The notes under the pieces were generated by a model, which saw nothing but the letters and a program-made list of their open reading frames with translations, did no database searches and was not told the origin of the DNA. The translations under genes were made by a program, and so were the position numbers. 64,000 nucleotides of DNA, from NCBI GenBank assembly GCA_019057385.1, contig JAHQJS010000007.1, positions 619,685-683,684 of the forward strand. The letters run 5' to 3'. How positions within the stretch are numbered: position 1 is the first letter of the stretch; every line of letters starts with the position of its first letter. Source of the stretch: Candidatus Borrarchaeum weybense. Lineage in GTDB: Archaea; Asgardarchaeota; Sifarchaeia; Borrarchaeales; Borrarchaeaceae. Positions 1-64,000 of the stretch are shown piece after piece.

Positions 1-213
1 TTTGGCATCAACATTTACTCTAAATGCCTCTTGCCCAATTCTTGCCGTAAGTAGTACATCAGTCTCTCCACTAACTCCCATAAGTTCTGTATCGAAACCT
101 AAGAAGTTAAAAGCATCTCTGATTGCTTCTTCAAATTCGGTTGGAGAGTCACTCTTATATTGAGCCTCAGCTAATCGTTCAATAATCGAACTAGCTTTCG
201 AAATTTTTTTCAA
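1..213 (-). CDS. Mrr-like PD-(D/E)XK restriction endonuclease domain protein, partial (runs off the window; missed by the ORF track)
   Basis: My translation from TTG at 213: MKKISKASSIIERLAEAQYKSDSPTEFEEAIRDAFNFLGFDTELMGVSGETDVLLTARIGQEAFRVNVDAK. FEE..LGF..G..TD..VDAK is the Mrr-cat pattern; GAGGGG precedes the start. Confidence 0.7.
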   Translation of the reverse strand, partial: MKKISKASSIIERLAEAQYKSDSPTEFEEAIRDAFNFLGFDTELMGVSGETDVLLTARIGQEAFRVNVDAK

Positions 214-550
214 CCCCTCTTATCCTTCTCTAGGATTCTTACCCTCTTATAAAAGAAATTAAATTCTTCGATTTATCTCAATGAATTTATTTTGTTGACG
301 AATAATCAAATCATCTTAATCCTACTTCAAAGATACTCTTTAGCTTCTTCTGTAATAAAAGCCTTTCTTCCTTTAATATCGGTCAATTCAAGAGCTGAAT
401 TTAGAAGGAATTTTATTTCTCTAAAAATCTCTCGATCTCTAAAAATATATTAATGCTGAACTTATAATGGGATATCACATATCCAATTTTCAAGTTTGAA
501 TTAGTTTTACTAGTTGTTATCTTAAGAATGACTTTTCAAGGGGGAATAAA

Positions 551-1165
551 ATGTCTGATATTAAAAAGGCTATTAGCACTCTAAAAAAGTCTTTTGAACG
601 TTTTAGCCAAGATTTTTTAAAAGCCCTATCATCTTTAGAGACCGCAGCTGAGCCTCCCTCTACAATTGATAAAAAACTAGCCATAGGCAAACTTTTCGAG
701 AAACAGAGTAGCATGACATTGAATGATATTAAAACAGGAATTAAAGCTAGTGCACTTAAAGAAATTAAACCTATCATTGAAGTTCTAATAAAAGAGGGAA
801 CACTTACTGTAGATGAAAGCACCCTAGGAAAAAGTGGAAAACCAATTGGCGATACGATCATTCAAAAAGGAAGCAGGACTACATCTGTTCGGCAAGTTAT
901 AAATGAAAAGGATTTCTTAAATATTTCACGAGAGGAATACAACAGACTTGTTCTTGCATCTGCAGTAACACCTTATGTAGAGATTGAAAAACTTAGAAAT
1001 AGAGTAACACAAAGATTGGGTATATCATCAAACGAATTTAATACTCTTCTAACAAAACTCAACACTCAAAATCCTGCCAGAGTTCAACTTGATCCAGGTA
1101 CTGGAAAATCTGGGCTTGGAATTGCTACATCGCGAGGAATCTGCTATTTTGTGATTATCAGGTGA
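551..1165 (+). CDS. hypothetical protein with two wHTH-like segments, co-transcribed with the ATPase
   Basis: 204-aa ORF ending 4 bp before the ATPase; helical wHTH-like segments (IEVLIKEGTL; EFNTLLTKL). Confidence 0.6.
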   Translation: MSDIKKAISTLKKSFERFSQDFLKALSSLETAAEPPSTIDKKLAIGKLFEKQSSMTLNDIKTGIKASALKEIKPIIEVLIKEGTLTVDESTLGKSGKPIGDTIIQKGSRTTSVRQVINEKDFLNISREEYNRLVLASAVTPYVEIEKLRNRVTQRLGISSNEFNTLLTKLNTQNPARVQLDPGTGKSGLGIATSRGICYFVIIR

Positions 1166-1169
1166 GAAT

Positions 1170-2984
1170 ATGCAACGTTACTCTTCTCTGGGTTTAGCTG
1201 AGAATCCTTTTCCTCCAACAGGTACACCTACGAGACACTGGATTTTAGCTGGGCAAAGTAGAATAAGAGCCTTTAGGCAATTAAAAGCGGCTCTTGAGGG
1301 AGCATCCAGAGGTAATATTTTAGGAGTAAGGATTTCAGGTGGAAATGGTCAAGGAAAAAGTCATTTAATGCGTCATGCAGAATATCATCTGAGCAAAGAG
1401 CCCGGCATGAAATCAGCTGTTTATATACATTGCCCTTCAGACCCTAGAGTTACACCAGACTTATGTCACTTAACGAAATTAATCTTGGATAGATTAGGCA
1501 GAGAAGATTTCTTAGAAAAACTTGCTTGGGGATTATATGGAGTCTCTTTAGCCAAAAGCTTACAAACTGGATCGTTTAAAGGTTTAAAAAGCAAAAGAAG
1601 GTTTCCTTTTAGAAGAAAGAAACATGATAAGAAATATGTGCAATACTTAATAAATAATTTAAATGAAGATCCGCTTTATATCGATGAAATTATCGATGAA
1701 ATTGACCTTGAAGTTTTGCAAAAAATGGTTAAGGATGATATCGAACGTCATGAAATGAAAGATATCTATGAATCATCATTTATTTCACCAGAAGTCACAA
1801 CACATATTCTTAATTCTGAACTAGAATCTGATAATTGGGAAAATCTGACTAACTTCTTCTATAATAATACAGAAAATGCTTTGATGACATTAAAAACTAT
1901 AGTTAATTTAATGCGCATTACAGGATATGATCTATTCACTCTGCTTGTAGACGAACTAGAAAGGGTAGAGGAAAGCAAACGAGATATCTTTCTGCAAACT
2001 CTTTGCCTTTTATTAGAATATGGTCCTCCTAATACATGTGTAGTTGTTGCTTGTACTCCAAAAATATGGGGTAAGATTCTTGGTATTGGAGAAGAACCAG
2101 CCTCTGATGTTGGCCCTGCATTAAAGAGGCGCTTTACAGAATTAGTACCACTTGAAAACATTGAAATTAGTGATGCGAACGAAATCGTTGCAGCATATCT
2201 TAAAGAAGCGGAACCCGCCCTTGGAATTAGAAAAAGAAGTGAAATTAGCCCTTTTTCTGAAGAATCTGTTGAAATGATTTGGAGAGAAGTTGGTGCGCTC
2301 CTGGGAGACCTTCTTATCTCTTGTTATGTTTCTATCGAACTAGCAACAGATCAGAACAAAAAATCAGTGGATCTTGCGATTTCTAACGAAGCCTTGGAAC
2401 GAGTTATTGCCGCAACAGGTCTTCCATTACAAACGCCTTCTATAAGCCCTCCACCAGCTCTTTCAAATCAAATTCTTGATGATTTCTGGGGAATTAGAAG
2501 AAACAGTGAAAGATCTTTTAAAGTTGAAAAAGCGTTGAGAGAAGTTCTTCAAAAAGCCGTTCCACAAGGAGGAATAATGAAAGTTCATTCAAAAAAGAAA
2601 AGACCATTAACAAGCCAAGGTCGTCGTGAGATAGACGTATTAGCTTATAAGGGGCCAAAACCCATTGGTTTTGAGGTTAAAGCATACGAAATTAAAAATG
2701 AAGTTGCTAAAAAGGAATTAGAAGCGACTTTTCTAATTGCGGATGAAAATCTCGTAAACCATCTTGTTATTGTTTCAACATCAACATTAAGCATTGAAGC
2801 GGCAAATGAATTGCAGAAGCGTTCTGAAAAAGTTTCTTTGGTCTTTCTGGACGAACCAAAACTTACATTGCTCTTATACGTCAGCAACGTTATGGGAATA
2901 CAGCGAGGGGCTTCACTCCAACCAGATGAGGCAATCGAAGCCCTCAAACAAATCGGTGTAATGGAGATAATAGATAACTGCTAA
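1170..2984 (+). CDS. P-loop ATPase (BrxD/DUF2791-like AAA+) with C-terminal PD-(D/E)XK nuclease domain
   Basis: LGLAENPF N-terminus, Walker A GGNGQGKSH, Walker B LLVDELE, C-terminal EIDVL...GFEVK nuclease motif. Confidence 0.75.
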   Translation: MQRYSSLGLAENPFPPTGTPTRHWILAGQSRIRAFRQLKAALEGASRGNILGVRISGGNGQGKSHLMRHAEYHLSKEPGMKSAVYIHCPSDPRVTPDLCHLTKLILDRLGREDFLEKLAWGLYGVSLAKSLQTGSFKGLKSKRRFPFRRKKHDKKYVQYLINNLNEDPLYIDEIIDEIDLEVLQKMVKDDIERHEMKDIYESSFISPEVTTHILNSELESDNWENLTNFFYNNTENALMTLKTIVNLMRITGYDLFTLLVDELERVEESKRDIFLQTLCLLLEYGPPNTCVVVACTPKIWGKILGIGEEPASDVGPALKRRFTELVPLENIEISDANEIVAAYLKEAEPALGIRKRSEISPFSEESVEMIWREVGALLGDLLISCYVSIELATDQNKKSVDLAISNEALERVIAATGLPLQTPSISPPPALSNQILDDFWGIRRNSERSFKVEKALREVLQKAVPQGGIMKVHSKKKRPLTSQGRREIDVLAYKGPKPIGFEVKAYEIKNEVAKKELEATFLIADENLVNHLVIVSTSTLSIEAANELQKRSEKVSLVFLDEPKLTLLLYVSNVMGIQRGASLQPDEAIEALKQIGVMEIIDNC

Positions 2985-3136
2985 GAATCCTTAAAATATA
3001 TTTTTTACCTCTATTATACAAGTTGAATGCCAGCAAAATACAAACTAATTCATGTAATCTTTTTTCTAACTTCTCATATCACGATTAAGAAACTTTGCTC
3101 TCATTCTTCTCAGATTTGTTTTCACGAGAATTGATA

Positions 3137-3859
3137 TCATACAAGTTTTGGTAAGATCACATCCCATTCTTTATTTGCAACCCACAAATCAGCTGTATTA
3201 CGACTTGGGAAAATGGAAAATATTAAATCGAATTTGTGTTTCTTTATATGAATTTTATGAACGCTACCATGTTTAAATTCAGGCTTTTTTAGTTTGAAAT
3301 AGTTTTTAGCAACTGTATTTCCCAAACATAAGACTTTTTTTGGTTGAAGAATTTCAATTTGCTCATCAAGATAGCTACGACAATGTTGAATGGCTATTAA
3401 TCTATTATCAGAACCTCTAAGGTTATTTTCCCTATCGCGACCTTGCCACACAAAACATTTAATAAGATCTGTAAAAATCCAAGTTTTTCCTTTATCGTTT
3501 AGTGCCTGAAACAAGATTCTCATTTCTTTTTGATTGAATTTTTGGAGAGGTTCATTTAGGTAATACTCCGCAAATTGAGTAACTTCGGAATCTAAATCTA
3601 GTTGTGGGCGAAAATTTTGCGCTCTCCCTCCACCATGGGCTTCAGCGATAACAAGTAAATCAACTGGTAATTTCACAATTTCCGAGGAAAAACCCAGAAG
3701 CATGTTGCTATAACATTCATTATGCTTTTTGTCATAATGAGCGAATTGAGTCCTATCTAAATAACAGCTTTCGCAGTAAGACCGCATGTTGACCTTTTCG
3801 AAAAATTTTCGACTGGTTGGCTCGGTCAGTATACCACATGTCATAGAATCCCTTTCCAT
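3137..3859 (-). CDS. uracil-DNA glycosylase superfamily protein
   Basis: VIAEAHGG, FTDLIKC, CRSYLDEQIEILQPKKVLCLG and FPS motifs. Confidence 0.75.
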   Translation of the reverse strand: MERDSMTCGILTEPTSRKFFEKVNMRSYCESCYLDRTQFAHYDKKHNECYSNMLLGFSSEIVKLPVDLLVIAEAHGGGRAQNFRPQLDLDSEVTQFAEYYLNEPLQKFNQKEMRILFQALNDKGKTWIFTDLIKCFVWQGRDRENNLRGSDNRLIAIQHCRSYLDEQIEILQPKKVLCLGNTVAKNYFKLKKPEFKHGSVHKIHIKKHKFDLIFSIFPSRNTADLWVANKEWDVILPKLV

Positions 3860-4020
3860 TATAAGTTATTCTAATAAATTTGTAATTCATTTTTTAATTA
3901 ATTTAAAATCATCTATAGATCCTTAAATTAAGACATTCCAAACGAGAAGGCTGAAAAAACATAGATTTCGCCAACAAAGGAGTTATTATTCTAAACAATT
4001 TCTTGTCTATTCAATGGTCG

Positions 4021-5766
4021 TCAATGATCTTTATTTCTTAACTCTTTCTCTATCAGTTTGCGAATTGTAGTCCGTATATATTCTTCAAATTTGCTTATAT
4101 CATCAAAATTAATGGAAACATCTTCTTCATGGATTAAAGAGTTACGTTTTTTATAAAATTCTTGTATTTCCCTTTTAATTTTTCTTCCTTCATCAAGATT
4201 TTGCGCTAAAAGTTGAGCTGTTTTCTCAGCAATTTTTTTTCCAATGCTTTTTTTCATATAAGACTTTTTAAATAGTGATTCAAATGATCTTATATAAAAC
4301 AAGAACTTATCCTCCAACCTCTCGTACTCATATGCAGAGTTTAAACGTTTCAAGGCTTTGTTTAACCGAGGAAATTGACTTAAATCCAATTCATTGAAAT
4401 CTTTCCAAAAAATCTTGAATTCGTTAACTTCAGTTTTTTTCAAGTAATATAGTTCTCCCAAAAACCTATTTTGTGAATGAAGAGGCGTGTAAGTATCCCT
4501 TAAATGAGCTAGAAAATAAGCTTCTAAGCAAGGCATTATCAGGATCATATTGAAACTTACTAGACCTGATTTGAATAGTCTTAAAGCTGTAACTAATTTG
4601 TTGAACCTTTCATTTAATTCTTTAGAATCTATGTCAACTGGCGTTGTTCCGTCTCCTAAAGCCTTCTTTAATTTGTATTTGAATTCGATTAAATGAACAG
4701 TAGCACGGAGTCTCTTATGTTCCCATTTTTTACCCTTTATATCAGGTTTTAAGCGACAATTTGTTGGAAAGATTTTCCCATCAATTTCTATAACCGAACC
4801 GTCATAAAGAACATTTAACGAATAAGTTTGATTTGACAAGTTCTTCATACCTATGCAGCAGGCTTCTGGAATGCTTGCCTTTCTTATCAATAGACCGTCG
4901 CCCAAGTCTATTTCATCAACTTCACTGTGAAAGGAAAAGAGCTTAGAAAATGCTCTGAAAGATATCTCATCGCTGAAAAAGAACTTTTCTAACTCTTCAT
5001 ATGCCACTTCAAACATTTCAGGATCAAATTCAATTTTATAGGTTGTTTGACTTTTAAAAAAAGTTTTATATGAAAGAAATTGTGTTCTTAAAAGGTATGT
5101 TAAATAATCACCTACGAATCGTCTAAAATGTCTTAATCCAGTGCCAACTGAGCGATCCAGGTGTGTGGATATTACAGGATCTGAATGCATAATTTTTGAG
5201 CAAGTTTTGAATTCTTTCAAACTTTTTATTTTACCAATTAAGTCCCAATGGAAAACAGGCGGCATAGTTGTAGTCATATCGTTGATGTAGAAAAAGTAAT
5301 TTTCCGCTGCTTCTTGGATTCCTTGAATAAATTCTTCATCTCTATTAAATAATTCCAGTGCTGAAATGACGAAGTCCTTGCTAGTATTATAGAACCTTGT
5401 ATTTCTCGGTGGTGATAGTCTAGACGAACTGTCTTTTTTTATTGCAGTTTCTCTCATTCTATTTAATTCTTTTACTTCTTCTATTCTAAGTTTTCTCATC
5501 TCTGGTAAGTTTTCTATCATTTTATTCATATGGTTTATTATCTCATCCTCAGCAATTCTTAGTGCTTTGTTATGAGATTCATTAATCAAGTCCCTTTTAA
5601 GATCATCCCATTTCTTTTCAAAAACAGTATCATATTGTTGTTCATACTTTCCAAGATTCTCAATAAATGTACATTTCCAAGTTTTATGCAATTCTTCTCG
5701 ATTTTTCTCCAATAAGCCTTTACTCTGTTCTTCAGTGTTATTTTCTGCCAAATATTTCACTTCCAA
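4021..5766 (-). CDS. ApeA-like HEPN domain protein with long N-terminal extension
   Basis: C-terminal FESLF...EFYKKRNSLIH (Rx4H HEPN motif) preceded by LVTALRLFK. Confidence 0.7.
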   Translation of the reverse strand: MEVKYLAENNTEEQSKGLLEKNREELHKTWKCTFIENLGKYEQQYDTVFEKKWDDLKRDLINESHNKALRIAEDEIINHMNKMIENLPEMRKLRIEEVKELNRMRETAIKKDSSSRLSPPRNTRFYNTSKDFVISALELFNRDEEFIQGIQEAAENYFFYINDMTTTMPPVFHWDLIGKIKSLKEFKTCSKIMHSDPVISTHLDRSVGTGLRHFRRFVGDYLTYLLRTQFLSYKTFFKSQTTYKIEFDPEMFEVAYEELEKFFFSDEISFRAFSKLFSFHSEVDEIDLGDGLLIRKASIPEACCIGMKNLSNQTYSLNVLYDGSVIEIDGKIFPTNCRLKPDIKGKKWEHKRLRATVHLIEFKYKLKKALGDGTTPVDIDSKELNERFNKLVTALRLFKSGLVSFNMILIMPCLEAYFLAHLRDTYTPLHSQNRFLGELYYLKKTEVNEFKIFWKDFNELDLSQFPRLNKALKRLNSAYEYERLEDKFLFYIRSFESLFKKSYMKKSIGKKIAEKTAQLLAQNLDEGRKIKREIQEFYKKRNSLIHEEDVSINFDDISKFEEYIRTTIRKLIEKELRNKDH

Positions 5767-5821
5767 GTTATTTGCATTACTTAATTAAATCGTTCATATA
5801 TCGATTGCTTCAAAGTATGCC

Positions 5822-6586
5822 CTATTTGTGCTTTAATTTCAATTCTTCTTCGATCTTGTTCTTTATATCATTTACAGGGCTTAATGCTTTTCCTAACGAA
5901 GATAATTCCACCCATTTAGTTCTTCCCTTTTTTACCTCTAAGATTAAACCATCATCTACCAATCTACTGACAATCTTTAGAATGTATGATAGAGAACCCG
6001 TCCCAGTTTTCTTTTTGTAAACCTCTTGAATTGTGGATATGCTAAGTCGCGGATTTTCAGATAAAATCGTTAACACAAGTTTTTCTTGCTTTGACAAGTC
6101 TCGGTAGAGCCAAAGGTTTTGCATGTTTCCTGTATCTTTTTCAAATAAATAAATTGAAAAAATAAAAGGTTTGAATTCTGCTGCGGCTTGATATAACGCC
6201 ATGCGCCATAACATTAGACCAGAATTAAGATTAATTGCAATCCTATACCCTTGCGTCTTAATATAGTCAAGTAATGCACGAAAATAGCGAAGAAGTTCAT
6301 AAAAATCATCTGTACTCGTTGGTTCTAATAGACTGAAATTTCTTCTCTTTTCAGTAGGCATCTGCTCTTCATTTTCATTAAGCTCTTCCATTAATAGTTT
6401 TGCTTCTTCAAAATAATCTATAAGTTTAGGTCTCTTTTTTTCTGAAACTTCTTTATACTTTGGTTTTGGACGCTCTTTTGGTTTGTTAGATATGATTATT
6501 AACCATTTAGTATTGGGAAACTCTCTTAATGCAAGTTTTATCCAGAGATCTTCTCCACCATAGAGAAAAATTTGACAGAGTTCCAT
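5822..6586 (-). CDS. CARF (Csa3/DUF6293-like) plus wHTH transcriptional regulator
   Basis: Rossmann-like N-terminus with IAINLNSG..RMALYQAA; C-terminal wHTH LVDDGLI..KKGRTKWVELSSLG. The ATG at 6586 lies about 24 nt from a TATA box (ORF track start 6604). Confidence 0.75.
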   Translation of the reverse strand: MELCQIFLYGGEDLWIKLALREFPNTKWLIIISNKPKERPKPKYKEVSEKKRPKLIDYFEEAKLLMEELNENEEQMPTEKRRNFSLLEPTSTDDFYELLRYFRALLDYIKTQGYRIAINLNSGLMLWRMALYQAAAEFKPFIFSIYLFEKDTGNMQNLWLYRDLSKQEKLVLTILSENPRLSISTIQEVYKKKTGTGSLSYILKIVSRLVDDGLILEVKKGRTKWVELSSLGKALSPVNDIKNKIEEELKLKHK

Positions 6587-6609
6587 AGTTAAAAATAGTA
6601 TCATGAATC

Positions 6610-6665
6610 TATATATACTTTCCTATTTTTAGGGAAAGTTTTATTAATTATGACAGTAATTGTCA
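6610..6665. promoter_or_regulatory. back-to-back BRE/TATA promoters plus palindromic operator TGACA-N5-TGTCA
   Basis: GGAAAGTATATATAG on the minus strand, GGAAAGTTTTATTAA on the plus strand, and TGACAGTAATTGTCA at 6651-6665. Confidence 0.6.
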
Positions 6666-6693
6666 AATCATGAAACTTTTAGAAGGTGAAATA

Positions 6694-6819
6694 ATGGGAA
6701 AAAATAAAAAAATGACTTTAAAAAGTGCGAGTCGTATTCAATCACATGCAGATAAGACAGGAAAAAATCTAAGATTCAAAACAAGAGCACAAAGAGCAGC
6801 TAGCCGGAATAAGAAGTAA
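6694..6819 (+). CDS. 41-aa basic peptide (SRIQS...RAQRAA), candidate precursor or effector; below the ORF-track cutoff
   Basis: MGKNKKMTLKSASRIQSHADKTGKNLRFKTRAQRAASRNKK*; GAAGGTGA SD upstream; alternative in-frame ATG at 6670. Confidence 0.7.
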   Translation: MGKNKKMTLKSASRIQSHADKTGKNLRFKTRAQRAASRNKK

Positions 6820-6994
6820 TCCAATCGTGTGTATGGAAATGCTAAATGAAACTCAGAAATTTGAGCAAATATATCCAAAAAGGCTTCTTATTGATCATTA
6901 TTATTTATTGATAGATCTTGAAACAATGATGAAAAGAAAGAATAGTAGATATTCAAATTCTGTGAGTATTTATTCTTCGTAATGGGGGTAGGAA

Positions 6995-8233
6995 ATGAAA
7001 ATTCTCCACATTATCCACAGATTTCCTCCATATTATATGGCAGGCTCTGAAGTGTACACCTTTAATCTCTGCAAAGAATTAGCAAAGTCAAACGATATAT
7101 GGATATTCACTCGTATTGAAGACTCTTATCTTCCTCATTACCAAGTTGAATATAACAGTCTTGATAGAATGAATGTCGTACGTGTGAATAAACCGAGTCG
7201 TGATTATACTTTTAGAAGTAAATATATTGATAAGCATATAGAAAGAATATTTGAAGGTTATTTACAAAGAATTAAGCCCGAAATCGTTCATATTGGACAC
7301 TTAAGTCATTTAAGTACAACCATTGTTGATATAATAAAGGATCATGGTGTCCCAATAGTTTTCACTTTACACGATTATTGGATGATTTGTGCACGGGGGC
7401 AACTTATCCAGAATAATACGCATCTTTGTGGGGGTCCAAGAGCTGAAAATTGCGCAAGATGTTTTGAATCATATTTTCTGTCAAAAAATGATTCAATTCG
7501 GGAGATCAAGATATGGGAAAAACAACTCTCGAATGTAAGAAACGAAATTGATGTGTATATCGCACCTTCTCAATTTTTGCAGAATATGTATGTGAAAATG
7601 GGCGTTCCTAAAGAAAAAATTATATATTTAAATTATGGATTCAACGTTTCAGCCTTTGAATTCTTTGAAAAAAAGATTTCCAAGAGAATTAGATTCGGGT
7701 TTATGGGACGTATCATCCCAGTTAAAGGCGTTGATCTTCTTATTGATGCATTTAATGATATTAATGCAAAAAATGCGGAACTCAACATTTACGGAGAAGT
7801 CGATCCTTCTACGAGATATCTTGAACGTAAAGTTCAGAATTTGCATATCCATTTTCGGGGACCATATAAGAATTGGAATATTGCAGAGATATTAGCGGAG
7901 ATAGACGTTTTAGTTGTTCCGTCGATTTGGTATGAGAATTCTCCATTAGTGATTCACGAAGCATTTCTTGCTAGAATTCCAGTTATCACTTCTAATCTTG
8001 GAGGCATGGCAGAGCTAGTACAACATGGTAAGAACGGACTATTATTCCGACCTAGAGATGTGGACGACCTTCGAAACAAGATAGAGGCTTTTATCAACGA
8101 ACCTGAATTAATTAAAAAACTATCCCCAGATCCGACTCAAGTTCGGACAATTCAAGATGACGCCGCGGCAATTATGTCTATTTACAAGCAGCTCTTGACA
8201 TCAAAATTATCGAGGTCAATTTATGCCACATAA
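6995..8233 (+). CDS. GT4 family glycosyltransferase
   Basis: MKILHI..FPP..AGSEVY, TLHDYWMIC, FMGRIIPVKG, PSIWYENSPLVIHEA. Confidence 0.9.
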   Translation: MKILHIIHRFPPYYMAGSEVYTFNLCKELAKSNDIWIFTRIEDSYLPHYQVEYNSLDRMNVVRVNKPSRDYTFRSKYIDKHIERIFEGYLQRIKPEIVHIGHLSHLSTTIVDIIKDHGVPIVFTLHDYWMICARGQLIQNNTHLCGGPRAENCARCFESYFLSKNDSIREIKIWEKQLSNVRNEIDVYIAPSQFLQNMYVKMGVPKEKIIYLNYGFNVSAFEFFEKKISKRIRFGFMGRIIPVKGVDLLIDAFNDINAKNAELNIYGEVDPSTRYLERKVQNLHIHFRGPYKNWNIAEILAEIDVLVVPSIWYENSPLVIHEAFLARIPVITSNLGGMAELVQHGKNGLLFRPRDVDDLRNKIEAFINEPELIKKLSPDPTQVRTIQDDAAAIMSIYKQLLTSKLSRSIYAT

Positions 8234-9266
8234 ATTGAAAGGACCATGGCGTATCACTTTCGATACAAACCCTGACGACTGCAATCTTCATTGTATCATG
8301 TGTGAGGAACATAGTCCATTTAAGAAGTCCACTTCTGATAGGACAAGCGAGGATTCTCCACGTAGAATGGATTTCGCCTTGATCAAGCGAATAATTAAGG
8401 AAGCAAACCATTATGGGCTACGGGAAATCATCCCATCCACAATGGGAGAACCCCTTTTATACCAAAACTTCGAAAAAATAATCGAACTCTGCCACAAATA
8501 TAGCTTTAAATTAAATCTTACAACAAATGGCACCTTTCCTCGAAGGTCAGCCAGAGAATGGTCCTTATTGATCGCGCCAGTTGCAAGCGATGTAAAAATA
8601 TCATGGAATGGTTCAACTGCAGAAACTTCTGATTTTATTATGCAAGGATCTAAATTTAATTCAAAATTTCAAAATGTGCGTGAGTTCATAGCTGTTCGCG
8701 ACGAAATCGCTTCAAAGGGGCTCAATAGATGTCGAATAACCGTTCAGGTAACGTTTATGGAATACAACTTCGAAGAGTTACCCGATATTATCAAGTTAGC
8801 TGCAGAACTCGGAATTGATCGTGTAAAGGGGCATCACGTATGGGTACATTGCAAAGAGATGGAAGATCAATCTATGCGCCGTAACGAGAAGTCTATCAAG
8901 AAATGGAATGAAATGGTTAAGCTATTAGAGGAGACGGCAGAAAGATATCGTCTTCCATCGGGAGAGAAGGTTATATTGGATAATATCTTTCCCCTGACGT
9001 TTGGAACTAAGGAATTAATGCCAGATGCTGTCTGCCCATTTTTAGATCAAGAAGCATGGATAGCCACAGATGGGCGCTTCAATCCATGTTGTGCACCAGA
9101 TAATTTACGTCGCACATTAGGAGACTTTGGAAATCTGTATGAACGGAATTTAATGGAAATTTGGAACAGTCCTGCTTACGAGTATCTGTGTAAAAATTAT
9201 CTCAACTATCAAGTCTGTAAAAGCTGTAATATGCGCCGACCACCATTACAAAGGAGATCATGCTGA
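8223..9266 (+). CDS. radical SAM enzyme with SPASM/Twitch domain
   Basis: CNLHCIMC (CxxxCxxC), GEPLL, TTNG; C-terminal CPFL..DGRFNPCC..GNL..EIWNS..CKSC. Overlaps the GT stop. Confidence 0.9.
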   Translation: MPHKLKGPWRITFDTNPDDCNLHCIMCEEHSPFKKSTSDRTSEDSPRRMDFALIKRIIKEANHYGLREIIPSTMGEPLLYQNFEKIIELCHKYSFKLNLTTNGTFPRRSAREWSLLIAPVASDVKISWNGSTAETSDFIMQGSKFNSKFQNVREFIAVRDEIASKGLNRCRITVQVTFMEYNFEELPDIIKLAAELGIDRVKGHHVWVHCKEMEDQSMRRNEKSIKKWNEMVKLLEETAERYRLPSGEKVILDNIFPLTFGTKELMPDAVCPFLDQEAWIATDGRFNPCCAPDNLRRTLGDFGNLYERNLMEIWNSPAYEYLCKNYLNYQVCKSCNMRRPPLQRRSC

Positions 9267-10999
9267 TGGATTTAAGTCGTATTTGTGTATCACCCGAGGA
9301 GACACATCATCTACTTGATGATAATCCTCTATATTCCAATCGTTATAACTGGGTGCTAAAATATCGTCCACCAGGGCTTGCTGCTGCAAGGGATGAAAGT
9401 GGGGCATTCCATATTGATCTGAATGGCGTACCTACGTACGAGAACAGATTCTTACGAACTTTTAGCTTCTATTATGGATTGGCTACAGTTGTAACAAGAG
9501 AGGGCTGGGGACATATCAATCCCTCTGGTGAATTAGTCTATGTGGAGAGATATGCTTGGACAGGGAACTTTCAAGATCGTTTCTGCACGGTCAGAGATAA
9601 AGATGGACTCTATTTTCATATCTGTTCAAATGGTAAACCTGCCTATCCTGAACGTTATCGATACGCTGGCGATTATCGCAATGGCATTGCTGTAGTGCAA
9701 TGCAATGATGGATACACTATTCACATAGACAAAAAAGGGAAACCAATCAATGATCACAGATTTTTGGACTTGGATGTATTTCACAAGGGATATGCAAGGG
9801 CTAGGGCTTTTCAAGGCTGGTTTCACGTCGACAAGAATGGTAATCCCGCCTATGAGAAAAGATTCAAGATGGTAGAGCCTTTCTACAATGGCTTCGCCCG
9901 TGTAATTGAGTTTTCAGGAAGAATTGGCATCATAGATGAGACTGGAAATTGGATTCATACAGTTCAAGAACCAAATGATAATGAGTTAAGAACGAAACTA
10001 TCTGGATTACTAGTTGATTATTGGAAATCTCAAACAATCTACTCAGGTGTTAAACTGGGAATTATCGATCTATTGGAACAAGAACCAAAATATGTCGACG
10101 ATATCGCAAGAAAATGTCAACTTGATGTAAATGCAACTAGAAAATTGGTTAGAGGGTTAGCAGTGTTAGGTGTATTAAAATGGGACAAAGATGATGTCAT
10201 AAGACTATCAAAAATGGGAGACTGGTTAAAAACAGGTCACCCTGAAGCGCTTGGTTCCGCTGCTCTGATCTGGGGCAGCGAACATTATAATGCTTGGCAA
10301 GGATTGCCAGAATCCATCAAAACTGGAAAAGTGGTTTTTGACCGAATCTATGGAAAACCATTTTTCGATTGGCTTGTTGATAATCCCGATAAAGCTGATA
10401 TTTACCACAGTGCTATGTCTAGTTATGCTAAGTATGATTATAAGCATTTGACTCAAATCCACGATTTCTCAAAACATAAAATATTGATGGATGTGGGCGG
10501 AGGATATGGGATTCTCCTAACAAATATTTTGAAGACGAATTCAAAACTTAGAGGTATTCTCTTAGATACCAGTGCTGCCTTAAAGGGCGCTTACGAGTTT
10601 TTAAGAAATGAAGGTGTCCTTGATAGGTGTCAACTTATAGAAAGAAATTTCTTTGAAGAATTGCCGAACGGAAGTGATGCTATCATTATGAGCAGAGTCA
10701 TACATGATTGGAACGATGATTATGCTCTTAAGATATTGAAAAACTGTTATGCTGCACTTCCTCAAGAGGGGTATTTATATCTTGTAGAACTTATAACTCC
10801 TGATAACCCAGAAACAGATTTCGGTGTACTGTTGAATCTTAATATGCTCGTTATAACAGGAGGTAAGGAAAGAACTGAACAAGAATACAAAGACCTAGTA
10901 ACGAAGGGAGGATTTGAATGGGTCAATGTGATTCCTACACCTTCGATAGTTTCCCTTATCGTTGCGAAAAAAACAAATGACCTTAGACTTGACTGTTAA
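9260..10999 (+). CDS. WG-repeat domain fused to O-methyltransferase (Methyltransf_2)
   Basis: Repeated F..G.A.V....GW.HI..NG units, then dimerisation wHTH, DVGGGYG, SRVIHDW, GGKERT. Confidence 0.85.
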   Translation: MLMDLSRICVSPEETHHLLDDNPLYSNRYNWVLKYRPPGLAAARDESGAFHIDLNGVPTYENRFLRTFSFYYGLATVVTREGWGHINPSGELVYVERYAWTGNFQDRFCTVRDKDGLYFHICSNGKPAYPERYRYAGDYRNGIAVVQCNDGYTIHIDKKGKPINDHRFLDLDVFHKGYARARAFQGWFHVDKNGNPAYEKRFKMVEPFYNGFARVIEFSGRIGIIDETGNWIHTVQEPNDNELRTKLSGLLVDYWKSQTIYSGVKLGIIDLLEQEPKYVDDIARKCQLDVNATRKLVRGLAVLGVLKWDKDDVIRLSKMGDWLKTGHPEALGSAALIWGSEHYNAWQGLPESIKTGKVVFDRIYGKPFFDWLVDNPDKADIYHSAMSSYAKYDYKHLTQIHDFSKHKILMDVGGGYGILLTNILKTNSKLRGILLDTSAALKGAYEFLRNEGVLDRCQLIERNFFEELPNGSDAIIMSRVIHDWNDDYALKILKNCYAALPQEGYLYLVELITPDNPETDFGVLLNLNMLVITGGKERTEQEYKDLVTKGGFEWVNVIPTPSIVSLIVAKKTNDLRLDC

Positions 11000-11185
11000 T
11001 GCCTCATACTTCAATCAATTCTATTTTAAAGAGGTTTTCAGTCTTCCCTAAAGATATCCCGTGTGTAATTCAGATTAGGCATGCACATAGGCAAGAAAGT
11101 TTTATATGTTGCTAGGGTTGAGGTCAAATTAACAGAAAAAGAACGGACACCACAAGAAAATTATTTTTACATATCATAATCGCAG

Positions 11186-12004
11186 TTGAGAATCTCTAGG
11201 GCTGATTTAATGAAGAAGATCGTTGTCAGATGGACTTTTGGTGCAACTAAATCAAGAATGTTAAGTTCTCAAGCTTTAGATTTATTAGATCTATCCGTGA
11301 AATTTGCTATCTTACTATTCAAAGCAACTTCTAGAAATATCAAATTCATAATTTGCTATAACAATTTGAACGATTATGTGCTAGATGAGGTTCAAAAAAT
11401 ATCAGCAGTTAACGGTATTTTCTCTATGGATGTTTCAGACCTGCTTCCCAATGAATTGGGAAATGAGGATTCAAAAAACTCTTGGTGGAAATATGCACCT
11501 CCAAGAATTGATGAAGAGGCTTATGAAATAATAATGGACAATGATGTGATAATCTGGGGCATTCCAGAAACTCTAAAGAATTCTATCGAAAAAAATGCTC
11601 TTGTCGCCTTAACTGATGCTGCAGGAAAATACTATGGGGACTATAAAGAAAAAATAGAGGAACTCAATAATGAACTTAAACTTAACGCGGGACTTATTGG
11701 CCTACCGCCGAATTTTGCTATCGACCCTTCCGAAATTCTTGAAAATCTCCCACAAGACCATTTTCATTCTGAACAGGGATTTACAGCATTAAAATTCGCA
11801 AAATATGACAAATTGAAGTATTTAATACCACTCTCTGAGATTGAGCAACTAAATGTAAACATGTTAGATCCTGAAGAACTTATCTCAAAATGTGTTGGTG
11901 GTCATTTTTGTGGCTGTTCTTATGGGCACTATAGTTTTTGGAATGACATCTATGCTAACTATGTAAAGAAAAAATATGAAGAGGTAGTGAGAAATAAATT
12001 TTAA
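11186..12004 (+). CDS. GT-A-like nucleotide-diphospho-sugar transferase-like protein
   Basis: WWKYAPPRID..EIIMDNDV (DxD), NAGLIG, EQG and HF motifs. Start may be the ATG at 11209. Confidence 0.55.
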   Translation: MRISRADLMKKIVVRWTFGATKSRMLSSQALDLLDLSVKFAILLFKATSRNIKFIICYNNLNDYVLDEVQKISAVNGIFSMDVSDLLPNELGNEDSKNSWWKYAPPRIDEEAYEIIMDNDVIIWGIPETLKNSIEKNALVALTDAAGKYYGDYKEKIEELNNELKLNAGLIGLPPNFAIDPSEILENLPQDHFHSEQGFTALKFAKYDKLKYLIPLSEIEQLNVNMLDPEELISKCVGGHFCGCSYGHYSFWNDIYANYVKKKYEEVVRNKF

Positions 12005-12140
12005 GATATAGATGCAATATTAAAAAGGGTTAAAGAAGAATTGAGGAAGTTCAACGAAGTTGAAGGCACAGTGTTATATGGCAGCTATACACGACAAGAA
12101 GAAGATTTTTAATCGGACAGATCTTAATTGTTTATCTTAA
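12005..12140 (+). pseudogene. minimal nucleotidyltransferase (MNT) remnant
   Basis: In frame after the preceding stop: DIDAILKRVKEELRKFNEVEGTVLYGSYTRQEEDF*SD, then a frameshift; matches the GSxxR..SDxD pattern. Confidence 0.55.
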
Positions 12141-12230
12141 TTACAATAGATACACGCACAAAAATAAGAATCTTGTTAAGAAAACTATAATTCAATAAAT
12201 GAATAAAATAACGAGGAGTTCTTCTTAGAT

Positions 12231-13277
12231 TTGACAGAAAAGGCAATAATAAAGTATCATACAAAAAAGGGGGATCCTGTCTTGATGGACTATGATAAAG
12301 ACTATGACATTTATAGGGATAAAATCTTTGATCGATTCATGTTCTTTTTAAAAGAAATAAAAGATTTGAACAAAAACGGTAATTACGAGGAAATAAGGGA
12401 GGAAAAAATTTCCGAACTGAATAAGTATATTTATTCAGTAATTTGGCATTCGCAAGAAGAATTAAAATCTTTGCAATTCGATCAGAAAAAGAAGTATTTA
12501 GAATTTAACCAAAACGAAATTGAAGAAATTAATGGCGAAATTGAGCTGTTTTTAAAACGATTTTTTAATTGCTTCAAAAAAAAGGAAGATTCGTTTCAAT
12601 ATTTGTTTACACTGATAAATCAACTCTATAGAAAAAGAGTCTATCAATTGAACCATTTCAGAGGATACTTTGAAGGGGATTTAAATGACTACTTGGATAA
12701 GAAACCAATTTTTAAATGCTATATACATCTAAATCTATTTTTAGATTATTATGAGTCTTTTGCTTTATTTCTGAAACCATCTCTGGCAAAATTATGGGGG
12801 GAAAAAAGAAAATCGCAAAAAATAAGGGCTAGATTTAACTATAAGTCTAGCGATTTGTATCAATATCTATTTCCTTCGTTCTTTAAGACCAAAAGATATT
12901 CCTTTATTTTCGACTATAAGCTAAGAAATCAGACAGCACACAACAATTACCTGATAAATCCCGAGAATTATTCTTTCATACACTATAAACTCCCCATTTT
13001 TTTCCCTAAAGATGTTAACAAAATTGAAAAGAAAGAAAAGATTCAAAAACTATACATAAGAAAAACATTTGATCTCGGGGAAATTGAACAAAAATACAAG
13101 ATGATTTCTAATTTAGTGATATGGTTTACAACTTATTTTGACATTATAGTGAATGAAACGATGGCAAATCTAGTGTTTCCCTCAATAGAGGCTAATTGGT
13201 CAAATTATTTTGAAGAATATATTCAAAGTTGGGAAGTGTATCACAAACATGTCTGGAATGCCTCCCAAAGCATGTAG
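12231..13277 (+). CDS. HEPN-like protein
   Basis: All-helical, AT-rich ORF with LRNQTAH (Rx4H). Confidence 0.5.
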   Translation: MTEKAIIKYHTKKGDPVLMDYDKDYDIYRDKIFDRFMFFLKEIKDLNKNGNYEEIREEKISELNKYIYSVIWHSQEELKSLQFDQKKKYLEFNQNEIEEINGEIELFLKRFFNCFKKKEDSFQYLFTLINQLYRKRVYQLNHFRGYFEGDLNDYLDKKPIFKCYIHLNLFLDYYESFALFLKPSLAKLWGEKRKSQKIRARFNYKSSDLYQYLFPSFFKTKRYSFIFDYKLRNQTAHNNYLINPENYSFIHYKLPIFFPKDVNKIEKKEKIQKLYIRKTFDLGEIEQKYKMISNLVIWFTTYFDIIVNETMANLVFPSIEANWSNYFEEYIQSWEVYHKHVWNASQSM

Positions 13278-13415
13278 AGGCGTAAAATACATTTTAAGTA
13301 CAAAAGAATCAAAATTTTTCAAAGAAGTTGCTATTATGCGGTGATTTTATAGTATACTTCTTTCGAAATATAATAACTGGCATCATAGAGTCAAAAAAAA
13401 GCACTATGAAAGTTA

Positions 13416-14183
13416 GTGGATATCATGATTCATTTTAAGGAAATCTTTGAACAACATTATCCTAGTCATTGGACTGAGTTCCAAAAAATCGGAAGAAAAA
13501 TCCAAAACATCATTGACTATGATTTTGTAAACGAAGAGATTTTATGGAACGCTATGTCCATACGCGGTTCTGCATTGTCTTCTGAGGAATTTGAGAGATT
13601 AGAATTTCTCGGGGATTCGATTTTAAAAACGATTCTTGGAATCCTATTGTATAAAAGAGGCGAAGAATTTCAACCAGATAAATTAAGTGCCTTTAGGCAA
13701 AATCTAGAGAGTAATGAAAAACTTGCGCTACTTGCGGAAGAGTTAAAGTTTAATGAAATCGGATTATTATTAGAAATGAGAGAATTGAGTACAAATCAGG
13801 CTGCTGACTTCTTCGAGGCTTTAATCGGCGCAATTTATGTAGATAAAGGAAATATCGAAAATATGATTGCTCTTGTGAAGGGAATTACTCATTTTGAAAA
13901 GAGGCTCAAAGAACTTCGAAAAGCTCCATGGGAATCAAAAGATCCAAAATCTTACCTCCAGGAATGGGTTAGCAAGAAATACAGTAATGAAGTTAATATT
14001 GATTACATAAGTGTTAATGAAGGAACAAGCAATGCACCTCAATTCAAGGTCCGTGCTACTGTTAAACGAAAATTTAATGATATCATTGAAATCGAGGGAC
14101 CTTGGGTAGGTACTTTCTCAAAAAAGAAGGAAGGAGAAAAAGAAGCGGCTAAAACACTTCTTTCACAATTAGAGGAAAGTTGA
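13416..14183 (+). CDS. rnc: ribonuclease III (RNase III domain plus dsRBD)
   Basis: Signature ERLEFLGDS, ADFFEALIGAIYVD, dsRBD DPKSYLQEW..SKKKEGEKEAAK. Confidence 0.85.
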   Translation: MDIMIHFKEIFEQHYPSHWTEFQKIGRKIQNIIDYDFVNEEILWNAMSIRGSALSSEEFERLEFLGDSILKTILGILLYKRGEEFQPDKLSAFRQNLESNEKLALLAEELKFNEIGLLLEMRELSTNQAADFFEALIGAIYVDKGNIENMIALVKGITHFEKRLKELRKAPWESKDPKSYLQEWVSKKYSNEVNIDYISVNEGTSNAPQFKVRATVKRKFNDIIEIEGPWVGTFSKKKEGEKEAAKTLLSQLEES

Positions 14184-14244
14184 TATGATAAATCCTTCTA
14201 AATTAGAAAACGAAAATAATTTTTATTACTTAGGAGATAGAAAA

Positions 14245-14460
14245 ATGCCCATTATTCATGTAAACGTCTGGAAAGGTTTCGGAAAGGAAAACGCTAAATT
14301 CGTAATCCAAAAGATAACCAAAGTCTTTGTAGATATGGGCATCCCGGCGAATGCAGTGGAAGTAATCGTGCATGAAATAGAAAAGTCGCATTGGGGCGTT
14401 GGTGGGAAGCCTGCATCAGAAGTTGAGTCGCTATCACTATCGCAGCCAGAACTGGTATAA
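14245..14460 (+). CDS. 4-oxalocrotonate tautomerase family protein, 3' end replaced by tnpB sequence
   Basis: M-Pro start MPIIHV..HWGVGG; matches the 16516 paralog up to about 14421. Confidence 0.75.
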   Translation: MPIIHVNVWKGFGKENAKFVIQKITKVFVDMGIPANAVEVIVHEIEKSHWGVGGKPASEVESLSLSQPELV

Positions 14461-14990
14461 AACGCTGCGCAAATTGGAGAAAGCCTATGTTAAGGTGACC
14501 AATATCAAGCAGGACGTTAAGAACAAACTGGTCCATTACCTCCACACCAGGTATGGGGTAGTCTGTTACCAGGATGAGCGTGTCAAGGCCTGGCAACGCC
14601 TCTGGGGAAGTAAAATCTTATCCACGGCCATCGGAGGGATCATACGCACACTTAAGGAAAAGATACATACTCCGATCCAAGTCGATAAGTGGTTTCCTTC
14701 CACCAAGACCTGTTCGCGTTGTGGGAATATCCGTGACGTAAGATTAGATGAGCGAATCTATGTCTGTCCAGTCTGTGGGTTGGTGATGGACCGAGATCAT
14801 AATTCAAGTGTTAACCTAGAGAACGAAGGGTTAACACAAGTGGTACCTACAGGACGTAGGGATGTTAAGCCTGTGGAGACTGAATCCTCTACTGTGGCAT
14901 CGTTGGAATACTTAAACCATATTCCCTATGTGACAGCAAGTTCGGTCGGCGAAGCAGGAAGCCTCACCGCTTCAGCGTGAGGTAGTTCAC
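14414..14990 (+). mobile_element. tnpB: 5'-truncated TnpB element with right end / omegaRNA region
   Basis: YQDE, FPSTKTCSRCG, CPVCG..MDRDHNSS; terminal hairpin CCTCACCGCTTCAGCGTGAGG then TAGTTCAC; RuvC-I is absent. Confidence 0.85.
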
Positions 14991-15592
14991 TAAAATTCTG
15001 GAATCTTCAGGGCATATGTGATTAATTATTGTCTCTTTTTTCGATTTCTTTTATGCAACATTTTTTAAGTTCTTTAGCATAATAGATTTCCTTTATGAAG
15101 AGAGAAACGGATGGAATTCTTCCGATTAGTTCAATCGTATAAACATAAGTCTGATTAGTACATAAAGCTTAATACGATTGGATATTCCTATAAGTTGTGG
15201 GGTCTTCTTGCGGAGACATGATAAAAAAGTAGTCCAAAATGCAAAACTCTACTTCACAGACTTGATGGCCGAAGTTCGTTCAAGAAAAGCCGTGATTGAA
15301 CTTCGAGAAGATAGAATTCGCGATTAGATAACTCCAAAATAATTTATTGAAATGAAGAGGAAAATGATTTCTTGAATTTTTAAGAGAGAGAAATGCAGTA
15401 GCATCAGTTCGCGTACATTTTTTGACATATTTTTAGTTCAATAACTTTCTTTCACGCTGCTCTCGTTTAGCATCAAATAATGACATAAAGACAAAATTAA
15501 AATTAAAGATCTCAAGTTTATCGCTTCTTCACCATCAATAAAAGGAAATGTTAATATTCTTAATCGTGAAGGTAATATTGTGGGTGAAATTA

Positions 15593-15820
15593 ATGGCTGC
15601 AGCCGAAATTTCAGAAGAGTTTTGGGAAGATTTTGATTGGGTAAGGGAACACTACGGCGCATTACAAAAAAAGTATAAAGACATGTGGGTTGCTATTGCT
15701 GACAAAAAGGTCGTGGGTTATGGTAAGAATTTAAAGGAGGTAGAGGAGGAAGCGGAAAAACTGAGCGGAAGAAAGGATATTCTTACAATATACGTAGAAT
15801 CAGGGGCGGCTATCTATTAA
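15593..15820 (+). CDS. DUF5678-like small protein
   Basis: LQKKYKDMWVAIADKKVVGYG motif; GGGTGA SD. Confidence 0.7.
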   Translation: MAAAEISEEFWEDFDWVREHYGALQKKYKDMWVAIADKKVVGYGKNLKEVEEEAEKLSGRKDILTIYVESGAAIY

Positions 15821-15860
15821 GGTTAACATCTATTTCATCAAGCAATATGATTCAGAACTT

Positions 15861-16265
15861 TTGCGAAAACAGCCTAAGTATAATGGACTGCTCAGAATTG
15901 TCTCAACAATCATTTTAAGAACAAAATTGGGTTGGTCAAAACCAAGATTCGCAATCATTGATACGGGTGCTCATACATCAATCTTTCCACTGACTGTTTG
16001 GAGAGAGACTGATGTTGAAATTATTGGTGACTATTTTGTTCGTGGATTAGTACCAAAAGAAGAATGTATATTTCCAATAAAAATCGGCTGGATCAGTGGA
16101 ATGATAATCGATAAACTTGGTAATCGCACCACAGAATTGCGATACAGAGCATTTTTAGCGCCAACAGACGAAGTCCCCGTTATAATTGGTTTTAAAGATA
16201 TAATGGACCAATGCGAGCTATATTTTAATTCTAAAGCCCTTACAGGTTATATAGAATTAATTTAA
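15861..16265 (+). CDS. retropepsin-like aspartyl protease
   Basis: AIIDTGAHTS and IIGF motifs; the frame is open upstream to 15798. Confidence 0.75.
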   Translation: MRKQPKYNGLLRIVSTIILRTKLGWSKPRFAIIDTGAHTSIFPLTVWRETDVEIIGDYFVRGLVPKEECIFPIKIGWISGMIIDKLGNRTTELRYRAFLAPTDEVPVIIGFKDIMDQCELYFNSKALTGYIELI

Positions 16266-16515
16266 CTTATGCAATTGGAGAAAGCATGCTAGCAGTGGGA
16301 AGTTCCCTCTCCTTGTGACGTCACATCTTGACAATAAATCAAGGTGGCGCGTCTTCCGATCATTAAATCAACTGGTGACCATTACGCTGAGTTAAAATCC
16401 CAATAAAATCGGTATTAACTATTGAGGTTTAATAATAAAAATTGATATCTTGTGTAAGTAATAGTGGATGTGTATAACCAATTCAAGAATACCTACAAAG
16501 TTAGGAGGTAGAAAA

Positions 16516-16719
16516 ATGCCGATTGTGCATGTAAACGTCTGGAAAGGTTTCGGAACGGAAAACGCCAAAATCGTAATCCAAAATATAACTAAAGTCTTTG
16601 TGGATATGGGTATCCCTGCGGAAGCAGTGGAAGTAATTGTGCATGAAATAGAAAAGTCGCATTGGGGCGTTGGTGGTGAACCTGCATCAGAAAAACTCAA
16701 AGATGTAATGATGCCCTAA
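16516..16719 (+). CDS. 4-oxalocrotonate tautomerase family protein (intact copy)
   Basis: GGAGG SD, MPIVHV (catalytic Pro1), HWGVGG. Confidence 0.85.
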   Translation: MPIVHVNVWKGFGTENAKIVIQNITKVFVDMGIPAEAVEVIVHEIEKSHWGVGGEPASEKLKDVMMP

Positions 16720-16825
16720 ATTACCAGTTATTCCGCCATAGTGCCACATGAGTGAAACGTACGAGTTGCACTAAATTAGAAAATGAAGCCGTTGTACTTG
16801 TATTCATATTAAGAAAAAGAATGAG

Positions 16826-17308
16826 GTGGGTAAAACTTTGAAATGGGCTGATGAAGAAAAATTTCTCGAAGAACAACTCGAAATTCTAGTCAGGTTGCGA
16901 AACCAATTTGGCGAAGATGTCATAGAAATTGCGCGACGCGCGCGTCTCGCCGTCCACCAGAAGCGAATGCGAGAATTATCGACACAGAATCCACCTAAAC
17001 ACCCTGCTGAAGTATTTGGTCACTCAGCGTACAGCGTCTCAGCTGCTGATCCAGGTACCATGGAGTATGACGTGTTAGAAGATTCAGAGAGCCGTTTTGC
17101 TGTCAAAATCAAGCGTTGTCGCTATGCTGACTTTTATCGAGGTCATGGTCATCCAGAGATAGGCTATGCGTTACATTGCTCTCTAGATTTTGGCGAAGCT
17201 AAGGCCTTCTGGCCAGAAATCACATTCACACGTACTAAAACGTTAATGCAAGGTGATGATCACTGTAATCATTGTTATGAATTAGTTAAACAGAATGACG
17301 GTATTTAA
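16826..17308 (+). CDS. L-2-amino-thiazoline-4-carboxylic acid hydrolase family protein
   Basis: CRYADFY..C..DF..FTRTKTLMQGDDHCNH. Confidence 0.8.
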   Translation: MGKTLKWADEEKFLEEQLEILVRLRNQFGEDVIEIARRARLAVHQKRMRELSTQNPPKHPAEVFGHSAYSVSAADPGTMEYDVLEDSESRFAVKIKRCRYADFYRGHGHPEIGYALHCSLDFGEAKAFWPEITFTRTKTLMQGDDHCNHCYELVKQNDGI

Positions 17309-17843
17309 TCCAGCTAAATTAATGTAAATGAGAGGAACGTTTCATCGGAGTGTTACTTTGATTTTTGCTTGGACAACAGATTTGGATTGCTTTCTAAACC
17401 AAAAGGCTATTCTTGAATTTTTCAAAGTAAAAATTGTTTTATATGTAATAGATCTCTTCGCTGCTCTTGCAGATTCTACTGGGTTATTTAAGACGCATTT
17501 CGATCAGGGATTTGGTGTTTAATTCAATGTAGAAGGCTACAGGTGAATTGGGGAATTCATCTGGACAGATGGAGTTCTTTCATTAATAGAGAGTGAGTTT
17601 ATCGGAAAACCAACAGAAAATGCTAAAGATTGAAGAAATAAATGCTTAAAACTAATCGTGAACTTAAAGACGAACAATTCTGAATTGCTTTCAGAATTAA
17701 TAATATGTATGTGTCGAACTCGACCAAATTCTGCAATATTGGGATAAGGTTCAGGAAGACTGAATATTTTAATAATTCATTTTTAAGAGAATCTATGTGT
17801 AGAAATCGTGTAATATTAATTCTTCTGTTGTTAAAAATCCCTG

Positions 17844-18491
17844 TCAACTATTATCAAAATACTTTAAATCATTTCGCCCTAGAGCGCGAAGCATTACGTC
17901 CGGCTGAACGTAATATCGGTCTCCAAATATTTTATCACCGTAAATAGCGAGTGGATGTGTTTGAAGAATACCTACAAGTATGCCTTCTGTAAACTTGTTT
18001 TCGTCATATTGGCATATAGCTAGTACGCGATTTCCCGGGAAAAAGTAATTAAGTTTTGCCTCGTATTCTACGAGTAGTTCAATGTTTTCCCGCGATTTTA
18101 GTGCCCATGTCATCTCCCCGGTAACTCGTAGAGCATCGTAGCCGTCCGCTAGTGCTGTATCGAGATGTGCCTTGATTAAGGCAATCATTACATCTGGATC
18201 AAATGCGTCCTCTTTTGTATAGGTATCTTCACTGGTAGTAAACACTAATTGTCCTTTCTCGATCACCAAATCGACATCGACACTAATATTCTTAAGTTGG
18301 GTTTGTATTTCTTCGACACCACTTTCATCGATTATGTAGATGCACTTATGGTTGCATTCCAGCCCTTCTTTAATAAAGGGTATGACAAGGGCAAATTGTT
18401 GCTCTTTAGTTTCATAAATGTAACAGATATGAACCCCCAGTTGGATTTTTTGTCGGAGGGTATCATAAAGCGGAAATTTGTCTATCTTCAT
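17844..18491 (-). CDS. stand-alone MEDS (DcmR-like) sensory domain protein
   Basis: HICYIY, LRVTGEMTW, EYEAKLN, ICQYD, THP. Confidence 0.85.
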   Translation of the reverse strand: MKIDKFPLYDTLRQKIQLGVHICYIYETKEQQFALVIPFIKEGLECNHKCIYIIDESGVEEIQTQLKNISVDVDLVIEKGQLVFTTSEDTYTKEDAFDPDVMIALIKAHLDTALADGYDALRVTGEMTWALKSRENIELLVEYEAKLNYFFPGNRVLAICQYDENKFTEGILVGILQTHPLAIYGDKIFGDRYYVQPDVMLRALGRNDLKYFDNS

Positions 18492-18502
18492 TGAAATAAC
18501 CT

Positions 18503-18541
18503 TCTCTGGATGCCCTTACCTTTTAAGGTGGAGTAGCTGAC
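18503..18541. mobile_element. palindromic mini-element (collapsed IscB/IS200-IS605 ends)
   Basis: CTCTGGATGCCCTTACCTTTTAAGGTGGAGTAGCTGAC resembles both ends of the IscB element at 35465-35496 and 36958-36990. Confidence 0.55.
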
Positions 18542-18773
18542 TCTTGATATTATCCAGTTTTTTATTTGCGTCCACTTAAGAGGCCTAACTAAACGAATAA
18601 TGATCTCGAACCATCAATACTATATGTCATATTTAAATTATATCACAAAAGAGAAGATGCGATCTGAAACATTGTGGAGACGCACTTACTCCGGTGGAAT
18701 ATTTCTCTTTTCAAGGAACTCTTTTCTTGCACAATTCTAACTTTCATTTTAACCCGATATAGTTCTATGAGAA

Positions 18774-19379
18774 TCACAGTTTTCTCAGGAAATATTCGTG
18801 GAACCGGGTATCAGTTGTTAGTTCTGGGTGGAAAACCGTACCAATCATATCACCTTTTTGAACTGCGGCAATTATTGTACCCAGTTTTCCAAGAACCTCA
18901 ACATCGGGACCCACCTCTAGAATAGTAGGCGCTCGTATGAATATAACCTGAAATGGTTCACGACCCAAGCAGGGGATTTCTAAATTAGCGCCAAAGGATT
19001 CCTTCTGTCTTCCAAAGGAGTTTCTTTCAACTGTAATATCCATCAAATCAAGAGTAGTAGCGTCAATTGTGTCCACAACACGATCATAAACTTTTCGGGC
19101 CATCATTATAAGCCCTGCACATGTTCCAAATATGGGCATACCCTGTTCTACTCGAACTTTGATTGCTTGCAAGGTTTTATGAAAAGTTGCCAGTTTTCCG
19201 ATAGTTGTACTCTCTCCGCCTGGGATAATAAGCCCATCAATGCATTTCACATCTTCAACCGTCTTAACCCATGTGAGTTTGCAGTTAAGCCCTATTCGTT
19301 TTGAAGCACGTTTGGTCATGAAAACATGTTCTTCGATAGCACCTTGGAAACCAAGGATGCCAATAGATAACCTATTCAT
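18774..19379 (-). CDS. pdxT: PLP synthase glutaminase subunit
   Basis: PGGESTT, GTCAG, FIRAP, FHPELT; ATGA overlap with the pdxS stop. Confidence 0.95.
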
Positions 19380-20341
19380 GTTGCCCCACGTTCCTGCATC
19401 CAAACTTTCAGGTGCTGGCTTTCCAATCCAACCATGGATTTCTTTTCATCTATCATTTTTTGAGCCTCAGCAACAGTAGATGGATCGTCAAAGAAGGTCG
19501 TTGCCAGAACGATTGCTTCCGCTCTGCTTGATGGATCTTCCGATTTGAAAATGCCCGAACCAACGAAAATGCCGTCACATCCTAGATTGATCATTAGCGC
19601 GGCATCCGCCGGAGTTGCTATGCCTCCAGCGGCAAAATTCACAACTGGCAGTCTGCCCAATCGCCCAGTCTCAGCTACTAGCTCATAGCAGGCCTTTAGA
19701 TCCCGAGCCATTCGGATCAGTTCCTGATGGTCTTCAGACTCATAACTTGCTTTTATTGCTCTTATTTCGTTATTGACGAGTCTAAGATGCTTTACTGCTT
19801 CTGCTACGTCACCTGTACCTGGTTCTCCCTTAGTTCTTATCATTGCTGCACCTTCTTCAACCCGTCGCAGCGCTTCTCCGAGGCTTCTGGCGCCATCGAC
19901 GAAGGGAGTTGTAAAGTCCCACTTCCAGATGTGACGGGTCTCATCAGCAGGTGTCAAAACCTCAGATTCGTCAATCATGTCGATGCCAACAGTTTCTAGA
20001 ATCTTTGCTTCACCTGAATGCCCAATTCGACATTTAGCCATAACAGGAATGGTTACATGATCTAATATCTCTTCGATCGCCTTAAGACTAGCAGTTCGTG
20101 CAATTCCGCCAGTTTTTCGGACATCATATGGAAGCCGATCCAAGACCATAACCGCAACTGCACCAGCATCTTCCGCGATCTGCGCTTGTTCCACATTCGT
20201 GACATCCATGATGACACCATGCTTCAACATACAGGCAAAACCACGTTTTACTAAGGTCGTACCACGAATAATTTCAAATTCCTCAAAAGTCTCACATCGT
20301 ATTCCCAATTGCTCGGAAACTGTGCTAACAAACGAGATCAT
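19376..20341 (-). CDS. pdxS: PLP synthase lyase subunit
   Basis: [47 protein letters not shown]. Confidence 0.97.
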
Positions 20342-20370
20342 ATTAACCCCGATTAAGAGGACTTGAAGAA

Positions 20371-20420
20371 GATATATATAAGTTAACCTCTAAATATAGG
20401 ATAGAACCTATATATAGATT
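20371..20420. promoter_or_regulatory. divergent promoter region with two near-palindromic candidate operator boxes
   Basis: TATA at 20371-20382; AACCTCTAAATATAGGAT at 20385-20402; AACCTATATATAGATT at 20405-20420 (14/16 palindrome). Confidence 0.45.
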
Positions 20421-20436
20421 AAAGGAAGGCGCGCCC

Positions 20437-21930
20437 ATGGTCCTAGAAAGCATGCTCAAGTGCACCCGCTGTGGAGAAAACTACAAGCAAGATAGATCCC
20501 TTCAACTATGTCAAAAATGCAAGGGCATATTGTACGTTAACTACGATTACGATTCAATTAGAAAAAAACTTACTCCACAGGACCTTCAGAAGCGTGGCCT
20601 AGGCATCTGGAAATATTCAGAAATCCTCCCCATCACAAGCCGATCAAACATAGTTTCTCTCGGAGAAGGAGGCACTTTTCTCCATAGGTGCGAAAGATTA
20701 GGCAAAAAGCTTGGCCTAACCAATCTCTTCATTAAAAATGAAACCACAAATCCTACGGGCTCCTTCATTGATCGAGGCACTGCAGTTGCGGTTTCCAAAG
20801 CTAAAGAATTTGGCGTTCGTGCCTTAGTCTGTGGCGTCACGGGCAACCTAGGTGCTTCTCTTGCAGCCTATGCCGCCAAAGCCGCGATGCGCTGTCTCGT
20901 TTATCTGTCAGGACCTATTGATCAAGGCAAACTTTATCAAATGATTGCCTTTGGAGCAACCATTAGACCTACCAAGACATCTGAAGAAGCCTTAGCAAAA
21001 GCACAAAGCATAGGGTCAAACACAATGACGGTCACACCAGCAGATCCTCTCTTTCTTGAAGGAGAAAAAACAACAGGTTTTGAAATCTGTGAACAGCTCG
21101 AATGGAAAGCACCAGATCGAATTATTGTGCCGATGGGCAATGGTGGACATCTCTCTATGATTTGGAAGGGACTTAAAGAGTTTGTCTCTTTGGGAATCCT
21201 AGAAGACCTCTCTACGACCATGATCGGTGTACAAGCTGCTGGATGTGCTCCAATAGTGCAGGCCTTTCAGAAGGGGTCAATGGAGGTATCACCATCCGAC
21301 AAAATCAACACGATAGTCAGAGATATATGCTTTAAAAATCCCTTGATGGGCGATTTAGCAGTCAAAACACTGCAAGAGTCAGAAGGGACTGCCTTGGCGG
21401 TTACTGACGAACAAATGCTGGATGCTGCACACCTTCTTGCTAAAACAGAAGGAATCTTCGCGGAACTTGCTGCCTCTTCAACCATTGCCTGTGCCAAACG
21501 ACTGGTGGAGCTGGGAAAAATTGATCCTAGCGACGTCGTTGTTTGTGTAATTACAGGAATGGGACTCAAGGATCCAATTGCCATGCAAAGATTCGTCAAG
21601 CGGGCCAAAAATTTAAAAGGATTAATCCATCCAAGTGCAGAAAGAACCTTCTCAACAAAGATAGGTGAAACAAAACAATTAATACTTGAAATCTTATCAC
21701 AGAGCGAACAATATGGCTATTTTATCTGGCGAGAACTCACCCAAAAATTTGATATCAAAATCAAAATCCCAACGGTATATCAGCATTTGGCAGATTTGGA
21801 AAAACTCGTTCTGATTAGACATACAAGAATAGCAACGATTTTTGGGAAGCCGGAAAGAAAGTATTATACTATCACAGATCGAGGTAAGGCTATGTTAAAT
21901 GCACTAAAGCAAATGAATGCGTCGATGTAG
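20437..21930 (+). CDS. threonine-synthase-like fold lacking the PLP lysine, fused to C-terminal PadR wHTH; putative vitamin B6-responsive regulator
   Basis: NPTGSFIDRG (canonical SFKDRG), VPMGNGG, ITGMGLKD; PadR ILEILSQSEQYGY..TVYQHL..LE..RKYYTITDRG. Confidence 0.8.
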   Translation: MVLESMLKCTRCGENYKQDRSLQLCQKCKGILYVNYDYDSIRKKLTPQDLQKRGLGIWKYSEILPITSRSNIVSLGEGGTFLHRCERLGKKLGLTNLFIKNETTNPTGSFIDRGTAVAVSKAKEFGVRALVCGVTGNLGASLAAYAAKAAMRCLVYLSGPIDQGKLYQMIAFGATIRPTKTSEEALAKAQSIGSNTMTVTPADPLFLEGEKTTGFEICEQLEWKAPDRIIVPMGNGGHLSMIWKGLKEFVSLGILEDLSTTMIGVQAAGCAPIVQAFQKGSMEVSPSDKINTIVRDICFKNPLMGDLAVKTLQESEGTALAVTDEQMLDAAHLLAKTEGIFAELAASSTIACAKRLVELGKIDPSDVVVCVITGMGLKDPIAMQRFVKRAKNLKGLIHPSAERTFSTKIGETKQLILEILSQSEQYGYFIWRELTQKFDIKIKIPTVYQHLADLEKLVLIRHTRIATIFGKPERKYYTITDRGKAMLNALKQMNASM

Positions 21931-22097
21931 GAAATATTGGCTTATGTCATTTAATCCTTAAAAACATATTAAAAAATAAAGGGAATGGGATTCGATGCAT
22001 GATCGGCGTCTTGTCTTAACAGTTAAGGGAAGAATAATTCAATTATTGACCCTAGATAAAGCTGCTTGAGCTGTATGAGTATGTCAGAGCCTCTTTA

Positions 22098-22955
22098 CTA
22101 AGATATAACTTCTAAACTCATATTAAGTGATGTGTAGGAATGCGTAAGTACACCCATCGAAATTATGTCAACCCCAGTTTCAGCATATTCATCGAGATTT
22201 TCTAGCGTTATTCCTCCTGAAACTTCCAAAATGACATTCTTCCGAAATCCTTTCTTAATTAATAATTCAATAGCTTGCTTTACTTCCGAAACACTCATGT
22301 TATCTAGCATGACTATGTCGGCCCCAGCTTCAACGATCTTTACGATATCAGCAGGTGTAGTAATTTCAACCTCTATTTTCTTCGAAAAACTGGTCTTTTG
22401 TTTTGCAAGTCTAACAGCCTGTTCAACATCCCCAACCAAAGCAATATGATTGTCCTTAATGAGTATCAGATCATCCAGTCTGAACCGATGCGTATCACCG
22501 CCACCAATCTCAACAGCTTTCTTTTCAAAATAACTAAACCCAGGCGTTGTTTTTCTTGTAGAGGCAATTCTAATAGAGTTGTTCAATTTCCTTGCGATGT
22601 TAAGTGCCAAAGAAGTTAATGTAGCTATTCCACTCATCCTCATTAAGAAATTTAACAAGGTACGCTCACAGTTTAGAATAGATTGTGCTTGTCCTATAAA
22701 TGCTAGTAACGTATCTCCCCGGCCAATTTGTTCACCATCTTGTCGAATATAAAGAGGGTGTAAATCAAAGAGTTCTAAGATAACTTTTGCAATTTTGGCA
22801 CCGGCAAAGATGCCTTCCTCTTTTGTGGATACTTTCGCCTCCACTACCATATTTTCATTAATCAATGAGTTAGTGGTGATATCACCATAACCTAGATCAC
22901 TTTTCATTATCTCTTTTATGAAATCTCTCGTGAGAACTTCGTCCATCAAATGCAT
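22098..22955 (-). CDS. nadC: quinolinate phosphoribosyltransferase
   Basis: GDITT, TRKTTPG, HRFRL, IKDNH, MLDN, EVSGGI. Confidence 0.95.
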   Translation of the reverse strand: MHLMDEVLTRDFIKEIMKSDLGYGDITTNSLINENMVVEAKVSTKEEGIFAGAKIAKVILELFDLHPLYIRQDGEQIGRGDTLLAFIGQAQSILNCERTLLNFLMRMSGIATLTSLALNIARKLNNSIRIASTRKTTPGFSYFEKKAVEIGGGDTHRFRLDDLILIKDNHIALVGDVEQAVRLAKQKTSFSKKIEVEITTPADIVKIVEAGADIVMLDNMSVSEVKQAIELLIKKGFRKNVILEVSGGITLENLDEYAETGVDIISMGVLTHSYTSLNMSLEVIS

Positions 22956-23032
22956 CTCCCTAATAGGCGCATTAAAAATTCGTTAAAAATTGAAAGGCCT
23001 TTAAATGTATTAAAGGCAAAAGTAAATTGCCA

Positions 23033-23950
23033 TTATGAAAGTTGGACCATTTTTTTGATTCCACTTCTAGCCCTTTCTGCAATTTCATCAGGAACCATAC
23101 AAACATAATTCTTCTTTACGAGCACATCTCTTATCTTTTCAAGCGTGATTTTTTTCATATTATGACAGATAGCATCATTGAGAGCTGGAATGAAGGTTTT
23201 TCCTGGAATTTCTCGTCTCATTCGTTCGACTAGGCCTATCTCCGTCCCTACGATGATAACATCAGACGATGTCTTTTTACTCCATTCGAGCATTTGTTGC
23301 GTGCTTCCTACATGATCTGCTATTTTTTGCACTTCTGGATCGCATTCGGGATGAACAACAAGTTCAGCATTAGGATATTTGGTTTTTAGGGAATGAAGTG
23401 TTGTAGGATCAAACATTTTATGGACATAACAGTATCCATGCTCAGGAATAGGAATAAGTTCAAGTCCAGAATCCACTTGACGAGCAACATGCCATCCAAG
23501 ATTCCAATCTGGACCAAAAACTACCTTATCAGTTCCAAGCCTTCTTACAATCGTATCTGCATTCGAAGAAGTGCACATCACATCAGCTTCAGCCTTAGCT
23601 TCAGCGAGTGTATTCACGTACAAGACCACCGGAACTCCTGGATGTTTCCGCTTTGCTTCGATTACTGTGTTCTTCGGGCATTGAGCAGCCATAGGACACC
23701 TCGAAGAGGGATCCGGAATTAATACCATCTTATCTGGACTTAAGATAGCTGCTGATTCTACCATAAAATCAACTCCACAAAATACAATAATATCTGCATC
23801 TGTTTCACTTTGAGCTTTTCTGCACAAGGCTAAAGAATCCCCTAAGTAATCCGCTACTTCTTGGACTTCTGGCCTTTGATAATTATGCACTAACAGAATT
23901 GCATTTTCTTTCTCTTTTAATTTTAGAATCTCTTCTTGAAGTTGTTTCAT
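23033..23950 (-). CDS. nadA: quinolinate synthase
   Basis: HNYQ, GDSL, FCGVDFM, CPMA, YVNT, HPEC, CHNMK; GAGGTGA SD before 23950. Confidence 0.95.
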   Translation of the reverse strand: MKQLQEEILKLKEKENAILLVHNYQRPEVQEVADYLGDSLALCRKAQSETDADIIVFCGVDFMVESAAILSPDKMVLIPDPSSRCPMAAQCPKNTVIEAKRKHPGVPVVLYVNTLAEAKAEADVMCTSSNADTIVRRLGTDKVVFGPDWNLGWHVARQVDSGLELIPIPEHGYCYVHKMFDPTTLHSLKTKYPNAELVVHPECDPEVQKIADHVGSTQQMLEWSKKTSSDVIIVGTEIGLVERMRREIPGKTFIPALNDAICHNMKKITLEKIRDVLVKKNYVCMVPDEIAERARSGIKKMVQLS

Positions 23951-23960
23951 AAATTCACCT

Positions 23961-24791
23961 CTATGCGCCAATACAAACATGTGTGGAGATATTTTTCAGA
24001 GTTCTAACCGCACTCAAAGCTGCAAGATAACTCGTTTTTGGATTCTCAGGACAAGGAATATTCTCAGATCTCGTTATAGCTTCACCAAAATCGCCTTTGA
24101 TATGTATTTCATGTATATTTTCTGCAATTGTCGGATCAGCAATGACCTTGACAATAGTTCTATCAGCACCAATGCCAGCTAAACTTAATATCATTGAAAC
24201 ATTGACAGATTTGGGAAAATTCTTGGCAGCATCTCTTGCAGTACCTTCGTAAAGAGTAATAGGTTCACTAAGTTCATTGAGTGAAATTTTGTTATCGAGA
24301 ACATACTTTGAGGTTTCTAATGTACGAACAGGTTTTCTGGTAATCAAATTAACAGAAGTCAGAGTGCCAATTGCAGCACTTTTAACACCATCAAGACCGA
24401 GTATTGCGCCAGAAGGAATATAGATCTTCCTATGATTCATATTAGCTAATTTTTGAATTTTTGAGAATAACAAATCGTCAGAGAAAGCTCCTACACTCAA
24501 TACCATTAAATCCTTTTTGAAACGAATAACTTCTACAGCATATTCTCTAACAGCCTCTTGTGATGCTGCTTCCACAACAAGAGTGACCTCCGGATCGTGA
24601 ATAAGTTCAGAAAAAGTATTGTATATTTTAAATGGAGTTTTGAGAATTTTAGCGAAATAATTGGCTTTTTCTTGTATTATATCAAAGACACCTACTATGC
24701 GAATACCTTCGCCAGCTGAACCCCTCTCTATAGATTGAGTTATTACTTGTCCAATAGCTCCACATCCAATTATTGCAACATTAAGACTCAT
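23961..24791 (-). CDS. nadX: L-aspartate dehydrogenase
   Basis: IIGCGAIG, EAAS, PSGAILGLD, FPKSVNV, NPKTSYLA. Confidence 0.93.
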   Translation of the reverse strand: MSLNVAIIGCGAIGQVITQSIERGSAGEGIRIVGVFDIIQEKANYFAKILKTPFKIYNTFSELIHDPEVTLVVEAASQEAVREYAVEVIRFKKDLMVLSVGAFSDDLLFSKIQKLANMNHRKIYIPSGAILGLDGVKSAAIGTLTSVNLITRKPVRTLETSKYVLDNKISLNELSEPITLYEGTARDAAKNFPKSVNVSMILSLAGIGADRTIVKVIADPTIAENIHEIHIKGDFGEAITRSENIPCPENPKTSYLAALSAVRTLKNISTHVCIGA

Positions 24792-25039
24792 TGATGATCT
24801 CCCTTACATTCCCGTTAGTGATTAATCGGCTAAAATCGATGCTAAAATTGCAATCAGTTCGTTTGATTCATTTCGCAAACAACCATCTGAAGTAAAGGTG
24901 AGGAAATTTACTTAAAGACATGTATATATATTTTATGGATAACTTAAAAATATATATCAAAAGAATAAAATTTAAAAAACTGAATAGTTATACTGTTATT
25001 TAAATAAATTAACTGATATAAAATATTGGAGTCAACCAG

Positions 25040-26176
25040 ATGGATCCCAATATCCATAACAAGCGTCAATACAAATCTGCAGGCAAAAGAGATGCTAAGA
25101 AAGAAATTCTAGACCTTTTAACTGCTGTAGGAGAAGAGGGCATTTTTCAAGCAGAACTCCCAACAAAACTCACCTTGTCAACTACTTATATCTCTATGCT
25201 TCTTAAAGAATTAGAAAAAGAGAGCAGAATTATAAAAAGAAAAGAAATCGGGAAAGTTAACCGAATATGGCTTTTTAATAACGCACCAAAAGAGGAATCT
25301 GTAAGAGAGCTAGATAAGAAAACACATCTTTATCCAGTTTACTTAGGATTTGTTCCTGCAGCAGAATATGCAGCCCTATTTTTTGCAGAAAAAACTATTT
25401 TTAAGAAATATAACATCAATTTAAAGCTAATTCAGTTTCAAAATGTCGAAGATGCTACCTTAGCTCTGGGTAAAGGCATCTTGGATCTGTGTGTGACGCC
25501 AGTTATCACGCAAATCGCGGTAGCGCTACGAACTGGCTCTTTAAAAATCATCGCTGGCGCTGGTCGAGAAGGCAGTGCTATTGTGATAAGAAATGATTTG
25601 TTTTGCAAAAGTATTTGCAATGTAGATGATTTGAAAGATAAAAGAATAGGCTCATCTAAACTATCTGCAATGGAAATGAATCTAAGAACGATTTTAGAAA
25701 ACAATGGACTAGATTCTTATGCAGACTGTAAAATAATCTTTTATAATTCGCCTGACGTCATGTATCATGCTCTTAAAACTGGAAAAATAGATGCGGTCTC
25801 TATCTGGGAGCCTTACATCACTAAATTAGAATTAGAAAACCTAGGTAAAGTCTTATTGTGGTACTCCGAATCTTTTCCTGAACTTCCATGTTGCACACTT
25901 GCGGCTAATGCTAATTTTCTGGAAGGTAATGCATGGTTGATTGACAAATTCATGAATGGGTATTTTGAAGCCTTCGAACAGATTGCCAAAAAGCGTGATA
26001 TGGCGATCCAATGCGTTGCAAATAAACTAAAAATAAATGATAGACTGGTTAGGAAGGGTTATGATCATTTCATTTATAGTCCATTTATCTCTGAAAAGGA
26101 TATTAATGCCGTCGTAAGATGTTATCGTTTACGATTAACTGACGAAAGAGAAATTCGAAAGATTTTAGCTTTCTAG
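25040..26176 (+). CDS. wHTH fused to SsuA/THI5(NMT1)-like ligand-binding domain; putative NAD regulon regulator
   Basis: N-terminal GIFQAEL..LSTTYISMLLKELEKE..NRIWL; PBP2 motifs LKDKRIG, GKIDAVSIWEPY, PCCTL; no signal peptide. Confidence 0.8.
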   Translation: MDPNIHNKRQYKSAGKRDAKKEILDLLTAVGEEGIFQAELPTKLTLSTTYISMLLKELEKESRIIKRKEIGKVNRIWLFNNAPKEESVRELDKKTHLYPVYLGFVPAAEYAALFFAEKTIFKKYNINLKLIQFQNVEDATLALGKGILDLCVTPVITQIAVALRTGSLKIIAGAGREGSAIVIRNDLFCKSICNVDDLKDKRIGSSKLSAMEMNLRTILENNGLDSYADCKIIFYNSPDVMYHALKTGKIDAVSIWEPYITKLELENLGKVLLWYSESFPELPCCTLAANANFLEGNAWLIDKFMNGYFEAFEQIAKKRDMAIQCVANKLKINDRLVRKGYDHFIYSPFISEKDINAVVRCYRLRLTDEREIRKILAF

Positions 26177-26553
26177 ATCTTCTATAACCATCGAAAAACT
26201 TATTTCTTTTTAAAAACGATTCTAACTGAGATTTCTCAAGCCAGATTATGGACACTCCGTAATACATAATATATTATTATTACCGTTAGTTCTGCTCTTT
26301 TGACAAATTTAAGACACCAAAATGAAATCAGGATGTTATTTGAACATATGTTCTAAATTTCGTACGGAAAAAACTATTGACACTACAACAATTGGTTTTT
26401 GATTGGTATAATGGGTTTAGTTATTCCTATTTTCCGTTGTTTTTATATGTGAAATGCGCAAATAGTCATACTAAATTAATCGAATTAATAGGTATTTGAC
26501 AAAAAATCATCACGAAGTTGAGGAATCAAAAAAAAACAAAGGAAGTTCTTCCT

Positions 26554-27492
26554 ATGCAAAAATTGAAACTCCGAGAAGCAGACAAACTGGAAGTCACGAT
26601 TTTAGAGGATAATTATACAGATCTTCTCTTGCTTCAGAGCACAGATGTACTCAAACGACCTCGAATTCCACCTCCGAATTCACTTCTAGCCGCACATGGT
26701 TTGTCATGTCTCATCAAAGTCTATGCGGATTCGGAGATACATACCGTTTTAATGGACGCAGGCATATCAGAAACTAGTCTCCTCCACAATATGGCCATTT
26801 TAGGTATAGATCCAACAAAAATTGAGGCCATAGTTTTAAGTCATGGTCATTTTGACCATTTTGGAGGTCTGGTGGGAGTTCTAAAGAGGACTAAGCAGGA
26901 AATACCGCTTGTTCTTCATCCAGAGGCTTTCCTCCAGCGCCGTCTTAATATCCCCCGTAGAGAAAAACCGGTGAACATGCCAACATTAAGCGAACAAACT
27001 TTGAAGGAGGCTGGAGCATCACTTAACAAATCGAAGAAACCTTCCACAGTAGCATCAGATCTTATCTTAATATCGGGAGAAGTGGAACGAGTGACGGATT
27101 TTGAGAAAGGTTTTCCTTGGGCTGAAGCGAAAATTGAAGATAGCTGGATTGTAGACCCTTTCAATGATGATCAAGGGATAGCAGTTAACATCAAGGATCG
27201 TGGACTGGTAGTTATCGGTGGGTGCTCTCACGCTGGAATCATAAATACAGTCAAGTATCTCAAGAAAATTTCTCAGACGGATAGTATTCATGCAGTTTTA
27301 GGCGGATTTCATCTTACAGGACCGGCGTTTGAGTCAGTCATTGCGCCAACGATTAAGGAAATGAAGAGTATAGGTCCTGATTTTGTAGTTCCTATGCATT
27401 GCACCGGATGGAAAGCTATCAACCAGTTCGCCAAGGAGATGCCTGGCGAATTCTTTCTTAATACTGTGGGAACAACTTATGTGTTTCAATAA
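26554..27492 (+). CDS. MBL-fold metallo-hydrolase (COG1237-like)
   Basis: HGLS, LSHGHFDHFGG, GCSHAG, GGFHL, PMHCTG. Confidence 0.85.
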   Translation: MQKLKLREADKLEVTILEDNYTDLLLLQSTDVLKRPRIPPPNSLLAAHGLSCLIKVYADSEIHTVLMDAGISETSLLHNMAILGIDPTKIEAIVLSHGHFDHFGGLVGVLKRTKQEIPLVLHPEAFLQRRLNIPRREKPVNMPTLSEQTLKEAGASLNKSKKPSTVASDLILISGEVERVTDFEKGFPWAEAKIEDSWIVDPFNDDQGIAVNIKDRGLVVIGGCSHAGIINTVKYLKKISQTDSIHAVLGGFHLTGPAFESVIAPTIKEMKSIGPDFVVPMHCTGWKAINQFAKEMPGEFFLNTVGTTYVFQ

Positions 27493-27661
27493 TTAAGGAG
27501 CTCTGTAACTTTCAACCATGAGATATAAGCTTTTTTATAGATTTGTTGGCGAGAAGACCACCCAACAAGTTGGGGGGGATTTTAGCTTTGAAACAGCCTT
27601 ATCTCTTCATTTCTAGAAAAGCTATAATGAATTGAAGGCAGCGGATAACAATCACACTTTC

Positions 27662-28540
27662 TTAAGTTCTAATACTTAACAGCCAGAAATAACCATTCCC
27701 AGCTTTTTTTCTCACCACGCTACCCTCAGACTCAAGAATTTTCAACATCTCTTCGGCTTGTTGGCTCGTTAAATCGAAGGCTTCAGCTACTTCTTTGGTA
27801 GCCACTTTGTTATATTTATGAACGAAAACTAAAATGTTTTCACTGGTCGCTTCAGGCATCTTCTTGACTAACTCGTCTCCTGCCAGATCGTTAAAAATTC
27901 TTTCAAAAAATTCAAAGCTCCTATATCCGCTCAGAAGCACTCGTTTTCCCTGTCTGTTCGTAATGATAAAAGTTGGGTACGCTTTGCTACCTGAGGCTCT
28001 AAACTCCTCAAGATCTTCGTAAAAGGCCTGTTCAGCTGAGCTGTTTTCAAGAGCATTGATGAACTTCTCTGAATCTAAGCCTACTTTTTTTGCCAACTCA
28101 ACCTGTACCTCTCTCTTATGTATAAATCTACGTTCAGCTGATGCTGCTTCCCTCATTCTCCTTAGAAATCTATCGGCTAATTCTGGGTCCTGCATTTGCG
28201 CAGCCTTATAAGCTATGTTGGCGGGGTATGTGGAGTGGAATTCTCCTTGCAGATCTTGCCAAACTTGAACATCCACAGGCATGCCATGTCTCTCAGAAGC
28301 ATCTAACCAGTGTTGTGGAACCTGTTCTAACCACTGTGTTGTAATTTCTTCATCGAGGTCTTCAACGAGCCCACCTGCTTTGAAAAGTATCTTAACTTGG
28401 TCTCCGTAGACTTCTTTGATCTTCCTAAGGATAGGCTCAGTTCCCCAACACCACGTGCAGTAGGGATCCTGAAACTCTAGCAACTCAATAATATGGCGTG
28501 ACACGTGAATACCTTCGTTAGCATCTATAACGCAAGTCAA
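27662..28540 (-). CDS. DsbA/YjbH(SpxH)-like thioredoxin-fold protein
   Basis: DPYCTWCW, STYPA, YPT, C-terminal wHTH. Confidence 0.8.
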   Translation of the reverse strand: MTCVIDANEGIHVSRHIIELLEFQDPYCTWCWGTEPILRKIKEVYGDQVKILFKAGGLVEDLDEEITTQWLEQVPQHWLDASERHGMPVDVQVWQDLQGEFHSTYPANIAYKAAQMQDPELADRFLRRMREAASAERRFIHKREVQVELAKKVGLDSEKFINALENSSAEQAFYEDLEEFRASGSKAYPTFIITNRQGKRVLLSGYRSFEFFERIFNDLAGDELVKKMPEATSENILVFVHKYNKVATKEVAEAFDLTSQQAEEMLKILESEGSVVRKKAGNGYFWLLSIRT

Positions 28541-28757
28541 GGGTTCATAGTTTGAGCGATTATATTTCTATTGATAGAGGTGTGTTCTGGATGGGTGACT
28601 ACTCACAATTTTTTGGATGGAGCTTCTTACTTTGCCTAATTCAAATTGAGTTATTGCCTGTATACATATGGCCGCTGCTCGCATCAATCGTTAAAATATA
28701 TTCCAGAAAATTAAATAAAACTTTGATAAGTTTAGAGACTCCTTTACAGTTAGGAGG

Positions 28758-30227
28758 ATTAACAGTTCCCGTTAATGTAGTTTAACTTCACATAACTTCA
28801 TACTTCTGAAGCTTTCAGACTGCGGGTACACTTTTATAGTTATATGTTGGTGTCTGCCTGCTTATAAAGATGGTGTGACATACTGCTTAGTGTAAGTGAC
28901 CTATTATGGCTGCTATAACACTTTCTGGGGTTATCATCTCACTCGCAGACACACAGGCTCTGAAAGACCTTATGAGACGATTCAATACCGCTCGAAGGCG
29001 TGCCTTCTCTCTGAAACGCCAAGGTGTGCAGACCTGTACTATCGAAACCATCCTTCAGCAAGAAATCGGGCTTAATTCTCGCTATATTAAAGATGCGCAT
29101 TACTCCATAAAGAATTTGCCTTACAACACCACCTTTGGCGGGTTGAAGAACCAGCGGCTGCGTGAGAAAGGCACTATTACCAAGGAAGAATACAAGAAGC
29201 GCCGAAATGCGCTCCTGCTTTCTCACGGAGACCGTACCAAGCAGGGCAATCTCAATCTCAGACTCTATCTTGGCACAATGCAATTGCGCATCAATACCTG
29301 TCGCAACGATAAGGATAACAAGTGGATTTTTGCTAAGATATTCATCCCGCAAAAATATCTCGACAAATACGGTAGATATCTGGACGGGTCGCAGCCTTAC
29401 ACCGTACAAATTAAGCGGCGGAACTTTGATCAGGGTTATGACCTACGTATATCCATTAAACTACCTAGTGTGATACGGAAGGCCTCGCGAGCGATGACAC
29501 TAGACATAAATGCCGGGCACACCGATTTCGCAGTGATGAACAAGGACGATGGCAGGGTTATGTCGATAGGGAGGTTTAATCACTACGAAACACAGCACAC
29601 CAAGCAAGGAAAGCGTGAACATTTGTTGAATAAACTGGTGGAAAAGATCGGCAACCTTGCGAGACACTACGACGCCGAGGTGGTGGTCGGGCAACTCAAT
29701 ACGGGCAAGTTTTGGAGTTACAGCAAGAAAGCGACGAGAAAAATTCGCCAAATGCCGCAGTACAAGTTTCGACAGCTGTTGAAGCGGTTGGAATTGCAGG
29801 GTATAAAGGTGAATGAGAGGTCGGAGGCCTATACCAGCAAGTTAGGGGATGTGATCTCTCAAATAGTAGGTTATGACATCCACAAATGCGCGGCGATGAT
29901 GTTCGCCCTTAAGGTCATCAACTATGACTTATTCAAGCAGTTGAAGACATTTTTCTTCGGAGTTCCGTTATATGAGGCCTATGGAAGGCGGAGACGTGGA
30001 CGAAGGAGAAAAAGCGGGCTAACTGCCCCCATCCAGTACCGAATGTTTCTCAAAAGTATGAAATTCTGGATGGCGATGAAGTCCTCAATAATAGAGGATG
30101 GAGGCTACCTCCCGATTCCTGGTAGGGAGGGGTTGTCCTTGCTGGACAAATTAAAAGCGCCCTTCCCCTGTCTGACTATCAACATATGGTAACGTATATG
30201 AAGATATGGCAAGGTATCGTGACCAGG
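28758..30227 (+). mobile_element. non-autonomous TnpB-encoding IS (IS607-like boundaries) inserted at GGAGG|TGAA
   Basis: Joining the left flank TAGGAGG to the right flank TGAACTTATTTTG rebuilds an SD and csp start. Left-end hairpin ATTAAC-N7-GTTAAT and AACTTCA repeats; right end GACCAGG. Confidence 0.6.
28906..30192 (+). CDS. tnpB: TnpB-family RNA-guided nuclease with atypical RuvC
   Basis: LNSRY..DA, RuvC-I TLDIN, VVVGQL (G at the canonical E), EAYTSK, DIHKCAA; no zinc finger. Confidence 0.8.
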   Translation: MAAITLSGVIISLADTQALKDLMRRFNTARRRAFSLKRQGVQTCTIETILQQEIGLNSRYIKDAHYSIKNLPYNTTFGGLKNQRLREKGTITKEEYKKRRNALLLSHGDRTKQGNLNLRLYLGTMQLRINTCRNDKDNKWIFAKIFIPQKYLDKYGRYLDGSQPYTVQIKRRNFDQGYDLRISIKLPSVIRKASRAMTLDINAGHTDFAVMNKDDGRVMSIGRFNHYETQHTKQGKREHLLNKLVEKIGNLARHYDAEVVVGQLNTGKFWSYSKKATRKIRQMPQYKFRQLLKRLELQGIKVNERSEAYTSKLGDVISQIVGYDIHKCAAMMFALKVINYDLFKQLKTFFFGVPLYEAYGRRRRGRRRKSGLTAPIQYRMFLKSMKFWMAMKSSIIEDGGYLPIPGREGLSLLDKLKAPFPCLTINIW

Positions 30228-30237
30228 TGAACTTATT

Positions 30238-30327
30238 TTGCAGAGTACTGTCAAAAAATGGCTAGAATTTTAAGGATACGGATTTATACAACCAGACACA
30301 GGCGGAGAAGACGTTTTTATACACAAT
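30238..30327 (+). pseudogene. cold-shock protein pseudogene
   Basis: MQSTVKKWLEF*GYGFIQPDTGGEDVFIHN, with an internal stop and truncation; paralog of 30772. Confidence 0.85.
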
Positions 30328-30771
30328 TGTCTTTCGTCTATTAAAAAGATTTGGAACTTGCGATATTGTAACAATTAATGAATCTCAACCAGAATGTGAT
30401 CGTCAATTGGAAAGCTATAAGCCCCTACAACGTTTGCATAGGCTATCAGTTCAGCTTCTCATACATGAGGGAGATTTGTTTCAGATCAAACAAATAATTT
30501 TCTTCTTTTCAATTCTAAATATTTTGAAAGAAAAGAAAAGGAGAAAAGACGCACCACTTTTATTCCTTTGACTTTGTCCTACTTTCCTTTGGATCCCCAT
30601 CTTTCTGAGTTTCGCGTTAGGATTCTAGTTTCAAATAAGAACTAAAATTTCTCGTTACAACCAAAGGATTTAAAAGAGCTGCCTCGCATATGAACGAAAA
30701 AGAGTTTTTTTATTGACATTTTAGTTGACTTTTTTTGTTGATTTAGTTCGTTAAGTGGAGGTGAATTTGTT

Positions 30772-30969
30772 TTGCAGGGTACTGTCAAAAAATGGCTAGA
30801 TTTCAAAGGATTCGGATTTATAAAACCAGATACAGGTGGAGATGACATTTTTATCCACAATTCAGAAATAAAAGGTGCACATGATCTGAAAGAAGGACAA
30901 AAAGTCGAATTCGACGTAGAAGACTCATATAAGGGTCCGAAAGCCACCAATCTCAGAATAATTGAGTGA
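30772..30969 (+). CDS. cspA: cold-shock domain protein
   Basis: GTVKKW..KGFGFI (RNP1), DIFIHNS (RNP2), KGPKA; GGAGGTGA SD. Confidence 0.93.
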   Translation: MQGTVKKWLDFKGFGFIKPDTGGDDIFIHNSEIKGAHDLKEGQKVEFDVEDSYKGPKATNLRIIE

Positions 30970-31537
30970 AGCTGGCTTTAAAAACATTGTAAAGCCTTCC
31001 GCAATGTGAATATGTCGAAGATTAATAGAATGGAAGGAAGGATATTCTGACGTTCATTTTTCTGAAAATTAATTCACATCGTACTAACCGCATTAATTGG
31101 TAGCTCTATTGAAGAGGTGCACACTGAGAAAGAGTATTTCTGTGCCAGTCGGTCCAGAAGGTTCCTTTTTCAGTTTCACCGGTTTCATAGAATACTTTAG
31201 TGCGGCCATTGTATTTTCTTTTTCTAATTCTTTTTTCCCTCAACTCAATTATACGAAATAAAGTGGATTTTAAATAGGATAAATTAGAACATATGTTCAA
31301 AGAAATTTGAAGCTCATTTGAGTATAGTGCATTTATCATTTACAGAGACGTAATAGTTTTACACGAGCTCTATTCCATGTATTTCCATTGAGCAATTGCG
31401 TAGTATAGGTTTGAATTCTAATGCTATAAGTTTAAATTGATTGTATGACACTATCAGATAACTTTGACTAAGGTAATAACTAAATGTTTTTAAAGACATG
31501 ATCAGCATTCCAGTTAGGCATTCCAATTTGGAGGTTA

Positions 31538-32266
31538 ATGAACATGGGAATGGAGCCAGGTATGGGATATGATAGTGCGATAACTATCTTCTCTCCAGAT
31601 GGGAGATTGTTTCAAGTTGAATATGCGATCGAGGCAATAAGACGTGGAACTACTGCCATTGGAATGAAAGTCAAAGGAGTGGGTGCGGTCTTAACGGTTG
31701 AAAAGCGAGTTCTCAGCAGACTTGTGGTCCCAGAGAGCGTCGAAAAAATATTCAAAATTGATGAGCATATTGGTGTCGCGATTGCGGGGCTGACTGCAGA
31801 TGCGCGTGTCCTAATCAACCAAGCGAGGATCAATGCACAAATGCACAGGCTAACGTATGATGAACCAATTAACGTAGAAGTCTTAACACGGGAAATTGGA
31901 GATTTAATGCAGGTATATACCCAATATGCAGGTGTAAGACCTTTTGGTGTTAAACTATTGATTATGGGAGTAGATGATAATGGAACTCAATTATTTTCGA
32001 CCGATCCAAGTGGTACCTATTTTGGAAATCTAGCGGCAGTAATTGGTGCAGGTGAACAACAGGCTTTAGAATTGCTAGAGAAAGACTATCAACCGGATTT
32101 AGATTTGGATGGGATGATATTGTTGTCATTAAGAGCGTTAGAACAGGTGATTGAGTCTGAACTTGATGCAACAAAGGTTGAAATTACGGTAATCACTGAG
32201 GATGAACGGAAACTTAAGAATCTCACTGTTGAGGAAATCACTAACTATATTAAGAGAAAGACATAA
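31538..32266 (+). CDS. psmA: 20S proteasome alpha subunit
   Basis: GYDSAITIFSPDGRLFQVEYA, TQYAGVRPFG, TDPSG. Confidence 0.95.
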   Translation: MNMGMEPGMGYDSAITIFSPDGRLFQVEYAIEAIRRGTTAIGMKVKGVGAVLTVEKRVLSRLVVPESVEKIFKIDEHIGVAIAGLTADARVLINQARINAQMHRLTYDEPINVEVLTREIGDLMQVYTQYAGVRPFGVKLLIMGVDDNGTQLFSTDPSGTYFGNLAAVIGAGEQQALELLEKDYQPDLDLDGMILLSLRALEQVIESELDATKVEITVITEDERKLKNLTVEEITNYIKRKT

Positions 32267-32392
32267 CTATGCCAGCAAATAATTTCAAAAGACCTTCGTT
32301 TTTTCAGTTCTCTATTCTGTTCCATACCAGTCTCTTGCTTTTTTGAGAACTTTAAAATGCAGAATGGTTTAACTGAAATATAGTGAAGAAAA

Positions 32393-32701
32393 TCAGTCGA
32401 TATCTACATAAATTATGTCAGTTTTTTGAGACACGGACACTGAGAAATTGTTTGGCGTAATGTGGTAGAAATTCGTGACGAGTTGTGGTAAACAAAAGAT
32501 AAATGCATTCTTAGTCTCTTTTACATCAATTTTATCATTCCAAATGCTTTTTTGAGCCATATCTTGTGACTTTTCAAGACTAATCGCTATTGTCTCTTTG
32601 GAAAGCATGTAAAGATACGCAGAAGTCATCATTGGAATTTCTTTGAACATGTCTTTTGGTACTTCTATTTCATTTATTTCCATCTCGATAATTCGTGTCA
32701 T
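32393..32701 (-). CDS. hypothetical protein
   Basis: 102-aa ORF, GGAG SD, 5 bp from the upstream gene. Confidence 0.55.
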   Translation of the reverse strand: MTRIIEMEINEIEVPKDMFKEIPMMTSAYLYMLSKETIAISLEKSQDMAQKSIWNDKIDVKETKNAFIFCLPQLVTNFYHITPNNFSVSVSQKTDIIYVDID

Positions 32702-32706
32702 TTGAA

Positions 32707-33000
32707 CTACTCCTTGGTCACATGGACTCCATATACAATAAATTCTCTTATTAAGTTATTATATGTTTTCTCTCTTACGAATATCTCCACCAAGAATGGT
32801 TTTCTATGTCCTTTTTTGAATTTTAAGATTAACCTAAATGATCCATCTGGAAGATATTCTCTTTCCTTTATTGAGGAATATAGTACTCGTCTTTTGATAT
32901 ATCCCTCTGAAACCCCATCCTTCTCATGTTGCGAAACTTGAATAGGTGCTTTTCCCGCTAGGCGTACATATTCAAATGGAACTTCACGCTTGTTCATCAA
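32707..33000 (-). CDS. hypothetical protein
   Basis: 97-aa ORF with AGGTGAG SD. Confidence 0.55.
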   Translation of the reverse strand: MMNKREVPFEYVRLAGKAPIQVSQHEKDGVSEGYIKRRVLYSSIKEREYLPDGSFRLILKFKKGHRKPFLVEIFVREKTYNNLIREFIVYGVHVTKE

Positions 33001-33160
33001 AGTCTCACCTAGTATCTTGAGGATTGGTAATTCATCTTTGTCTATTGTCTATATTACCTCGTCGTTATTTATAATTTAATCAATATTTATTAAGTGACTC
33101 TTTGTATAGATTTTCTCTATGGAATGAAAATACCCTGATATTGAGTATTGAGGGAACCAT

Positions 33161-34153
33161 ATGGATTTCTTCCGATTATCTAAGAAAGACCTAATCACGA
33201 CCCAGGAATGGTCCATGAACGACATCAACGCAGTTCTTGAGTGGACTCGCTATTTAAAGGAAAGTTATTACAAGGGTGATAAACCAAAACTTCTACCTGA
33301 CAAAACATTTCTGATGCTTTTTTATTCTATATCAACGCGAACGCGCATTTCCTTCGAGACAGCGATGACCGAACTGGGGGGACACGCCCAATTCGTGGAG
33401 TCTAAAACGACCCTACTAGACGCAGGCGAGTCTATCAAGGACACGGCAAAAGCGATGGCAAGGTATGCACAAGGCATTGGAATACGCCTATTAGAGCCAA
33501 GTGTTGGAAACAAAGTGATCCGAGAATACGCTAGCCACGTAAAAATACCAGTCATTAATATGGCTGATGACCGTTTTCACCCCTGTCAAGGACTTGGCGA
33601 TATATTTACCATTATAGAAAAGATGAAAGAGATAAGAAACAAAAAATTTCTGGTTACCTGGGCTAATTCTAACAACCCTCGATCCTGGTGTAGTGTCCAA
33701 AGCGCGATTCTAATTGCCACTCGTTTTGGAATGGACGTAACGCTGGCATATCCCTCTGAACATTTTGCTTTAGAGCCCACTGTAATTAACTGGTGCAAAC
33801 AAAACGCAGACGAATCTGGAGGCACATTTGAAATCAGTAATGATTTGCAGGATGCCTATAATTCAGCTCATGTGGTATTTCCACGTAATTGGATGACTGC
33901 TGAGGCCTTTGAAATTGGGATAGAACGAGAACTAGAGTTGTATAAGAGATACAGCGACTGGATATGCACCTCAGAGTTAATGGCGTCGACTGAAAAAGCG
34001 TTATTCTTGCACTCTATGCCTGTGTTTAGAGAAGAAGAGGCTACATCTGAAGTAGTAGATGCCCCATATTCTGTAATCTATGATCAAGCTGAGAATAGGT
34101 TGCATGTTCAAAAAGCAATACTTTCTTTAATGATGGGGGGTATGCCTTCGTAG
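33161..34153 (+). CDS. ornithine carbamoyltransferase superfamily transcarbamylase (atypical)
   Basis: STRTR, HPCQ, FLHSMP (canonical HCLP), DQAENRLH. Confidence 0.85.
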   Translation: MDFFRLSKKDLITTQEWSMNDINAVLEWTRYLKESYYKGDKPKLLPDKTFLMLFYSISTRTRISFETAMTELGGHAQFVESKTTLLDAGESIKDTAKAMARYAQGIGIRLLEPSVGNKVIREYASHVKIPVINMADDRFHPCQGLGDIFTIIEKMKEIRNKKFLVTWANSNNPRSWCSVQSAILIATRFGMDVTLAYPSEHFALEPTVINWCKQNADESGGTFEISNDLQDAYNSAHVVFPRNWMTAEAFEIGIERELELYKRYSDWICTSELMASTEKALFLHSMPVFREEEATSEVVDAPYSVIYDQAENRLHVQKAILSLMMGGMPS

Positions 34154-34269
34154 ATTTAACCCAAAAATCGTTTTTAAATGAATATATTAGAATAACAACG
34201 GTTCTTGCCTTCAGGAAAAGTATTTTAAACACGAAAAATTCAGTTATGCAACTATTGGAGTTGATGTTA

Positions 34270-34428
34270 ATGAATGAATTCAAAGGAACATGTCCCCGAT
34301 GTGGGAGTACAAGTTCTGTTGACTTAGGAAACCCAACCATACCTGTTGGAAAAACTCGACAAGCACGCGTTAATGTCAGAGAATGCACAAAATGTAAACT
34401 CGTGTATTATGAGGCTTATCAAGAATAG
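34270..34428 (+). CDS. small CxxC...CxxC zinc-finger protein
   Basis: CPRCG...CTKC; GGAG SD; ORF track start 34246. Confidence 0.65.
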   Translation: MNEFKGTCPRCGSTSSVDLGNPTIPVGKTRQARVNVRECTKCKLVYYEAYQE

Positions 34429-34705
34429 TATTTCTTAATGCAATTACATCTGCAATATTTTACATTTTTCATTATTTTTTGTTTTATTTTGATTTAACTC
34501 AATGCTATTTTGAATACTTCAGGCCATAGATGATATTTGAAACTATAGAAACTAGATGTAGTTATTATCAAAGGCAAGCTCAACCATTCTTGCCTCGAAA
34601 AACTTAGATAATCAAAATTAAATCTTAGGTATGAGTTTAGGGATTACCAGAATTATTTTTACCCTCTGAGTGTTGCGCACATTCATTTCAGATCGTGAAA
34701 ATGCC

Positions 34706-34772
34706 TTGTCTGATTACAATTTGAAACGTTGTTTTTTTACAATTTGAAATATTGTCTGATTACAATTTAAAA
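34706..34772. repeat. three tandem 21-bp repeats (23-bp period) with internal TTGT-N6-ACAA palindrome
   Basis: TTGTCTGATTACAATTTGAAA, TTGTTTTTTTACAATTTGAAA, TTGTCTGATTACAATTTAAAA. Confidence 0.85.
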
Positions 34773-34858
34773 AGAGCGTAAGAGTAATAAGTTCACATTC
34801 ATACAAAAGAATACAAATAAATTACAAATAGTCACAAAGATATAGGGGGATGTAAGTT

Positions 34859-35398
34859 ATGAGTGCGCCTAACTATGTTAAGAAGGTAGTCACAATTCCT
34901 AATGAAGTCTATGAGAAATTAATAACTTTCAGGAATGATAACGAGCTTTTCTCTCATTTCTGTCATCGAGTCTTTGCATTATTTCTAGAAAGAAGTCAAT
35001 TGGCTGACTTCGACCGTATTGGCATTTCAAAAGATGCCTTCACCAAATTAATTGAAAATTATCCCAAAGAAAAGATTAATGAACTCATTCCGTCGCTTGA
35101 AGCTTGCTTAGAAACTGCTTTAGGGAAAAAAATTGACACTATGGATTTACAGAGAGAGATAGTTCCCTACCTAAAAAGAGTTATTGTTCACGTAGATAAT
35201 ATCTGCAACGTGTTCGATTTTAACTTCTTAGGGGGCAAAAACGAATTTCAAGTGTTTTGTACTTCCAAAGCTAAGGATAAGTATGTCGATTTCTGGACCG
35301 ATTATTTAGCAGCATTTTTCAATGCTAGAGGCTATAGTGTATTAGACAAAGACAAAAAAACAGGATATTTGTACATACACTTCAAAAAAGACAAGTAG
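34859..35398 (+). CDS. putative ribbon-helix-helix regulator with C-terminal ligand-binding-like domain
   Basis: N-terminal VKKVVTIPNEVYEKL strand-helix pattern. Confidence 0.5.
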   Translation: MSAPNYVKKVVTIPNEVYEKLITFRNDNELFSHFCHRVFALFLERSQLADFDRIGISKDAFTKLIENYPKEKINELIPSLEACLETALGKKIDTMDLQREIVPYLKRVIVHVDNICNVFDFNFLGGKNEFQVFCTSKAKDKYVDFWTDYLAAFFNARGYSVLDKDKKTGYLYIHFKKDK

Positions 35399-35514
35399 AT
35401 CTTGTATTACGCCGTAATTTCATTATAGTGAATTTGTGATTTTGTAAACTACCTCACATCTCCCGCCTCTGGAAGCCCCTACCCTTTAGGGTGGGGAGGA
35501 AAGAGGCGTTTAGA

Positions 35515-36717
35515 CTAACTTAAGTTAAAAAATAATCCTTTCCCATATTTAACCAACTCTACTTTTTTGATAGCTACGCTTTTGTCTTTTCCATTAACAT
35601 TTTTTAAAATAACTCGCTTTCCAAGACAATGAGTCCCTTTTACTCTATACGTTCTACCCTCAAACTTTACAAGATCATACGGTTGTAACGGGTATCTCTG
35701 TCTTCTAATAGACGGTTTGAAACCTTTTCTATTCAATTGGAGTGAACGATTATTGCGCCGCACCTGAATAACCTCATACGGTCTACACCGTGGTTGTGTT
35801 GTGCCTCCCGCAATGACAAACGCATCATTAACATGCGACTTTTCCAGTCCTAAATTGTTACGCTGGTATTTGGTGACGTATCCGTAAGTATGCTCTGCAC
35901 CTAACTGTTCTACTAGCCTCCAACGAATGTTATTAATACATGCTGGTGCTTTAAGTGGCGTCTTTGCCTGCTTTTGTATGTGTGGATAGCCAAACTCCTC
36001 TGCGGTCTTATCTCCCTTCTTTAGATTACAGTTCCTACATGATATCGTCAAATTCGACACTCGGTCTGTGCCACCTCTACTTTTCGGGACGATATGCTCG
36101 ACTTCTAAGGGCACGTTTGTGTTACCACAATAGGCGCACTTTCGTCCCCACTTATCCAATAGATATTCTTTGACTTCGTAGCCCTGTAGCTCGCCCTGCT
36201 GATATGCTACGCCTGTAATTTCTGGATGTCGCATTTTCTGTGTGTCGAAATTCGCAGTCTCTATCCTTTTGTAAGTTATAGGAAGTAGCGTTGCAAGTGT
36301 TTCAACTAATCGAATATGTGAGTCATGCCTATGCTGAGTACTAGGGGCTAACCATCCTTCAGGACGTTTACGATTATCAAATCGAGGTGGGCGATACCCT
36401 AATCTGCCTCTACGCGTTCTACGATACCTCCGCTTTTCTTCAAGCTTGTTAGACACATCCTTGCGCAAGTTTAACGTCCCACTGATGACTTCTAACGTAT
36501 CGGTCTTGGCACTAAATCCAATATTCGTAAATCCGATATCCACTCCTAATTTAATCAGTTGTGTCGCCTCTCCAGTGGCATAGTTCAACTGAATGGTGAA
36601 AGGACACCGTTTTACAACTGTAGCCTTTCCTTCTTTTAACAACCTCTTTCCGTTATGTTGTGTGGTAGGCATGAGCGGTTGCCCCCTCATGTTTACCACA
36701 TAGATAGGTACTCTCAA
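35515..36717 (-). CDS. iscB: RNA-guided endonuclease IscB
   Basis: PLMP, RuvC-I GVDIG, RRYRRTRR bridge helix, RuvC-II IETANFD, HNH EHIVPKSRGG..NL..C..CN, RuvC-III SHVNDA. Confidence 0.95.
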   Translation of the reverse strand: MRVPIYVVNMRGQPLMPTTQHNGKRLLKEGKATVVKRCPFTIQLNYATGEATQLIKLGVDIGFTNIGFSAKTDTLEVISGTLNLRKDVSNKLEEKRRYRRTRRGRLGYRPPRFDNRKRPEGWLAPSTQHRHDSHIRLVETLATLLPITYKRIETANFDTQKMRHPEITGVAYQQGELQGYEVKEYLLDKWGRKCAYCGNTNVPLEVEHIVPKSRGGTDRVSNLTISCRNCNLKKGDKTAEEFGYPHIQKQAKTPLKAPACINNIRWRLVEQLGAEHTYGYVTKYQRNNLGLEKSHVNDAFVIAGGTTQPRCRPYEVIQVRRNNRSLQLNRKGFKPSIRRQRYPLQPYDLVKFEGRTYRVKGTHCLGKRVILKNVNGKDKSVAIKKVELVKYGKGLFFNLS

Positions 36718-36990
36718 GTCCTATCTCCTCCTTTAACTGATGTTAAAGTCGGTTGGTTCTCTTCGCCAAGGTTATCAGTCAGTACTCTACGATGATCACT
36801 GAGCGTTTCCTCTCTGTTTAAACCACCGTTTACAGAGCAAGGGACTAGAGAAGCATCCCTTGGTGTGTTCTTTAACTCTCCTGATAACGTAGATACCGTC
36901 ATACACTATATGACCTCTCTTAGGCTAATCAACTAATTGCTCTCAGGTCTCACGACCCAAGCCCCTACCCTTTAGGGTGGGGTAATTGAC
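36718..36990 (-). ncRNA. IscB omegaRNA scaffold
   Basis: About 270-nt structured non-coding region between the element end and iscB (GTTGATTAGCCT, GGATGCTTCTCTAGTCCC, TGGCGAAGAGAAC segments). Confidence 0.75.
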
Positions 36991-37068
36991 ATTAATTCTT
37001 ATCCAGTGCTATAATGCGTTGTTTTGACCATTAATGATTCAAAAAAACACAGAAATTAAATGCAGAAA

Positions 37069-37800
37069 TTATTCAATAGCCAGCTTAGGGTTGATTTTTA
37101 CCGCCCTTTTAAAGCATTCATCAGCTTTCTTAATATCGTCTAATTCTTTATAAGCGACTGCAAGGTTACTCCATGCATCTGCAAACTCGGGGTCAATTTC
37201 AACTGCTTTCTTAAAATTCCTGATCGCGTTTTTATGCTCACCCAACTCAGAATAAGCTAATCCTATGCATACCCAGGCAGTTGCAGCCAGCGGATCGATC
37301 TCAACAATCTTCTGAAAACTCTTAAGTGCCTTCTTATGTTCATCTAATTGTCCATAAGCCACCCCTAAGTTATACCAGGCATCCACATCTTCAGGGTCAA
37401 TTTCTACCACTTTTTTAAAACACTCTACCGCTTTTTCATGGTTTCCTAATTCTCCGTAGGTGCCTCCTAGATTGTACCATGCATCTTCGAACTCAGGGTC
37501 AAGTTTTACTGCCTTTTTATGGTATTTGATGGCATTTTTATAATCACTGAGTCTTCTATAGGTCTCACCTAGGTTAGTCCAAGCCCATGCGAACTCAGGA
37601 GCGATTTTTACAGTTTTTCTATAACAAACAAGTGCAGCATCATGCTCGCCTACTTCGCCATACGCTATACCCATGTTGTACCATGCCATTGTGTGGTTTT
37701 GATCGACCTTTAATGCTTTCTTGAATTCATCTATCGCTTTTTGGTGGTGACCTTGATCTAAGTGCTCAGTTCCTCTTTCAAAATGATCTTCCGCAGACAT
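37069..37800 (-). CDS. TPR-only protein (about 7 repeats)
   Basis: 34-aa AWYNLG..Y..LG....A...F.KAV..DP units; start MSAED matches the paralogs. Confidence 0.9.
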   Translation of the reverse strand: MSAEDHFERGTEHLDQGHHQKAIDEFKKALKVDQNHTMAWYNMGIAYGEVGEHDAALVCYRKTVKIAPEFAWAWTNLGETYRRLSDYKNAIKYHKKAVKLDPEFEDAWYNLGGTYGELGNHEKAVECFKKVVEIDPEDVDAWYNLGVAYGQLDEHKKALKSFQKIVEIDPLAATAWVCIGLAYSELGEHKNAIRNFKKAVEIDPEFADAWSNLAVAYKELDDIKKADECFKRAVKINPKLAIE

Positions 37801-37987
37801 TTCTAACCCTATGCAGACTGATAGAAACACATCTTCAACTTCTGATAGATAAACTTTGTTTATAAAAGTGAGAATCTGCATCTATAGGCGAGCTGGGATA
37901 GTTCAAAGAGTTGATGAGTTTAGTTCCTAATACCGAACTTTAAATGCAAGAACAGATCACAAAAAAGGAAAAGAAGACTCAGAGGAA

Positions 37988-38539
37988 TTATTGGGAGACA
38001 GGTTTTTTCAGTTGAGCGCCACAGTTAGGGCAACTTATCCATCTGAAGTCTACAGCTTCACCACAATTGGGGCATGTCAACTCTCCCTGAGGTGTATTGC
38101 AGTAAGGACATGTAAGCCATCCGGGTTTAAGTCCTTTATCACAGTTAGTGCAGAACTTTTGAGCATTTTCCATTCTAAGCCACAAAGATTTAATGATAAC
38201 GTTCAAAGAATCTCTTAGATAGGCTTCTTCGGGTGTTTCATCTTCCATGTCTAGTTTTTCAAGGTTTATTTGTTCAAAATTGCTATCAGTGAAGGTAGCT
38301 AAACTTCTTTCATCATCTTTGCTCCTTAATCTCACAACAACGGCGATTCCGTTTGCGGTATCCTCTAAATATACTTCCCCAAATGTTTTTCCCAGTTTGC
38401 TTTTAAATTCAGTCAGAATATACTTTGATTCCAAAGAATAGACTTGCTCCATTTCAAATTCTTTAACCCACGCGAGAACTGCATTCCAACAATCAGGCAG
38501 TTTACGACCAATAAAAAAGTCATTCCAATCCATGTACAC
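37988..38539 (-). CDS. double zinc-ribbon protein
   Basis: CTNC, CPYC, CPNC, CPNC at the C-terminus. Confidence 0.8.
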   Translation of the reverse strand: MYMDWNDFFIGRKLPDCWNAVLAWVKEFEMEQVYSLESKYILTEFKSKLGKTFGEVYLEDTANGIAVVVRLRSKDDERSLATFTDSNFEQINLEKLDMEDETPEEAYLRDSLNVIIKSLWLRMENAQKFCTNCDKGLKPGWLTCPYCNTPQGELTCPNCGEAVDFRWISCPNCGAQLKKPVSQ

Positions 38540-38606
38540 TTCTAAACTTCCTTTTTCACTGTTTAAATAAAAAAGAAATGAGGTTAAAAATGGGAGAAAT
38601 ATAGTT

Positions 38607-38969
38607 TCATTCTTTCATTTTCGATTCTATACTGCCTGAGAACTTTTGTAATTCATCAATTATTACTGGGGAGATTTCTTTTCCACTTTTTGATGGCCAC
38701 GCAATAAAGCGAATATCATCGTCAACAGTTCTAAATTCAAGACGGACTTTATGCTTCTTTTCTACCTTTTTTTCGACCTCAAGCCCTCCTCCTAGGTCAA
38801 TTTTCTTTTTACCGATGATTTTACCTCCTACGCTTTCCGTTACATCCCACTCACCTTTGATAGAATATCCTCGCATTATAAGTTGGCTTTTGTACATGTT
38901 CACGAAGCTGTTGACCTGATCTGCTAGACCCTCAATTCTGAGATCAACTATCAGTTCACTATCAGACAT
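38607..38969 (-). CDS. hypothetical protein
   Basis: 120-aa ORF, GAGGTG SD. Confidence 0.7.
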   Translation of the reverse strand: MSDSELIVDLRIEGLADQVNSFVNMYKSQLIMRGYSIKGEWDVTESVGGKIIGKKKIDLGGGLEVEKKVEKKHKVRLEFRTVDDDIRFIAWPSKSGKEISPVIIDELQKFSGSIESKMKE

Positions 38970-38999
38970 CTTTACACCTCGATATACATTAAGGACAGC

Positions 39000-39197
39000 T
39001 TAGTCTTTGGCATAATACATCAGTTGATCATGTAGGAAGAAATACTCGTTCTTGCCGACATGGAAAACTATTTTTACACCTAATGTATTGGCGAGTTCCA
39101 CTAGTTCTTGTACGCTTGACATTTTTATATCCCAAGAATCTTTAAGTTTCTTATCGCTAATCCTTACTGTATCAGGGGTTACAATTTGTGCAGACAT
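39000..39197 (-). CDS. small hypothetical protein
   Basis: 65-aa ORF, GGTGAG SD, TATA upstream near 39253-39259. Confidence 0.65.
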   Translation of the reverse strand: MSAQIVTPDTVRISDKKLKDSWDIKMSSVQELVELANTLGVKIVFHVGKNEYFFLHDQLMYYAKD

Positions 39198-39460
39198 CTC
39201 ACCACATCCTCCTTATTCTTACTTTTTAACTTTGCATTATTACGAAACCTACTTATATACTTTAGGACAAATATAGAAGTTACAAATTGTAACAAGTAGA
39301 TGTTTGTTTTCATATATCACTGTCTTAAAATGAGCCGCAAATTGATAAAATGCTTTAAAAAAGAGAAGAGAGTTGCAAAATCATTAAATTACTCAGAAAA
39401 ACTCATACTCCATTAAAAAGAATTAAAAAAAGTTAAAAAATGAAAAAATGAAGACAAAAG

Positions 39461-40384
39461 TTATTTCTCGTCGTCTTCAACTAATTTCTTCAATCTTACC
39501 TGTCGTAGTGCTTCTTTAACATCGTCTTGCTGTATCTCTTGTTCCTCAAGTTCAAGATCAGCTTCCTCTACTGGAGCAGAAGTTGCTACTGTTTCAGCAC
39601 GCATGCGTTTTCGTTTCATCCCTTTTTCTTTCAATGCACTTGAAACTCTCATCTCGATATCGCTTTCACTTAGCGTAACCCCTGGTGACTCAGCTTGGAT
39701 TTTCTGTAATTCTTGTGCTACAAATTCTTCGATTTTCAGTTTTTCAAGTTCGCTTTCGGCCACTCCAGTAATCAAAGACACAAGCAGATTAGCTTTTTCC
39801 AAGGGAATAAATGACCCCTTAGTAATTTCTGCCACTTCTTTGTACACATCTACCGCCTTTTTATAGGCCGCAATTTCAGGAAAACATCCAACAGAGTAGA
39901 TTAGAATACCTTTATCGTAAGCTCGCTGTGCTTCAGTTTTCCAGTTTTTTCCTTCAGGACAACCTTTTGGAAAATTGTCTCCACTAGGTTCTACTCCATG
40001 TGGTGGTGCATCACCCATCCATATAACAATCTTTGATGCTTTTTCACGCCAACTCAGACGAGTAATGTCAAATAACGCATCACACACCGCTTCAGGACCA
40101 TCACCGCCGCCATCAGCGTACATAGAAACAATTGCCTCTTGTATTTTGTCTGAATCATCATTAAAAGCAAATATCTTGGTTATAAAGCTCGTATCTTCTG
40201 GTGGATGGTCTCTATAACCTACTAGGCCAATTCTCAAAGAAGAACAGAGTTCTTTCACCCTGATGGTATGTATGATTTCCAGGATTTTTTGTTTCACGGT
40301 TTCGATGTAGGGTCCCATGCTACCCGTTTCGTCAACCATGAAGCACAGATCTAGTTGTCCAAGTTTTTCGGTAACGTCACTCAT
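39461..40384 (-). CDS. vWA domain protein
   Basis: DLCFMVDETGSM (MIDAS), GYRDH, GGGDGPEAV, GDAPPHG. Confidence 0.9.
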   Translation of the reverse strand: MSDVTEKLGQLDLCFMVDETGSMGPYIETVKQKILEIIHTIRVKELCSSLRIGLVGYRDHPPEDTSFITKIFAFNDDSDKIQEAIVSMYADGGGDGPEAVCDALFDITRLSWREKASKIVIWMGDAPPHGVEPSGDNFPKGCPEGKNWKTEAQRAYDKGILIYSVGCFPEIAAYKKAVDVYKEVAEITKGSFIPLEKANLLVSLITGVAESELEKLKIEEFVAQELQKIQAESPGVTLSESDIEMRVSSALKEKGMKRKRMRAETVATSAPVEEADLELEEQEIQQDDVKEALRQVRLKKLVEDDEK

Positions 40385-40539
40385 TTTTTTCCCTCTTATT
40401 TCTATTAAATTTACAATTGCTGACATTAATGAAAAAAGAATGTCCATTTTATGTAGAAATGGATTTCGAGTGATATATTTCTAACTGAAATTGACTTTTC
40501 TGTTTGATAAAAAATGAGATTATAGTGAATGATGCAAAA

Positions 40540-41781
40540 CTATACATTCACAAGTCCAGGATCAATTTCTAGTGCCTTGTCATAACATTCATTAGCTCTA
40601 TCACGTTCGCCTAAATTATAGAAAGCTAATCCCATGTTGTACCATGCATCTGCAAGTTCAGAATCAAGTTCCACAGTTTGTTGAAAACATTCGAGGGCTT
40701 TAGAGTGTTCACCTAAGTTACCATAATTGACTCCCATGTTCAACCAAGCAGTTACATCCTCTGGGTCTATTTCCACAACTTTTTGATAGCAGTCAATTGC
40801 TTTCTTGAATTTACTTTGTTCTCCGTAAACCCAACCCAAATTATACCATGCATTCACAAATTCCGGTTCAAGTTCCACTGCTTTCTTATAGCACTCAAGA
40901 GCTTTGTCATGATCTTCTAACTCGGTATAAACATTTCCTATGTTATTCCATGCAAATTCATGTTCAGGATCAAGTTCTATAACTTTTAAAAAACAGTTAA
41001 GTGCATTTTCGTTTTCATCTAACTCTATGTAAGCGATTCCCAGGTTATACCAAGCCCATAAAAAGTCTGGGTTAATTTCTACTGCTTTTTGATACGATTC
41101 AGTCTCTGTCTCAAAATTATCCAATTCCGCATAAACCAGTCCCATGTCGTACCAAACTTCGGCATCCTTAGGATTAGTATCTACAACTTTCTTGTAACAC
41201 TCGATAGCTCTATTAAACTCTTCCAACTCTTCATAAATCCGACCCATATTGTGCCAAGCGTCAGGATACTCGGGAATAATCTTTACAGCTTCTTGATAGC
41301 ATTCAAGCGCTTTATCGTATTCGCCTAGATTGTTATAGATCCAACCCATATTATACCATGCTTCTGCAAACTCAGGATCGATTTTAATCAGTTGTTTAAA
41401 GCAACCACGAGCCTTTTCGTATTCACCTAACTCTCTAAAGGCGATTCCCATATTATACCAGGCATCTTGATATTGAGGACCAATTTTGATTACTCTCTTA
41501 TAGCAGTCAATCTCCTTACTATATTCACCTAATTCACCATATGCGACGCCCATATTATACCACGCATCTGCATCCTCAGGAATAATCTCTATTGCTTTGT
41601 TATAGCAATCAATCTCCTTGTGAAACTCACCTAACTCTCTGTAAGTAACACCCATGTTGTACCATGCTTTAAAATAAGTAGGATCGACCTCTAATGCCTT
41701 CGTATACTGTTCTATTGCTTGCTGATATTGACCCTGTTCGGAATATTCATTTCCTCTCTCATTATATTCCTCTGCTGACAT
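40540..41781 (-). CDS. TPR-only protein (about 12 repeats)
   Basis: Regular 34-aa TPR units. Confidence 0.92.
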   Translation of the reverse strand: MSAEEYNERGNEYSEQGQYQQAIEQYTKALEVDPTYFKAWYNMGVTYRELGEFHKEIDCYNKAIEIIPEDADAWYNMGVAYGELGEYSKEIDCYKRVIKIGPQYQDAWYNMGIAFRELGEYEKARGCFKQLIKIDPEFAEAWYNMGWIYNNLGEYDKALECYQEAVKIIPEYPDAWHNMGRIYEELEEFNRAIECYKKVVDTNPKDAEVWYDMGLVYAELDNFETETESYQKAVEINPDFLWAWYNLGIAYIELDENENALNCFLKVIELDPEHEFAWNNIGNVYTELEDHDKALECYKKAVELEPEFVNAWYNLGWVYGEQSKFKKAIDCYQKVVEIDPEDVTAWLNMGVNYGNLGEHSKALECFQQTVELDSELADAWYNMGLAFYNLGERDRANECYDKALEIDPGLVNV

Positions 41782-41869
41782 TTTCTACCACTTCCAAGTC
41801 CATTTTTCGTTCCTCTTATCAGAAACATAGTTAGGAAGAATTCTTCGTTTAAAACGTATCACGGAAAGG

Positions 41870-42805
41870 TCATTTTTTTACCAAATTTGGATTGATTTTA
41901 ATCGCCTTTTTGTAGCACTCATCAGCTTTCTCAGTGTAGCCTAATTTATCATAAGTTTGCCCCAGATCGATCCATGCATCTACGTATTCTGAGTCGATTT
42001 CTAGTGCTTTTTTATAACATCCAATAGCTTTTTTAAACTCACTTAAATCGTTATAGACGGCACCTAGATTATTCCAGGTATCTACATCTTCAGGATCAAT
42101 TTTTAATGCACTATAGAGATAATCAAGTGCTTTCTTATGTTCACCTAACTCCTTGTAGATCAATCCCTTACCTGTCAATGCCTCAGCATACTCAGGACTG
42201 ATGTCCAATGCCTTTTGAGCAGCATTTAGAGCACTATTAAAATCGCCCATCTTGGAGTATATTATTGCTATATTGAGCCATGCAGAAGCATGCTCAGGAT
42301 CAAGTTCTACCGCTGCTTTATAACAAGCTATCGCCTTTTTGAACTTGCCTAGTTGATTATAAGCTGTCCCTTTATGCGTCCAGGTTAAGGCATCCGTTGC
42401 TTGGATATTCACGACTTTTTTATAACAGTTCATGGCTTTATTAGGCTCTCCAAGAATAATATACACATCTGCCATGACAACCCATGCATAGGTATAATCA
42501 GGTGCAATTTCCACCGCTTTTTGATGACTTTTTAATGCTTCTTTAAATTTGCCTAGCTTCCCATACATTAATCCCATCATTTGCCACGCTTTAGCAAATC
42601 TAGGATTGATGTCAACTGCTTTTTTAAAAGACTTTAGCGCAGTTTTTAACTCGCCTAACATGTAATATGCAATTCCTATGTTACTCCATGCGCCATAGTC
42701 TCTTGGTTCTACCTTTAATGCTTTCCTGTATTCTGTGATGGCTTCATGATATTGTCCCTGCTCCCAATACTCATTTCCTCTGGCATTATAATCAGGTTCA
42801 GACAT
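41870..42805 (-). CDS. TPR-only protein (about 9 repeats)
   Basis: Regular 34-aa TPR units. Confidence 0.92.
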   Translation of the reverse strand: MSEPDYNARGNEYWEQGQYHEAITEYRKALKVEPRDYGAWSNIGIAYYMLGELKTALKSFKKAVDINPRFAKAWQMMGLMYGKLGKFKEALKSHQKAVEIAPDYTYAWVVMADVYIILGEPNKAMNCYKKVVNIQATDALTWTHKGTAYNQLGKFKKAIACYKAAVELDPEHASAWLNIAIIYSKMGDFNSALNAAQKALDISPEYAEALTGKGLIYKELGEHKKALDYLYSALKIDPEDVDTWNNLGAVYNDLSEFKKAIGCYKKALEIDSEYVDAWIDLGQTYDKLGYTEKADECYKKAIKINPNLVKK

Positions 42806-42916
42806 TCTTAATTACTCCATAACGATTGTTCTCAATTGTCGAAAGCACATCAAAATAACTTAAACATGGTTTTGAATAAAAAGAAGAGATGATTCATAAA
42901 TCACTCAAAATAAAAC

Positions 42917-44065
42917 TCATAAGAAGACCTTTTCTGCTGCTGATACTCCTGCTCCTAATTCAATATCAAATCCAAGTTCTTTTAATACCAATTCTGTCAT
43001 TTCTAACATTAAGAGAACCTCTCTATCTGTACAAAGATTCATATGCGCTGCACGAAATATTTTTCCTTTTACTTTTCCTTGCCCACCGGCAATTAACACT
43101 TTGTGCTTTAACATAGTTTTTCTAAATTCGGCGTCATCTAATCCGTCCAAATATTTTACTGCGGTAACTGTATTCGAGGCGTATTGTTGATCAGCAAATA
43201 AATCAAAGCCAATAGTTTTCATACCTTCCCGCATAGCTTGTGCACAAAGTCTATGTCGCTTTACACGGTTTTCGTATCCTTCTTCTAGAATCATTTGAAA
43301 CGCTTTATGCGCTGCATAAAACAATGGTAGTGCGGGTGTATACGGTGTATCGTATTTTTTGAAACTATTTCGATGTTTTTTGAGGTTTAAATAATAGGAA
43401 GGAATATCAGATCTGTTCTCAATAACTTCCCAAGCTCTCTGATTGACAGCTATCATACCTAATCCTGGTGGAATCCCTAAGCATTTTTGAGAGCCAGTAA
43501 CTAAAACATCAAAACCCCATTTATCAGTTTCACAATAATCTCCACCAACGGATGTTATAGCATCGACAATAAGAAGTTTATCATATTCTTGGGCAATTTT
43601 TGCGATTTCCTCTCCGGGTTGTAAAACGCCTGTAGAGGTTTCATTATGAGTAAACGTAATAAATTTGATATTGGGATTGTTTTCAAGTACAGCTATCATT
43701 TCATCAAGATTTACTGCTTTACCCCATTCAACATTAACTGGAATTGATTTCCCACCATAGGTTTGAGTGATTTCAATCCAGCGTTCAGCAAATTTTCCAC
43801 CCATGATGTTAAGAACCTCATCACCTTTAGAAACCAGATTTGCAATAGCTGAGTCCATGGCTGATGTCCCAGATCCAGAAAAAATAAACATGTCGTTCTG
43901 AGTTCGACAGATTTCTTTTAACATCTCTATGGATTCCTTAAGGATTTCCCGAAATTCGTTTGTCCTATGACCATAGAGAAGGCGATTCATAGCCTGATAT
44001 ACCTTAGGATGTATTTCCACTGGGCCAGGAATCATTAGCCTAATATTTTGTTCATCCATTTTCAA
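42917..44065 (-). CDS. class V aminotransferase (serine-pyruvate / archaeal phosphoserine aminotransferase type)
   Basis: LMIPGP, HNETSTG, VDAITS, GSQKCLGIPPG, TPYTP. Confidence 0.9.
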   Translation of the reverse strand: MKMDEQNIRLMIPGPVEIHPKVYQAMNRLLYGHRTNEFREILKESIEMLKEICRTQNDMFIFSGSGTSAMDSAIANLVSKGDEVLNIMGGKFAERWIEITQTYGGKSIPVNVEWGKAVNLDEMIAVLENNPNIKFITFTHNETSTGVLQPGEEIAKIAQEYDKLLIVDAITSVGGDYCETDKWGFDVLVTGSQKCLGIPPGLGMIAVNQRAWEVIENRSDIPSYYLNLKKHRNSFKKYDTPYTPALPLFYAAHKAFQMILEEGYENRVKRHRLCAQAMREGMKTIGFDLFADQQYASNTVTAVKYLDGLDDAEFRKTMLKHKVLIAGGQGKVKGKIFRAAHMNLCTDREVLLMLEMTELVLKELGFDIELGAGVSAAEKVFL

Positions 44066-44176
44066 ACCACACTTAAAGTAATTAATATAATATCTTTGGT
44101 TTACTTTGTGAGTTTGATTTAAAGTTTTGGAAATCTACCAAAGCAATTACATTTTTAACTTAATACGTGTTGTTAG

Positions 44177-45430
44177 TTGACTAAAGGGATGAAAATGTGT
44201 GCACATGTATTTCTTATAGTATGTGATGGAATGGGGGACCGTCCGATTGAAGAATTAGATGGAAAAACCCCTGTAGAATTTGCAAATACTCCATGGTTAG
44301 ATAAATTATCAGAAGTTGGAATTAATGGAATTATGCATACACTTGGTACACCAGGCATAGTTCCTGGGAGCGATACGGCACATTTAGCGCTTTTTGGATA
44401 TGATCCACATATCTATTATTCGGGCCGTGGAGCATTCGAGGCTTTAGGTGTAGGATTGGAAGTAAAGGAAGGCGATGTAGCGCTACGAGGTAATTTTGCA
44501 ACGGTTGATGAGAATTTAAACGTATTAGACAGACGTGCTGGACGATATGTTCCTGAAGGTGATCAACTCGCAGCAGTAGTCAATGGATTAAAATTACCGG
44601 AGGCTCCTGATGTCGAAGTGATAGCAAAACATGCTACTCAGCACAGATGCGCTGTTATTCTCCGTGGACCGGGATTAAGTCACAAGGTTACAGATACTGA
44701 CCCTCATGAGACTAATGCAAAAGTAAAAATTGCTAAACCTTTAGATGATAGTGAAGAAGCACAAAAAACGGCAAATATCATTAATTCATTATCAGGAAAA
44801 TCCCATGAACTTCTCAAAGACCATCCATTGAATAAACAACGTCAAGAACGTGGAGATTTGCCTGGAAACATCATTATTCTTAGAGGTGCAGGGCAAGTAC
44901 CCAATGTAAAATCATTAACTCAGTTATATGGAATTAAAAGTGCAGTGATATCAACAAATGCGCTTTATCGGGGAGTTGCTCTAAGTATTGGAATGGAACA
45001 CCTTCCAGTCTCTGAAACAAAAGGAGACTATATCGTACTGGCAAAAAAAGCACTTGAGCGTTTCGATAACTATGATTTGTTCTTTATTCATGTTAAAGAC
45101 ACAGATAATGCCTCTCACGATGGAAATGCTGAAGAAAAGGTAAAAGTGATTGAACGCATTGATGAAATGATTAGTTATTTGTTCCCAAAAGTTGAAAGCA
45201 AAGAAGCGTATATCTGTGTAACTGCTGATCATACTACTTCAGTGAAAGCAAAAAACCATGTCGGTGACGATGTGCCAGTCGTTATAGCGGGTCCAGAAGT
45301 CCGTAGTGATTCTGTTAAGTCATTTTCAGAGAGAGCCTGTGCACTGGGAGGGCTTAATAGAATTCGAGGCATAGATATTATGCCTATATTAATGAGTTAT
45401 CTAGAAAAGACACCCATGTTCGGCTCATAG
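44177..45430 (+). CDS. apgM: 2,3-bisphosphoglycerate-independent phosphoglycerate mutase, archaeal type
   Basis: DGMGDRP, PGSDTAHL, GRGAFEA, DNASHDG, TADH. Confidence 0.92.
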   Translation: MTKGMKMCAHVFLIVCDGMGDRPIEELDGKTPVEFANTPWLDKLSEVGINGIMHTLGTPGIVPGSDTAHLALFGYDPHIYYSGRGAFEALGVGLEVKEGDVALRGNFATVDENLNVLDRRAGRYVPEGDQLAAVVNGLKLPEAPDVEVIAKHATQHRCAVILRGPGLSHKVTDTDPHETNAKVKIAKPLDDSEEAQKTANIINSLSGKSHELLKDHPLNKQRQERGDLPGNIIILRGAGQVPNVKSLTQLYGIKSAVISTNALYRGVALSIGMEHLPVSETKGDYIVLAKKALERFDNYDLFFIHVKDTDNASHDGNAEEKVKVIERIDEMISYLFPKVESKEAYICVTADHTTSVKAKNHVGDDVPVVIAGPEVRSDSVKSFSERACALGGLNRIRGIDIMPILMSYLEKTPMFGS

Positions 45431-45617
45431 CCGCTTTCTATACTTTTTTAAGAGATTACTTGAATTTCAATGCAGCATTTCATATCTTTCTATCGAAAAT
45501 AGAATTATACCAATAGGAAGTAATTATAAAGCTAAAATCCTTTTTAAAAAAGTGTTATAAGCTCACTAAACTTCGATACTAAATAGAAATTATTAATGTC
45601 AAGAAGTTGATGTAAAC

Positions 45618-46595
45618 ATGGTCTGGCCGCCTCCCTATGGTGCACCTCCACAAAAACGCACTTCATCTACAGAAATAATTCATATATTAGTAGGAACCGT
45701 TCTTGTGTCACTGGTGATAGGATCGTTCTTTTTCGATCCGCTAAATTTGTTTGCGGACATTGCAATGAACCAGGATCAAATATTCTTATTTGTGTTAGTT
45801 TCGTTCCTAGCAGCACCTGCTTTCATCCTGCACGAGTTAGCACATAAATTCGTGGCTCAAAAATATGGTTTTTGGGGAGAATTCAGACTTATTCCTTTTG
45901 GCGTCGTCCTTACTATAATCTCAATAGTTTCTCCGTTTAAGTTAGTCGGACCTGGAGCTGTGATGATCTCTGGGGCAAATATCACACGAGAAAAAAATGG
46001 AAGGATTTCTTTGGCAGGACCAATAACAAATTTCATATTGATTGGGGTCTGCCTTCTTTTCGTTCCATTTTTACCATTCGAGATTGTTGGTCAACCATTT
46101 CTTGTAATACTTGCCCAGCTTAATGCTATTATTGCTGTATTTAATTTATTACCAGTCTCACTCTTGGATGGAAAGAAGATTTACAAATGGAATAAGACTG
46201 CATGGTTAGTCTCTATTGCTCTATCTGCATTCTTTTGGGTAGTTCTTCTTTTTTTAAGCGTATCGCCGTTCATCTGGGTTTTAATGGGAGTTGGGGTGTT
46301 AAGTGTTGCTGCGTTAATCTATTGGAACTTCTTCAGGGAAAAAAAAGGAAAAGAGATTGAAATAATTGATGCTTCAGAAATGCCATTTATTCCACGATTC
46401 ATTAGAAGTTCATCAGAGAGTGCATCAGAGGAAAAACCAGAGACTAAGATAAAATCTATGCTTGTTAGTGAGTGTGAACAATGTGGAAAAGCAGTATTTC
46501 TTCCTTTTAGGTGTTGGCGATGCGATGGGTTCTTCTGTTATGACCATAGATTGCCAGAAAACCATAACTGCCCTGCATTGAAGGGAGCAGGTTAG
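45618..46595 (+). CDS. M50 site-2 protease with C-terminal AN1-type zinc finger
   Basis: HELAH, AGP, FNLLP..LDG; CEQC..LPFRCWRC..FCYDHRLPENHNC. Confidence 0.88.
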   Translation: MVWPPPYGAPPQKRTSSTEIIHILVGTVLVSLVIGSFFFDPLNLFADIAMNQDQIFLFVLVSFLAAPAFILHELAHKFVAQKYGFWGEFRLIPFGVVLTIISIVSPFKLVGPGAVMISGANITREKNGRISLAGPITNFILIGVCLLFVPFLPFEIVGQPFLVILAQLNAIIAVFNLLPVSLLDGKKIYKWNKTAWLVSIALSAFFWVVLLFLSVSPFIWVLMGVGVLSVAALIYWNFFREKKGKEIEIIDASEMPFIPRFIRSSSESASEEKPETKIKSMLVSECEQCGKAVFLPFRCWRCDGFFCYDHRLPENHNCPALKGAG

Positions 46596-46694
46596 TTTAA
46601 ATTACTTTTTAGTTCTAAATAGAAAAAGGAAAGCTAAGAGCTCAAAAAAACTCTTAAAGTTGAAGAATTAAGTTGCTAATCTGATTTTAAGAAA

Positions 46695-46730
46695 AGCAAA
46701 AAAGAAAAAAGAGTAATTAAGAAAGATTTC
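46695..46730 (-). terminator. oligo-T terminator downstream of histone copy 1 (similar tracts near 47325-47340 and 48020-48034)
   Basis: A-tract pairs on the plus strand just past each histone stop. Confidence 0.6.
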
Positions 46731-46740
46731 ATGCACACAT

Positions 46741-46944
46741 TTAACCTTTGATTGCTAGGTTAATGTCAGACATCATAACTTTCTTTCGTCCGGCGTGTTT
46801 GGCAAATCCGACCGCTTTCCTCGTGAGTATCTCACATTGTTCTTCAAGATAGTCAACGAGTTTCATTACAGCGCCCTTAGCTACCAATTTTGCGCCAGAT
46901 TCTTTCATAAGATCTCTAACTGGGGCAATTGCTAATCGAGCCAT
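46741..46944 (-). CDS. archaeal histone (copy 1)
   Basis: 67 aa, LAIAPV..GA..V..HAGRKKV..DI.LA histone fold. Confidence 0.93.
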   Translation of the reverse strand: MARLAIAPVRDLMKESGAKLVAKGAVMKLVDYLEEQCEILTRKAVGFAKHAGRKKVMMSDINLAIKG

Positions 46945-47140
46945 AAAATCAACTCCACTTCAAAGAATGAACTGGTTTCATTCTTTCTGAAAAGTATTTC
47001 AGTCTTAAACCAATATATAAAGCTTCTGGTTGCCTCAACCAAGTTCCCCATTTAAAACTCATCATGAACTCGATACTCAACGAAAATCTTAATGATCATT
47101 ATAGTGCGCGCGCTATTGGAGGTAATCAGAGACTATAGCT
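46945..47140 (-). promoter_or_regulatory. histone promoter/leader conserved in all three copies (also about 47575-47770 and 48269-48460)
   Basis: Minus-strand CCAGAAGCTTTATATA (BRE/TATA) and the AAGAATGAA-N5-TTCATTCTT inverted repeat in each copy. Confidence 0.8.
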
Positions 47141-47370
47141 ATAATATAAGTATAATTCGAAGGCGACTTATTTGGGTGATGTGCTACACGCGCACAAACA
47201 TATAGTTCAATCAGAATCCACTCTTTAAGTCAATCACAATAGAATCAACTTTTCATAATATGTGTAAAAAATTGCTAGATTAGCTATAGGAAGATACGTG
47301 ATTAGCATAGCGGATTCTAAAATATAAAAAAAAAGAAAAAGGGGTATAAAGAAAGACTAGACACACACAT

Positions 47371-47574
47371 TTAACTTTTGATTGCTAGAGAGATGTCGGA
47401 CATCATAACTTTCTTTCGTCCGGCGTGTTTGGCAAATCCGACCGCTTTCCTTGTGAGCGTTTCACATTGCTCTTCAAGGTAGTCAACGAGTTTCAAAACT
47501 GCGTCTTTAGCTACCAATTTTGCGCCTGAGTCTTTCATAAGATCTCGAACTGGGGCAATTGCTAATCGAGCCAT
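47371..47574 (-). CDS. archaeal histone (copy 2)
   Basis: Near-identical paralog of copy 1. Confidence 0.93.
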   Translation of the reverse strand: MARLAIAPVRDLMKDSGAKLVAKDAVLKLVDYLEEQCETLTRKAVGFAKHAGRKKVMMSDISLAIKS

Positions 47575-48064
47575 AAAATCAACTCCACTTCGAAGAATGA
47601 ATTGATTTCATTCTTTCTGAAAGATCTTTGTACTATAATGACTATATAAAGCTTCTGGTTGCCTCAACCAAGTTCCCCAAATCAAGATACTCATGAACTT
47701 GGTGCTTATCGAAAATGTGGGCAGTCCATACCGCGAGCGCGTACTCGGAGTCAATCAGAGACAATAGATATTACTGAAATATTACCTCATAGCTACATAT
47801 TTGGATGACAAAATATACCAACTTATGGCACGATTTAACCATGATTCCCATTTCTATTATTTTTCATCATAGAGAGTATCACTCAACAAATAACTCAAAT
47901 CCGTCTAACAATGAAAGCTCTACCTCAGAATAAGACTAAAATTTGCACAAAACTTTGGTTTAAATATCTAGCGAAAGCTACGCGAAGATAAATAACTAAC
48001 TTAATGAATTGCAGACACTAAAAAAAAGAAAAAAGGGTAGTTAAGAAAGATTCGACGCACACAT

Positions 48065-48268
48065 TTAACCTTTGATTGCTAGGTTAATGTCGGTCATCAT
48101 AACTTTCTTTCGTCCGGCGTGTTTGGCAAATCCGATCGCTTTCCTCGTGAGTTCTTCAACTTCTGCCTCAAGAAATTCAACGAGTTTGGATACAGCATCC
48201 TTAGCTACCAATTTTGCGCCAGATTCTTTCATAAGATCTCTAACTGGGGCAATTGCTAATCGAGCCAT
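48065..48268 (-). CDS. archaeal histone (copy 3)
   Basis: Paralog that differs mainly in helix 2. Confidence 0.93.
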   Translation of the reverse strand: MARLAIAPVRDLMKESGAKLVAKDAVSKLVEFLEAEVEELTRKAIGFAKHAGRKKVMMTDINLAIKG

Positions 48269-48799
48269 AAAATCAACTCCACTTGCAAGAATGAATTGAT
48301 TTCATTCTTTCTGAAAGGTATTCAGTCCTAAGCCAATATATAAAGCTTCTGGTTGCCTCAATCCAACTCCTCATAATAAGACCATCATGAACTAAGTACT
48401 CATCGAAAGTTTTGGTATTCCATACTACGAGCGCGCAATCGGAGTCAATCAGAAACTATAAACATCACAAAAAACTTGATTCATTGATACTCATTTGGAT
48501 AACCATATGCACATATTACCTGTAGAATTTAACATAAATTTTGTTTTTTTGGATAAAAAAATGCTTAGATCACTATTACAAAAAACAATCTGTTTCCTTT
48601 ACCGATTTCACTGAAAAAGGTTAAATCATTATTTAGAGCCATAAAAGCTTATCAGGATATCAATTGCAGTTTATATTAATTGAAAAAATTCTTCTAAGTG
48701 TTTTTAGTCTTTTTGTCATTACAAAGCGCGATAAAAAACTGTTTCTTTTGTGATTTTCTATTTTTTTAAAGTGTATGCTCTACTAAATTGTGTGTTGAT

Positions 48800-49030
48800 G
48801 TGAGCTACCTCGTACTAAAGCATCGAGGCTTCCTGCTTCTACGACAGACTCGATCCCCTTGTCGGGTTACGGAGGTCATATCTCCACAGGCTTAACATCC
48901 CTACGCCCCGTAGGTACGGTTAACCATCGTGATGCAATCGAAGTATGCACCTTGTCTACAAGTGTGCGTATTATCCCTCCAATTGCCGTTGATATCTCGT
49001 TATACCAACTATATAACTCTTAGGGAGACC
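48800..49030 (-). mobile_element. internally deleted TnpB derivative retaining the omegaRNA / right end
   Basis: Reverse complement shares GTACCTAC..CGTAGGGATGTTAAGCCTGTGGAGA and GAAGCAGGAAGCCTC..GAGGTAG(C/T)TCAC with 14843-14990, plus a STAIGGIIRTL coding remnant. Confidence 0.8.
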
Positions 49031-49074
49031 CCTCGATCTAAGTGATAAAATTGAACACACATTATTGCAACTCA

Positions 49075-49419
49075 TCACCACGTTGAAACAGTGGTGCTTT
49101 CTTGCTCAGTTACTCGTAAAAAAATAGTTTCTTGCATTCTGAATAAAACGACTAACGTTCCAAAAACGGGGAAGATAGCAAGGATCAGAAACATTATGCG
49201 TATACCAAACATCTCAGCAATAATACCAGCTACTGTATTCACTCCATAGAATATCCCCACCATTATACTAGCCTGAAATAATGTAGCTCCAAGTGATTTT
49301 GCATAAAGAGGAATTATAACAACTGGAATTATTATCGAAAATGCGTAGAACCAGTTTACTGTGTTTATTGATAATAAGGAAGGATTAGAGTTATCTTTTG
49401 TTGAGTTCAATGTGCACAC
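49075..49419 (-). pseudogene. MFS transporter remnant (N- and C-terminal helices only)
   Basis: IIPLYAKSLGA joined directly to AGIIAEMFG..QET. Confidence 0.6.
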
Positions 49420-49608
49420 ATCTGTTCGTAAGAGAGACCATATTTCAATTTAGTCCATTGCGCAAGTTGAAAATTGAACTCATCACAAGCCTTATAAATC
49501 AACCGCATTGAAGACCACCTGTGCAAATTTTTGCTCCTATTAGCGTTATCTGATTTAAAAAACTCCAATAAATAAAAACATTCAATCTAATATGAGGCTT
49601 GATTTTTC

Positions 49609-50760
49609 TTGAAAAGCAGTACTCAAAGCTTGACAACTCTTAGTTTCGCTCACTATTTCAATGATACCTATTCAATGATTCTCCCTGGATTGATACCAAT
49701 TCTTATTCCTCTATTTGGACTTAGTTACTTTCAAGCAGGATTGGCTGCCATGCTTCTAGTAGCGATCCCTGCAGTTCTACAGCCATTGTTAGGACATTTT
49801 GGTGATGCAGGGAAAGCCAAACAAGTTTTGATTGGAGGATTAATACTCGTCAGTATCAGTACGGCATTTTTTGGCGCGGCTCCAAACTATATCATTTTTC
49901 TTCTTCTTTCTGGAATTGCAGGTGTCGGTCTTGCTGCATATCATCCACAAGCAACTTTATTTCTTTCAACTGACTTTGGAGGAGGAAAGGGGAAGGCATT
50001 GGGTATTCATGGGGCTGGAGGAAGTTTAGGTCATTTCTCTGGTCCAACGTTAATTACAATCTTGGCTTCCACAGTTATCGGATGGCAATTAGGCTTAGTT
50101 CTACTAGTCATTCCAACGATTTTAGTAGCAGTTGCGTGCTGGGTAATTCTTCACACTTCTGATTTATCTTCGAATTCAAGTGTTAAACATGCACCTTATA
50201 GTATCAAGAAAGCATTAACAATCCCGGTTATCATCCTTAGTATTGTAATGGCACTAAGAACCTCGGTTTACAGGGGTATTACTACTTTCTTACCTGCATT
50301 TTTTGTATCAGAAGGTATTTCATTGCTTTATGCAGGAGCGTTCACAGGAGTACTGTTAAGCGCTGGAATACTAGCCCAACCGTTATTTGGACTTATTTCA
50401 GATCGCATTGGCAGGAAAATAGTTGTTGTAACCACAATGCTAGCACTTTCACCGCTTGTCTTTGTTTTTGCATTTTTAGTATCTATTTCGGAATTACTTT
50501 TAATTATCGTTTTATTTCTAATTGGATTTTGTATTTTTGCAACGTTTCCTGTAGGATTAGCTTTTTCCGCGGAACTTGGAGAAAATAACGTCGCTATTAC
50601 TGTTGGTATCGTTTCGGGGATCTCTATGGGTTTTGCAGCCATGATCCCGCCAATAATTGGTTATATTATCGACATCTTTGGTTTCTTTGAGGCATTTGGC
50701 GTTTTGGCCGGCTTTAGCCTTTTGGGTGGGATGATATCTTTTTTTCTTCCAAAAAAATAG
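49609..50760 (+). CDS. MFS transporter (Fsr-like)
   Basis: AHYFND.Y, QPLLG..GD, AAYHPQA, SDRIGRK; about 12 hydrophobic segments. Confidence 0.9.
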   Translation: MKSSTQSLTTLSFAHYFNDTYSMILPGLIPILIPLFGLSYFQAGLAAMLLVAIPAVLQPLLGHFGDAGKAKQVLIGGLILVSISTAFFGAAPNYIIFLLLSGIAGVGLAAYHPQATLFLSTDFGGGKGKALGIHGAGGSLGHFSGPTLITILASTVIGWQLGLVLLVIPTILVAVACWVILHTSDLSSNSSVKHAPYSIKKALTIPVIILSIVMALRTSVYRGITTFLPAFFVSEGISLLYAGAFTGVLLSAGILAQPLFGLISDRIGRKIVVVTTMLALSPLVFVFAFLVSISELLLIIVLFLIGFCIFATFPVGLAFSAELGENNVAITVGIVSGISMGFAAMIPPIIGYIIDIFGFFEAFGVLAGFSLLGGMISFFLPKK

Positions 50761-50899
50761 GGTGTATGCATTTGATTCATAACAAGAGGGGTCAAAAAAG
50801 ACTAAAACTTAATTATATGAGGACAAAATACAATTTAGGACTGAAAAATTGATCGGTAACAAAAAAAATGATATGATGTTGAGAGAAAGAGTAAGAAGA

Positions 50900-52729
50900 T
50901 TAAAGGAGTCCTATTTTTTCTTGAAAGATCTTATATCTTTTAATTATTTTTGCCCTTGAATATCTCTGAGTTAAGGTGCCTAAATGTCCCATTCGTTGTG
51001 CCACTAAATTCTGTTTGACTCCTAATTCTTGAAAAAACTCAGACATTGAATGTCTTAAACAATGTGCAGTGAAATAAACACCACTATTCTCTCTTAACTT
51101 TGAATATATCTGATGAATTATCCACGGATGAAGTTTCACTTTTTTTACTTTTCCAAGAGCGAAAAAAAAACCATCATGTTCAACTCTATGGATTTTTCTA
51201 AGTAACAATTGTTGTCTTACTAAAGCTTTCATCTCATTTGTTAATACGACAAATCTAATTTTGTCACGTTTACCTTTAACTTCTATGTAATGTTCTCTAT
51301 CGAATCGAGGGATAGGTTCATTTCCATTTTGTTTATTTTCCATTTCGTCTGGTTTGCCAAGCACCATGTCCATTGTAATTTTCTTGTATTCTGAAACCCT
51401 TAAGCCAAGGTTTAGTCCTAAATCAAAAATATTTTTCTCTATTGGATTATTTATCACTTTTCGAATTTGTTTAATTTCTTCTCTTGTCAAGGCTCTTGGT
51501 TTTGTCTCTGGTAATTGGGGAACAACTTGTGGGAGTTTCAAAGTTTCTTTGATTTCTAATACAATTGCAGTATCTATTATTGGTGAATGTATTTTATTCT
51601 TCTTACACCATTCCATTCCTTTTTTCCTTATATGCCATTTTTCTACCCATGTTAGAAAAGCTGATATTGATATTGCTTTATCTTTAATAGATACGGGAGA
51701 ATTAGGTTTTGTTTGTCTGGTACAGTTGGAGAAACTGCCATATTTCTTGAGATATTTAAAATATTCGATAATGATCTCTGAGTCAAGGTTCTTCCAAGTT
51801 TTTTCCTTTGATTTTAGGAAATTACAAAGATCTGCTATAGTTGATGTGTATTTAGCGATTGTTTTATCGCTTATTTTACCTTTTTTGTCATTTCTGTATG
51901 CGATGAGTAGATTATCGTACTCATGGAAAGTATGACTAAGCTGCATTCCGGCTTCCAGAAGTGCATTGTTCCACGAGCCAAAATGAATTGCATAAGTTAA
52001 AGGTGAAGGTAATAAAGGATCCTTTGAAAATTCACGATTAGCAGGAGTTTTTCTAGTTTCTTTTTTATAATTCTTCAATATTTTTAGGAGTTCTTCTTTC
52101 GTATATCGCTTTGTATTTGGATCAAAGCCTAATGATTCAATAAACTTGTTATAAGTTCCATAATAATTTACAAATGTATTTAAGCTTGGTAAATCTAATC
52201 CTAATCTTAACTTTGGAAATTCTCGTTTGGTAGGCACTCTTCCTGTCTCTTCTATGTATTTCTTAAACTCAAGTGCCTTTTTTTCTATCTGTTCTTTTTT
52301 ATATCGCTTTACTTTTGGATTATATCCCAAAAATTCAATAAACTTGTTATAACTTCCAAAATGCCTAACAAGAGTATTTACACTTGGCAGATCTAATTTC
52401 AATCTTAGGTTTGAAAACTCTTCACTGGTAGGAACTTTATTTGTTTCTTCTATGTATTTCTTAAGCGTGAATGCTTTATGATCCATCTCTTCCTTTGTAT
52501 ATCCCTGTTTTCCACGTCGCTTCGTAATTGATTCAAAGCCTAAAGATTCAATAAGCTTATTATAACTTCCATAATACTTAACAAATGTATTAAAACTTGG
52601 TAAATCCAATTCTGATCTTAACTTTAAAAATTCGTCTTTGGTGGGAATTTTATTTGTTTCGTCTATGTACTTCTTGAACCTAAGTGCTTTTTGTTTGATC
52701 TCTTCTTGTGTATATCCTTTTCGACCCAC
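50900..52729 (-). CDS. tyrosine recombinase with four N-terminal homing-endonuclease-associated repeats
   Basis: GLRVSE, KGKRDK, HCLRHS, MGH, TQRY; four repeats of YT.EE..P(T)..EF..LPS..T....(F/Y)G(S/T)(Y/W)N. Confidence 0.85.
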   Translation of the reverse strand: MGRKGYTQEEIKQKALRFKKYIDETNKIPTKDEFLKLRSELDLPSFNTFVKYYGSYNKLIESLGFESITKRRGKQGYTKEEMDHKAFTLKKYIEETNKVPTSEEFSNLRLKLDLPSVNTLVRHFGSYNKFIEFLGYNPKVKRYKKEQIEKKALEFKKYIEETGRVPTKREFPKLRLGLDLPSLNTFVNYYGTYNKFIESLGFDPNTKRYTKEELLKILKNYKKETRKTPANREFSKDPLLPSPLTYAIHFGSWNNALLEAGMQLSHTFHEYDNLLIAYRNDKKGKISDKTIAKYTSTIADLCNFLKSKEKTWKNLDSEIIIEYFKYLKKYGSFSNCTRQTKPNSPVSIKDKAISISAFLTWVEKWHIRKKGMEWCKKNKIHSPIIDTAIVLEIKETLKLPQVVPQLPETKPRALTREEIKQIRKVINNPIEKNIFDLGLNLGLRVSEYKKITMDMVLGKPDEMENKQNGNEPIPRFDREHYIEVKGKRDKIRFVVLTNEMKALVRQQLLLRKIHRVEHDGFFFALGKVKKVKLHPWIIHQIYSKLRENSGVYFTAHCLRHSMSEFFQELGVKQNLVAQRMGHLGTLTQRYSRAKIIKRYKIFQEKIGLL

Positions 52730-53002
52730 GCAATCCCACCTTTACAAAATTATGTTCATCTATGATGTCTTCAGTATTTGAATGAAACCATTTGATAATG
52801 CAGTTTTTGTTGCACAATGATTTAGGTCGATTCACTTCGCTATACATGGATCAAAGTTTCTATAAAAACCCCTCAATTCAACTCCAAATAAGGTTAAGAT
52901 TTCTTTAGTTTGGCTGGAGCTGTGATTGCTATTCTTCTGCCTAAAATATAAGCACAAATAGTTGCCCACTTTTGGGTGTGAACAATCACGAATGAAAATT
53001 GT

Positions 53003-53437
53003 TTAAAGTTCTCTGTAGGACTTGTAACTGAAATATATGCAGGCTAGCCCATCCAAGATGAATGAAAACTGCTTTACAATGCTTATTGGATTCGTGAACG
53101 TATACCATGCTGGATTACCTGGAGTAACAATTAGTGCAGTTAAACCAATAATCAAGAGAAGTATTCCTAATATAAAAGCCGGCTTGATTTTCTTAATATA
53201 AAGTGGAATTAATATCCATGCTATAAGGGTCATTATCGAGAAGACAATCAGTGCAGAGGGTGACTGTAGGTTCATCATACTAGCGATCACGACGGATATA
53301 AGCGCCCAACCTGCCACTCCGATTAAGGTGATTACTGCACAAGTTAAATTAGAAATAGAAGCGTAATAAAAGTAAAAAAGCAAAAACGCGAAAAATAGTA
53401 GCAAAAAAGTGAAAAAGTAAAAATAAAATGAAATCAA
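53003..53437 (-). CDS. small membrane protein (start uncertain)
   Basis: Four to five hydrophobic segments. Confidence 0.5.
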   Translation of the reverse strand: MISFYFYFFTFLLLFFAFLLFYFYYASISNLTCAVITLIGVAGWALISVVIASMMNLQSPSALIVFSIMTLIAWILIPLYIKKIKPAFILGILLLIIGLTALIVTPGNPAWYTFTNPISIVKQFSFILDGLACIYFSYKSYREL

Positions 53438-53513
53438 GTTAGTTTCGCATCCAATTTCGTTTTATTCAATGAACTATTATATTGCAGATATATAAAAAAT
53501 ATCAGAAAGCATT

Positions 53514-54320
53514 TTAGTCAAGTATGATTCTTCTATGTCCCAAAGGGCATGTTCCATAATGACAGTCATACCAACCTTCGTCCCACTTTTCCTCGACGTT
53601 ATAATGGTTATAGCAATATATCTTATCACACTTTGGACAATATGCATCCATGCCCTCTTCAAGAGCTGGGGATTCATGCGCAAAATCGTGGACTTCAGCA
53701 AGTTTGTCTTCTTCTAATAAACTGAAAACCTTTTTAGCATCCTTCAAACTAAAAGATGCTGTTGTAGTGAGTCCAATATAATACAGGTATTTTTTGCCAT
53801 CTATACTGGAAACCCCAATTTTAAAGCCTGCCCCAACTTCTCCACAAATAGCGCACGGTAGATGATATTCTTCATCGCTGTACTTAATTACACGTTGAGT
53901 TGGTGCTTTGTGTTCCTCTTTACCCACTAAATTTTCTAATTCAGTAGAAATCTGTTCCCAACAAACTTCAAATGTAGCTCTTAGTTCTGACTCTAATTTT
54001 ATTCCATCTTTACCCGTGATCTTTAATTCACTCGAAGACTGTTCTAATCGACTTTTTGCCAATATCAAGTAAGACCAAGCCGACTTATCGTAATGAGTCC
54101 TATCATCGCTGATTCCTTTAAGCAGTTCCCATGCTGAGACGATACTAAAATAAACTTCTTTAACATCTGTAATCCACGCTTCATCAATAGATTCATCTGT
54201 AGTATTCAAAAATTCAATTATTTTGTCTTTTACATCTTCAAGTTTTTGTATTGAGTCTCTTATCTTCCAAACTCGTTCTCTAGCTTTGTCTTTAGCTTTA
54301 ACTTTTTTTTTACGTGGCAT
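53514..54320 (-). CDS. hypothetical protein with helical N-domain and Cys/His-rich C-domain
   Basis: CAIC...YCPKCDKIYCYNH...CPLGH; ORF track start 54407. Confidence 0.65.
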   Translation of the reverse strand: MPRKKKVKAKDKARERVWKIRDSIQKLEDVKDKIIEFLNTTDESIDEAWITDVKEVYFSIVSAWELLKGISDDRTHYDKSAWSYLILAKSRLEQSSSELKITGKDGIKLESELRATFEVCWEQISTELENLVGKEEHKAPTQRVIKYSDEEYHLPCAICGEVGAGFKIGVSSIDGKKYLYYIGLTTTASFSLKDAKKVFSLLEEDKLAEVHDFAHESPALEEGMDAYCPKCDKIYCYNHYNVEEKWDEGWYDCHYGTCPLGHRRIILD

Positions 54321-54387
54321 TTTTTTTAAACTCTCAATTAAAAAATGGATTTGGGACTTAATATAACTTATCGATTGTATCATTGAA

Positions 54388-55356
54388 CTAGAAAAACTGT
54401 AGTCCACTATAAATCGCTATTGAGAATAACGCCGCCGCTGGAAAGGTGACACCCCAAGCAAAGGCAATTCCTTTAACGGTACGTGTATTTACTTTAATTT
54501 TTTTGGCGTATCCTACGCCTATGAGTGCCGCTACCAAAACTGCAGTTCCGGAGAGAGGCAATCCAAACCATGTGCCGAGAAACATAACAAGAGCCGTTGC
54601 AACTTGCGCGGCAAATGCTGATGAAGGAGTTAATTTTACCACTGAAGTTCCTAGTTCTAAAAGCACTCTTCTACCAAGGATCAGAAGTCCAATAGTTGCC
54701 CCAATACCTCCAATAATCAATAAAACAGTAAGTTCAACTGCGTGAATTAAAGGTGCAATCGCATTAGCTATATCATTTGCACCCCTGCTAAATTGTGTGA
54801 TCATTACAGCGACCAGAAGCATCTGTGCGAATAGTCTTTCTCTTTTTTCTACATCATTTAATCCTTTGACCTTTGAGAGAACACCTCTCTGCAAAGCGGT
54901 GTAGGTAAGGTATGCGATAACAAAACCCAGAATCGGAGAGATAGCCAAACCTACGAATACTAGCACAATAGCATTCCAATTAATATATGAAAAACCAATA
55001 ATTACGCCTAGTCCTATTATTGAACCTATCATAGCTTGTGTTGTAGAAATGGGAGATTTAAAGTAACTAGCTATCGTTAACCATGCTCCAACAGCGAAAA
55101 CTATAGATATAATCTCAATCATTGTTAAAGGCTTTGTAATAATTCCTTTTCCTAAGGTTTCTGCCACTCTGTCTCCTAGTACTAGAATCCCAGCGATGTT
55201 CAATACACATGCTAAAACTAAAGCGAATTTCAACTTAATATATCCCGAACCTACCGCTGGAGCAAATGTTTCATCATTACTACCAATGCCGAAGCTAATT
55301 GTAGATGCACCGCAAATACTTAAAATGAGTAATAGAAATATAGGTAGAGTAACCAT
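54388..55356 (-). CDS. PiT family inorganic phosphate transporter
   Basis: GSNDE, PISTTQA, GANDIANA, GLPLSGT. Confidence 0.9.
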   Translation of the reverse strand: MVTLPIFLLLILSICGASTISFGIGSNDETFAPAVGSGYIKLKFALVLACVLNIAGILVLGDRVAETLGKGIITKPLTMIEIISIVFAVGAWLTIASYFKSPISTTQAMIGSIIGLGVIIGFSYINWNAIVLVFVGLAISPILGFVIAYLTYTALQRGVLSKVKGLNDVEKRERLFAQMLLVAVMITQFSRGANDIANAIAPLIHAVELTVLLIIGGIGATIGLLILGRRVLLELGTSVVKLTPSSAFAAQVATALVMFLGTWFGLPLSGTAVLVAALIGVGYAKKIKVNTRTVKGIAFAWGVTFPAAALFSIAIYSGLQFF

Positions 55357-55425
55357 CTCAACTCACATTTCTGGAAATGGCTCATATTATTTAAATCAAA
55401 CGATATTTCAGGATGGATATAAGAA

Positions 55426-56091
55426 ATGGCATTGAGAGGCACAATATCTGATCGAGACGCTAAGAAGAAAGCATTAGACTTATTTGCTGAGCAAATAGAA
55501 AAAGTTAAAGAGTGTATTGACGATTTGGAAGACGCTTTCGAAGAATTTTATAAAAACGAGGATTGCGGTGAGGCCTGCGACGAACTTATTGAAACTGAGG
55601 CAGAAGCGGACCGGGTGAAAGAACATCTCTTAGAACTATTGTTCAGAGGAACATTCCTTCCATTAACAGCTGAAGATCGCTTAAATTTAGTTATAATGAA
55701 TGATAATGTCGCTGATGCCGCAGAAAAGACGGCTCGTGTTTTGAAAGCGTATTTTCCAGCATTGCGAAGAATTGACAAGGATATGAAGTATCAAATATGG
55801 CAATTGTCTCGAAAGATGACAGAACTTGCAGAACATCTTGCAAACTCGCTTGAATTATTAGCTGATGATTTTGAAGGCGCATTTAAAGAAGCCAAGATGG
55901 TTGAAACGATGAGAAGAGATATCCGTCATAAAAGCTTCGATCTAATAGAACAATTGTTTAAAGAAGAAAAGAATGATATTAGCATTGCTTTGCTTACTAA
56001 AGAAATTATCCTTAATCTCGTTAACGTGGCAAACGTAGCGGAAGATGCCTCTGATTTTGTTACTGCAATTGTTATAAAATACTCATATTAA
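55426..56091 (+). CDS. DUF47 / PhoU-like phosphate transport regulator
   Basis: E.EAD..K..L...FLP..EDR...D.VAD.AE; repeated VAEDASD. Confidence 0.88.
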   Translation: MALRGTISDRDAKKKALDLFAEQIEKVKECIDDLEDAFEEFYKNEDCGEACDELIETEAEADRVKEHLLELLFRGTFLPLTAEDRLNLVIMNDNVADAAEKTARVLKAYFPALRRIDKDMKYQIWQLSRKMTELAEHLANSLELLADDFEGAFKEAKMVETMRRDIRHKSFDLIEQLFKEEKNDISIALLTKEIILNLVNVANVAEDASDFVTAIVIKYSY

Positions 56092-56110
56092 GAAATACTA
56101 GAACCTTTCC

Positions 56111-56250
56111 TTAAGAATTAAGCGAGATAACGGTTTCTTGTACTTTCAGCAAGACAATTAATGATCCAATAATTGGTAAGATAGCGAGGATCATAAACAT
56201 AATACATAAACCCAAAAATTCTGCCACGATTCCGGCGAAAAGTGTGTTAA
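56111..56250 (-). pseudogene. MFS C-terminal remnant
   Basis: AGIVAEFLG..MFMILAILP..QET, homologous to the 49075 remnant. Confidence 0.55.
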
Positions 56251-56406
56251 TTGTTAAGAATGATCTCTTGAAATCGTCTTTTGCAGAGGTCAAAGTAATC
56301 GCATCTTTTTTTTTGGAAGTATCAAGTTTTAGCTATAATTCTTTAACGGTTATAGCAATTGATTTTTATAGTCTTAGTCCGTAAGACAATCGAAGAGTGT
56401 TCTGAG

Positions 56407-57174
56407 ATGACTACCATCCTTGAAGATTTATCAGAGTGTGAAAAAGCGCTACTAATATCAATACTGGACAATGATGGAGTTATCGTCCAGATTTGGGATA
56501 TGTGTTTTGCTAATCCCCCTGGAAAGCTAGTTCACTGGCACGCCTCCCAACTTGGCGTAGGCATTAAGAGAGTGTTCAAAATCATTCGAAAATTTACTAA
56601 GATGGGATTTGTTGAAAGAGTAGACTATAAACGTACCAAGGGCGATAAATTTATTATACCTAAATATGATCTCACAAACGAAGGAAGAAAAATAGCGGTT
56701 CAATTAAAGCGAGAAAAATTGATTAAACAACAACAAATCACTAAAGAGCCTAGTAAATGTCTTATGAGAGTTTTGATACAAGCCAGAAGCGAAGATATGT
56801 CTGAAGATTTTCTTTTTGCAACATTAAAGCATCGTATCGGGAACTTAGAGTCCGTTAAGATTAGAACAGAAAATATTGAGGGATCTAAGTATCTAATAAC
56901 TCGTGGAGACGTTGTTGTAGTTACTATGAAGCAAACAAGCTTTGGAAACAAGGTACTTATGAAAACGTTGAGATTATCGGAGGATCAGTCACAGATGGTT
57001 AAAAAATATGCGTGTACCTGTTCAACTGTACGAAGATGTTTACTGGCTGAGAAAACAATCAATTTCATGTTTGTTGAACAAGAACCTTTCATAGGTGATT
57101 TAAATCCTTGTGGCAGTTATAAAAAAGAAAAGGTAAAAATTATTCTTGAAGAATGGAAATTTCACACGAAGTAG
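56407..57174 (+). CDS. wHTH-containing hypothetical protein
   Basis: LSECEKALL..KMGFVE..YDLTNEGR. Confidence 0.6.
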   Translation: MTTILEDLSECEKALLISILDNDGVIVQIWDMCFANPPGKLVHWHASQLGVGIKRVFKIIRKFTKMGFVERVDYKRTKGDKFIIPKYDLTNEGRKIAVQLKREKLIKQQQITKEPSKCLMRVLIQARSEDMSEDFLFATLKHRIGNLESVKIRTENIEGSKYLITRGDVVVVTMKQTSFGNKVLMKTLRLSEDQSQMVKKYACTCSTVRRCLLAEKTINFMFVEQEPFIGDLNPCGSYKKEKVKIILEEWKFHTK

Positions 57175-57557
57175 TTTATTGATTATTTTTTTATTTTTGC
57201 GCTAAACATTCTTCTGTTTTCTTTATATGCTGATCAATTTCCTTTAGTAGTTTCTTATTAACTTATAATCTTCACGTTTTATTGAAATAATTGTCCGATA
57301 ATCGCGTTCATCAATTAAATGTCCGTTAAAGAGTTTGCAGAAAAACATATCTTAATATACTCCGAAAACATTTTTCTTAATTAGAATAGAGCTATGAATG
57401 TAGGTTAGTTTTCTATTATATCGAACTACTTTAGTTATACTGAGATCAAGCGGACATCTAAGTCAATTCGATCGTCTTAAAATAAAGTAGCAGATCATTT
57501 TAACATACCTACTTTGTAAGCTTTGCCGAATAAATATGACCATATGGAGGTGAAAAG

Positions 57558-58217
57558 ATGACACAGGAAAACAATCTACCACCAAAGGTTCCAACTAAAA
57601 TGCTGACAGAAGAAGTCCTAGATGGAATTACTAGCAGTGACTTACAAAGGGATACATATAGACCATATGGCATCTACATAACGACCAAGCGAATAATTGG
57701 TATAAAGCCAAATAAACTTCAGAAAATCAATCCTACGTGGTGGTTCGTTATTGTTCTAGGTATTGTGTTAGTGGGTACTCTCATTGGTTTAGGTGCATTA
57801 TTTGTTCCATTACTGATTGGTGGCTTTTTCTTGATTAGATTTATTCTAAGACGAACAATTTACAAACCAGATGATTTCTCTAAAAAAACGATAGAAGAAC
57901 TAGAAGAAAAAAGGGATTTCGAAGTATTTAAAGATGAGATAGAAGAAATCAGATTACAAGAACCGAAAGGAGCATTATTTGGTGGTCTAATGGGTGGATT
58001 CGGTGGACTTGGTGGATTTGGTAGATCAAGGAGAAGATCTAATCGTCCGTATAGAGACTTGGTTATTCAAGGTAATAAACGCGAATATAAAATCAATATC
58101 TTTAGAGGTAGCGCATTAGAGAAAATGTACGATATGTTTAATGAGCCTGAGACAATAGAGGATATATTTGAGCATGACAGAATGAAAGATATGCCTAATA
58201 ATCCTGCTATAGCATAA
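57558..58217 (+). CDS. membrane protein with PH-like segment and Gly-rich loop
   Basis: IYITTKRIIG, two TM helices, GGLMGGFGGLGGFG. Confidence 0.6.
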   Translation: MTQENNLPPKVPTKMLTEEVLDGITSSDLQRDTYRPYGIYITTKRIIGIKPNKLQKINPTWWFVIVLGIVLVGTLIGLGALFVPLLIGGFFLIRFILRRTIYKPDDFSKKTIEELEEKRDFEVFKDEIEEIRLQEPKGALFGGLMGGFGGLGGFGRSRRRSNRPYRDLVIQGNKREYKINIFRGSALEKMYDMFNEPETIEDIFEHDRMKDMPNNPAIA

Positions 58218-58332
58218 TAATGGAAAAAGGCTCATTAGATCTATTTTTAGAATAATATTTGAGATTCTTTTTCTAAAATTTATTTCATCCAAGTAGAATT
58301 CCAAATTTTTTTGGAATGGTATTCTAATGGAT

Positions 58333-59088
58333 TTATTTTACAGGGTCGTTAAAGGAACAAGGAACTACACAAACGCATTTCCCACAAACATCTGCTAATC
58401 CAAATTTTGAATATAAATCCGCGTTTGACAAACAAACTTCATAACACCGATGTCTATCAAAGGAATCAATTTTCAAGGCATTAAAGATGCAGTTCTCAAC
58501 ACATTGCTTACAGGTTTCGTTGTGCTTGTATAAACAGAATTCCTTTTGTGGTCTCTTTGTAGGTGTTATTTTTGCATTTGTTATTAAAGAGCCCAATCTT
58601 CCACAACATCCTCTTTCTGTAATAAGCATGTGATGTACGCCAAAATTGCCAAGTCCTGCAACAAACGCAACGTGCTTATGTGACCAATCACTAATTAATT
58701 CTTGTTCGTCGAAATTGTGGGTAGGAGGAAGAATCACTGATTTGAATTTTTGTTTTTCTAATTCTTCAGATAAAAATTCATTTAGATCTGATATTAGCTT
58801 ATTGGTTTCAATATAAGCGATAGCCCATTCTTCCGAACAATTCTGTCCATTTACATTGCTTAAAGGAATTTCTTTTTTGAATGGAATGAAATATGAAATC
58901 ACAGTTTCTGCGTCTTTAAGTAATTCTGTTGGTAAACTGTGTGTCTCACTTATTACTGTCTTTAATTTCAAAAATAAGGGATCATGAGCACTTGCAAACG
59001 CAATAAGTGGTTCTTCCCAATCAGTTTTAGTTTTATTTTGGGGTTTGTAGGTTTCTACAAATTCTTTGATGACATCTGAAATGTTCAT
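58333..59088 (-). CDS. QueG-like Fe-S protein
   Basis: WSHKHVAFVAGLG.FG, CKQCVENC, CGKC..PC. Confidence 0.8.
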   Translation of the reverse strand: MNISDVIKEFVETYKPQNKTKTDWEEPLIAFASAHDPLFLKLKTVISETHSLPTELLKDAETVISYFIPFKKEIPLSNVNGQNCSEEWAIAYIETNKLISDLNEFLSEELEKQKFKSVILPPTHNFDEQELISDWSHKHVAFVAGLGNFGVHHMLITERGCCGRLGSLITNAKITPTKRPQKEFCLYKHNETCKQCVENCIFNALKIDSFDRHRCYEVCLSNADLYSKFGLADVCGKCVCVVPCSFNDPVK

Positions 59089-59273
59089 ACGAAATATTCT
59101 AAATGAAATCCTTATAAAAGTAACTTGAACGCATTAATGGAGTTCTCTGAACCTTAACCTAGAATTTAGAGCATAAATTCAGCACATTCATGTGTCTTGA
59201 TTATAATCGTGCCAAAACAGTACTGAAAAGTTAAATAAAGAAGAATGTGCTTTATCTAGACTAGGGAACCAAA

Positions 59274-59651
59274 ATGCAGTGGGGATTCTTTCCCATTTTA
59301 ATGGGTATCATATTTTTTATCGTAATAGTAGCGAGTTTAATAGGAATTTGGCTGTGCATTTGGATATATCGAGATGCAGATGCTCGTGGAGAAAATGGGG
59401 CACTTTGGGTGATTATCCTACTTATATCTGGCCTCATTGGACTGATCGTATGGCTTGTTGTACGTAGTGACAAACCAATTGTCAATCCACGTATTACAGC
59501 TTCTAAATACAGGGCTCAGAGTCCAGAATATATACCTCCAACACCTAAGACTAAGACACCTCCACCAGGAAAGAAGTTTTGCAAAAATTGTGGCAAACCT
59601 ATCCCTCCAAATTCAGCGTTCTGTCCTCACTGTGGAATACGATTCGATTGA
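59274..59651 (+). CDS. membrane protein with PLDc_N-like region and zinc ribbon
   Basis: WIYRDA..RG..LW; FCKNCG..FCPHCG. Confidence 0.75.
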   Translation: MQWGFFPILMGIIFFIVIVASLIGIWLCIWIYRDADARGENGALWVIILLISGLIGLIVWLVVRSDKPIVNPRITASKYRAQSPEYIPPTPKTKTPPPGKKFCKNCGKPIPPNSAFCPHCGIRFD

Positions 59652-59738
59652 GATATTTTGAACTAAAAACTTACTTCTTTTCTTAATTTCCTTCAGTATT
59701 AACAGGGAATTAGGGTATATCTTTTTTAGAAAGTTGAA

Positions 59739-59787
59739 GTGAACTACCTCCACCTGTCGGAAGAGGACTTCCCGCCGATTAAGTTAA
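59739..59787 (-). mobile_element. palindrome-associated mini-element (IS200/IS605 right end)
   Basis: Reverse complement GGGAAGTCCTCTTCCGACAGGTGGAGGTAGTTCAC. Confidence 0.6.
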
Positions 59788-59861
59788 ATATAATCTTTAC
59801 TATATTTTAGTTTCAATTCATTGAAGAGAATAAAGACAATGAGTTGTTTGAGGGATGATAT

Positions 59862-61445
59862 GTGAACATTAGTTTTATTCCCAATTTTTTACTAAAACCA
59901 CTTCTCAAAATCACACCACTAGGACTTTTTTACCGGATGAGAAAAAATATAACGCGAAGTGAAAAGAACACAAAAAAAATCATCACTTTAGGTATAACTG
60001 ATTTTCTAGTAAAAAGAGGAGAACAAAGAGCACTTTATATTCTTAAAGAGACCGCTAAAAGAGTCCCAGCTTATGAAAATTTCTTGAAAGAAAAAGGTTA
60101 TTCTCAAAACGATATTGAAAACGCTAAGTCGATAAAAGATGCGCCAATTTCCGATAAGGCAAGTTATATTCGTCCTAATGAAAAACATCCTGCAGACCTT
60201 TGTATGGATGGAGAGATGAGCCCCGCAAAAATGATTGAAACCAGTTCTGGTTATTCTGGGAAACACACCTACTGGTTAAGGGATCTAAAAGAGGTGCTTA
60301 GAGAGGAGCGCCAGATTCCCGTTTTATTGTCCATTTTTTATGATGTAAGCGATGACGAAGCATTTGCGATAAATGGTTTTGCTTTAAGTAGTTGGGTTAC
60401 TGGAATTCAAGCTGGGAATGCATCAAGAAGAAAAACAGCAACTATTAATATTGGTCTAAACCCTCCTGAGATTGCTCAGACTATTGCTGATTTTTACAAA
60501 AGATATTCGATTAAATTTACGCCAGGCGGCTTCAAAAAAGCACTAATAATGAGTTATCCTCCCACAATAAAAACCATATTAGATATCCTTGATGAAATGA
60601 AATTCAACGAATGGGATAATATGGAAGAAACAATCTTTGTCTCCGGAGGAGACGGATTTCCTGAATCTTATAGAGAATACATCAAAAATAAAACAGGAGG
60701 AACGCTATTTTCCGCATACGGCTCTGCGGATACAGGCATTCAATTGGGTATTGAAGCCCCTGATTTGATACAGCTTAGAGGCTATCTTGATAAGAATCCT
60801 GAGTTATGTAGACAATTCTTTGGCAAGGACCATCCACCAATGCTATTCTATTACGATCCTACACACGTTTATATTGAAGTAGTGCCAGCGGAAACTGGAA
60901 TAAATGAACTGATTTTAACTCCATTGTACGAGAGGCGGCAACCCCTTATCAGATATAATATACATGATGAAGGTGGTGTTTTTTACAACCCGAAAAGCTC
61001 GAAAAGTGAATTAACTGATTTACTGAATCTCACACAGATAGAGCTTGAATATAGCTTGCCAATCGTTTATGTTTATGGTAGAAGCGATGGATCTATTGCT
61101 GTTTTTAGTGCCTACGTCTATCCTCAACAAATACAAGCAGCTATTTTTAGGAACCTCGCTGAAGAGTTTTGTCAACACTTCCATATCTCAAGTGAATACT
61201 CTGAAAACCAGAAACCACAACTTGTTGTTGACGTTTGCGTTTCATCCAAGCCAAGTTCTGAGCAGATCGACAGTTTACATTCAGATATTTTAAATTCTAA
61301 TGAAGATTTGGGTATTATTTTATCTGAAGGATTAGCAGATCCACCAAAAATAAACTTCTATTCAAAAGATGATTGGCCATGGGAAACTGCAAGAGGTCCT
61401 GGACAAAAAGAAAGGTATTTAGGAGCGCAGAAAAAACAAAAATGA
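59862..61445 (+). CDS. phenylacetate-CoA ligase-like adenylate-forming enzyme
   Basis: VPAY, TSSGYSGK, GGDG, YGSAD, PLIRYNIHDEG, GRSDG. Confidence 0.85.
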   Translation: MNISFIPNFLLKPLLKITPLGLFYRMRKNITRSEKNTKKIITLGITDFLVKRGEQRALYILKETAKRVPAYENFLKEKGYSQNDIENAKSIKDAPISDKASYIRPNEKHPADLCMDGEMSPAKMIETSSGYSGKHTYWLRDLKEVLREERQIPVLLSIFYDVSDDEAFAINGFALSSWVTGIQAGNASRRKTATINIGLNPPEIAQTIADFYKRYSIKFTPGGFKKALIMSYPPTIKTILDILDEMKFNEWDNMEETIFVSGGDGFPESYREYIKNKTGGTLFSAYGSADTGIQLGIEAPDLIQLRGYLDKNPELCRQFFGKDHPPMLFYYDPTHVYIEVVPAETGINELILTPLYERRQPLIRYNIHDEGGVFYNPKSSKSELTDLLNLTQIELEYSLPIVYVYGRSDGSIAVFSAYVYPQQIQAAIFRNLAEEFCQHFHISSEYSENQKPQLVVDVCVSSKPSSEQIDSLHSDILNSNEDLGIILSEGLADPPKINFYSKDDWPWETARGPGQKERYLGAQKKQK

Positions 61446-61596
61446 GAGAAGACTAGGTCATACTATCTAGTTTCAAATCCTTTGAGGTATATTAGGAAAT
61501 CCTCCATATGTGTTAGTTCTTTATATTAAAGAGACTTCGCAATTAATGGTTTATATAGTTGAAAATGCATGTTTAATTTAGAAATAACTGCTGGAG

Positions 61597-62178
61597 GTGA
61601 AAGAACTGAGGAGAATTGCTATGAGTTTAGTGATGATAACTCTGCTTCTTACAATAGTTACCCCAGTATTCGCTGTAGAAAGTCTAACAGATGAGGATTA
61701 CTTTGTAAATGTTAATGCAGATGGCTCAGGATTTCGTATCGAATACGGCAAAGGCAATAATAATAATGAACTAGTCATTTGGAGTTTTTACGAATTTGAT
61801 GATGAAAACGAAGATCACAAGTTTCAAGATAATGAATTAATCGAGGCTACATACAGATTTAGTGGAGACACTTTAGAAAGAAAACAAAGACATGAACCTC
61901 AAACGAATATCGATGAGGAATGGCTTCATTATAGATTTAAATTTGAAGATGGAACAAGAATAGCATTTACAATCTATTTAAGAAGACCAAATCTTGTAGT
62001 CGACATCCAAGTAGTGCAGTACGATAAGAAACAACCATGGAATGATATAACAATCATTTATGAAATAAATGGCAATGGCAAATCTGCAGTGTTTGAGTAT
62101 CAGGCAACAGAACAAACAATCACAACAAAACTCAACCGTAACTTCCTTGATGATTTTATCGATTCGCTACCGTTCTAA
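61597..62178 (+). CDS. secreted hypothetical protein
   Basis: Signal peptide ..LLLTIVTPVFA; acidic, beta-rich mature part. Confidence 0.65.
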   Translation: MKELRRIAMSLVMITLLLTIVTPVFAVESLTDEDYFVNVNADGSGFRIEYGKGNNNNELVIWSFYEFDDENEDHKFQDNELIEATYRFSGDTLERKQRHEPQTNIDEEWLHYRFKFEDGTRIAFTIYLRRPNLVVDIQVVQYDKKQPWNDITIIYEINGNGKSAVFEYQATEQTITTKLNRNFLDDFIDSLPF

Positions 62179-62510
62179 TATTCTGTTATTCATTTCTTTT
62201 TTGATCTTTTTTTATTCAAATTTTTGAATTCCAAGATAATATCGAGAAATTTCAAATAATAAAATCTAATAAAGCAGAGAATTACAGACATATCACATTG
62301 AGTGATTAAAATGTTTCAAACTATTTCTTTTTTTCCTACAGTTGATCCTTCTTTTATTTTTCATATCAAGTTGTCACTCTAAGGAAAATCAAAAAAAGAG
62401 ATAGATAGCAATAGTCCTATCGAATGGCTTTTTTATACTCATACGGTATATATTATATGAAATTTGAATCATAGTGATATAGCGATCAAAACCAATAGAA
62501 GGTGATTTAA

Positions 62511-62870
62511 ATGGAGGATAAAATCCCTCCACAAAAAGTTAGGTTTAATTACAAAAAAGCAGACGATTATCGAATAATCTTTGCGAATGGAGCATATGGA
62601 GGATTTACTCCAAGAAAAGAATTAATGTTTCATTTCTTTCACGAATATAAGGAAACTCCAGAAACAGAGGTAATGGCAATAGGAGAAGACGGTTCACCTA
62701 CACCAATAAGAAAAGATATTCCTGAAGAGATTGAAATGACAAGAGAACTAAAAGTTGGAATTGTTTTAACCATTGAGGAAGCATTTAGTATTGGAAGGTG
62801 GATGTTAGATAAAGTAGAAGAGTTTAAAAAAGCTGCCGAAGATAAATCTTCAGAAATTAAAATAGAATAA
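62511..62870 (+). CDS. DUF3467-like hypothetical protein
   Basis: YRIIFANGAYGG.TP..E..F...RE. Confidence 0.55.
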   Translation: MEDKIPPQKVRFNYKKADDYRIIFANGAYGGFTPRKELMFHFFHEYKETPETEVMAIGEDGSPTPIRKDIPEEIEMTRELKVGIVLTIEEAFSIGRWMLDKVEEFKKAAEDKSSEIKIE

Positions 62871-62889
62871 TACAAAGGAAGGAAGATGA

Positions 62890-63402
62890 TTGTATAAAGC
62901 CTCATCCGATTCACAGATTTTACCTTGGATAGAAGAAAGTGCAAATCCAGATGGTAAAACTCTTATTGGAAAAATTTATTGGACTTCACAAGCTATATCA
63001 CAATCTGAAGAACAACTTTGGACTTTTTTCATGAAAAGTATTTTGGAATTAATGGAACCAGAATTAGAAAAACCACTATTAACTCAGCAATTCCTGAACA
63101 TTCTTATAACTCAAAAGGTCTTAAAAGAACCATTATTTACTAAGGAAATTCTGAACGTAATAGTAGCTCAAAGTGCTTCTAAAAAGGATATCGAAGAATT
63201 TGATAAGGCATTTGAGTTATATAAACAAGAAAGGATTTCTTTAGGTAAAGCCGCAGAACTATGTGGTTTATATTATGACGAAATGCTTGCAGAGATAAAA
63301 AAAAGAGAATTAAACTTCTTTTTTGGTCCGAGAACTTTGGAAGAGGCAAAGAAAGGTGAAGAAGTTATTGATAAATACATGAGAAAGCGCAAAGAGGGAT
63401 AA
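62890..63402 (+). CDS. UPF0175 family HTH antitoxin with N-terminal extension
   Basis: LYKQERISLGKAAELCGL. Confidence 0.75.
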   Translation: MYKASSDSQILPWIEESANPDGKTLIGKIYWTSQAISQSEEQLWTFFMKSILELMEPELEKPLLTQQFLNILITQKVLKEPLFTKEILNVIVAQSASKKDIEEFDKAFELYKQERISLGKAAELCGLYYDEMLAEIKKRELNFFFGPRTLEEAKKGEEVIDKYMRKRKEG

Positions 63403-63860
63403 TTATTATTGTCTTAAATAATTCCTCTTTATCAGCAGCCAAGAAAATAGATGCTTTTGATATCTTGTATAAGTCATTTGAAAAGATTGTTATACCAAAT
63501 GGTGTCTTGAGAGAGTTTTCAAGAAAGTTTACTGAAGTGCCAGACTTCATTGAAGTAATTGAATTGGACAATGATCAAAAAGAACGAGCAAACATTCTGG
63601 GACTCGGCCTTGGAGAAAACGAAGGAATAATTCTAGCAAAAGATTTCGGTGTTCCTTTTGTTACCGATGACGGCGCAGTTAGAAATTTATGTGAAGAAAC
63701 TAACGTTGAATACTTTGGAATATTTGAACTTGTTCGAAAAGCATATATAAATTGTGTAATTTCAAGAGAACGACTTGAGAGTATAGTGAAGAAGTTACAA
63801 AATAATCTGTATTGCAAGCAATGGCTTATTGACTATGTTTTGAGTGCTGAAAAGCAATAA
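63399..63860 (+). CDS. PIN domain (DUF3368-like) toxin
   Basis: IVLNNSSL first strand upstream of the called TTG (63465); IP..V..E, LGLGENEGI, TDD. Confidence 0.8.
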   Translation: MIIIVLNNSSLSAAKKIDAFDILYKSFEKIVIPNGVLREFSRKFTEVPDFIEVIELDNDQKERANILGLGLGENEGIILAKDFGVPFVTDDGAVRNLCEETNVEYFGIFELVRKAYINCVISRERLESIVKKLQNNLYCKQWLIDYVLSAEKQ

Positions 63861-64000
63861 ATCTCAACAATATGTTTAGTAGTTTTTCTTTATCTATCAT
63901 AGGTTTCTATATATTTATTTCGATGTAAAATCAAAAAGCAGTACTATAAAAAAGAAATTTAATTCTAAACTTTGAACACCAATAAAATATAATTATTTCT

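What the first reader, a model, noticed from the sequence alone, without database searches (positions are those of the whole stretch)
18774..21930. Pseudo-enzyme transcription factor: lysine-less threonine synthase fold fused to PadR, divergent from pdxST
Seen: the Schiff-base lysine of SFKDRG is Ile (codon ATT at 20767-20769, two changes from a Lys codon, so unlikely a read error). The phosphate-binding PMGNGG loop is kept and a full PadR wHTH is fused at the C-terminus. The gene sits 95 bp from pdxS, across two near-palindromic boxes. Known: bacteria control pdxST with PdxR (MocR family, fold-type I PLP domain). Inference: an independently evolved archaeal B6 sensor built from a fold-type II enzyme, binding PLP/PMP/PNP non-covalently. 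It would be misannotated as thrC.
Basis: partly seen in the sequence, partly recalled or inferred. Interest (0 to 1): 0.9.

Follow-up and report, generated by a model that had tools for sequence, protein, structure and literature searches.

The report
Dead threonine synthase as B6 regulator
A gene that databases call "threonine synthase" encodes an enzyme relic that has lost its catalytic lysine and is fused to a DNA-binding domain; it most likely senses vitamin B6 and switches the neighbouring B6 synthesis genes, a regulator type not yet described for Archaea.

Summary
ORF 20437-21930 (+) is a Zn-ribbon, a threonine-synthase-like PLP fold and a C-terminal PadR wHTH. Ile (ATT 20767-20769) replaces the Schiff-base Lys. 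pdxS-pdxT lies 95 bp away on the other strand, across two near-palindromic boxes.

It belongs to a large, essentially monophyletic archaeal family (Asgard, Bathyarchaeia, Nitrososphaeria). All 120 nearest relatives lack the Lys. The PLP-phosphate loop and the O3' and N1 contacts are kept. The Arg that binds the substrate phosphate is replaced by hydrophobic residues.

pdxST linkage is rare: the window, G007, a distant case, and a decayed pdxT in a 77% relative. In 74 of 91 loci the partner is an ECF S-component whose only solved relative is the pyridoxamine transporter PdxU2/HmpT. One genome has an S-pdxS-pdxT operon. The Asgard family with the conserved regulator-S pair has no pdxS (0/76) and no pdxJ (0/41).

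A 12-bp palindrome, CCTATATATAGG, lies just upstream of the regulator in 50 loci and almost nowhere else. The window keeps this cassette, with pdxS in place of the S gene.

Best reading (about 0.7): a B6-vitamer-sensing regulator, analogous but not homologous to bacterial PdxR. No ligand or DNA binding has been measured. This scan has flagged the same family on at least eight other genomes, and I found no paper describing it.

The parts
20437..21930 (+). Regulator gene: Zn-ribbon, Lys-less threonine-synthase-like sensor domain, flexible linker and PadR wHTH (497 aa)
   Evidence: ORF. Pfam PALP and PadR. AF2 model pLDDT 92.4, pTM 0.83, low-confidence linker 398-407. Foldseek best matches are ThrC structures, TMt 0.81-0.88.
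20461..20520 (+). N-terminal four-Cys zinc ribbon (C9, C12, C25, C28)
   Evidence: C9, C12 and C28 are invariant and C25 is at least 90% conserved in alignment A1. The ribbon is shared with the canonical Zn-ribbon ThrC group, NF006050.
20653..21558 (+). Fold-type II PLP domain (residues 73-374), predicted B6-vitamer sensor
   Evidence: PF00291, E 2.4e-65. Pocket residues are conserved except the Lys and the substrate-phosphate Arg.
20767..20769 (+). ATT = Ile111 at the position of the Schiff-base lysine
   Evidence: Contigs of four other studies cover the site; no change there is among the differences shown.
21130..21150 (+). PMGNGGH, the retained PLP 5'-phosphate-binding loop
   Evidence: Aligns with PVGNAGN of 2ZSJ and 6CGQ. 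P232, G234 and G236 are conserved in both the enzymes and the fusions.
21682..21900 (+). PadR-type winged helix-turn-helix (residues 416-488), followed by a C-terminal helix
   Evidence: PF03551, 47.5 bits against a cut-off of 27. PDB PadR hits 4ESB, 4ESF and 5DYM. Model elements H411-422, H427-438, H444-456, E460-466, E474-479, H481-496. YQHL..EL is conserved across the family.
20342..20436 (.). 95-bp divergent control region shared by pdxS and the regulator
   Evidence: It has the same cassette layout as the regulator/S-component loci.
20370..20381 (-). GATATATATAAG, a TATA-like element (CTTATATATATC on the pdxS strand), about 34 nt from the pdxS start codon
   Evidence: The element ATATATAA(G) occupies the same position, 6-7 nt before the palindrome, in about 50 homologous loci. 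Its assignment to pdxS is inferred from spacing.
20389..20400 (.). Box 1, TCTAAATATAGG (10 of 12 to the family palindrome)
   Evidence: Close relatives L088, L090, L096 and L213 also carry two boxes.
20407..20418 (.). Box 2, CCTATATATAGA (11 of 12), ending 18 nt before the ATG; predicted operator overlapping the regulator's core promoter
   Evidence: It is one of only 8 sites with one mismatch or fewer in the 4.18-Mb genome.
19376..20341 (-). pdxS (PLP synthase subunit), predicted target
   Evidence: PF01680, E 2e-97. It is the only pdxS in the genome.
18774..19403 (-). pdxT (glutaminase subunit), overlaps pdxS by 28 nt, so in the same operon
   Evidence: PF01174, E 3.5e-50; ORFs.

Best explanation
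The gene encodes a one-component transcription factor, not an enzyme. A threonine-synthase-derived fold-type II PLP domain has lost the Schiff-base lysine and the arginine that holds the substrate's phosphate. It keeps the contacts for the cofactor's 5'-phosphate, O3' and ring nitrogen. It most likely binds a phosphorylated B6 vitamer (PLP, perhaps PMP or PNP) reversibly, without a covalent bond. The protein dimerises through this domain. The two PadR wHTH domains then read a 12-bp palindrome (consensus CCTATATATAGG) inside the compact divergent promoter. In most archaea this cassette controls the regulator's own gene and a PdxU2-like B6 importer gene. In this genome the same cassette faces pdxS-pdxT, so de novo PLP synthesis is the target. 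The boxes overlap or abut the TATA-like elements. The most likely logic is therefore repression of both promoters when B6 is plentiful, by blocking TBP/TFB or RNA polymerase. Shown here: domain make-up, residue pattern, family-wide gene linkage, motif conservation and specificity. Inferred: ligand identity, non-covalent binding, dimer on DNA, and the sign of regulation.
For: (1) Architecture and residue pattern. Across 62 fusions and 69 canonical enzymes, K111 is the only highly conserved position that switches. N137, G234/G236, T373-G374 and K378 are kept. The Arg160 equivalent (B. subtilis numbering) is never R in the fusions (F/L/Y/I), and L138 and Y167 are fusion-specific. (2) Single clade. 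On a tree of the enzyme part with the Lys column masked, 66 of the 67 wHTH-fusion or Lys-less rows fall on one side (SH-like 94); the exception is P0170. (3) A real thrC with Lys exists elsewhere in the genome. (4) Linkage. 74 of 91 loci have a PF07155 ECF S-component within a few kb, and in 48 it is directly divergent. A profile of these S-components hits only 4HZU_S (PdxU2/HmpT) in the PDB, E 5.9e-27; that protein's substrate was identified as pyridoxamine (PMC4860826). (5) B6 ties that do not depend on the S-component's naming. pdxST is adjacent in the window, G007 (same strand) and a distant R-variant in G096. G048 has an S-pdxS-pdxT operon. A 77% relative has a decayed pdxT abutting two boxes. 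(6) Phyletic pattern. Asgard family f7, where the regulator-S pair is conserved, has pdxS in 0 of 76 genomes and pdxJ in 0 of 41. (7) Operator. The palindrome is perfect in 33 loci and has one mismatch in 17, across Asgard, Bathyarchaeia and Nitrososphaeria. 50 of 54 hits in 827 kb lie within 120 bp upstream of the regulator, and 2 of the other 4 lie upstream of ecfA-A'-T. It is not enriched genome-wide. (8) The homodimer model scores 0.79 against a best control of 0.00 (mark reached by 20 of 30 solved pairs and 1 of 23 single chains; runs share at least 58% of contacts; partner pLDDT at least 82). The interface lies in the ThrC-like domain. Because ThrC dimers are solved, this pass may reflect likeness to them. 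(9) The bacterial PdxR regulon holds the same targets (pdxST, pdxK, pdxU), and MocR regulators are absent from Archaea (PMC5320631).
Against: No binding of any ligand or DNA has been measured. The palindrome's core is itself TATA-like, so part of its conservation could be promoter conservation. PF07155 S-components include other specificities (RibU, HMP). Two of the six PdxU2 pocket residues differ in the archaeal proteins (H84 to K, Q87 to E). The genome's own S-component homologue (contig C8) has no recognisable box upstream. Direct pdxST linkage is rare. A nested subfamily has R or K at position 111, so 'non-covalent' may not hold for the whole family. About 15 of 91 loci show neither partner; their neighbours are GINS and an MCM-sized ORF. 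Kin are not independent, so the locus counts overstate the number of independent events.
Confidence: 0.7

Rival explanations
1. It is a transcription factor, but the signal is an amino acid or a ThrC-type substrate (O-phosphohomoserine, threonine, homoserine). The signal could be captured as an external aldimine on a permanently bound PLP, as GABA is in GabR. B6 would then be only the cofactor of the sensor.
For: Most of the active-site shell, not only the PLP contacts, is conserved. Without the lysine the aldehyde of a bound PLP would be free to react with an amine. MocR regulators such as GabR work this way (PMC5320631).
Against: The Arg that binds the substrate phosphate is replaced by hydrophobic residues in all fusions. 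No threonine or homoserine pathway gene is a recurrent neighbour. The recurrent neighbours are a B6-type importer and pdxST.
Confidence: 0.1
2. The regulon concerns another micronutrient, for example the thiamine precursor HMP as 4HZU_S was first annotated, or riboflavin. The pdxST neighbourhood here would be incidental.
For: PF07155 covers RibU, HmpT, PdxU and PdxU2 (PMC9997740). Weak NCBIfam hits go to the folate and riboflavin S-component families. An AIRS-family gene lies next to the S gene in L091.
Against: pdxST adjacency arose in at least three separate lineages. There is also an S-pdxS-pdxT operon and a pdxT relic. RibU is a far weaker match (E 0.0031 against 4.7e-20). The sensor is a PLP fold. 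Family f7 lacks both PLP pathways. No riboswitch lies in these loci.
Confidence: 0.07
3. The palindrome is only a strong, symmetric TATA box of a bidirectional promoter. The gene pairing is inherited synteny without direct regulation by this protein.
For: The core TATATATA is a good archaeal TATA sequence. The boxes lie at TATA-like distances from the start codons. The more distant family members keep a GINS/MCM neighbourhood that looks like plain synteny.
Against: The CC and GG flanks are conserved at 12 of 12 positions between regulators only 45-50% identical, across three archaeal groups (Asgard, Bathyarchaeia, Nitrososphaeria). The word is at or below the reversed-pattern control count in four of five genomes searched and below composition expectation in the window's genome. 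50 of 54 occurrences lie in front of this one gene family. Subfamilies with a shorter wing lack the word. The partner gene has been exchanged (S or pdxST) while the cassette stayed.
Confidence: 0.08
4. The protein is still a working threonine synthase or related lyase that also carries a DNA-binding domain (a moonlighting enzyme).
For: It scores above the NCBIfam threonine synthase cut-off, and the fold is intact.
Against: The Schiff-base and catalytic-base lysine is absent in the whole main clade, and the substrate-phosphate Arg is lost. A canonical thrC with Lys is present elsewhere in the genome. By established ThrC enzymology the lysine is indispensable (own knowledge).
Confidence: 0.03

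Closest known systems
PdxR and other MocR-subfamily regulators of Bacteria (GntR wHTH plus fold-type I aminotransferase-like domain)
   Same: An enzyme-derived PLP-fold sensor is fused to a wHTH. The gene is divergent from pdxST and shares its control region. The regulon covers B6 synthesis and uptake (pdxST, pdxK, pdxU) (PMC5320631).
   Different: The two are not homologous. The sensor here is fold type II (ThrC) rather than fold type I. The DNA-binding domain is a C-terminal PadR rather than an N-terminal GntR. The PLP lysine is replaced by a hydrophobic residue, whereas MocR proteins keep it. The family is archaeal, whereas MocR is reported absent from Archaea.
Threonine synthase, Zn-ribbon archaeal/bacterial type (NF006050, TIGR00260; structures 2ZSJ, 6CGQ, 1UIM)
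   Same: Same fold, about 40% identity, with rmsd about 2-2.5 A in the model. The PLP-phosphate loop, the Asn to O3' and the Thr-Gly to N1 are all kept, and the predicted dimer interface is the same.
   Different: There is no Schiff-base Lys and no substrate-phosphate Arg, and a wHTH has been added. The family forms a separate clade.
PadR-family transcription factors (PF03551; e.g. 4ESB, 4ESF, 5DYM)
   Same: A wHTH with a following helix, a match above the Pfam cut-off, and a palindromic target.
   Different: Classic PadR proteins are about 110-180 aa and sense ligands with the wHTH/C-terminal helix dimer itself. Here the wHTH is an appendage of a 400-aa sensor that supplies the predicted dimer interface.
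PdxU2/HmpT ECF S-component of Lactobacillus brevis (4HZU chain S), relative of the usual partner gene (not in this window)
   Same: It is the only solved S-component matched by the archaeal profile (E 5.9e-27). Y120, N140 and Q143 are identical, and E41 is conserved as D. Pyridoxamine was identified as its substrate (PMC4860826).
   Different: H84 and Q87 are replaced by an invariant K and E. The substrate of the archaeal proteins is untested.

Membership tests
Threonine synthase (EC 4.2.3.1; TIGR00260 / NF006050) | Profile score above the curated cut-off | tested here: met
   NF006050 scores 313.7 against 303, and TIGR00260 scores 206.7 against 167.1. This is why pipelines name it threonine synthase.
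Threonine synthase (EC 4.2.3.1; TIGR00260 / NF006050) | Schiff-base / catalytic lysine in the motif SFKDRG | tested here: not met
   Ile111. 0 of the 120 nearest relatives have K.
Threonine synthase (EC 4.2.3.1; TIGR00260 / NF006050) | Residues binding the phosphate of O-phosphohomoserine (N154, S155, R160 in B. subtilis/T. thermophilus numbering; the roles are from my own knowledge of the ThrC structures) | tested here: not met
   These align to T199, P200 and F206. Position 206 is never R in 62 fusions.
Threonine synthase (EC 4.2.3.1; TIGR00260 / NF006050) | Fold-type II PLP fold with cofactor phosphate loop, Asn to O3' and Thr/Ser to N1 | tested here: met
Threonine synthase (EC 4.2.3.1; TIGR00260 / NF006050) | Catalytic activity / complementation of thrC | not testable with these tools
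   This needs an enzyme assay or complementation.
PadR family (PF03551) | wHTH domain matching the family profile above the cut-off | tested here: met
   47.5 bits against 27, covering profile positions 1-74 of 75. The K/R subfamily and the distant G096 member also match.
PadR family (PF03551) | Dimer binding an inverted repeat | tested here: inconclusive
   A conserved 12-bp palindrome lies in front of the gene, and a homodimer is predicted through the sensor domain. The wHTH pair on DNA was not modelled or measured.
MocR / PdxR regulators | N-terminal GntR-type wHTH plus fold-type I aminotransferase-like domain with a PLP lysine | tested here: not met
   Pfam finds PALP (fold type II) and a C-terminal PadR, with no GntR or Aminotran_1_2. 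The Lys is absent.
MocR / PdxR regulators | Control of B6 synthesis and uptake genes from a shared divergent promoter (functional likeness, not membership) | tested here: inconclusive
   Gene linkage and the operator motif fit. Regulation itself was not measured.

The most novel reading that the evidence does not exclude
Archaea evolved their own vitamin B6 regulator independently of bacterial PdxR. They converted a fold-type II enzyme (threonine synthase) into a lysine-less, reversibly binding PLP sensor fused to PadR. The family is ancient and spans Asgard, Bathyarchaeia and Nitrososphaeria. It carries a portable promoter-operator cassette (CCTATATATAGG) that has been hooked either to a B6 importer or, as here, to pdxST. 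Subfamilies with R or K at the Schiff-base position would tune the binding chemistry. As a corollary, a whole Asgard family with the regulator-importer pair but no pdxS or pdxJ would be B6 auxotrophs.
Probability: 0.6. Interest if true: 0.85.

Novelty: new variant of a known kind. Interest (0 to 1): 0.8.

Why it matters
No vitamin B6 regulator is known for Archaea. MocR/PdxR is reported absent there (PMC5320631), and a 2023 survey of PLP metabolism names no archaeal regulator (PMC9997740). This family would fill that gap. It would also be a clean case of convergent evolution, in which two unrelated PLP folds were each turned into B6-sensing transcription factors.

It matters for annotation too. 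Hundreds of archaeal genomes carry this gene under the name "threonine synthase", and NCBIfam NF006050 passes it, so metabolic reconstructions may credit a threonine step to a non-enzyme.

The linkage also assigns a likely substrate class (B6 vitamers) to a large group of archaeal ECF S-components. It predicts B6 auxotrophy for an entire Asgard family, which bears on cultivating these organisms.

Finally, the sensor lacks the lysine but keeps the pocket. That makes it a natural candidate for reversible measurement of free PLP, and so of interest for biosensor design.

Tried and rejected
- **Literature.** Seven full-text searches (threonine synthase + PadR + archaea; threonine synthase-like + transcription; PdxU/PdxU2; vitamin B6 + archaea + regulator; winged helix + fused; pyridoxal + PadR + pdxS) found no description of this family. 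Closed-access papers were not searched.
- **The search for related loci on genome contigs.** I used the genome search plus fetch from genomes instead.
- **Motif upstream of the genome's own S-component** (C8:98060-98160). No convincing box was found.
- **Trans targets in five Asgard genomes.** Extra sites with one mismatch or fewer were few. One perfect site lies about 230 bp upstream of a TrpB2-like gene in G127. The others lie inside ORFs or next to unrelated genes (FeoAB, hydrolase, DUF6326). No clear wider regulon emerged.
- **pdxS upstream regions in Asgard families f5, f8 and f18.** They do not carry CCTATATATAGG. They carry other palindromes, and I could not link these to the R-type regulators of those genomes.
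- **NF004170 (PRK05638).** It covers the full fusion length, but no control genome passes its cut-off, so no model organism could be named.
- **RNA evidence.** No RNA holder was listed, so there is no information on expression or transcription start sites.
- **Rfam.** No riboswitch or other RNA family was found in five loci.
- **Recognition-helix covariation with the motif.** The helix YQHL..EL is the same in all groups. Only wing length and two flanking positions differ. This is weak support at best.
Full report
**1. What is in the window**

ORF 20437-21930 (+) encodes 497 aa. Pfam finds a PLP-dependent-enzyme domain (PF00291, residues 73-374, E 2.4e-65). It also finds a PadR domain (PF03551, 416-488, 47.5 bits against a cut-off of 27). 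The N-terminus is a four-Cys zinc ribbon.

NCBIfam's threonine synthase model NF006050 scores 313.7, above its cut-off of 303. An annotation pipeline will therefore call the gene thrC. Public sources do name its relatives "threonine synthase".

In alignments to solved threonine synthases (2ZSJ, 6CGQ; about 40% identity), NPTGSFKDRG becomes NPTGSFIDRG. Ile111 is ATT at 20767-20769. The cofactor phosphate loop (PMGNGGH against PVGNAGN) is kept.

pdxS (19376-20341, -) and pdxT (18774-19403, -) lie divergently, 95 bp away. The spacer holds three elements:
- GATATATATAAG at 20370-20381;
- TCTAAATATAGG at 20389-20400;
- CCTATATATAGA at 20407-20418.

Contigs from four other metagenome studies cover the Ile codon and bridge the pdxS-regulator spacer. 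No change in the codon or the boxes is among the differences shown, while neighbouring synonymous sites vary. A 98% identical protein in another assembly has the same neighbours.

**2. It is a family, and the lysine loss is the family's hallmark**

- The 120 best hits among 5.8 billion proteins are all PALP+PadR fusions of about 490-500 aa. None has K at this position: I 93, L 12, V 9, M 3, T 2, S 1.
- Among 150 representatives at 50% identity, all roughly 400-aa proteins without a wHTH keep K. The wHTH fusions have I, L, V, M, T, N, F, A or S. A small group has R (5) or K (2).
- I built a tree of the enzyme part alone with the Lys column masked. It puts 66 of the 67 fusion or Lys-less rows on one side of a branch (SH-like 94). 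The canonical enzymes fall on the other side. The one exception is a long-branch row, P0170.
- The R/K group is a well-supported clade (SH-like 99) nested among the non-K rows. The nesting itself has only moderate support.
- Proteins of 610-630 aa with K are a different fusion, ThrC plus a LeuA allosteric domain.

I compared 69 canonical enzymes with 62 fusions. The Schiff-base Lys is the only highly conserved position that switches. N137 (O3'), G234/G236 (phosphate loop), T373-G374 (ring N) and K378 stay conserved.

Less conserved positions also differ. The equivalent of Arg160, which by my knowledge of the ThrC structures holds the substrate phosphate, is F206 here. It is never R in the fusions (F, L, Y or I). 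L138, D/E162 and Y167 are fusion-specific.

The pocket therefore keeps what binds the cofactor. It loses what binds the substrate and what does the chemistry.

The genome has a separate canonical thrC with Lys (G000:C4, 450 aa).

AlphaFold2 gives a confident model (pLDDT 92.4, pTM 0.83). It has a ThrC-like body, a disordered linker (398-407) and a wHTH. Foldseek's best matches are threonine synthases, with TMt 0.81-0.88.

A homodimer prediction scores 0.79 against 0.00 for the best control. The calibration mark was reached by 20 of 30 solved pairs and 1 of 23 single chains. The runs share at least 58% of contacts, and partner pLDDT is at least 82. The interface lies in the ThrC-like domain. 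Because ThrC dimers are solved, this pass may reflect likeness to them.

**3. What it sits next to**

I examined 91 fusion loci: 80 Asgard species genomes, genome and metagenome contigs from Bathyarchaeia and Nitrososphaeria, and close relatives.

| Arrangement | Loci |
|---|---|
| ECF S-component directly divergent, under 300 bp | 48 |
| S-component divergent, 650-750 bp away | 7 |
| S-component downstream, opposite strand | 13 |
| S-component downstream, same strand | 6 |
| pdxS-pdxT adjacent (the window; G007, where it follows on the same strand) | 2 |
| Neither | 15 |

Four of the 15 "neither" loci have short flanks. The others have a GINS gene and an MCM-sized ORF as neighbours, which looks like inherited synteny.

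The general partner is a PF07155 S-component.

A profile of 24 of these S-components matches a single entry in the PDB. That entry is 4HZU chain S (E 5.9e-27). It is the L. brevis HmpT/PdxU2 protein, whose bound substrate was identified as pyridoxamine by mass spectrometry (PMC4860826). Of its six conserved pocket residues:
- Y120, N140 and Q143 are identical;
- E41 is D;
- H84 is replaced by an invariant K and Q87 by an invariant E.

PdxU and PdxU2 are both PF07155 (PMC9997740).

**4. Links to B6 that do not rest on the transporter's name**

- pdxST adjacency recurs in unrelated lineages: the window, G007, and a distant R-variant fusion 1.2 kb upstream of pdxST in G096.
- G048 has an S-pdxS-pdxT operon.
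- In a 77% identical relative (L213), two boxes (CCTATATATAGG and TCTATATATAGG) abut a 5'-truncated, frameshifted pdxT remnant.
- pdxS occurs in only 46 of 301 Asgard genomes. It occurs in 0 of 76 genomes of family f7, where the regulator-S pair is best conserved. pdxJ occurs in 0 of 41 of them, most at least 90% complete. These organisms appear unable to make PLP. They keep an importer with this regulator.
- In the window's own genus, neither the regulator nor pdxS was found in the four other species searched, one of them 100% complete. The regulator-pdxST unit therefore behaves as an accessory module.

**5. A conserved operator**

Just upstream of the regulator's start codon the loci share a fixed cassette. 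It reads ATATATAA(G), then 6-7 nt, then CCTATATATAGG, then about 11 nt, then ATG.

The palindrome is perfect in 33 loci and has one mismatch in 17. This spans Asgard families, Bathyarchaeia (L008) and Nitrososphaeria (L010, L011), where the proteins are only 45-50% identical.

In 827 kb of fetched DNA there are 54 sites with one mismatch or fewer. Fifty lie within 120 bp upstream of the regulator. Two of the other four lie upstream of the ecfA-A'-T operon in L088 and L096.

The word is not a general promoter element:
- The window's genome (37% G+C) has no perfect copy and eight one-mismatch copies. I expect about 17 from base composition (my own arithmetic).
- In four of five other Asgard genomes the counts are at or below the reversed-pattern control.

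The window has the same cassette with two boxes, as do its closest relatives L088, L090, L096 and L213. The difference is that pdxS stands where the S gene usually stands.

The more distant subfamily (R/K at position 111, shorter wing) lacks this word.

**6. Mechanism proposed**

A dimer formed through the enzyme-like domain binds a phosphorylated B6 vitamer reversibly. With no lysine there is no internal aldimine. It then places two wHTH domains on the palindrome inside the shared core promoter.

The boxes overlap or abut TATA-like elements. Box 2 ends 18 nt before the ATG, which fits a leaderless transcript. The upstream TATA-like element is about 34 nt from the pdxS start. The most economical model is co-repression of the regulator gene and pdxST (elsewhere the importer) when B6 is plentiful.

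The sign of regulation, which element serves as TATA box for which gene, and the identity of the vitamer are all inferred, not shown.

**7. Rivals**

- **An amino-acid signal captured on a resident PLP (GabR-like).** This is possible. It is disfavoured by the loss of the substrate-phosphate Arg and by the gene neighbourhoods.
- **Another micronutrient (HMP, riboflavin).** This is disfavoured by the repeated pdxST links and the PLP fold.
- **"Only a TATA box".** This is disfavoured by the conserved CC/GG flanks, the genome-wide rarity of the word and its near-exclusive location.
- **A moonlighting enzyme.** This is disfavoured by the missing lysine and by the presence of a real thrC.

**8. Comparison with the known**

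Functionally the closest system is bacterial PdxR (MocR family). It too is a PLP-fold sensor fused to a wHTH, divergent from pdxST, with a regulon of pdxST, pdxK and pdxU (PMC5320631).

It is not a member of that family. The sensor fold (type II against type I) differs. So do the DNA-binding domain (C-terminal PadR against N-terminal GntR) and the state of the lysine. MocR is reported absent from Archaea.

It is not a threonine synthase in the functional sense, because two defining catalytic features were tested and not met.

I found no paper describing the family.

This scan has flagged the same family on at least eight other genomes, with follow-up readings like mine. Those notes are not independent evidence. 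I reached my reading from the data above before seeing them.

**9. Verdict**

It is a new variant of a known kind, an enzyme-derived B6-sensing transcription factor that is non-homologous to the bacterial one. My confidence in the B6-sensor reading is about 0.7. My confidence that it is a DNA-binding regulator rather than an enzyme is about 0.9.

Noticed in passing
window 22098-24791 (-) and 25040-26176 (+): nadC (QRPTase), nadA and aspartate dehydrogenase form an operon convergent on the regulator gene. Divergent from that operon lies a 378-aa NMT1/THI5-like substrate-binding-type protein. Another first-reader note (e1-5484258) reads this as a second operon-plus-sensor cassette.
   Followed up: partly
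window 17844-18491 (-): A MEDS-domain protein (PF14417, E 4.6e-51) lies just beyond pdxT. It is also present in the 98% twin contig.
   Followed up: no
L213:1467-1851 (relative with 77% identical regulator): A decayed pdxT abuts two tandem operator boxes. The fragments cover residues 88-161 and 142-206 in different frames, with another piece further on, and there is no pdxS. It is a relic of a regulator-pdxST unit.
   Followed up: yes
L204:4255-6625 (G048): A PdxU2-like S-component, pdxS and pdxT form one co-directional cluster. This links the S-component family to B6 independently of the regulator.
   Followed up: yes
Asgard family f7 (e.g. G244, G229, G074, G127): pdxS was found in 0 of 76 genomes and pdxJ in 0 of 41 searched, many at least 90% complete. 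This predicts vitamin B6 auxotrophy for the whole family.
   Followed up: partly
L165-L175 (family f10), L143-L163 and other loci: A subfamily with the motif NPTNSF[R/K]DRAA has 18 members with Arg and 9 with Lys at the Schiff-base position. It has a shorter wing and no CCTATATATAGG box, and is still mostly next to the S-component. The binding chemistry may differ.
   Followed up: partly
L189-L193, L200, L201 (pdxS upstream regions of Asgard families f8 and f5): Other palindromes precede pdxS, of the type TAAAG-N6-CTTTA and ACAAG-N6-CTTGT. They may be operators of the R-type regulators in those genomes. This is unexplained.
   Followed up: no
L178:1501-1512 (G127:C7): A perfect CCTATATATAGG lies about 230 bp upstream of a TrpB2-like PLP enzyme gene. 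It could be a regulon member or chance.
   Followed up: partly
L088:10180 and L096:8154: CCTAAATATAGG lies in the promoter region of the ecfA-ecfA'-ecfT operon downstream of the regulator. This suggests the energising module belongs to the regulon.
   Followed up: partly
P0176, P0188, P0214 and similar (610-630 aa): Threonine synthase with Lys is fused to a LeuA allosteric (dimerisation) domain. This is a different, apparently enzymatic fusion nested among the canonical ThrCs.
   Followed up: partly
L094:1048-2484 (G000:C8) and L148, L152, L156, L158, L162: A GINS (Sld5/Gins51) gene is the divergent neighbour of the S-component in the window's genome and of the regulator in several Asgard families. 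This looks like old synteny around the replication genes.
   Followed up: no

Follow-up and report, generated by a model that had tools for sequence, protein, structure and literature searches.

A winged helix fused to a binding-protein fold and divergent from nadX-nadA-nadC in an Asgard genome: a candidate archaeal regulator of NAD supply

NadR, NiaR, NrtR and NadQ, all bacterial, are the described transcriptional regulators of NAD metabolism. NadR is a fusion of an HTH with NMN adenylyltransferase and ribosylnicotinamide kinase domains, and NadQ belongs to a different family. NiaR (YrxA) is a repressor that responds to niacin in Bacillus/Clostridium, Thermotogales and Fusobacteria (PMC2330245), and NrtR consists of a Nudix-like domain with a C-terminal wHTH (PMC2330246). 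In the literature searched, no description of an archaeal transcriptional regulator of NAD synthesis was found. Two archaeal cofactor regulators, RbkR and ThiR, were discovered by way of their lineage-specific palindromic operators (PMC5397151). Is there a comparable regulator for NAD? The locus considered here provides a candidate.

The DNA analysed (the window) is 64,000 nt from the Asgard archaeon Candidatus Borrarchaeum weybense (GCA_019057385.1 JAHQJS010000007.1:619685-683684), with the studied locus at 22098-26176 (Table 1). ORF positions and NCBIfam scores bear out the initial annotation of nadX-nadA-nadC as divergent from a regulator gene, whose product is here termed P0001; all three enzymes exceed their curated cut-offs, and the nadX/nadA start overlap is 20 nt. 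The same arrangement is tiled by contigs of four other studies, from near-identical strains only.

Table 1. Features of the locus, numbered from the first nucleotide of the window
Feature	Position	Strand	Basis or remark
nadC, quinolinate phosphoribosyltransferase, last gene of operon	22098..22955	-	TIGR00078 315 bits (cut-off 198); QRPTase_N + QRPTase_C
nadA, quinolinate synthase	23033..23980	-	NF006878 387 bits (cut-off 294); PF02445 5.6e-107
nadX, L-aspartate dehydrogenase, first gene of operon	23961..24791	-	NF009830 290 bits (cut-off 267); Asp_DH_C 5.9e-34
Divergent spacer, 248 nt, 27% GC, holding both promoters	24792..25039		sequence; ortholog promoter comparison
Inverted repeat CGTTTG-N10-CAAACA	24857..24878		66-87 nt before nadX ATG, nadX-proximal half
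Candidate operator GAATAGTTATAC	24982..24993	+	best spacer match to family consensus GAACA-N2-TGTTC
TTATTTAAATAA, probable TATA box of regulator promoter	24996..25007	+	33-44 nt before ATG
Regulator gene, wHTH + SsuA/THI5-type sensor, 378 aa	25040..26176	+	profile matches, AlphaFold model
MarR-like winged helix, residues ~17-80	25088..25279	+	structure model, profile matches
Sensor domain, residues ~99-378, cluster-F periplasmic-binding-protein fold	25334..26173	+	model, alignment, structural matches

Pfam and NCBIfam profiles, an AlphaFold model (pLDDT 90.7) and structural matches all agree with the earlier proposal of a wHTH fused to an SsuA/THI5-like binding fold. A MarR/ArsR-like winged helix makes up the N-terminal part, with profile matches to MarR, SlyA and MepR structures (profile positions ~4-88) and a weak match to Rpc34, and the C-terminal part, residues ~99-345, matches NMT1_2 (1.9e-19), NMT1 (1.7e-11) and, below its cut-off, SsuA_fam (2e-29). 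In the model the head has three helices and a beta wing, residues 81-98 form a disordered linker, and the binding-protein fold has two lobes. The structures that it matches best are SsuA, TauA, 3UN6, Thi5, PqqT, ThiY and NrtA, with Foldseek giving E 1e-18 to 1e-13 and TM 0.6-0.8 on the target for the sensor against SsuA, TauA, ThiY, 3UN6 and Thi5. A homodimer prediction scored 0.01, which counts neither for nor against a dimer.

Might such a protein be no regulator at all, but an orphan transporter binding protein or a THI5-like enzyme? Relatives are named 'ABC transporter substrate-binding protein' in some databases, the sensor fold resembles SsuA, TauA and Thi5, and a Cys-Cys motif is held in common with the binding protein 3UN6. 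Yet the N-terminus is a DNA-binding head and not a signal peptide, neither ABC permease nor ABC ATPase lies within window positions ~9000-37000 (the lack of a signal peptide and of a neighbouring permease had been remarked on in the initial annotation), the SsuA and TauA models fall far below their cut-offs on P0001 (TIGR01728 at 102.8 vs 163.5, TauA at 32 vs 304), and a palindromic operator, described below, is conserved upstream of family genes and NAD genes. A non-regulatory role is very improbable.

An exhaustive homology search yielded ~60 full-length fusions among its best 150 matches, and in two other archaeal phyla 54/401 and 22/401 of the sampled genomes have a full-length member. Homologs align from query residues ~18-20 to ~350-370 (alignment A1, 52 sequences), and P0001 has the family layout of a MarR-like wHTH followed co-linearly by a binding-protein fold in a total of 300-380 aa, with every invariant sensor residue (E109, P154, S209, M211, P258, C284 and C285) and all the family motifs (ASEY, SPLITQ, SELSTME, IWEPY and PCCTLA). 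The cluster of one member, P0013, contains A. boonei Aboo_0363, labelled COG3888. In the tree P0001 is in a supported clade (85/96) with the nad-linked DHVE2 group and an SSF-linked Bathyarchaeal group. No published description of the family was found in the openly accessible literature searched.

The survey of homolog neighbourhoods that had been proposed as a check supports a connection with NAD metabolism, although adjacency to nad genes is itself rare: among ~80 species-level genomes with a member, only the window's own genome (G000) and four DHVE2 genomes have nad genes at <=5 kb. The DHVE2 archaea have the same divergent nadX-nadA-nadC layout beside a member of 31-35% identity. A divergent SSF transporter is the most frequent neighbour (29 loci); its best NCBIfam match is panF, far below cut-off, and no ortholog of it was found in G000 at E up to 1e-10. 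The genomes with this transporter-linked arrangement are of a salvage-only type: 2 of the 28 have an intact NadA (background 204/401, 51%) and all 28 have NAPRTase (nicotinate phosphoribosyltransferase; background 164/241, 68%). The substrate of the transporter is presumably an NAD precursor. Association with thiamine or sulfonate pathways, named in the initial annotation as what would tell against an NAD role, was not seen in the neighbourhoods surveyed.

Upstream of their own gene most members have in common a palindrome, GAACA-N2-TGTTC, which is exact in the regulator-upstream window of 16/82 loci, with 3 more having a GAAACA variant and three control palindromes being at 0/82 (these and the operator and regulon counts that follow include related genomes and so are not independent samples); in several genomes the exact form is genome-unique. 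It is at nadX in 5/5 DHVE2 genomes, and in one of them, G401, the regulator is unlinked, yet the nadX palindrome is the sole exact site in 1.7 Mb. At least 11 of the 12 Sulfolobales genomes, with the regulator again unlinked, have it immediately before nadA and/or nadB; APC, NCS1 and MFS permeases are further targets there, and the co-upregulation of nadA and nadB in published transcriptomes of S. acidocaldarius mutants (PMC10311068) fits one shared regulator. Two Thermoplasma-like genomes have the palindrome ahead of an isochorismatase-family, nicotinamidase-like gene, and a further 28 genomes have it in the spacer that separates the regulator from the divergent SSF transporter. In G1041, G1158 and G1077, each with a member as well as a nadA-nadC-nadX operon, there is no site with <=1 mismatch at nadA. 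SSF-linked genomes contain additional exact palindromes, nearly all of them inside coding regions, which were ascribed to chance, and in Sulfolobales the TGAACA-N2-TGTTCA that separates merA from an ArsR-type gene was set aside as probably the site of another regulator.

The presence of this operator before genes for NAD synthesis, NAD salvage or precursor uptake in four other archaeal lineages argues for a regulator of NAD supply. On such comparative evidence the family appears to govern an archaeal NAD regulon, and the original reading of P0001 as a regulator of NAD biosynthesis gains from both the operator at NAD genes and the salvage genotype of SSF-linked genomes. We put at about 65% the probability that P0001 is a cytoplasmic one-component transcription factor of the NAD pathway, acting through an operator as its family does, and controlling nadX-nadA-nadC together with its own promoter. 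The MarR-like winged helix would bind DNA, and the 'Venus flytrap' domain, recruited from the SsuA/THI5/ThiY group of ABC binding proteins, would sense a small molecule, presumably NAD-related, for which nicotinate, quinolinate, NaMN and NAD are guesses. Family members, probably as dimers, would recognise as operator a palindrome, typically of the form (C)GAACA-N2-TGTTC(G), that follows the TATA box and precedes the start codon of nadA, nadB or nadX or, alternatively, lies in the spacer common to the regulator and a divergent precursor transporter. Bound there, the regulator would keep transcription from initiating once the supply of NAD or a pyridine precursor is adequate; we infer repression rather than activation. 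In G000 the targets would most likely be the divergent operon and the promoter of the regulator itself.

Need the signal be NAD-related, or could the family sense nitrogen, something aspartate-related or an organic acid imported by the SSF transporter, with NAD genes being one target class? NadX is an aspartate dehydrogenase and releases ammonia. In two Aciduliprofundum-like DHVE2 genomes tandem palindromes lie between the riboflavin operon and an ammonium transporter gene (amt), glnA is a conserved convergent neighbour of members in Sulfolobales, the permeases mentioned are targets too with the SSF substrate left unassigned by NCBIfam, and the ligands of the closest folds include sulfonates, taurine, nitrate and bicarbonate in addition to PLP, thiamin and PQQ. 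Against this, the recurrent non-transporter targets in four lineages are nadA, nadB, nadX(AC) and the nicotinamidase-like gene, genomes with transporter-only regulons are NadA-negative and NAPRTase-positive, convergent glnA has no regulatory implication, and RbkR is reported to control the riboflavin operon that adjoins amt (PMC5397151). A non-NAD signal seems improbable to us.

For regulation of the NAD operon by P0001 itself the spacer is instructive. It has no Rfam match and no family-type operator, its best site, GAATAGTTATAC, having the 5-N2-5 geometry of the family operator with 3 mismatches, two of which make up a symmetric C:G to T:A change. This candidate is 2 nt upstream of a TATA-like box, where it would overlap the BRE, and is kept as GGATACATATAC in the promoter of the closest ortholog (73% identity, G003). 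P0001 has the recognition helix LSTTYISM, which is confined to the Asgard orthologs (LSTTY(I/V)S in the close ones), other clades having S(K/R)S-x-(V/I/L)S; the protein is thus without the helix and operator pairing that typifies the family, and its diverged helix and 3-mismatch best site point to an altered operator specificity. The candidate element, in the Asgard form GRATA-N2-TATAC, is not enriched across G000 (36 sites vs 28 for the control), where its sole tandem pair is inside an aminotransferase gene, and no motif was found that the nadX/regulator spacer shares with the pncA-like/NAPRTase spacer of that genome.

Two elements singled out in the initial annotation, AATAGT-N3-ACTGTT (24983-24997) and TTATTTAAATAA, are where it placed them, but neither is above chance: a perfect 12-nt palindrome arises in 17% of Markov simulations of the spacer, and inverted repeats of similar quality number 14 against a simulated mean of 18.5 (P=0.72, Markov). 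The former is not borne out as an operator, its arms being GATACA/ACGATT in the 73%-identical ortholog with loss of the inverted repeat. The latter is identical in the ortholog promoter, where no nadX adjoins, and going by its position and consensus is probably best read as an archaeal TATA box. Repeats of the 6-N10-6 type are modestly over-represented in the spacer (P about 0.02), and CGTTTG-N10-CAAACA could conceivably be an operator or a leader hairpin.

Such findings bear on whether P0001, though a family member, may just autoregulate or control other genes, its adjacency to nadXAC being a by-product of rearrangement or co-transfer. The G003 ortholog is not adjacent to nad genes, neither NadA nor nadX was found in that genome (69% complete), and yet ~150 nt of its promoter, corresponding to the regulator-proximal half of the spacer (~24895-25039), is conserved with the candidate element and TATA box kept. 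Added to this are the want of a recognisable operator near the nadX start in the spacer and of enrichment of the candidate motif in G000. Weighing the other way, the divergent nadX-nadA-nadC layout recurs in DHVE2 at ~31% identity with operator evidence there, family regulons are NAD-related in three further lineages, and NadA, nadX and the fusion are jointly missing from the complete sister genome G004. Mere autoregulation or control of other genes is unlikely, though less so than a non-NAD signal, and we infer that P0001 most likely regulates nadXAC despite the divergence of its recognition helix and operator. Within the genus (5 genomes) NadA was detected in G000 only and nadX was not found in the other 4; that the 100% complete G004 has neither of them nor the fusion suggests an accessory cassette, and nadCAX with its regulator in this Asgard genome is probably just that, self-regulated and transferred.

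The balance tips, a little less surely than for P0001 itself, toward the family being the missing archaeal regulator of NAD homeostasis, a fifth non-homologous class beside NadR, NiaR, NrtR and NadQ. If so, a central cofactor would gain its missing regulator in several archaeal phyla and cofactor regulators a new sensor fold. The divergent SSF symporter and, in Sulfolobales, the APC, NCS1 and MFS permeases would be the first candidate archaeal importers of niacin or NAD precursors, offering clues to what orphan transporters of niacin-auxotrophic archaea do, and genetic tools for thermophilic archaea would acquire a simple, portable operator/repressor pair. With members in genomes that match, in part through one identical PDB chain, the tractable models S. 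acidocaldarius, T. acidophilum and A. boonei, these expectations are directly testable.

How does P0001 compare with what is known? SsuA, TauA, ThiY, 3UN6 and Thi5 have the same fold as its sensor, and the Cys-Cys motif is common with 3UN6, but P0001 differs from the transporter binding proteins in being without lipobox, signal peptide or partner permease and in its fusion to a wHTH. The THI5/NMT1 HMP-P synthase has a PLP-binding catalytic Lys/His pair and a CCCxC iron-binding motif; P0001 matches the Thi5 fold (4ESX, 4H6D), and its Cys-Cys pair is invariant in the family. The NrtA-like regulatory domains of NrtC/CmpC, among its fold matches, are also cytoplasmic sensors of binding-protein fold, but they exert allosteric control of a transporter and, unlike P0001, lack a DNA-binding head. 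LysR-type regulators are alike in principle only, in using a periplasmic-binding-protein fold as intracellular ligand sensor; their effector domains are a separate sequence family, and Pfam finds neither HTH_1 nor LysR_substrate in P0001.

As the initial annotation maintained, none of the described NAD regulators has this architecture, their domains being undetected in P0001 by Pfam and NCBIfam. NrtR, NadR and NadQ resemble it in transcriptional control of NAD biosynthesis and salvage, but there is no Nudix match in P0001, whose wHTH is N-terminal, nor any NMN adenylyltransferase or ribosylnicotinamide kinase domain (Pfam, NCBIfam). The predicted logic of the family is closest to that of NiaR, with one palindrome for de novo, salvage and precursor-transporter genes and a regulator often beside its target (PMC2330245). 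NiaR is not homologous, however: its head is HTH_11 and its effector domain 3H, and archaeal P0001 matches neither in Pfam or NCBIfam at E up to 0.01. RbkR (riboflavin) and ThiR (thiamine) are like it in being archaeal, with a wHTH fused to a domain from the metabolism of the regulated cofactor, though the RbkR operator in Thermoplasmatales, TTACT-N8-AGTAA, is unlike GAACA-N2-TGTTC (PMC5397151). The sensors of those two are derived from enzymes (riboflavin kinase and ThiN), whereas that of P0001 comes from a transporter binding protein.

The archaeal family to which P0001 belongs, fusions of a winged helix-turn-helix (wHTH) with a binding-protein fold, is, with a probability of about 0.85, an NAD-related regulator in DHVE2 and the Sulfolobales. 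The first 90 residues of P0001 match MarR, SlyA, MepR and ArsR structures in a family-profile search and residues ~99-345 match NMT1_2, NMT1 and SsuA_fam, the score for the last being well under its cut-off. A confident AlphaFold model (pLDDT 90.7), computed from 52 relatives, has a head of three helices and a beta wing, joined by a disordered linker (residues 81-98) to a two-lobe binding-protein fold; the best Foldseek matches are SsuA, TauA, 3UN6 (a binding protein of S. aureus), Thi5 with PLP, PqqT with PQQ, a thiamin-binding protein, ThiY, NrtA, CmpA and the regulatory domains of CmpC and NrtC, which are cytoplasmic. There is no ABC permease or ATPase gene in the window between ~9000 and 37000, and domain matches, model and gene survey together bear out the structural part of the initial annotation, a binding fold behind a wHTH that faces the nad genes without a permease.

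A word-index search with P0001 returned close orthologs plus one distant match only; an exhaustive HMMER search returned 1949 relatives, and ~60 of the best 150 of these are full-length fusions of 300-350 aa with 21-36% identity, aligning from residue ~18 onward. Database labels of members are 'ABC transporter substrate-binding protein', 'MarR family transcriptional regulator' or 'hypothetical', and Aciduliprofundum boonei Aboo_0363, labelled COG3888, falls in one member cluster. Conserved motifs are ASEY, SPLITQ, SELSTME, IWEPY and PCCTLA, with E109, P154, S209, M211, P258, C284 and C285 invariant in the alignment; because every invariant sensor residue is present in P0001, it presumably binds the same ligand as the rest of the family. 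Distribution is patchy: among 400 genomes of the phylum to which the window belongs, full-length fusions were found only in the window's genome (G000), where Arf-type GTPase genes nearby suggest an Asgard lineage, and in G003 of the same genus, other genomes having nothing but binding-protein-only paralogs, and two other phyla have full-length members in 22/401 and 54/401 sampled genomes.

A survey of neighbouring ORFs, clustered over ~5 kb on each side of the regulator gene at 84 loci, was the check named in the initial annotation, and it did place nad genes beside the regulator, in six loci only, one of them in the window's genome, four in genomes of the DHVE2/Aciduliprofundum clade and one on a metagenomic contig that nearly duplicates one of those four. 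Five of the six share the divergent nadX-nadA-nadC orientation, and the other, in G402, has one intervening gene. The most frequent partner, in 29 loci with varying outer flanks, is a divergent SSF-family symporter gene immediately upstream, whose product has panF, PutP and MctP as nearest NCBIfam models, all far under cut-off. Synteny in the Sulfolobales (GTP cyclohydrolase I upstream, glnA convergent) and in the Thermoplasmata (pheT and STT3) offers no obvious target. The gene for nicotinate phosphoribosyltransferase (NAPRTase) is 7-10 kb away from that of the regulator in at least 10 genomes of two orders (G908, G892, G1029, G805, G969, G916, G836, G962, G940 and G932), a loose but recurrent arrangement. 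In a maximum-likelihood tree the Asgard pair groups with the nad-linked DHVE2 and SSF-linked Bathyarchaeal groups (support 85/96), and since SSF-linked members are found on both sides of the midpoint root, SSF linkage is probably the older state.

The family has a conserved operator. Inverted repeats were sought in the 300 nt upstream of family genes, and most SSF-linked members proved to have (C)GAACA-N2-TGTTC(G), a perfect palindrome usually found 55-75 nt ahead of the start codon; three members have the variant GAAACA-N2-TGTTTC and one subclade has TTCGAA-N10-TTCGAA. By strict count the exact palindrome is present in 16/82 loci in a 380-nt window around the regulator start, where three control palindromes score 0/82, and its density there is ~20 times that of the loci overall. 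In five SSF-linked genomes the site near the regulator is the sole exact one genome-wide; additional exact sites elsewhere in SSF-linked genomes are nearly all within coding regions.

The operator also precedes NAD-related genes, in four lineages other than the window's. In all five DHVE2 genomes it immediately precedes the ribosome-binding site and start codon of nadX, and in one, G401, where the regulator is located elsewhere, the single exact site in 1.7 Mb is upstream of nadX-nadA. In the Sulfolobales the regulator is unlinked in 12/12 genomes with a member, and at least 11 of the 12 have an exact CGAACA-N2-TGTTCG 3-35 nt before nadA and/or nadB (the latter assigned by TIGR00551), one having two sites in a divergent nadA/nadB spacer. 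A TATA-like box precedes these sites and the start codon follows them, which is where archaeal repressors classically bind, and we infer that family members repress there. In some S. acidocaldarius mutants nadA and nadB are reported to be upregulated together (PMC10311068), which fits a shared regulator. In Sulfolobales the operator also recurs at genes for an APC-type permease and for transporters of the NCS1 and MFS types. In two genomes of a Thermoplasmata clade the sole intergenic exact sites precede the gene for a 182-aa isochorismatase-family protein, identical to PDB 3EEF and a probable pncA since P. horikoshii nicotinamidase is its third-best solved relative.

The SSF-linked genomes are informative in another way. 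Intact NadA occurs in 2 of the 28, versus 204/401 in the background of the same phylum sample, and 2 more have NadA fragments with in-frame stops, as if left over from a de novo pathway in decay; NAPRTase is above its curated cut-off in 28/28 versus 164/241 in the background. Such organisms have to take up a pyridine precursor from outside, and what they pair with the regulator is a transporter gene. In all these counts related genomes are not independent, and the real replicates are the four lineages.

Not every site falls into this scheme. Three genomes with both a member and a nadA-nadC-nadX operon have no site with one mismatch or fewer at nadA. Two Thermoproteota genomes without a GAACA-type site there share an upstream element, AAATTGTAAT-C/T-AAACG-T/G-TT, to which a diverged member of the family, or some other regulator, may bind. 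Two Aciduliprofundum-like genomes have tandem operators ~20 nt apart between an ammonium transporter gene (amt) and a riboflavin/FAD operon (DHBP synthase, RibL-like, lumazine synthase), whose genes are reported to be under RbkR control via a different motif (PMC5397151). TGAACA-N2-TGTTCA between merA and an ArsR-type gene in five Sulfolobales loci (L256, L258, L259, L288 and L297) was set aside as probably belonging to a separate regulon of another regulator; such look-alikes give false positives when genomes are scanned by pattern.

What, then, of the spacer that P0001 faces? It is 248 nt long with 27% GC, and the two motifs put forward as operator evidence in the initial annotation are indeed in it at the coordinates given; they do not rise above chance in so AT-rich a sequence, 6-nt-arm inverted repeats with at most one mismatch being equally common in simulated sequence (P=0.72) and a perfect 12-nt palindrome arising in 17% of simulated spacers. 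In the promoter of the G003 ortholog (73% identical) some 150 nt ahead of the gene are conserved. TTATTTAAATAA is unchanged there, though no nadX occupies that position, and given its location 33-44 nt before the regulator ATG, and its consensus, its likeliest role is that of TATA box in the promoter of the regulator itself. In G003 the arms AATAGT/ACTGTT no longer form an inverted repeat; what is kept, 2 nt upstream of the TATA-like box, is G(A/G)ATA-N2-TATAC. GAACA-N2-TGTTC is absent from the window's spacer, which agrees with the differing recognition helix of P0001 (LSTTYIS in it and all close orthologs, S(K/R)S-x-(V/I/L)S in other clades). The closest match, GAATAGTTATAC, has the same 5-N2-5 geometry and differs from the family operator at three positions, two of which together make a symmetric C:G to T:A change; G003 keeps this element as GGATACATATAC, and it abuts the TATA-like box much as the second Bathyarchaeal site does. 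It overlaps the motif first proposed and is parsed differently, and is only a candidate operator of P0001. Its pattern is not enriched across G000. A CGTTTG-N10-CAAACA repeat 66-87 nt before nadX is a weak second candidate element. Regulation of the adjacent nadXAC operon by P0001 is favoured, with less confidence than the family assignment.

Within the genus, searches turned up NadA and nadX in G000 alone; the 100%-complete G004 has neither, nor the fusion, which points to nadCAX plus regulator being an accessory cassette. The G003 regulator (in a 69% complete genome) sits in a different context. G000 also has a divergent nicotinamidase-like/NAPRTase (pncA/pncB) pair on the same contig, ~500 kb upstream of the window, and thus both salvage and de novo routes to NAD; no element common to the spacer of this pair and the nadX/regulator spacer was found. 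Close by P0001, a 497-aa PALP-fold (PLP-dependent) protein with a C-terminal PadR winged helix is divergent from pdxS and pdxT and may sense PLP and regulate PLP synthase, which would in principle parallel the nad cassette, and a DsbA/thioredoxin-like domain with a C-terminal FaeA-like winged helix makes a third enzyme- or binding-fold fusion to a wHTH inside 10 kb. A TNB-domain ORF and an RRXRR-HNH endonuclease suggest mobile elements.

Coordinates of features in the window (unprefixed) and in other contigs and loci
Feature	Position	Strand	Remark
RNase III, bacterial-type	13416-14183	+	dsRNA-binding motif
ORF with TNB domain	14399-14980	+	Cas12f1/TnpB-like
pdxT	18774-19403	-
pdxS	19376-20341	-
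PALP-PadR fusion	20437-21930	+
nadC, quinolinate phosphoribosyltransferase	22098-22955	-	above curated NCBIfam cut-off
nadA, quinolinate synthase	23033-23980	-	above curated NCBIfam cut-off
nadX, aspartate dehydrogenase	23961-24791	-	above curated NCBIfam cut-off
Spacer between nadX and P0001 gene	24792-25039		248 nt, 27% GC
CGTTTG-N10-CAAACA repeat	24857-24878		weak candidate
GAATAGTTATAC, G(A/G)ATA-N2-TATAC	24982-24993
P0001 gene	25040-26176	+	378-aa ORF
DsbA-FaeA-like protein	27662-28540	-
RRXRR + HNH endonuclease	35515-36717	-
pncA/pncB pair	G000:C7:138788-140661		divergent
NadA fragment	G999:C1:166643-166924		in-frame TGA stops
NadA fragment	G1086:C12:36085-36294		in-frame TGA stops
Tandem amt/riboflavin operators, L196	G459:C1:709216-712227
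Tandem amt/riboflavin operators, L193	G403:C1:8691-11702
AAATTGTAAT-type element	L282:2300-2420		upstream of nadA-nadC-nadX
AAATTGTAAT-type element	L284:2565-2700		upstream of nadA-nadC-nadX

Mechanistically, a dimer, as the symmetry of the operator implies, would sit on the palindrome, on or close to the core promoters of NAD-supply genes, and ligand-driven closure of the binding-fold domain would alter DNA affinity; the predicted ligand probably signals that NAD is sufficient, as nicotinate, NaMN or NAD could, and the results favour none of these. Full-text literature searches by COG number, locus tag, archaeal NAD/niacin or Sulfolobus nad regulation, with subscription-only papers outside their reach, found nothing on the family. 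That P0001 is unlike the described NAD regulators (NadR, NiaR, NrtR and NadQ), as first proposed, holds up in domain searches, none of the four having its architecture. The family would be a ligand-sensing cofactor regulator with a different, non-homologous sensor: bacterial NiaR follows the same regulon logic, embracing genes for de novo synthesis, salvage and precursor uptake (PMC2330245), and despite that shared logic the family proteins are unrelated to it.

What the first reader, a model, noticed from the sequence alone, without database searches (positions are those of the whole stretch)
28751..30969. TnpB element split the SD of a csp paralog, so its predicted guide nearly matches the surviving csp translation start
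Seen: removing 28758-30227 restores GGAGGTGA..TTG of a now-pseudogenised csp. The flank after the right end (TGAACTTATTTTGCAGAGTA, 30228-30247) matches 30762-30781 at 17/20, and that site is also preceded by GGAGG. Known: TnpB guides derive from the right flank, and nuclease-dead TnpBs (TldR) act as RNA-guided repressors. Inference: self-targeting of a host cold-shock gene, either avoided through mismatches at positions 5, 8 and 17 or a starting point for regulatory domestication.
Basis: partly seen in the sequence, partly recalled or inferred. Interest (0 to 1): 0.7.

Follow-up and report, generated by a model that had tools for sequence, protein, structure and literature searches.

The report
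TnpB insertion sequence splitting csp ribosome-binding site
A 1.47-kb selfish element carrying an unusual RNA-guided TnpB protein sits exactly inside the ribosome-binding site of a dead cold-shock gene fragment in an Asgard archaeon; its guide resembles the living cold-shock gene only because the two are copies of one gene, and there is no sign of gene regulation.

Summary
Removing 28758-30227 rejoins GGAGG to TGAAC..TTG and recreates the cold-shock (csp) leader seen in relatives. The flank 30228-30247 matches 30762-30781 at 17/20, and both sites follow GGAGG.

- **Element:** a TnpB-only insertion sequence. Its protein has the TnpB/Cas12f fold, no zinc finger, Gly at the RuvC-II Glu position and His at the RuvC-III Asp position (published clade RIIIr-4). 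It is under purifying selection (dN/dS about 0.1).
- **Guide RNA:** a roughly 220-nt structure with strong covariation. It ends in a pseudoknot that uses the last six bases, ACCAGG (30222-30227).
- **Near-match:** simple paralogy (88% over 104 nt). Two of the three mismatches lie in the seed region. Nothing indicates domestication: the ends are intact and insertions differ between related genomes.
- **Wider pattern:** the family inserts after GGWGG, the Shine-Dalgarno core. In 7 of 16 sites this lies 5-13 nt before a gene start. The right end plus flank rebuilds AGGTGA.

The architecture resembles IS607 (GG at both junctions), but no cognate transposase was found. Short variable junction duplications remain unexplained. 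This scan noted an RBS-targeting IS607-type TnpB element before on other DNA (e1-3291349).

The parts
28748..28757 (+). Last 10 nt of a csp-type leader (AGTTAGGAGG). GGAGG at 28753-28757 is the Shine-Dalgarno core and the candidate transposon-adjacent motif (TAM) of the element.
   Evidence: Identical to the csp leader of relatives L044, L046 and L048 and of G004. The own 16S rRNA ends ..GGATCACCTCCT. Upstream of 28748 there is no csp promoter homology.
28758..30227 (+). TnpB-only insertion sequence, 1470 bp.
   Evidence: Copies L002 and L003 and copies from G003, G004 and metagenomes align only within these limits. Empty sites exist for three foreign copies. An IS-less csp leader is seen in relatives.
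28758..28905 (+). Left end, non-coding. It has a variable 3-nt prefix (ATT), then the conserved AACAGTT.., and a subterminal inverted-repeat arm at 28783-28802.
   Evidence: Junction table. Inverted repeat I1: 20 nt, 80% complementary to 30197-30216.
28906..30192 (+). tnpB-like gene, 428 aa. RuvC-I D200; Gly262 at the canonical RuvC-II Glu; Glu307 as a possible substitute; D324-I-H326 at RuvC-III; no CxxC zinc finger.
   Evidence: NCBIfam TIGR01766, 36.4 bits against a cut-off of 32. Precomputed Pfam PF27229 SSO2105_N. Alignment A2. Profile against PDB hits Cas12f and TnpB. AlphaFold2 model pLDDT 81.8, with Foldseek hits to Cas12f, Cas12k, TnpB and Fanzor2. dN/dS 0.08-0.17.
30009..30227 (+). 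omegaRNA-like scaffold overlapping the 3' end of the ORF. The hairpin loop CCTGGT (30118-30123) forms a pseudoknot with the terminal ACCAGG (30222-30227).
   Evidence: On 17 sequences, 96.6% of cells are paired against 84.5% in shuffles. Twenty pairs show compensatory change, 0/500 shuffles reach this, and slid controls give 36-56%. The pseudoknot pair reads UA:10, AU:7, none broken. Synonymous divergence is 2-4 times lower in codons 316 to the end. No Rfam family matches.
30228..30247 (+). Predicted guide segment: the first 20 nt of the right flank, which is the csp leader and first codons.
   Evidence: Inferred from the scaffold end at 30227 and from the known TnpB layout (10.1101/2023.11.20.567912). 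No RNA 3' end has been measured.
30228..30328 (+). csp pseudogene fragment. TTG start at 30238, in-frame TAA at 30271-30273, homology ends at about 30328.
   Evidence: 88% identical to the own csp, 93% to the G003 csp, 90% to L048. tblastn reports one TAA.
30757..30781 (+). GGAGG plus the 20-nt near-match (17/20) at the translation start of the intact csp.
30772..30969 (+). Intact cold-shock protein gene, 65 aa.
   Evidence: Pfam CSD, 1.4e-21. The promoter and gene from 30626 to 31000 are 92% identical to the single csp of relatives.
28582..28747 (.). Lineage-specific DNA to the left of the element. No homologue was found.
30329..30625 (.). Lineage-specific DNA between the csp fragment and the resident csp promoter.
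   Evidence: The stretch 30577-30625 is shared only with G002 and G003.

Best explanation
Bases 28758-30227 are a non-autonomous, TnpB-only insertion sequence of an Asgard archaeon (genus of Candidatus Borrarchaeum).

**Shown.**
- It lies between GGAGG and TGA of the perfect Shine-Dalgarno sequence of a csp 5' fragment.
- Its protein has the TnpB/Cas12f fold with the RIIIr-4 signature (His at RuvC-III, no zinc finger) plus Gly at RuvC-II. It is kept by purifying selection.
- Its last roughly 220 nt encode a conserved structured RNA whose pseudoknot uses the terminal ACCAGG.

**Inferred.**
- The transcript continues into the flank, so this copy's guide is the csp leader. As in other TnpB elements, the guide serves to recognise the unoccupied form of its own insertion site (GGAGG plus leader).
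- The 17/20 match to the living csp 534 bp downstream is a by-product of homology and has no function.
- The family inserts after GGWGG, the Shine-Dalgarno core. It therefore often lands 5-13 nt before start codons. Its end CCAGG joined to the target's TGA leaves AGGTGA for the downstream gene, which would explain why such insertions are tolerated.
- The csp copy hit here had lost, or never had, a promoter and its 3' part. The resident csp supplies the function.
For: - **Boundaries and empty sites:**
- **Structured RNA:** covariation including the pseudoknot (UA:10, AU:7). Suppressed dS in the overlap.
- **Protein:**. The clade is described in PMC10691335.
- **Selection:** dN/dS 0.08-0.17.
- **Target preference:**
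  - Ten of twelve left flanks read GGWGG.
  - Seven of sixteen right flanks start a gene within 5-13 nt. The genome-wide figure for GGWGG sites is 11.4%, giving a binomial p of about 0.001-0.004.
  - Three empty sites in G000 are SD plus ATG.
- **Anti-SD sequence:**
- **Paralogy of the near-match:**
- **Layout shared with IS607 elements:** GG at both junctions, scaffold ending in GG, TAM ending in GG (10.1101/2023.11.20.567912).
Against: - No RNA data fix the 3' end of the guide RNA. Only two low-depth metatranscriptome contigs of a related strain cross the right junction.
- Nuclease activity of this His/Gly variant has never been shown.
- No cognate transposase lies in the element. The genome holds only a Y1 TnpA paired with a canonical TnpB, and a non-IS607 serine recombinase.
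- Nine of sixteen insertions are not at gene starts. One (L003) is in the Gly-Gly codons at the end of a ubiquitin-like gene, so the preference is for the motif, not for the function.
- The left flank shows no csp promoter. The insertion may therefore have happened elsewhere, and the whole block may have arrived together.
- Translation from the rebuilt AGGTGA is untested.
Confidence: 0.8

Rival explanations
1. The TnpB-guide RNA complex of this copy acts on the intact csp start site, either as a tolerated self-target or as an emerging RNA-guided repressor (TldR-like).
For: - GGAGG plus a 17/20 match lies at 30757-30781.
- The canonical RuvC-II Glu and RuvC-III Asp are both replaced, so a binding-only protein cannot be excluded.
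- Dra2 TnpB can bind targets with TAM-distal mismatches (PMC12803034).
Against: - Mismatches at positions 5 and 8 lie within the seed.
- The match is inherited homology.
- The His and Gly replacements are clade-wide and occur in mobile, multi-copy elements under purifying selection. PMC10691335 judges them probably active.
- The element keeps both ends, and its guide is simply its own flank.
- Relatives without the element have the same csp.
Confidence: 0.05
2. The element did not insert here. It entered the SD of a complete csp in another genome or place. The block 28582-30625 (element plus about 10 nt of leader, 101 nt of csp and unrelated flanks) later arrived between dsbA and the resident csp promoter, by recombination or horizontal transfer.
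For: - Relatives have dsbA, about 320 nt, then a single csp. The window shares only 28445-28581 and 30626 onward with them.
- The flanks 28582-28747 and 30329-30576 are unique.
- There is no promoter homology to the left of the element.
- The csp fragment is closer to the G003 and L048 alleles than to the own csp.
- The larger stretch 26440-30576 is absent in G003 and is bordered by a 13/15 direct repeat.
Against: - The fragment lies at the same place and in the same orientation relative to dsbA as the ancestral csp (217 nt against about 305 nt from the dsbA start). This also fits a local insertion followed by decay.
- No donor was found.
Confidence: 0.3
3. The GGAGG at 28753-28757 belongs to the element's left end. 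It is not a split host Shine-Dalgarno sequence.
For: Every copy has AGGWGG 3-7 nt before AACAGTT. L002 and L042 share CAGGTGGTTGA.
Against: - Empty sites in G000 for the G004 and L019 copies contain a single GGAGG(TG).
- IS-less csp leaders read AGTTAGGAGGTGA.
- The distance from GGWGG to AACAGTT varies.
Confidence: 0.03

Closest known systems
IS607-family TnpB elements (for example the Clostridium botulinum IStron; TAM TGGG, scaffold ending ..UCGG; 10.1101/2023.11.20.567912)
   Same: - GG lies at both junctions.
- The target motif ends in GG.
- The guide RNA scaffold ends in GG and differs from the target motif just upstream (CC against GG). This would spare the occupied site from self-cleavage.
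- The guide is taken from the right flank.
- There are no terminal inverted repeats.
   Different: - There is no serine transposase in the element, and none of IS607 type in the genome.
- Copy-specific duplications of 0-6 nt follow the GG.
- The base before GG in the target equals that of the right end in 10 of 12 copies.
- The protein lacks the zinc finger and has His at RuvC-III.
- There is no intron.
- The host is an archaeon.
TnpB clade RIIIr-4 of Altae-Tran et al. 2023 (PMC10691335), including the RHH/MazE-TnpB systems
   Same: The RuvC-III Asp is replaced by His and the C4 zinc finger is absent. Distant relatives (P0068, L052, L054) have the small upstream ORF overlapping the start, as described for MazE-TnpB.
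   Different: - The window's subclade also has Gly at RuvC-II with a candidate substitute Glu (as in RIIr-5).
- It is a free-standing mobile element without the small ORF.
- Placement in the published tree was not computed here.
ISDra2 / IS200-IS605 TnpB with omegaRNA (PDB 8exa, 8h1j)
   Same: The same fold, a guide RNA overlapping the 3' end of the gene, a pseudoknot next to the guide, and a presumed homing role for the guide.
   Different: - No Y1 transposase is linked.
- The target is GGWGG, not TTGAT.
- The catalytic residues differ.
- Sequence similarity is only marginal (Foldseek E = 3e-4).
TldR, nuclease-dead TnpB-derived repressors (PMC10705468)
   Same: The canonical RuvC residues are altered, and a guide lies near a host gene start.
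   Different: TldRs are immobile, have lost transposon ends, and carry conserved guides against a promoter. Here the element is mobile, multi-copy and guided by its own flank.

Membership tests
TnpB / OMEGA RNA-guided nucleases | TnpB/Cas12f-type fold with a RuvC domain | tested here: met
   TIGR01766 above its cut-off. Profile hits to Cas12f and TnpB chains. Foldseek E = 1e-9 to 1e-4 against Cas12f, Cas12k, TnpB and Fanzor2.
TnpB / OMEGA RNA-guided nucleases | Canonical Asp-Glu-Asp RuvC triad | tested here: not met
   D200 is present. Gly262 replaces the Glu and His326 replaces the Asp. Glu307 and Asp324 are candidate substitutes. No activity data exist.
TnpB / OMEGA RNA-guided nucleases | C4 zinc finger between RuvC-II and RuvC-III | tested here: not met
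   There is no CxxC pair. Only about 12 residues separate YTS from the RuvC-III motif.
TnpB / OMEGA RNA-guided nucleases | Structured guide RNA overlapping the 3' end of the gene and ending at the right transposon end | tested here: met
   Covariation in 20 of 39 pairs, with a pseudoknot to the last 6 nt. Low dS in the overlap. The RNA itself has not been observed.
TnpB / OMEGA RNA-guided nucleases | RNA-guided, TAM-dependent DNA cleavage | not testable with these tools
   Needs expression and a plasmid-interference or TAM-library assay.
TnpB clade RIIIr-4 (PMC10691335) | RuvC-III Asp replaced by His, and no zinc finger | tested here: met
   H326 is at least 90% conserved in A2. The paper's text was read. 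Tree placement was not done.
IS607 | Serine recombinase TnpA (HTH first, then the catalytic domain) in the element or genome | tested here: not met
   The 148-nt left end holds no gene. The only PF00239 hit in G000 is a Resolvase+Recombinase protein elsewhere.
IS607 | GG core dinucleotide at both junctions | tested here: met
   All right ends finish in WGG. Eleven of twelve left flanks finish in GG.
IS607 | No target-site duplication | tested here: inconclusive
   Copy-specific repeats of 0-6 nt follow the GG (TGA, ATGA, TGGG, TTTGTG, TGGCC). The window copy has none.
IS200/IS605 | Y1 (HUH) TnpA, and insertion 3' of a fixed 4-5-nt motif without duplication | tested here: inconclusive
   A fixed motif, GGWGG, is present. 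The one Y1 TnpA in G000 belongs to an unrelated canonical element.
TldR-type domesticated TnpB | Immobile single locus, lost ends, conserved guide against a host promoter | tested here: not met
   The ends are conserved. There are three diverged copies. Insertions are present or absent between G000, G003 and G004.
CspA-type cold-shock protein (gene at 30772-30969) | Cold-shock domain | tested here: met
   PF00313, 1.4e-21. The fragment at 30228-30328 covers only about 30 codons and contains a stop.

The most novel reading that the evidence does not exclude
This zinc-finger-less, His-variant TnpB family may move by a chemistry that is neither classical IS605 nor IS607.
- It chooses GGWGG sites whose middle base must equal that of its own right end, the same base that pairs in the guide RNA pseudoknot. 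This suggests that a nucleic acid reads the site.
- It leaves a variable 0-6-nt duplication.
- It thereby homes to Shine-Dalgarno cores while rebuilding a working one for the downstream gene.
Probability: 0.25. Interest if true: 0.65.

Novelty: new variant of a known kind. Interest (0 to 1): 0.4.

Why it matters
**For the flagged idea, the result is sobering.** The guide-to-csp resemblance is inherited homology, not regulation.

**What remains useful.**
- The work gives a complete, testable parts list for an uncharacterised, compact (428 aa) TnpB type from Asgard archaea. It covers the element ends, a guide RNA scaffold with a covariation-backed pseudoknot, the guide start, and a candidate TAM (GGWGG).
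- The family's habit of landing in ribosome-binding sites while leaving AGGTGA behind is a plausible way for a transposon to sit in front of genes, and even inside operons, without silencing them.
- The match between target and right-end bases, and the variable junction duplications, point to an unresolved step in how such TnpB-only elements move.

Tried and rejected
**Searches that returned nothing.**
- Local Pfam gave no TnpB hit for the ORF.
- phmmer against PDB found nothing.
- Rfam at E <= 1 found no family in 28000-31500, so no RAGATH-18-like RNA by that test.
- The literature search for TnpB plus Shine-Dalgarno found nothing on such targeting.
- 'SSO2105' occurs in no held paper.
- The IS607 paper PMC110970 is not held.
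Linkage of distant family members to a transposase therefore stays untested.

**Tests that gave no signal.**
- A single-sequence fold of 29980-30250 was not significant (z = -1.3). Only the comparative analysis showed the structure.
- The left flank 28450-28757 against the csp promoter gave a score below the shuffle mean.
- The flanks 28582-28747 and 30329-30625 have no homologue in G000, in relatives or in fetched loci.
- The dsbA neighbourhood in G001 has no csp.

**Read data.**
- No contig joins 28757 directly to 30228 in the four runs laid.
- The 'goes back' joints are contigs of the intact csp that also fit the fragment.
- The RNA contigs of run X16 (depth 2, 92-93% identical) are only a weak hint of transcription across the right junction.

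**Readings considered and dropped.**
- AGGAGG as part of the element.
- A classical fixed-length target duplication.
- Carry-over of the previous donor's flank as the source of the variable left-end prefix. This fails because the prefixes match the current right flank.
Full report
**Observation.**
- GGAGG ends at 28757.
- 28758-30227 is extra DNA.
- From 30228 the sequence reads TGAACTTATTTTG followed by a csp-like frame, which stops at a TAA after 11 codons (30271-30273).
- BLAST of the region against the whole assembly shows that 30225-30328 is 88% identical to the start of the intact csp at 30759-30862 (E = 5e-30).
- The 20 nt from 30228 match 30762-30781 at 17/20. Both are preceded by GGAGG.

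The window is G000:C7:619685-683684. G000 is an Asgard genome of the same genus as Candidatus Borrarchaeum yapensis. It has 8 contigs, and marker-gene contamination is estimated at 7%.

**Boundaries.**
Several lines fix the element at 28758-30227.
- The assembly holds two more full copies (L002 at 79%, L003 at 80%) and a fragment.
- Relatives G003 and G004 and several metagenome contigs hold further copies.
- All alignments begin 0-3 nt before a conserved AACAGTT (28761) and end in ..GTGACCWGG (30227).
- For three foreign copies, G000 carries the unoccupied site. Each is a single GGAGG(TG) followed 5-10 nt later by an ATG. One of these lies in this window at 57546.
- Relatives with an uninterrupted csp (L044, L046 from GCA_029856345.1, L048, G003, G004) read AGTTAGGAGG directly followed by TGA(A)C..TTTTGCAGGG. 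This is exactly the window's 28748-28757 joined to 30228 onward.
- The own 16S rRNA ends GGATCACCTCCT, so GGAGGTGA is a perfect Shine-Dalgarno sequence.

**Guide RNA.**
- The last 350 nt of the copies are 89% identical, against about 78% for the rest.
- Synonymous divergence in codons 316 to the end is 2-4 times lower than in codons 1-315.
- An alignment of 17 right ends, including homologues at only 43-52% protein identity, supports a nested structure plus a pseudoknot.
  - 96.6% of cells are paired, against 84.5% in shuffles.
  - Twenty pairs show compensatory changes.
  - No shuffle out of 500 reaches the observed values.
  - Slid controls give 36-56% paired.
- The pseudoknot joins a hairpin loop CCWGGU (window 30118-30123) to the terminal ACCWGG (30222-30227). 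Its central pair is U-A in 10 sequences and A-U in 7, and is never broken.
- The terminal WGG is therefore element-encoded.
- No Rfam family matches, and a single-sequence fold is unremarkable.

**Protein.**
- The 428-aa ORF scores above the cut-off for NCBIfam TIGR01766.
- It carries the precomputed Pfam family PF27229, SSO2105_N.
- As a profile it hits Cas12f and TnpB chains.
- It folds (pLDDT 81.8) into a structure that Foldseek matches to Cas12f, Cas12k, ISFba1 and ISDra2 TnpB, and Fanzor2.
- In alignment A2:
  - D200 (RuvC-I) is invariant.
  - The canonical RuvC-II Glu is Gly262 in this subclade. More distant members keep the Glu. Glu307, 45 residues downstream, replaces the Pro of the NPAYTS motif in those members.
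  - The RuvC-III Asp position is His326 in at least 90% of the family.
  - There is no zinc finger.
- Altae-Tran et al. 2023 (PMC10691335) describe exactly these states: major clade RIIIr-4 (Asp to His, no zinc finger, including RHH/MazE-linked forms) and RuvC-II Glu to Gly with a substitute Glu. They judge them probably active. No experiment is known to me.
- Among element copies dN/dS is 0.08-0.17, so the protein is functional for something.

**Target preference.**

Left flanks:
- With the right end fixed, ten of twelve left flanks end in GGAGG or GGTGG. One ends in AAGG and one in GCGGG.

Right flanks:
- Seven of sixteen distinct right flanks begin a gene 5-13 nt after the GG:
  - the csp fragment;
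  - an iorB-like gene;
  - ORFs of 220 aa and 279 aa (the latter resembles rsmA by eye);
  - ORFs of 80 aa and 67 aa;
  - a formamidase-family gene.
- Genome-wide, 11.4% of GGWGG sites are followed by such an ORF. This gives a binomial p of about 0.001-0.004.
- The preference is for the motif, not the function.

Consequence (inference):
- Because the element ends in CCAGG and the target continues TGA, the downstream gene keeps AGGTGA at the original spacing. The downstream ORFs are intact in five of the six non-csp cases.

**History of the csp fragment.**
- Relatives have dsbA(-), about 320 nt, a single csp(+), then psmA(+).
- The window shares with them only 28445-28581 (the dsbA start) and 30626 onward (csp promoter and gene, 92%).
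- Between these lie 176 nt of unique DNA, the element, 101 nt of csp, and 297 nt of mostly unique DNA.
- To the left of the element, csp homology is limited to 10 nt, and no promoter similarity exists.
- A larger stretch, 26440-30576, is absent in G003. It is bordered by a 13/15 direct repeat (26425-26439 and 30577-30591).
- Either the element entered a csp copy here that then decayed, or the block came in as a unit. I give the second about 0.3.
- In both cases the element entered the Shine-Dalgarno sequence of a csp gene.
- Run X5 holds both the element-bearing form and an element-less dsbA-csp relative.

**Self-targeting.**
- The near-match is what any insertion into one of two homologous leaders must give.
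- Positions 5 and 8 lie in the SD-to-start spacer, which differs among all orthologues. Position 17 is private to the pseudogene.
- In characterised TnpBs, mismatches in the first roughly 8 bp block R-loop formation, and 12-16 bp of pairing are needed for cleavage (PMC12803034).
- An unrelated 17/20 site without the motif exists elsewhere.
- The guide RNA is sense to csp mRNA.
- The element has none of the marks of a domesticated TldR. I put the regulatory reading at about 0.05.

**Comparison.**
The layout is closest to IS607-family elements. There the serine transposase and TnpB both use a GG-ending motif (TGGG), and the scaffold ends ..UCGG, differing from the TAM just upstream (10.1101/2023.11.20.567912). 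Here the corresponding pair is GGWGG against CCWGG.

The differences are:
- No transposase gene lies in the 148-nt left end.
- The genome has only a Y1 TnpA with a canonical TnpB, and a Resolvase+Recombinase protein that does not show the IS607 domain order.
- There is only a subterminal imperfect inverted repeat.

**Unexplained.**
1. The 3-7 nt between the target GG and AACAGTT vary from copy to copy. They often repeat the first bases of that copy's right flank (TGA, ATGA, TGGG, TTTGTG, TGGCC), far more than chance allows. Yet L002 and L042 share one prefix. The window copy has no such repeat.
2. The middle base of the target GGWGG equals that of the right end in 10 of 12 copies. This is the same base that covaries in the pseudoknot.
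3. It is unknown what mobilises the element.

**Verdict.**
This scan has already met an IS607-type TnpB element splitting a ribosome-binding site in another genome (e1-3291349), so the placement is a family habit, not a singular event.

Noticed in passing
window 57546-57567: An unoccupied target of the same element family. GGAGGTGA is followed by AAAG and then the ATG of a gene. The metagenome copy L019 sits exactly here in a relative.
   Followed up: partly
window 26425-26439 and 30577-30591: A 13/15 direct repeat borders a 4.1-kb stretch that is absent in relative G003. The stretch holds an MBL-fold ORF (26518-27492), a DsbA-HTH gene (27662-28540), the element and the csp fragment. In G003, 26439 abuts 30577.
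   Followed up: partly
G000:C4:1188766-1188942 (L037): A third, distant csp-like gene (41% identical) lies about 890 nt downstream of the L002 copy of the element, beyond the iorB-like gene. This is probably coincidence.
   Followed up: no
L003 (G000:C5:304.4-305.9 kb): This copy sits in the GGT GGT GGG codons at the C-terminus of a ubiquitin-like (SAMP/MoaD-type) ORF. It therefore separates the Gly-Gly end from its stop codon.
   Followed up: partly
G000:C5:332567-335232 (L062): The 16S rRNA match spans 2.67 kb for a 1.48-kb model. The gene therefore carries about 1.2 kb of inserted sequence, either introns or an insertion.
   Followed up: no
G000, many loci (seen with L019 and L020 left flanks): Two other repeat families. 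One is a roughly 69-nt repeat with more than 35 copies at about 90% identity. The other is a roughly 445-nt repeat with at least 7 copies at 86-89%.
   Followed up: no
L063-L067 (ANME-1 contigs): The 50%-identical homologue P0068 lies in a fixed context. A 63-aa ORF overlaps its start (the ATGTCTAA junction also seen in L052 and L054), and it sits next to a second, canonical TnpB. This matches the published RHH/MazE-TnpB arrangement, yet it keeps the same RNA structure ending in ACCWGG.
   Followed up: partly
L021, L022, L013: The copy in front of the gene that looks like rsmA has a broken tnpB ORF (longest frame 317 aa). The downstream 279-aa gene is intact.
   Followed up: no
G000:C7:194149-195877 (L060): A canonical IS200/IS605 element (Y1 TnpA of 156 aa plus a zinc-finger TnpB of 428 aa). 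It is unrelated in sequence to the element studied.
   Followed up: partly
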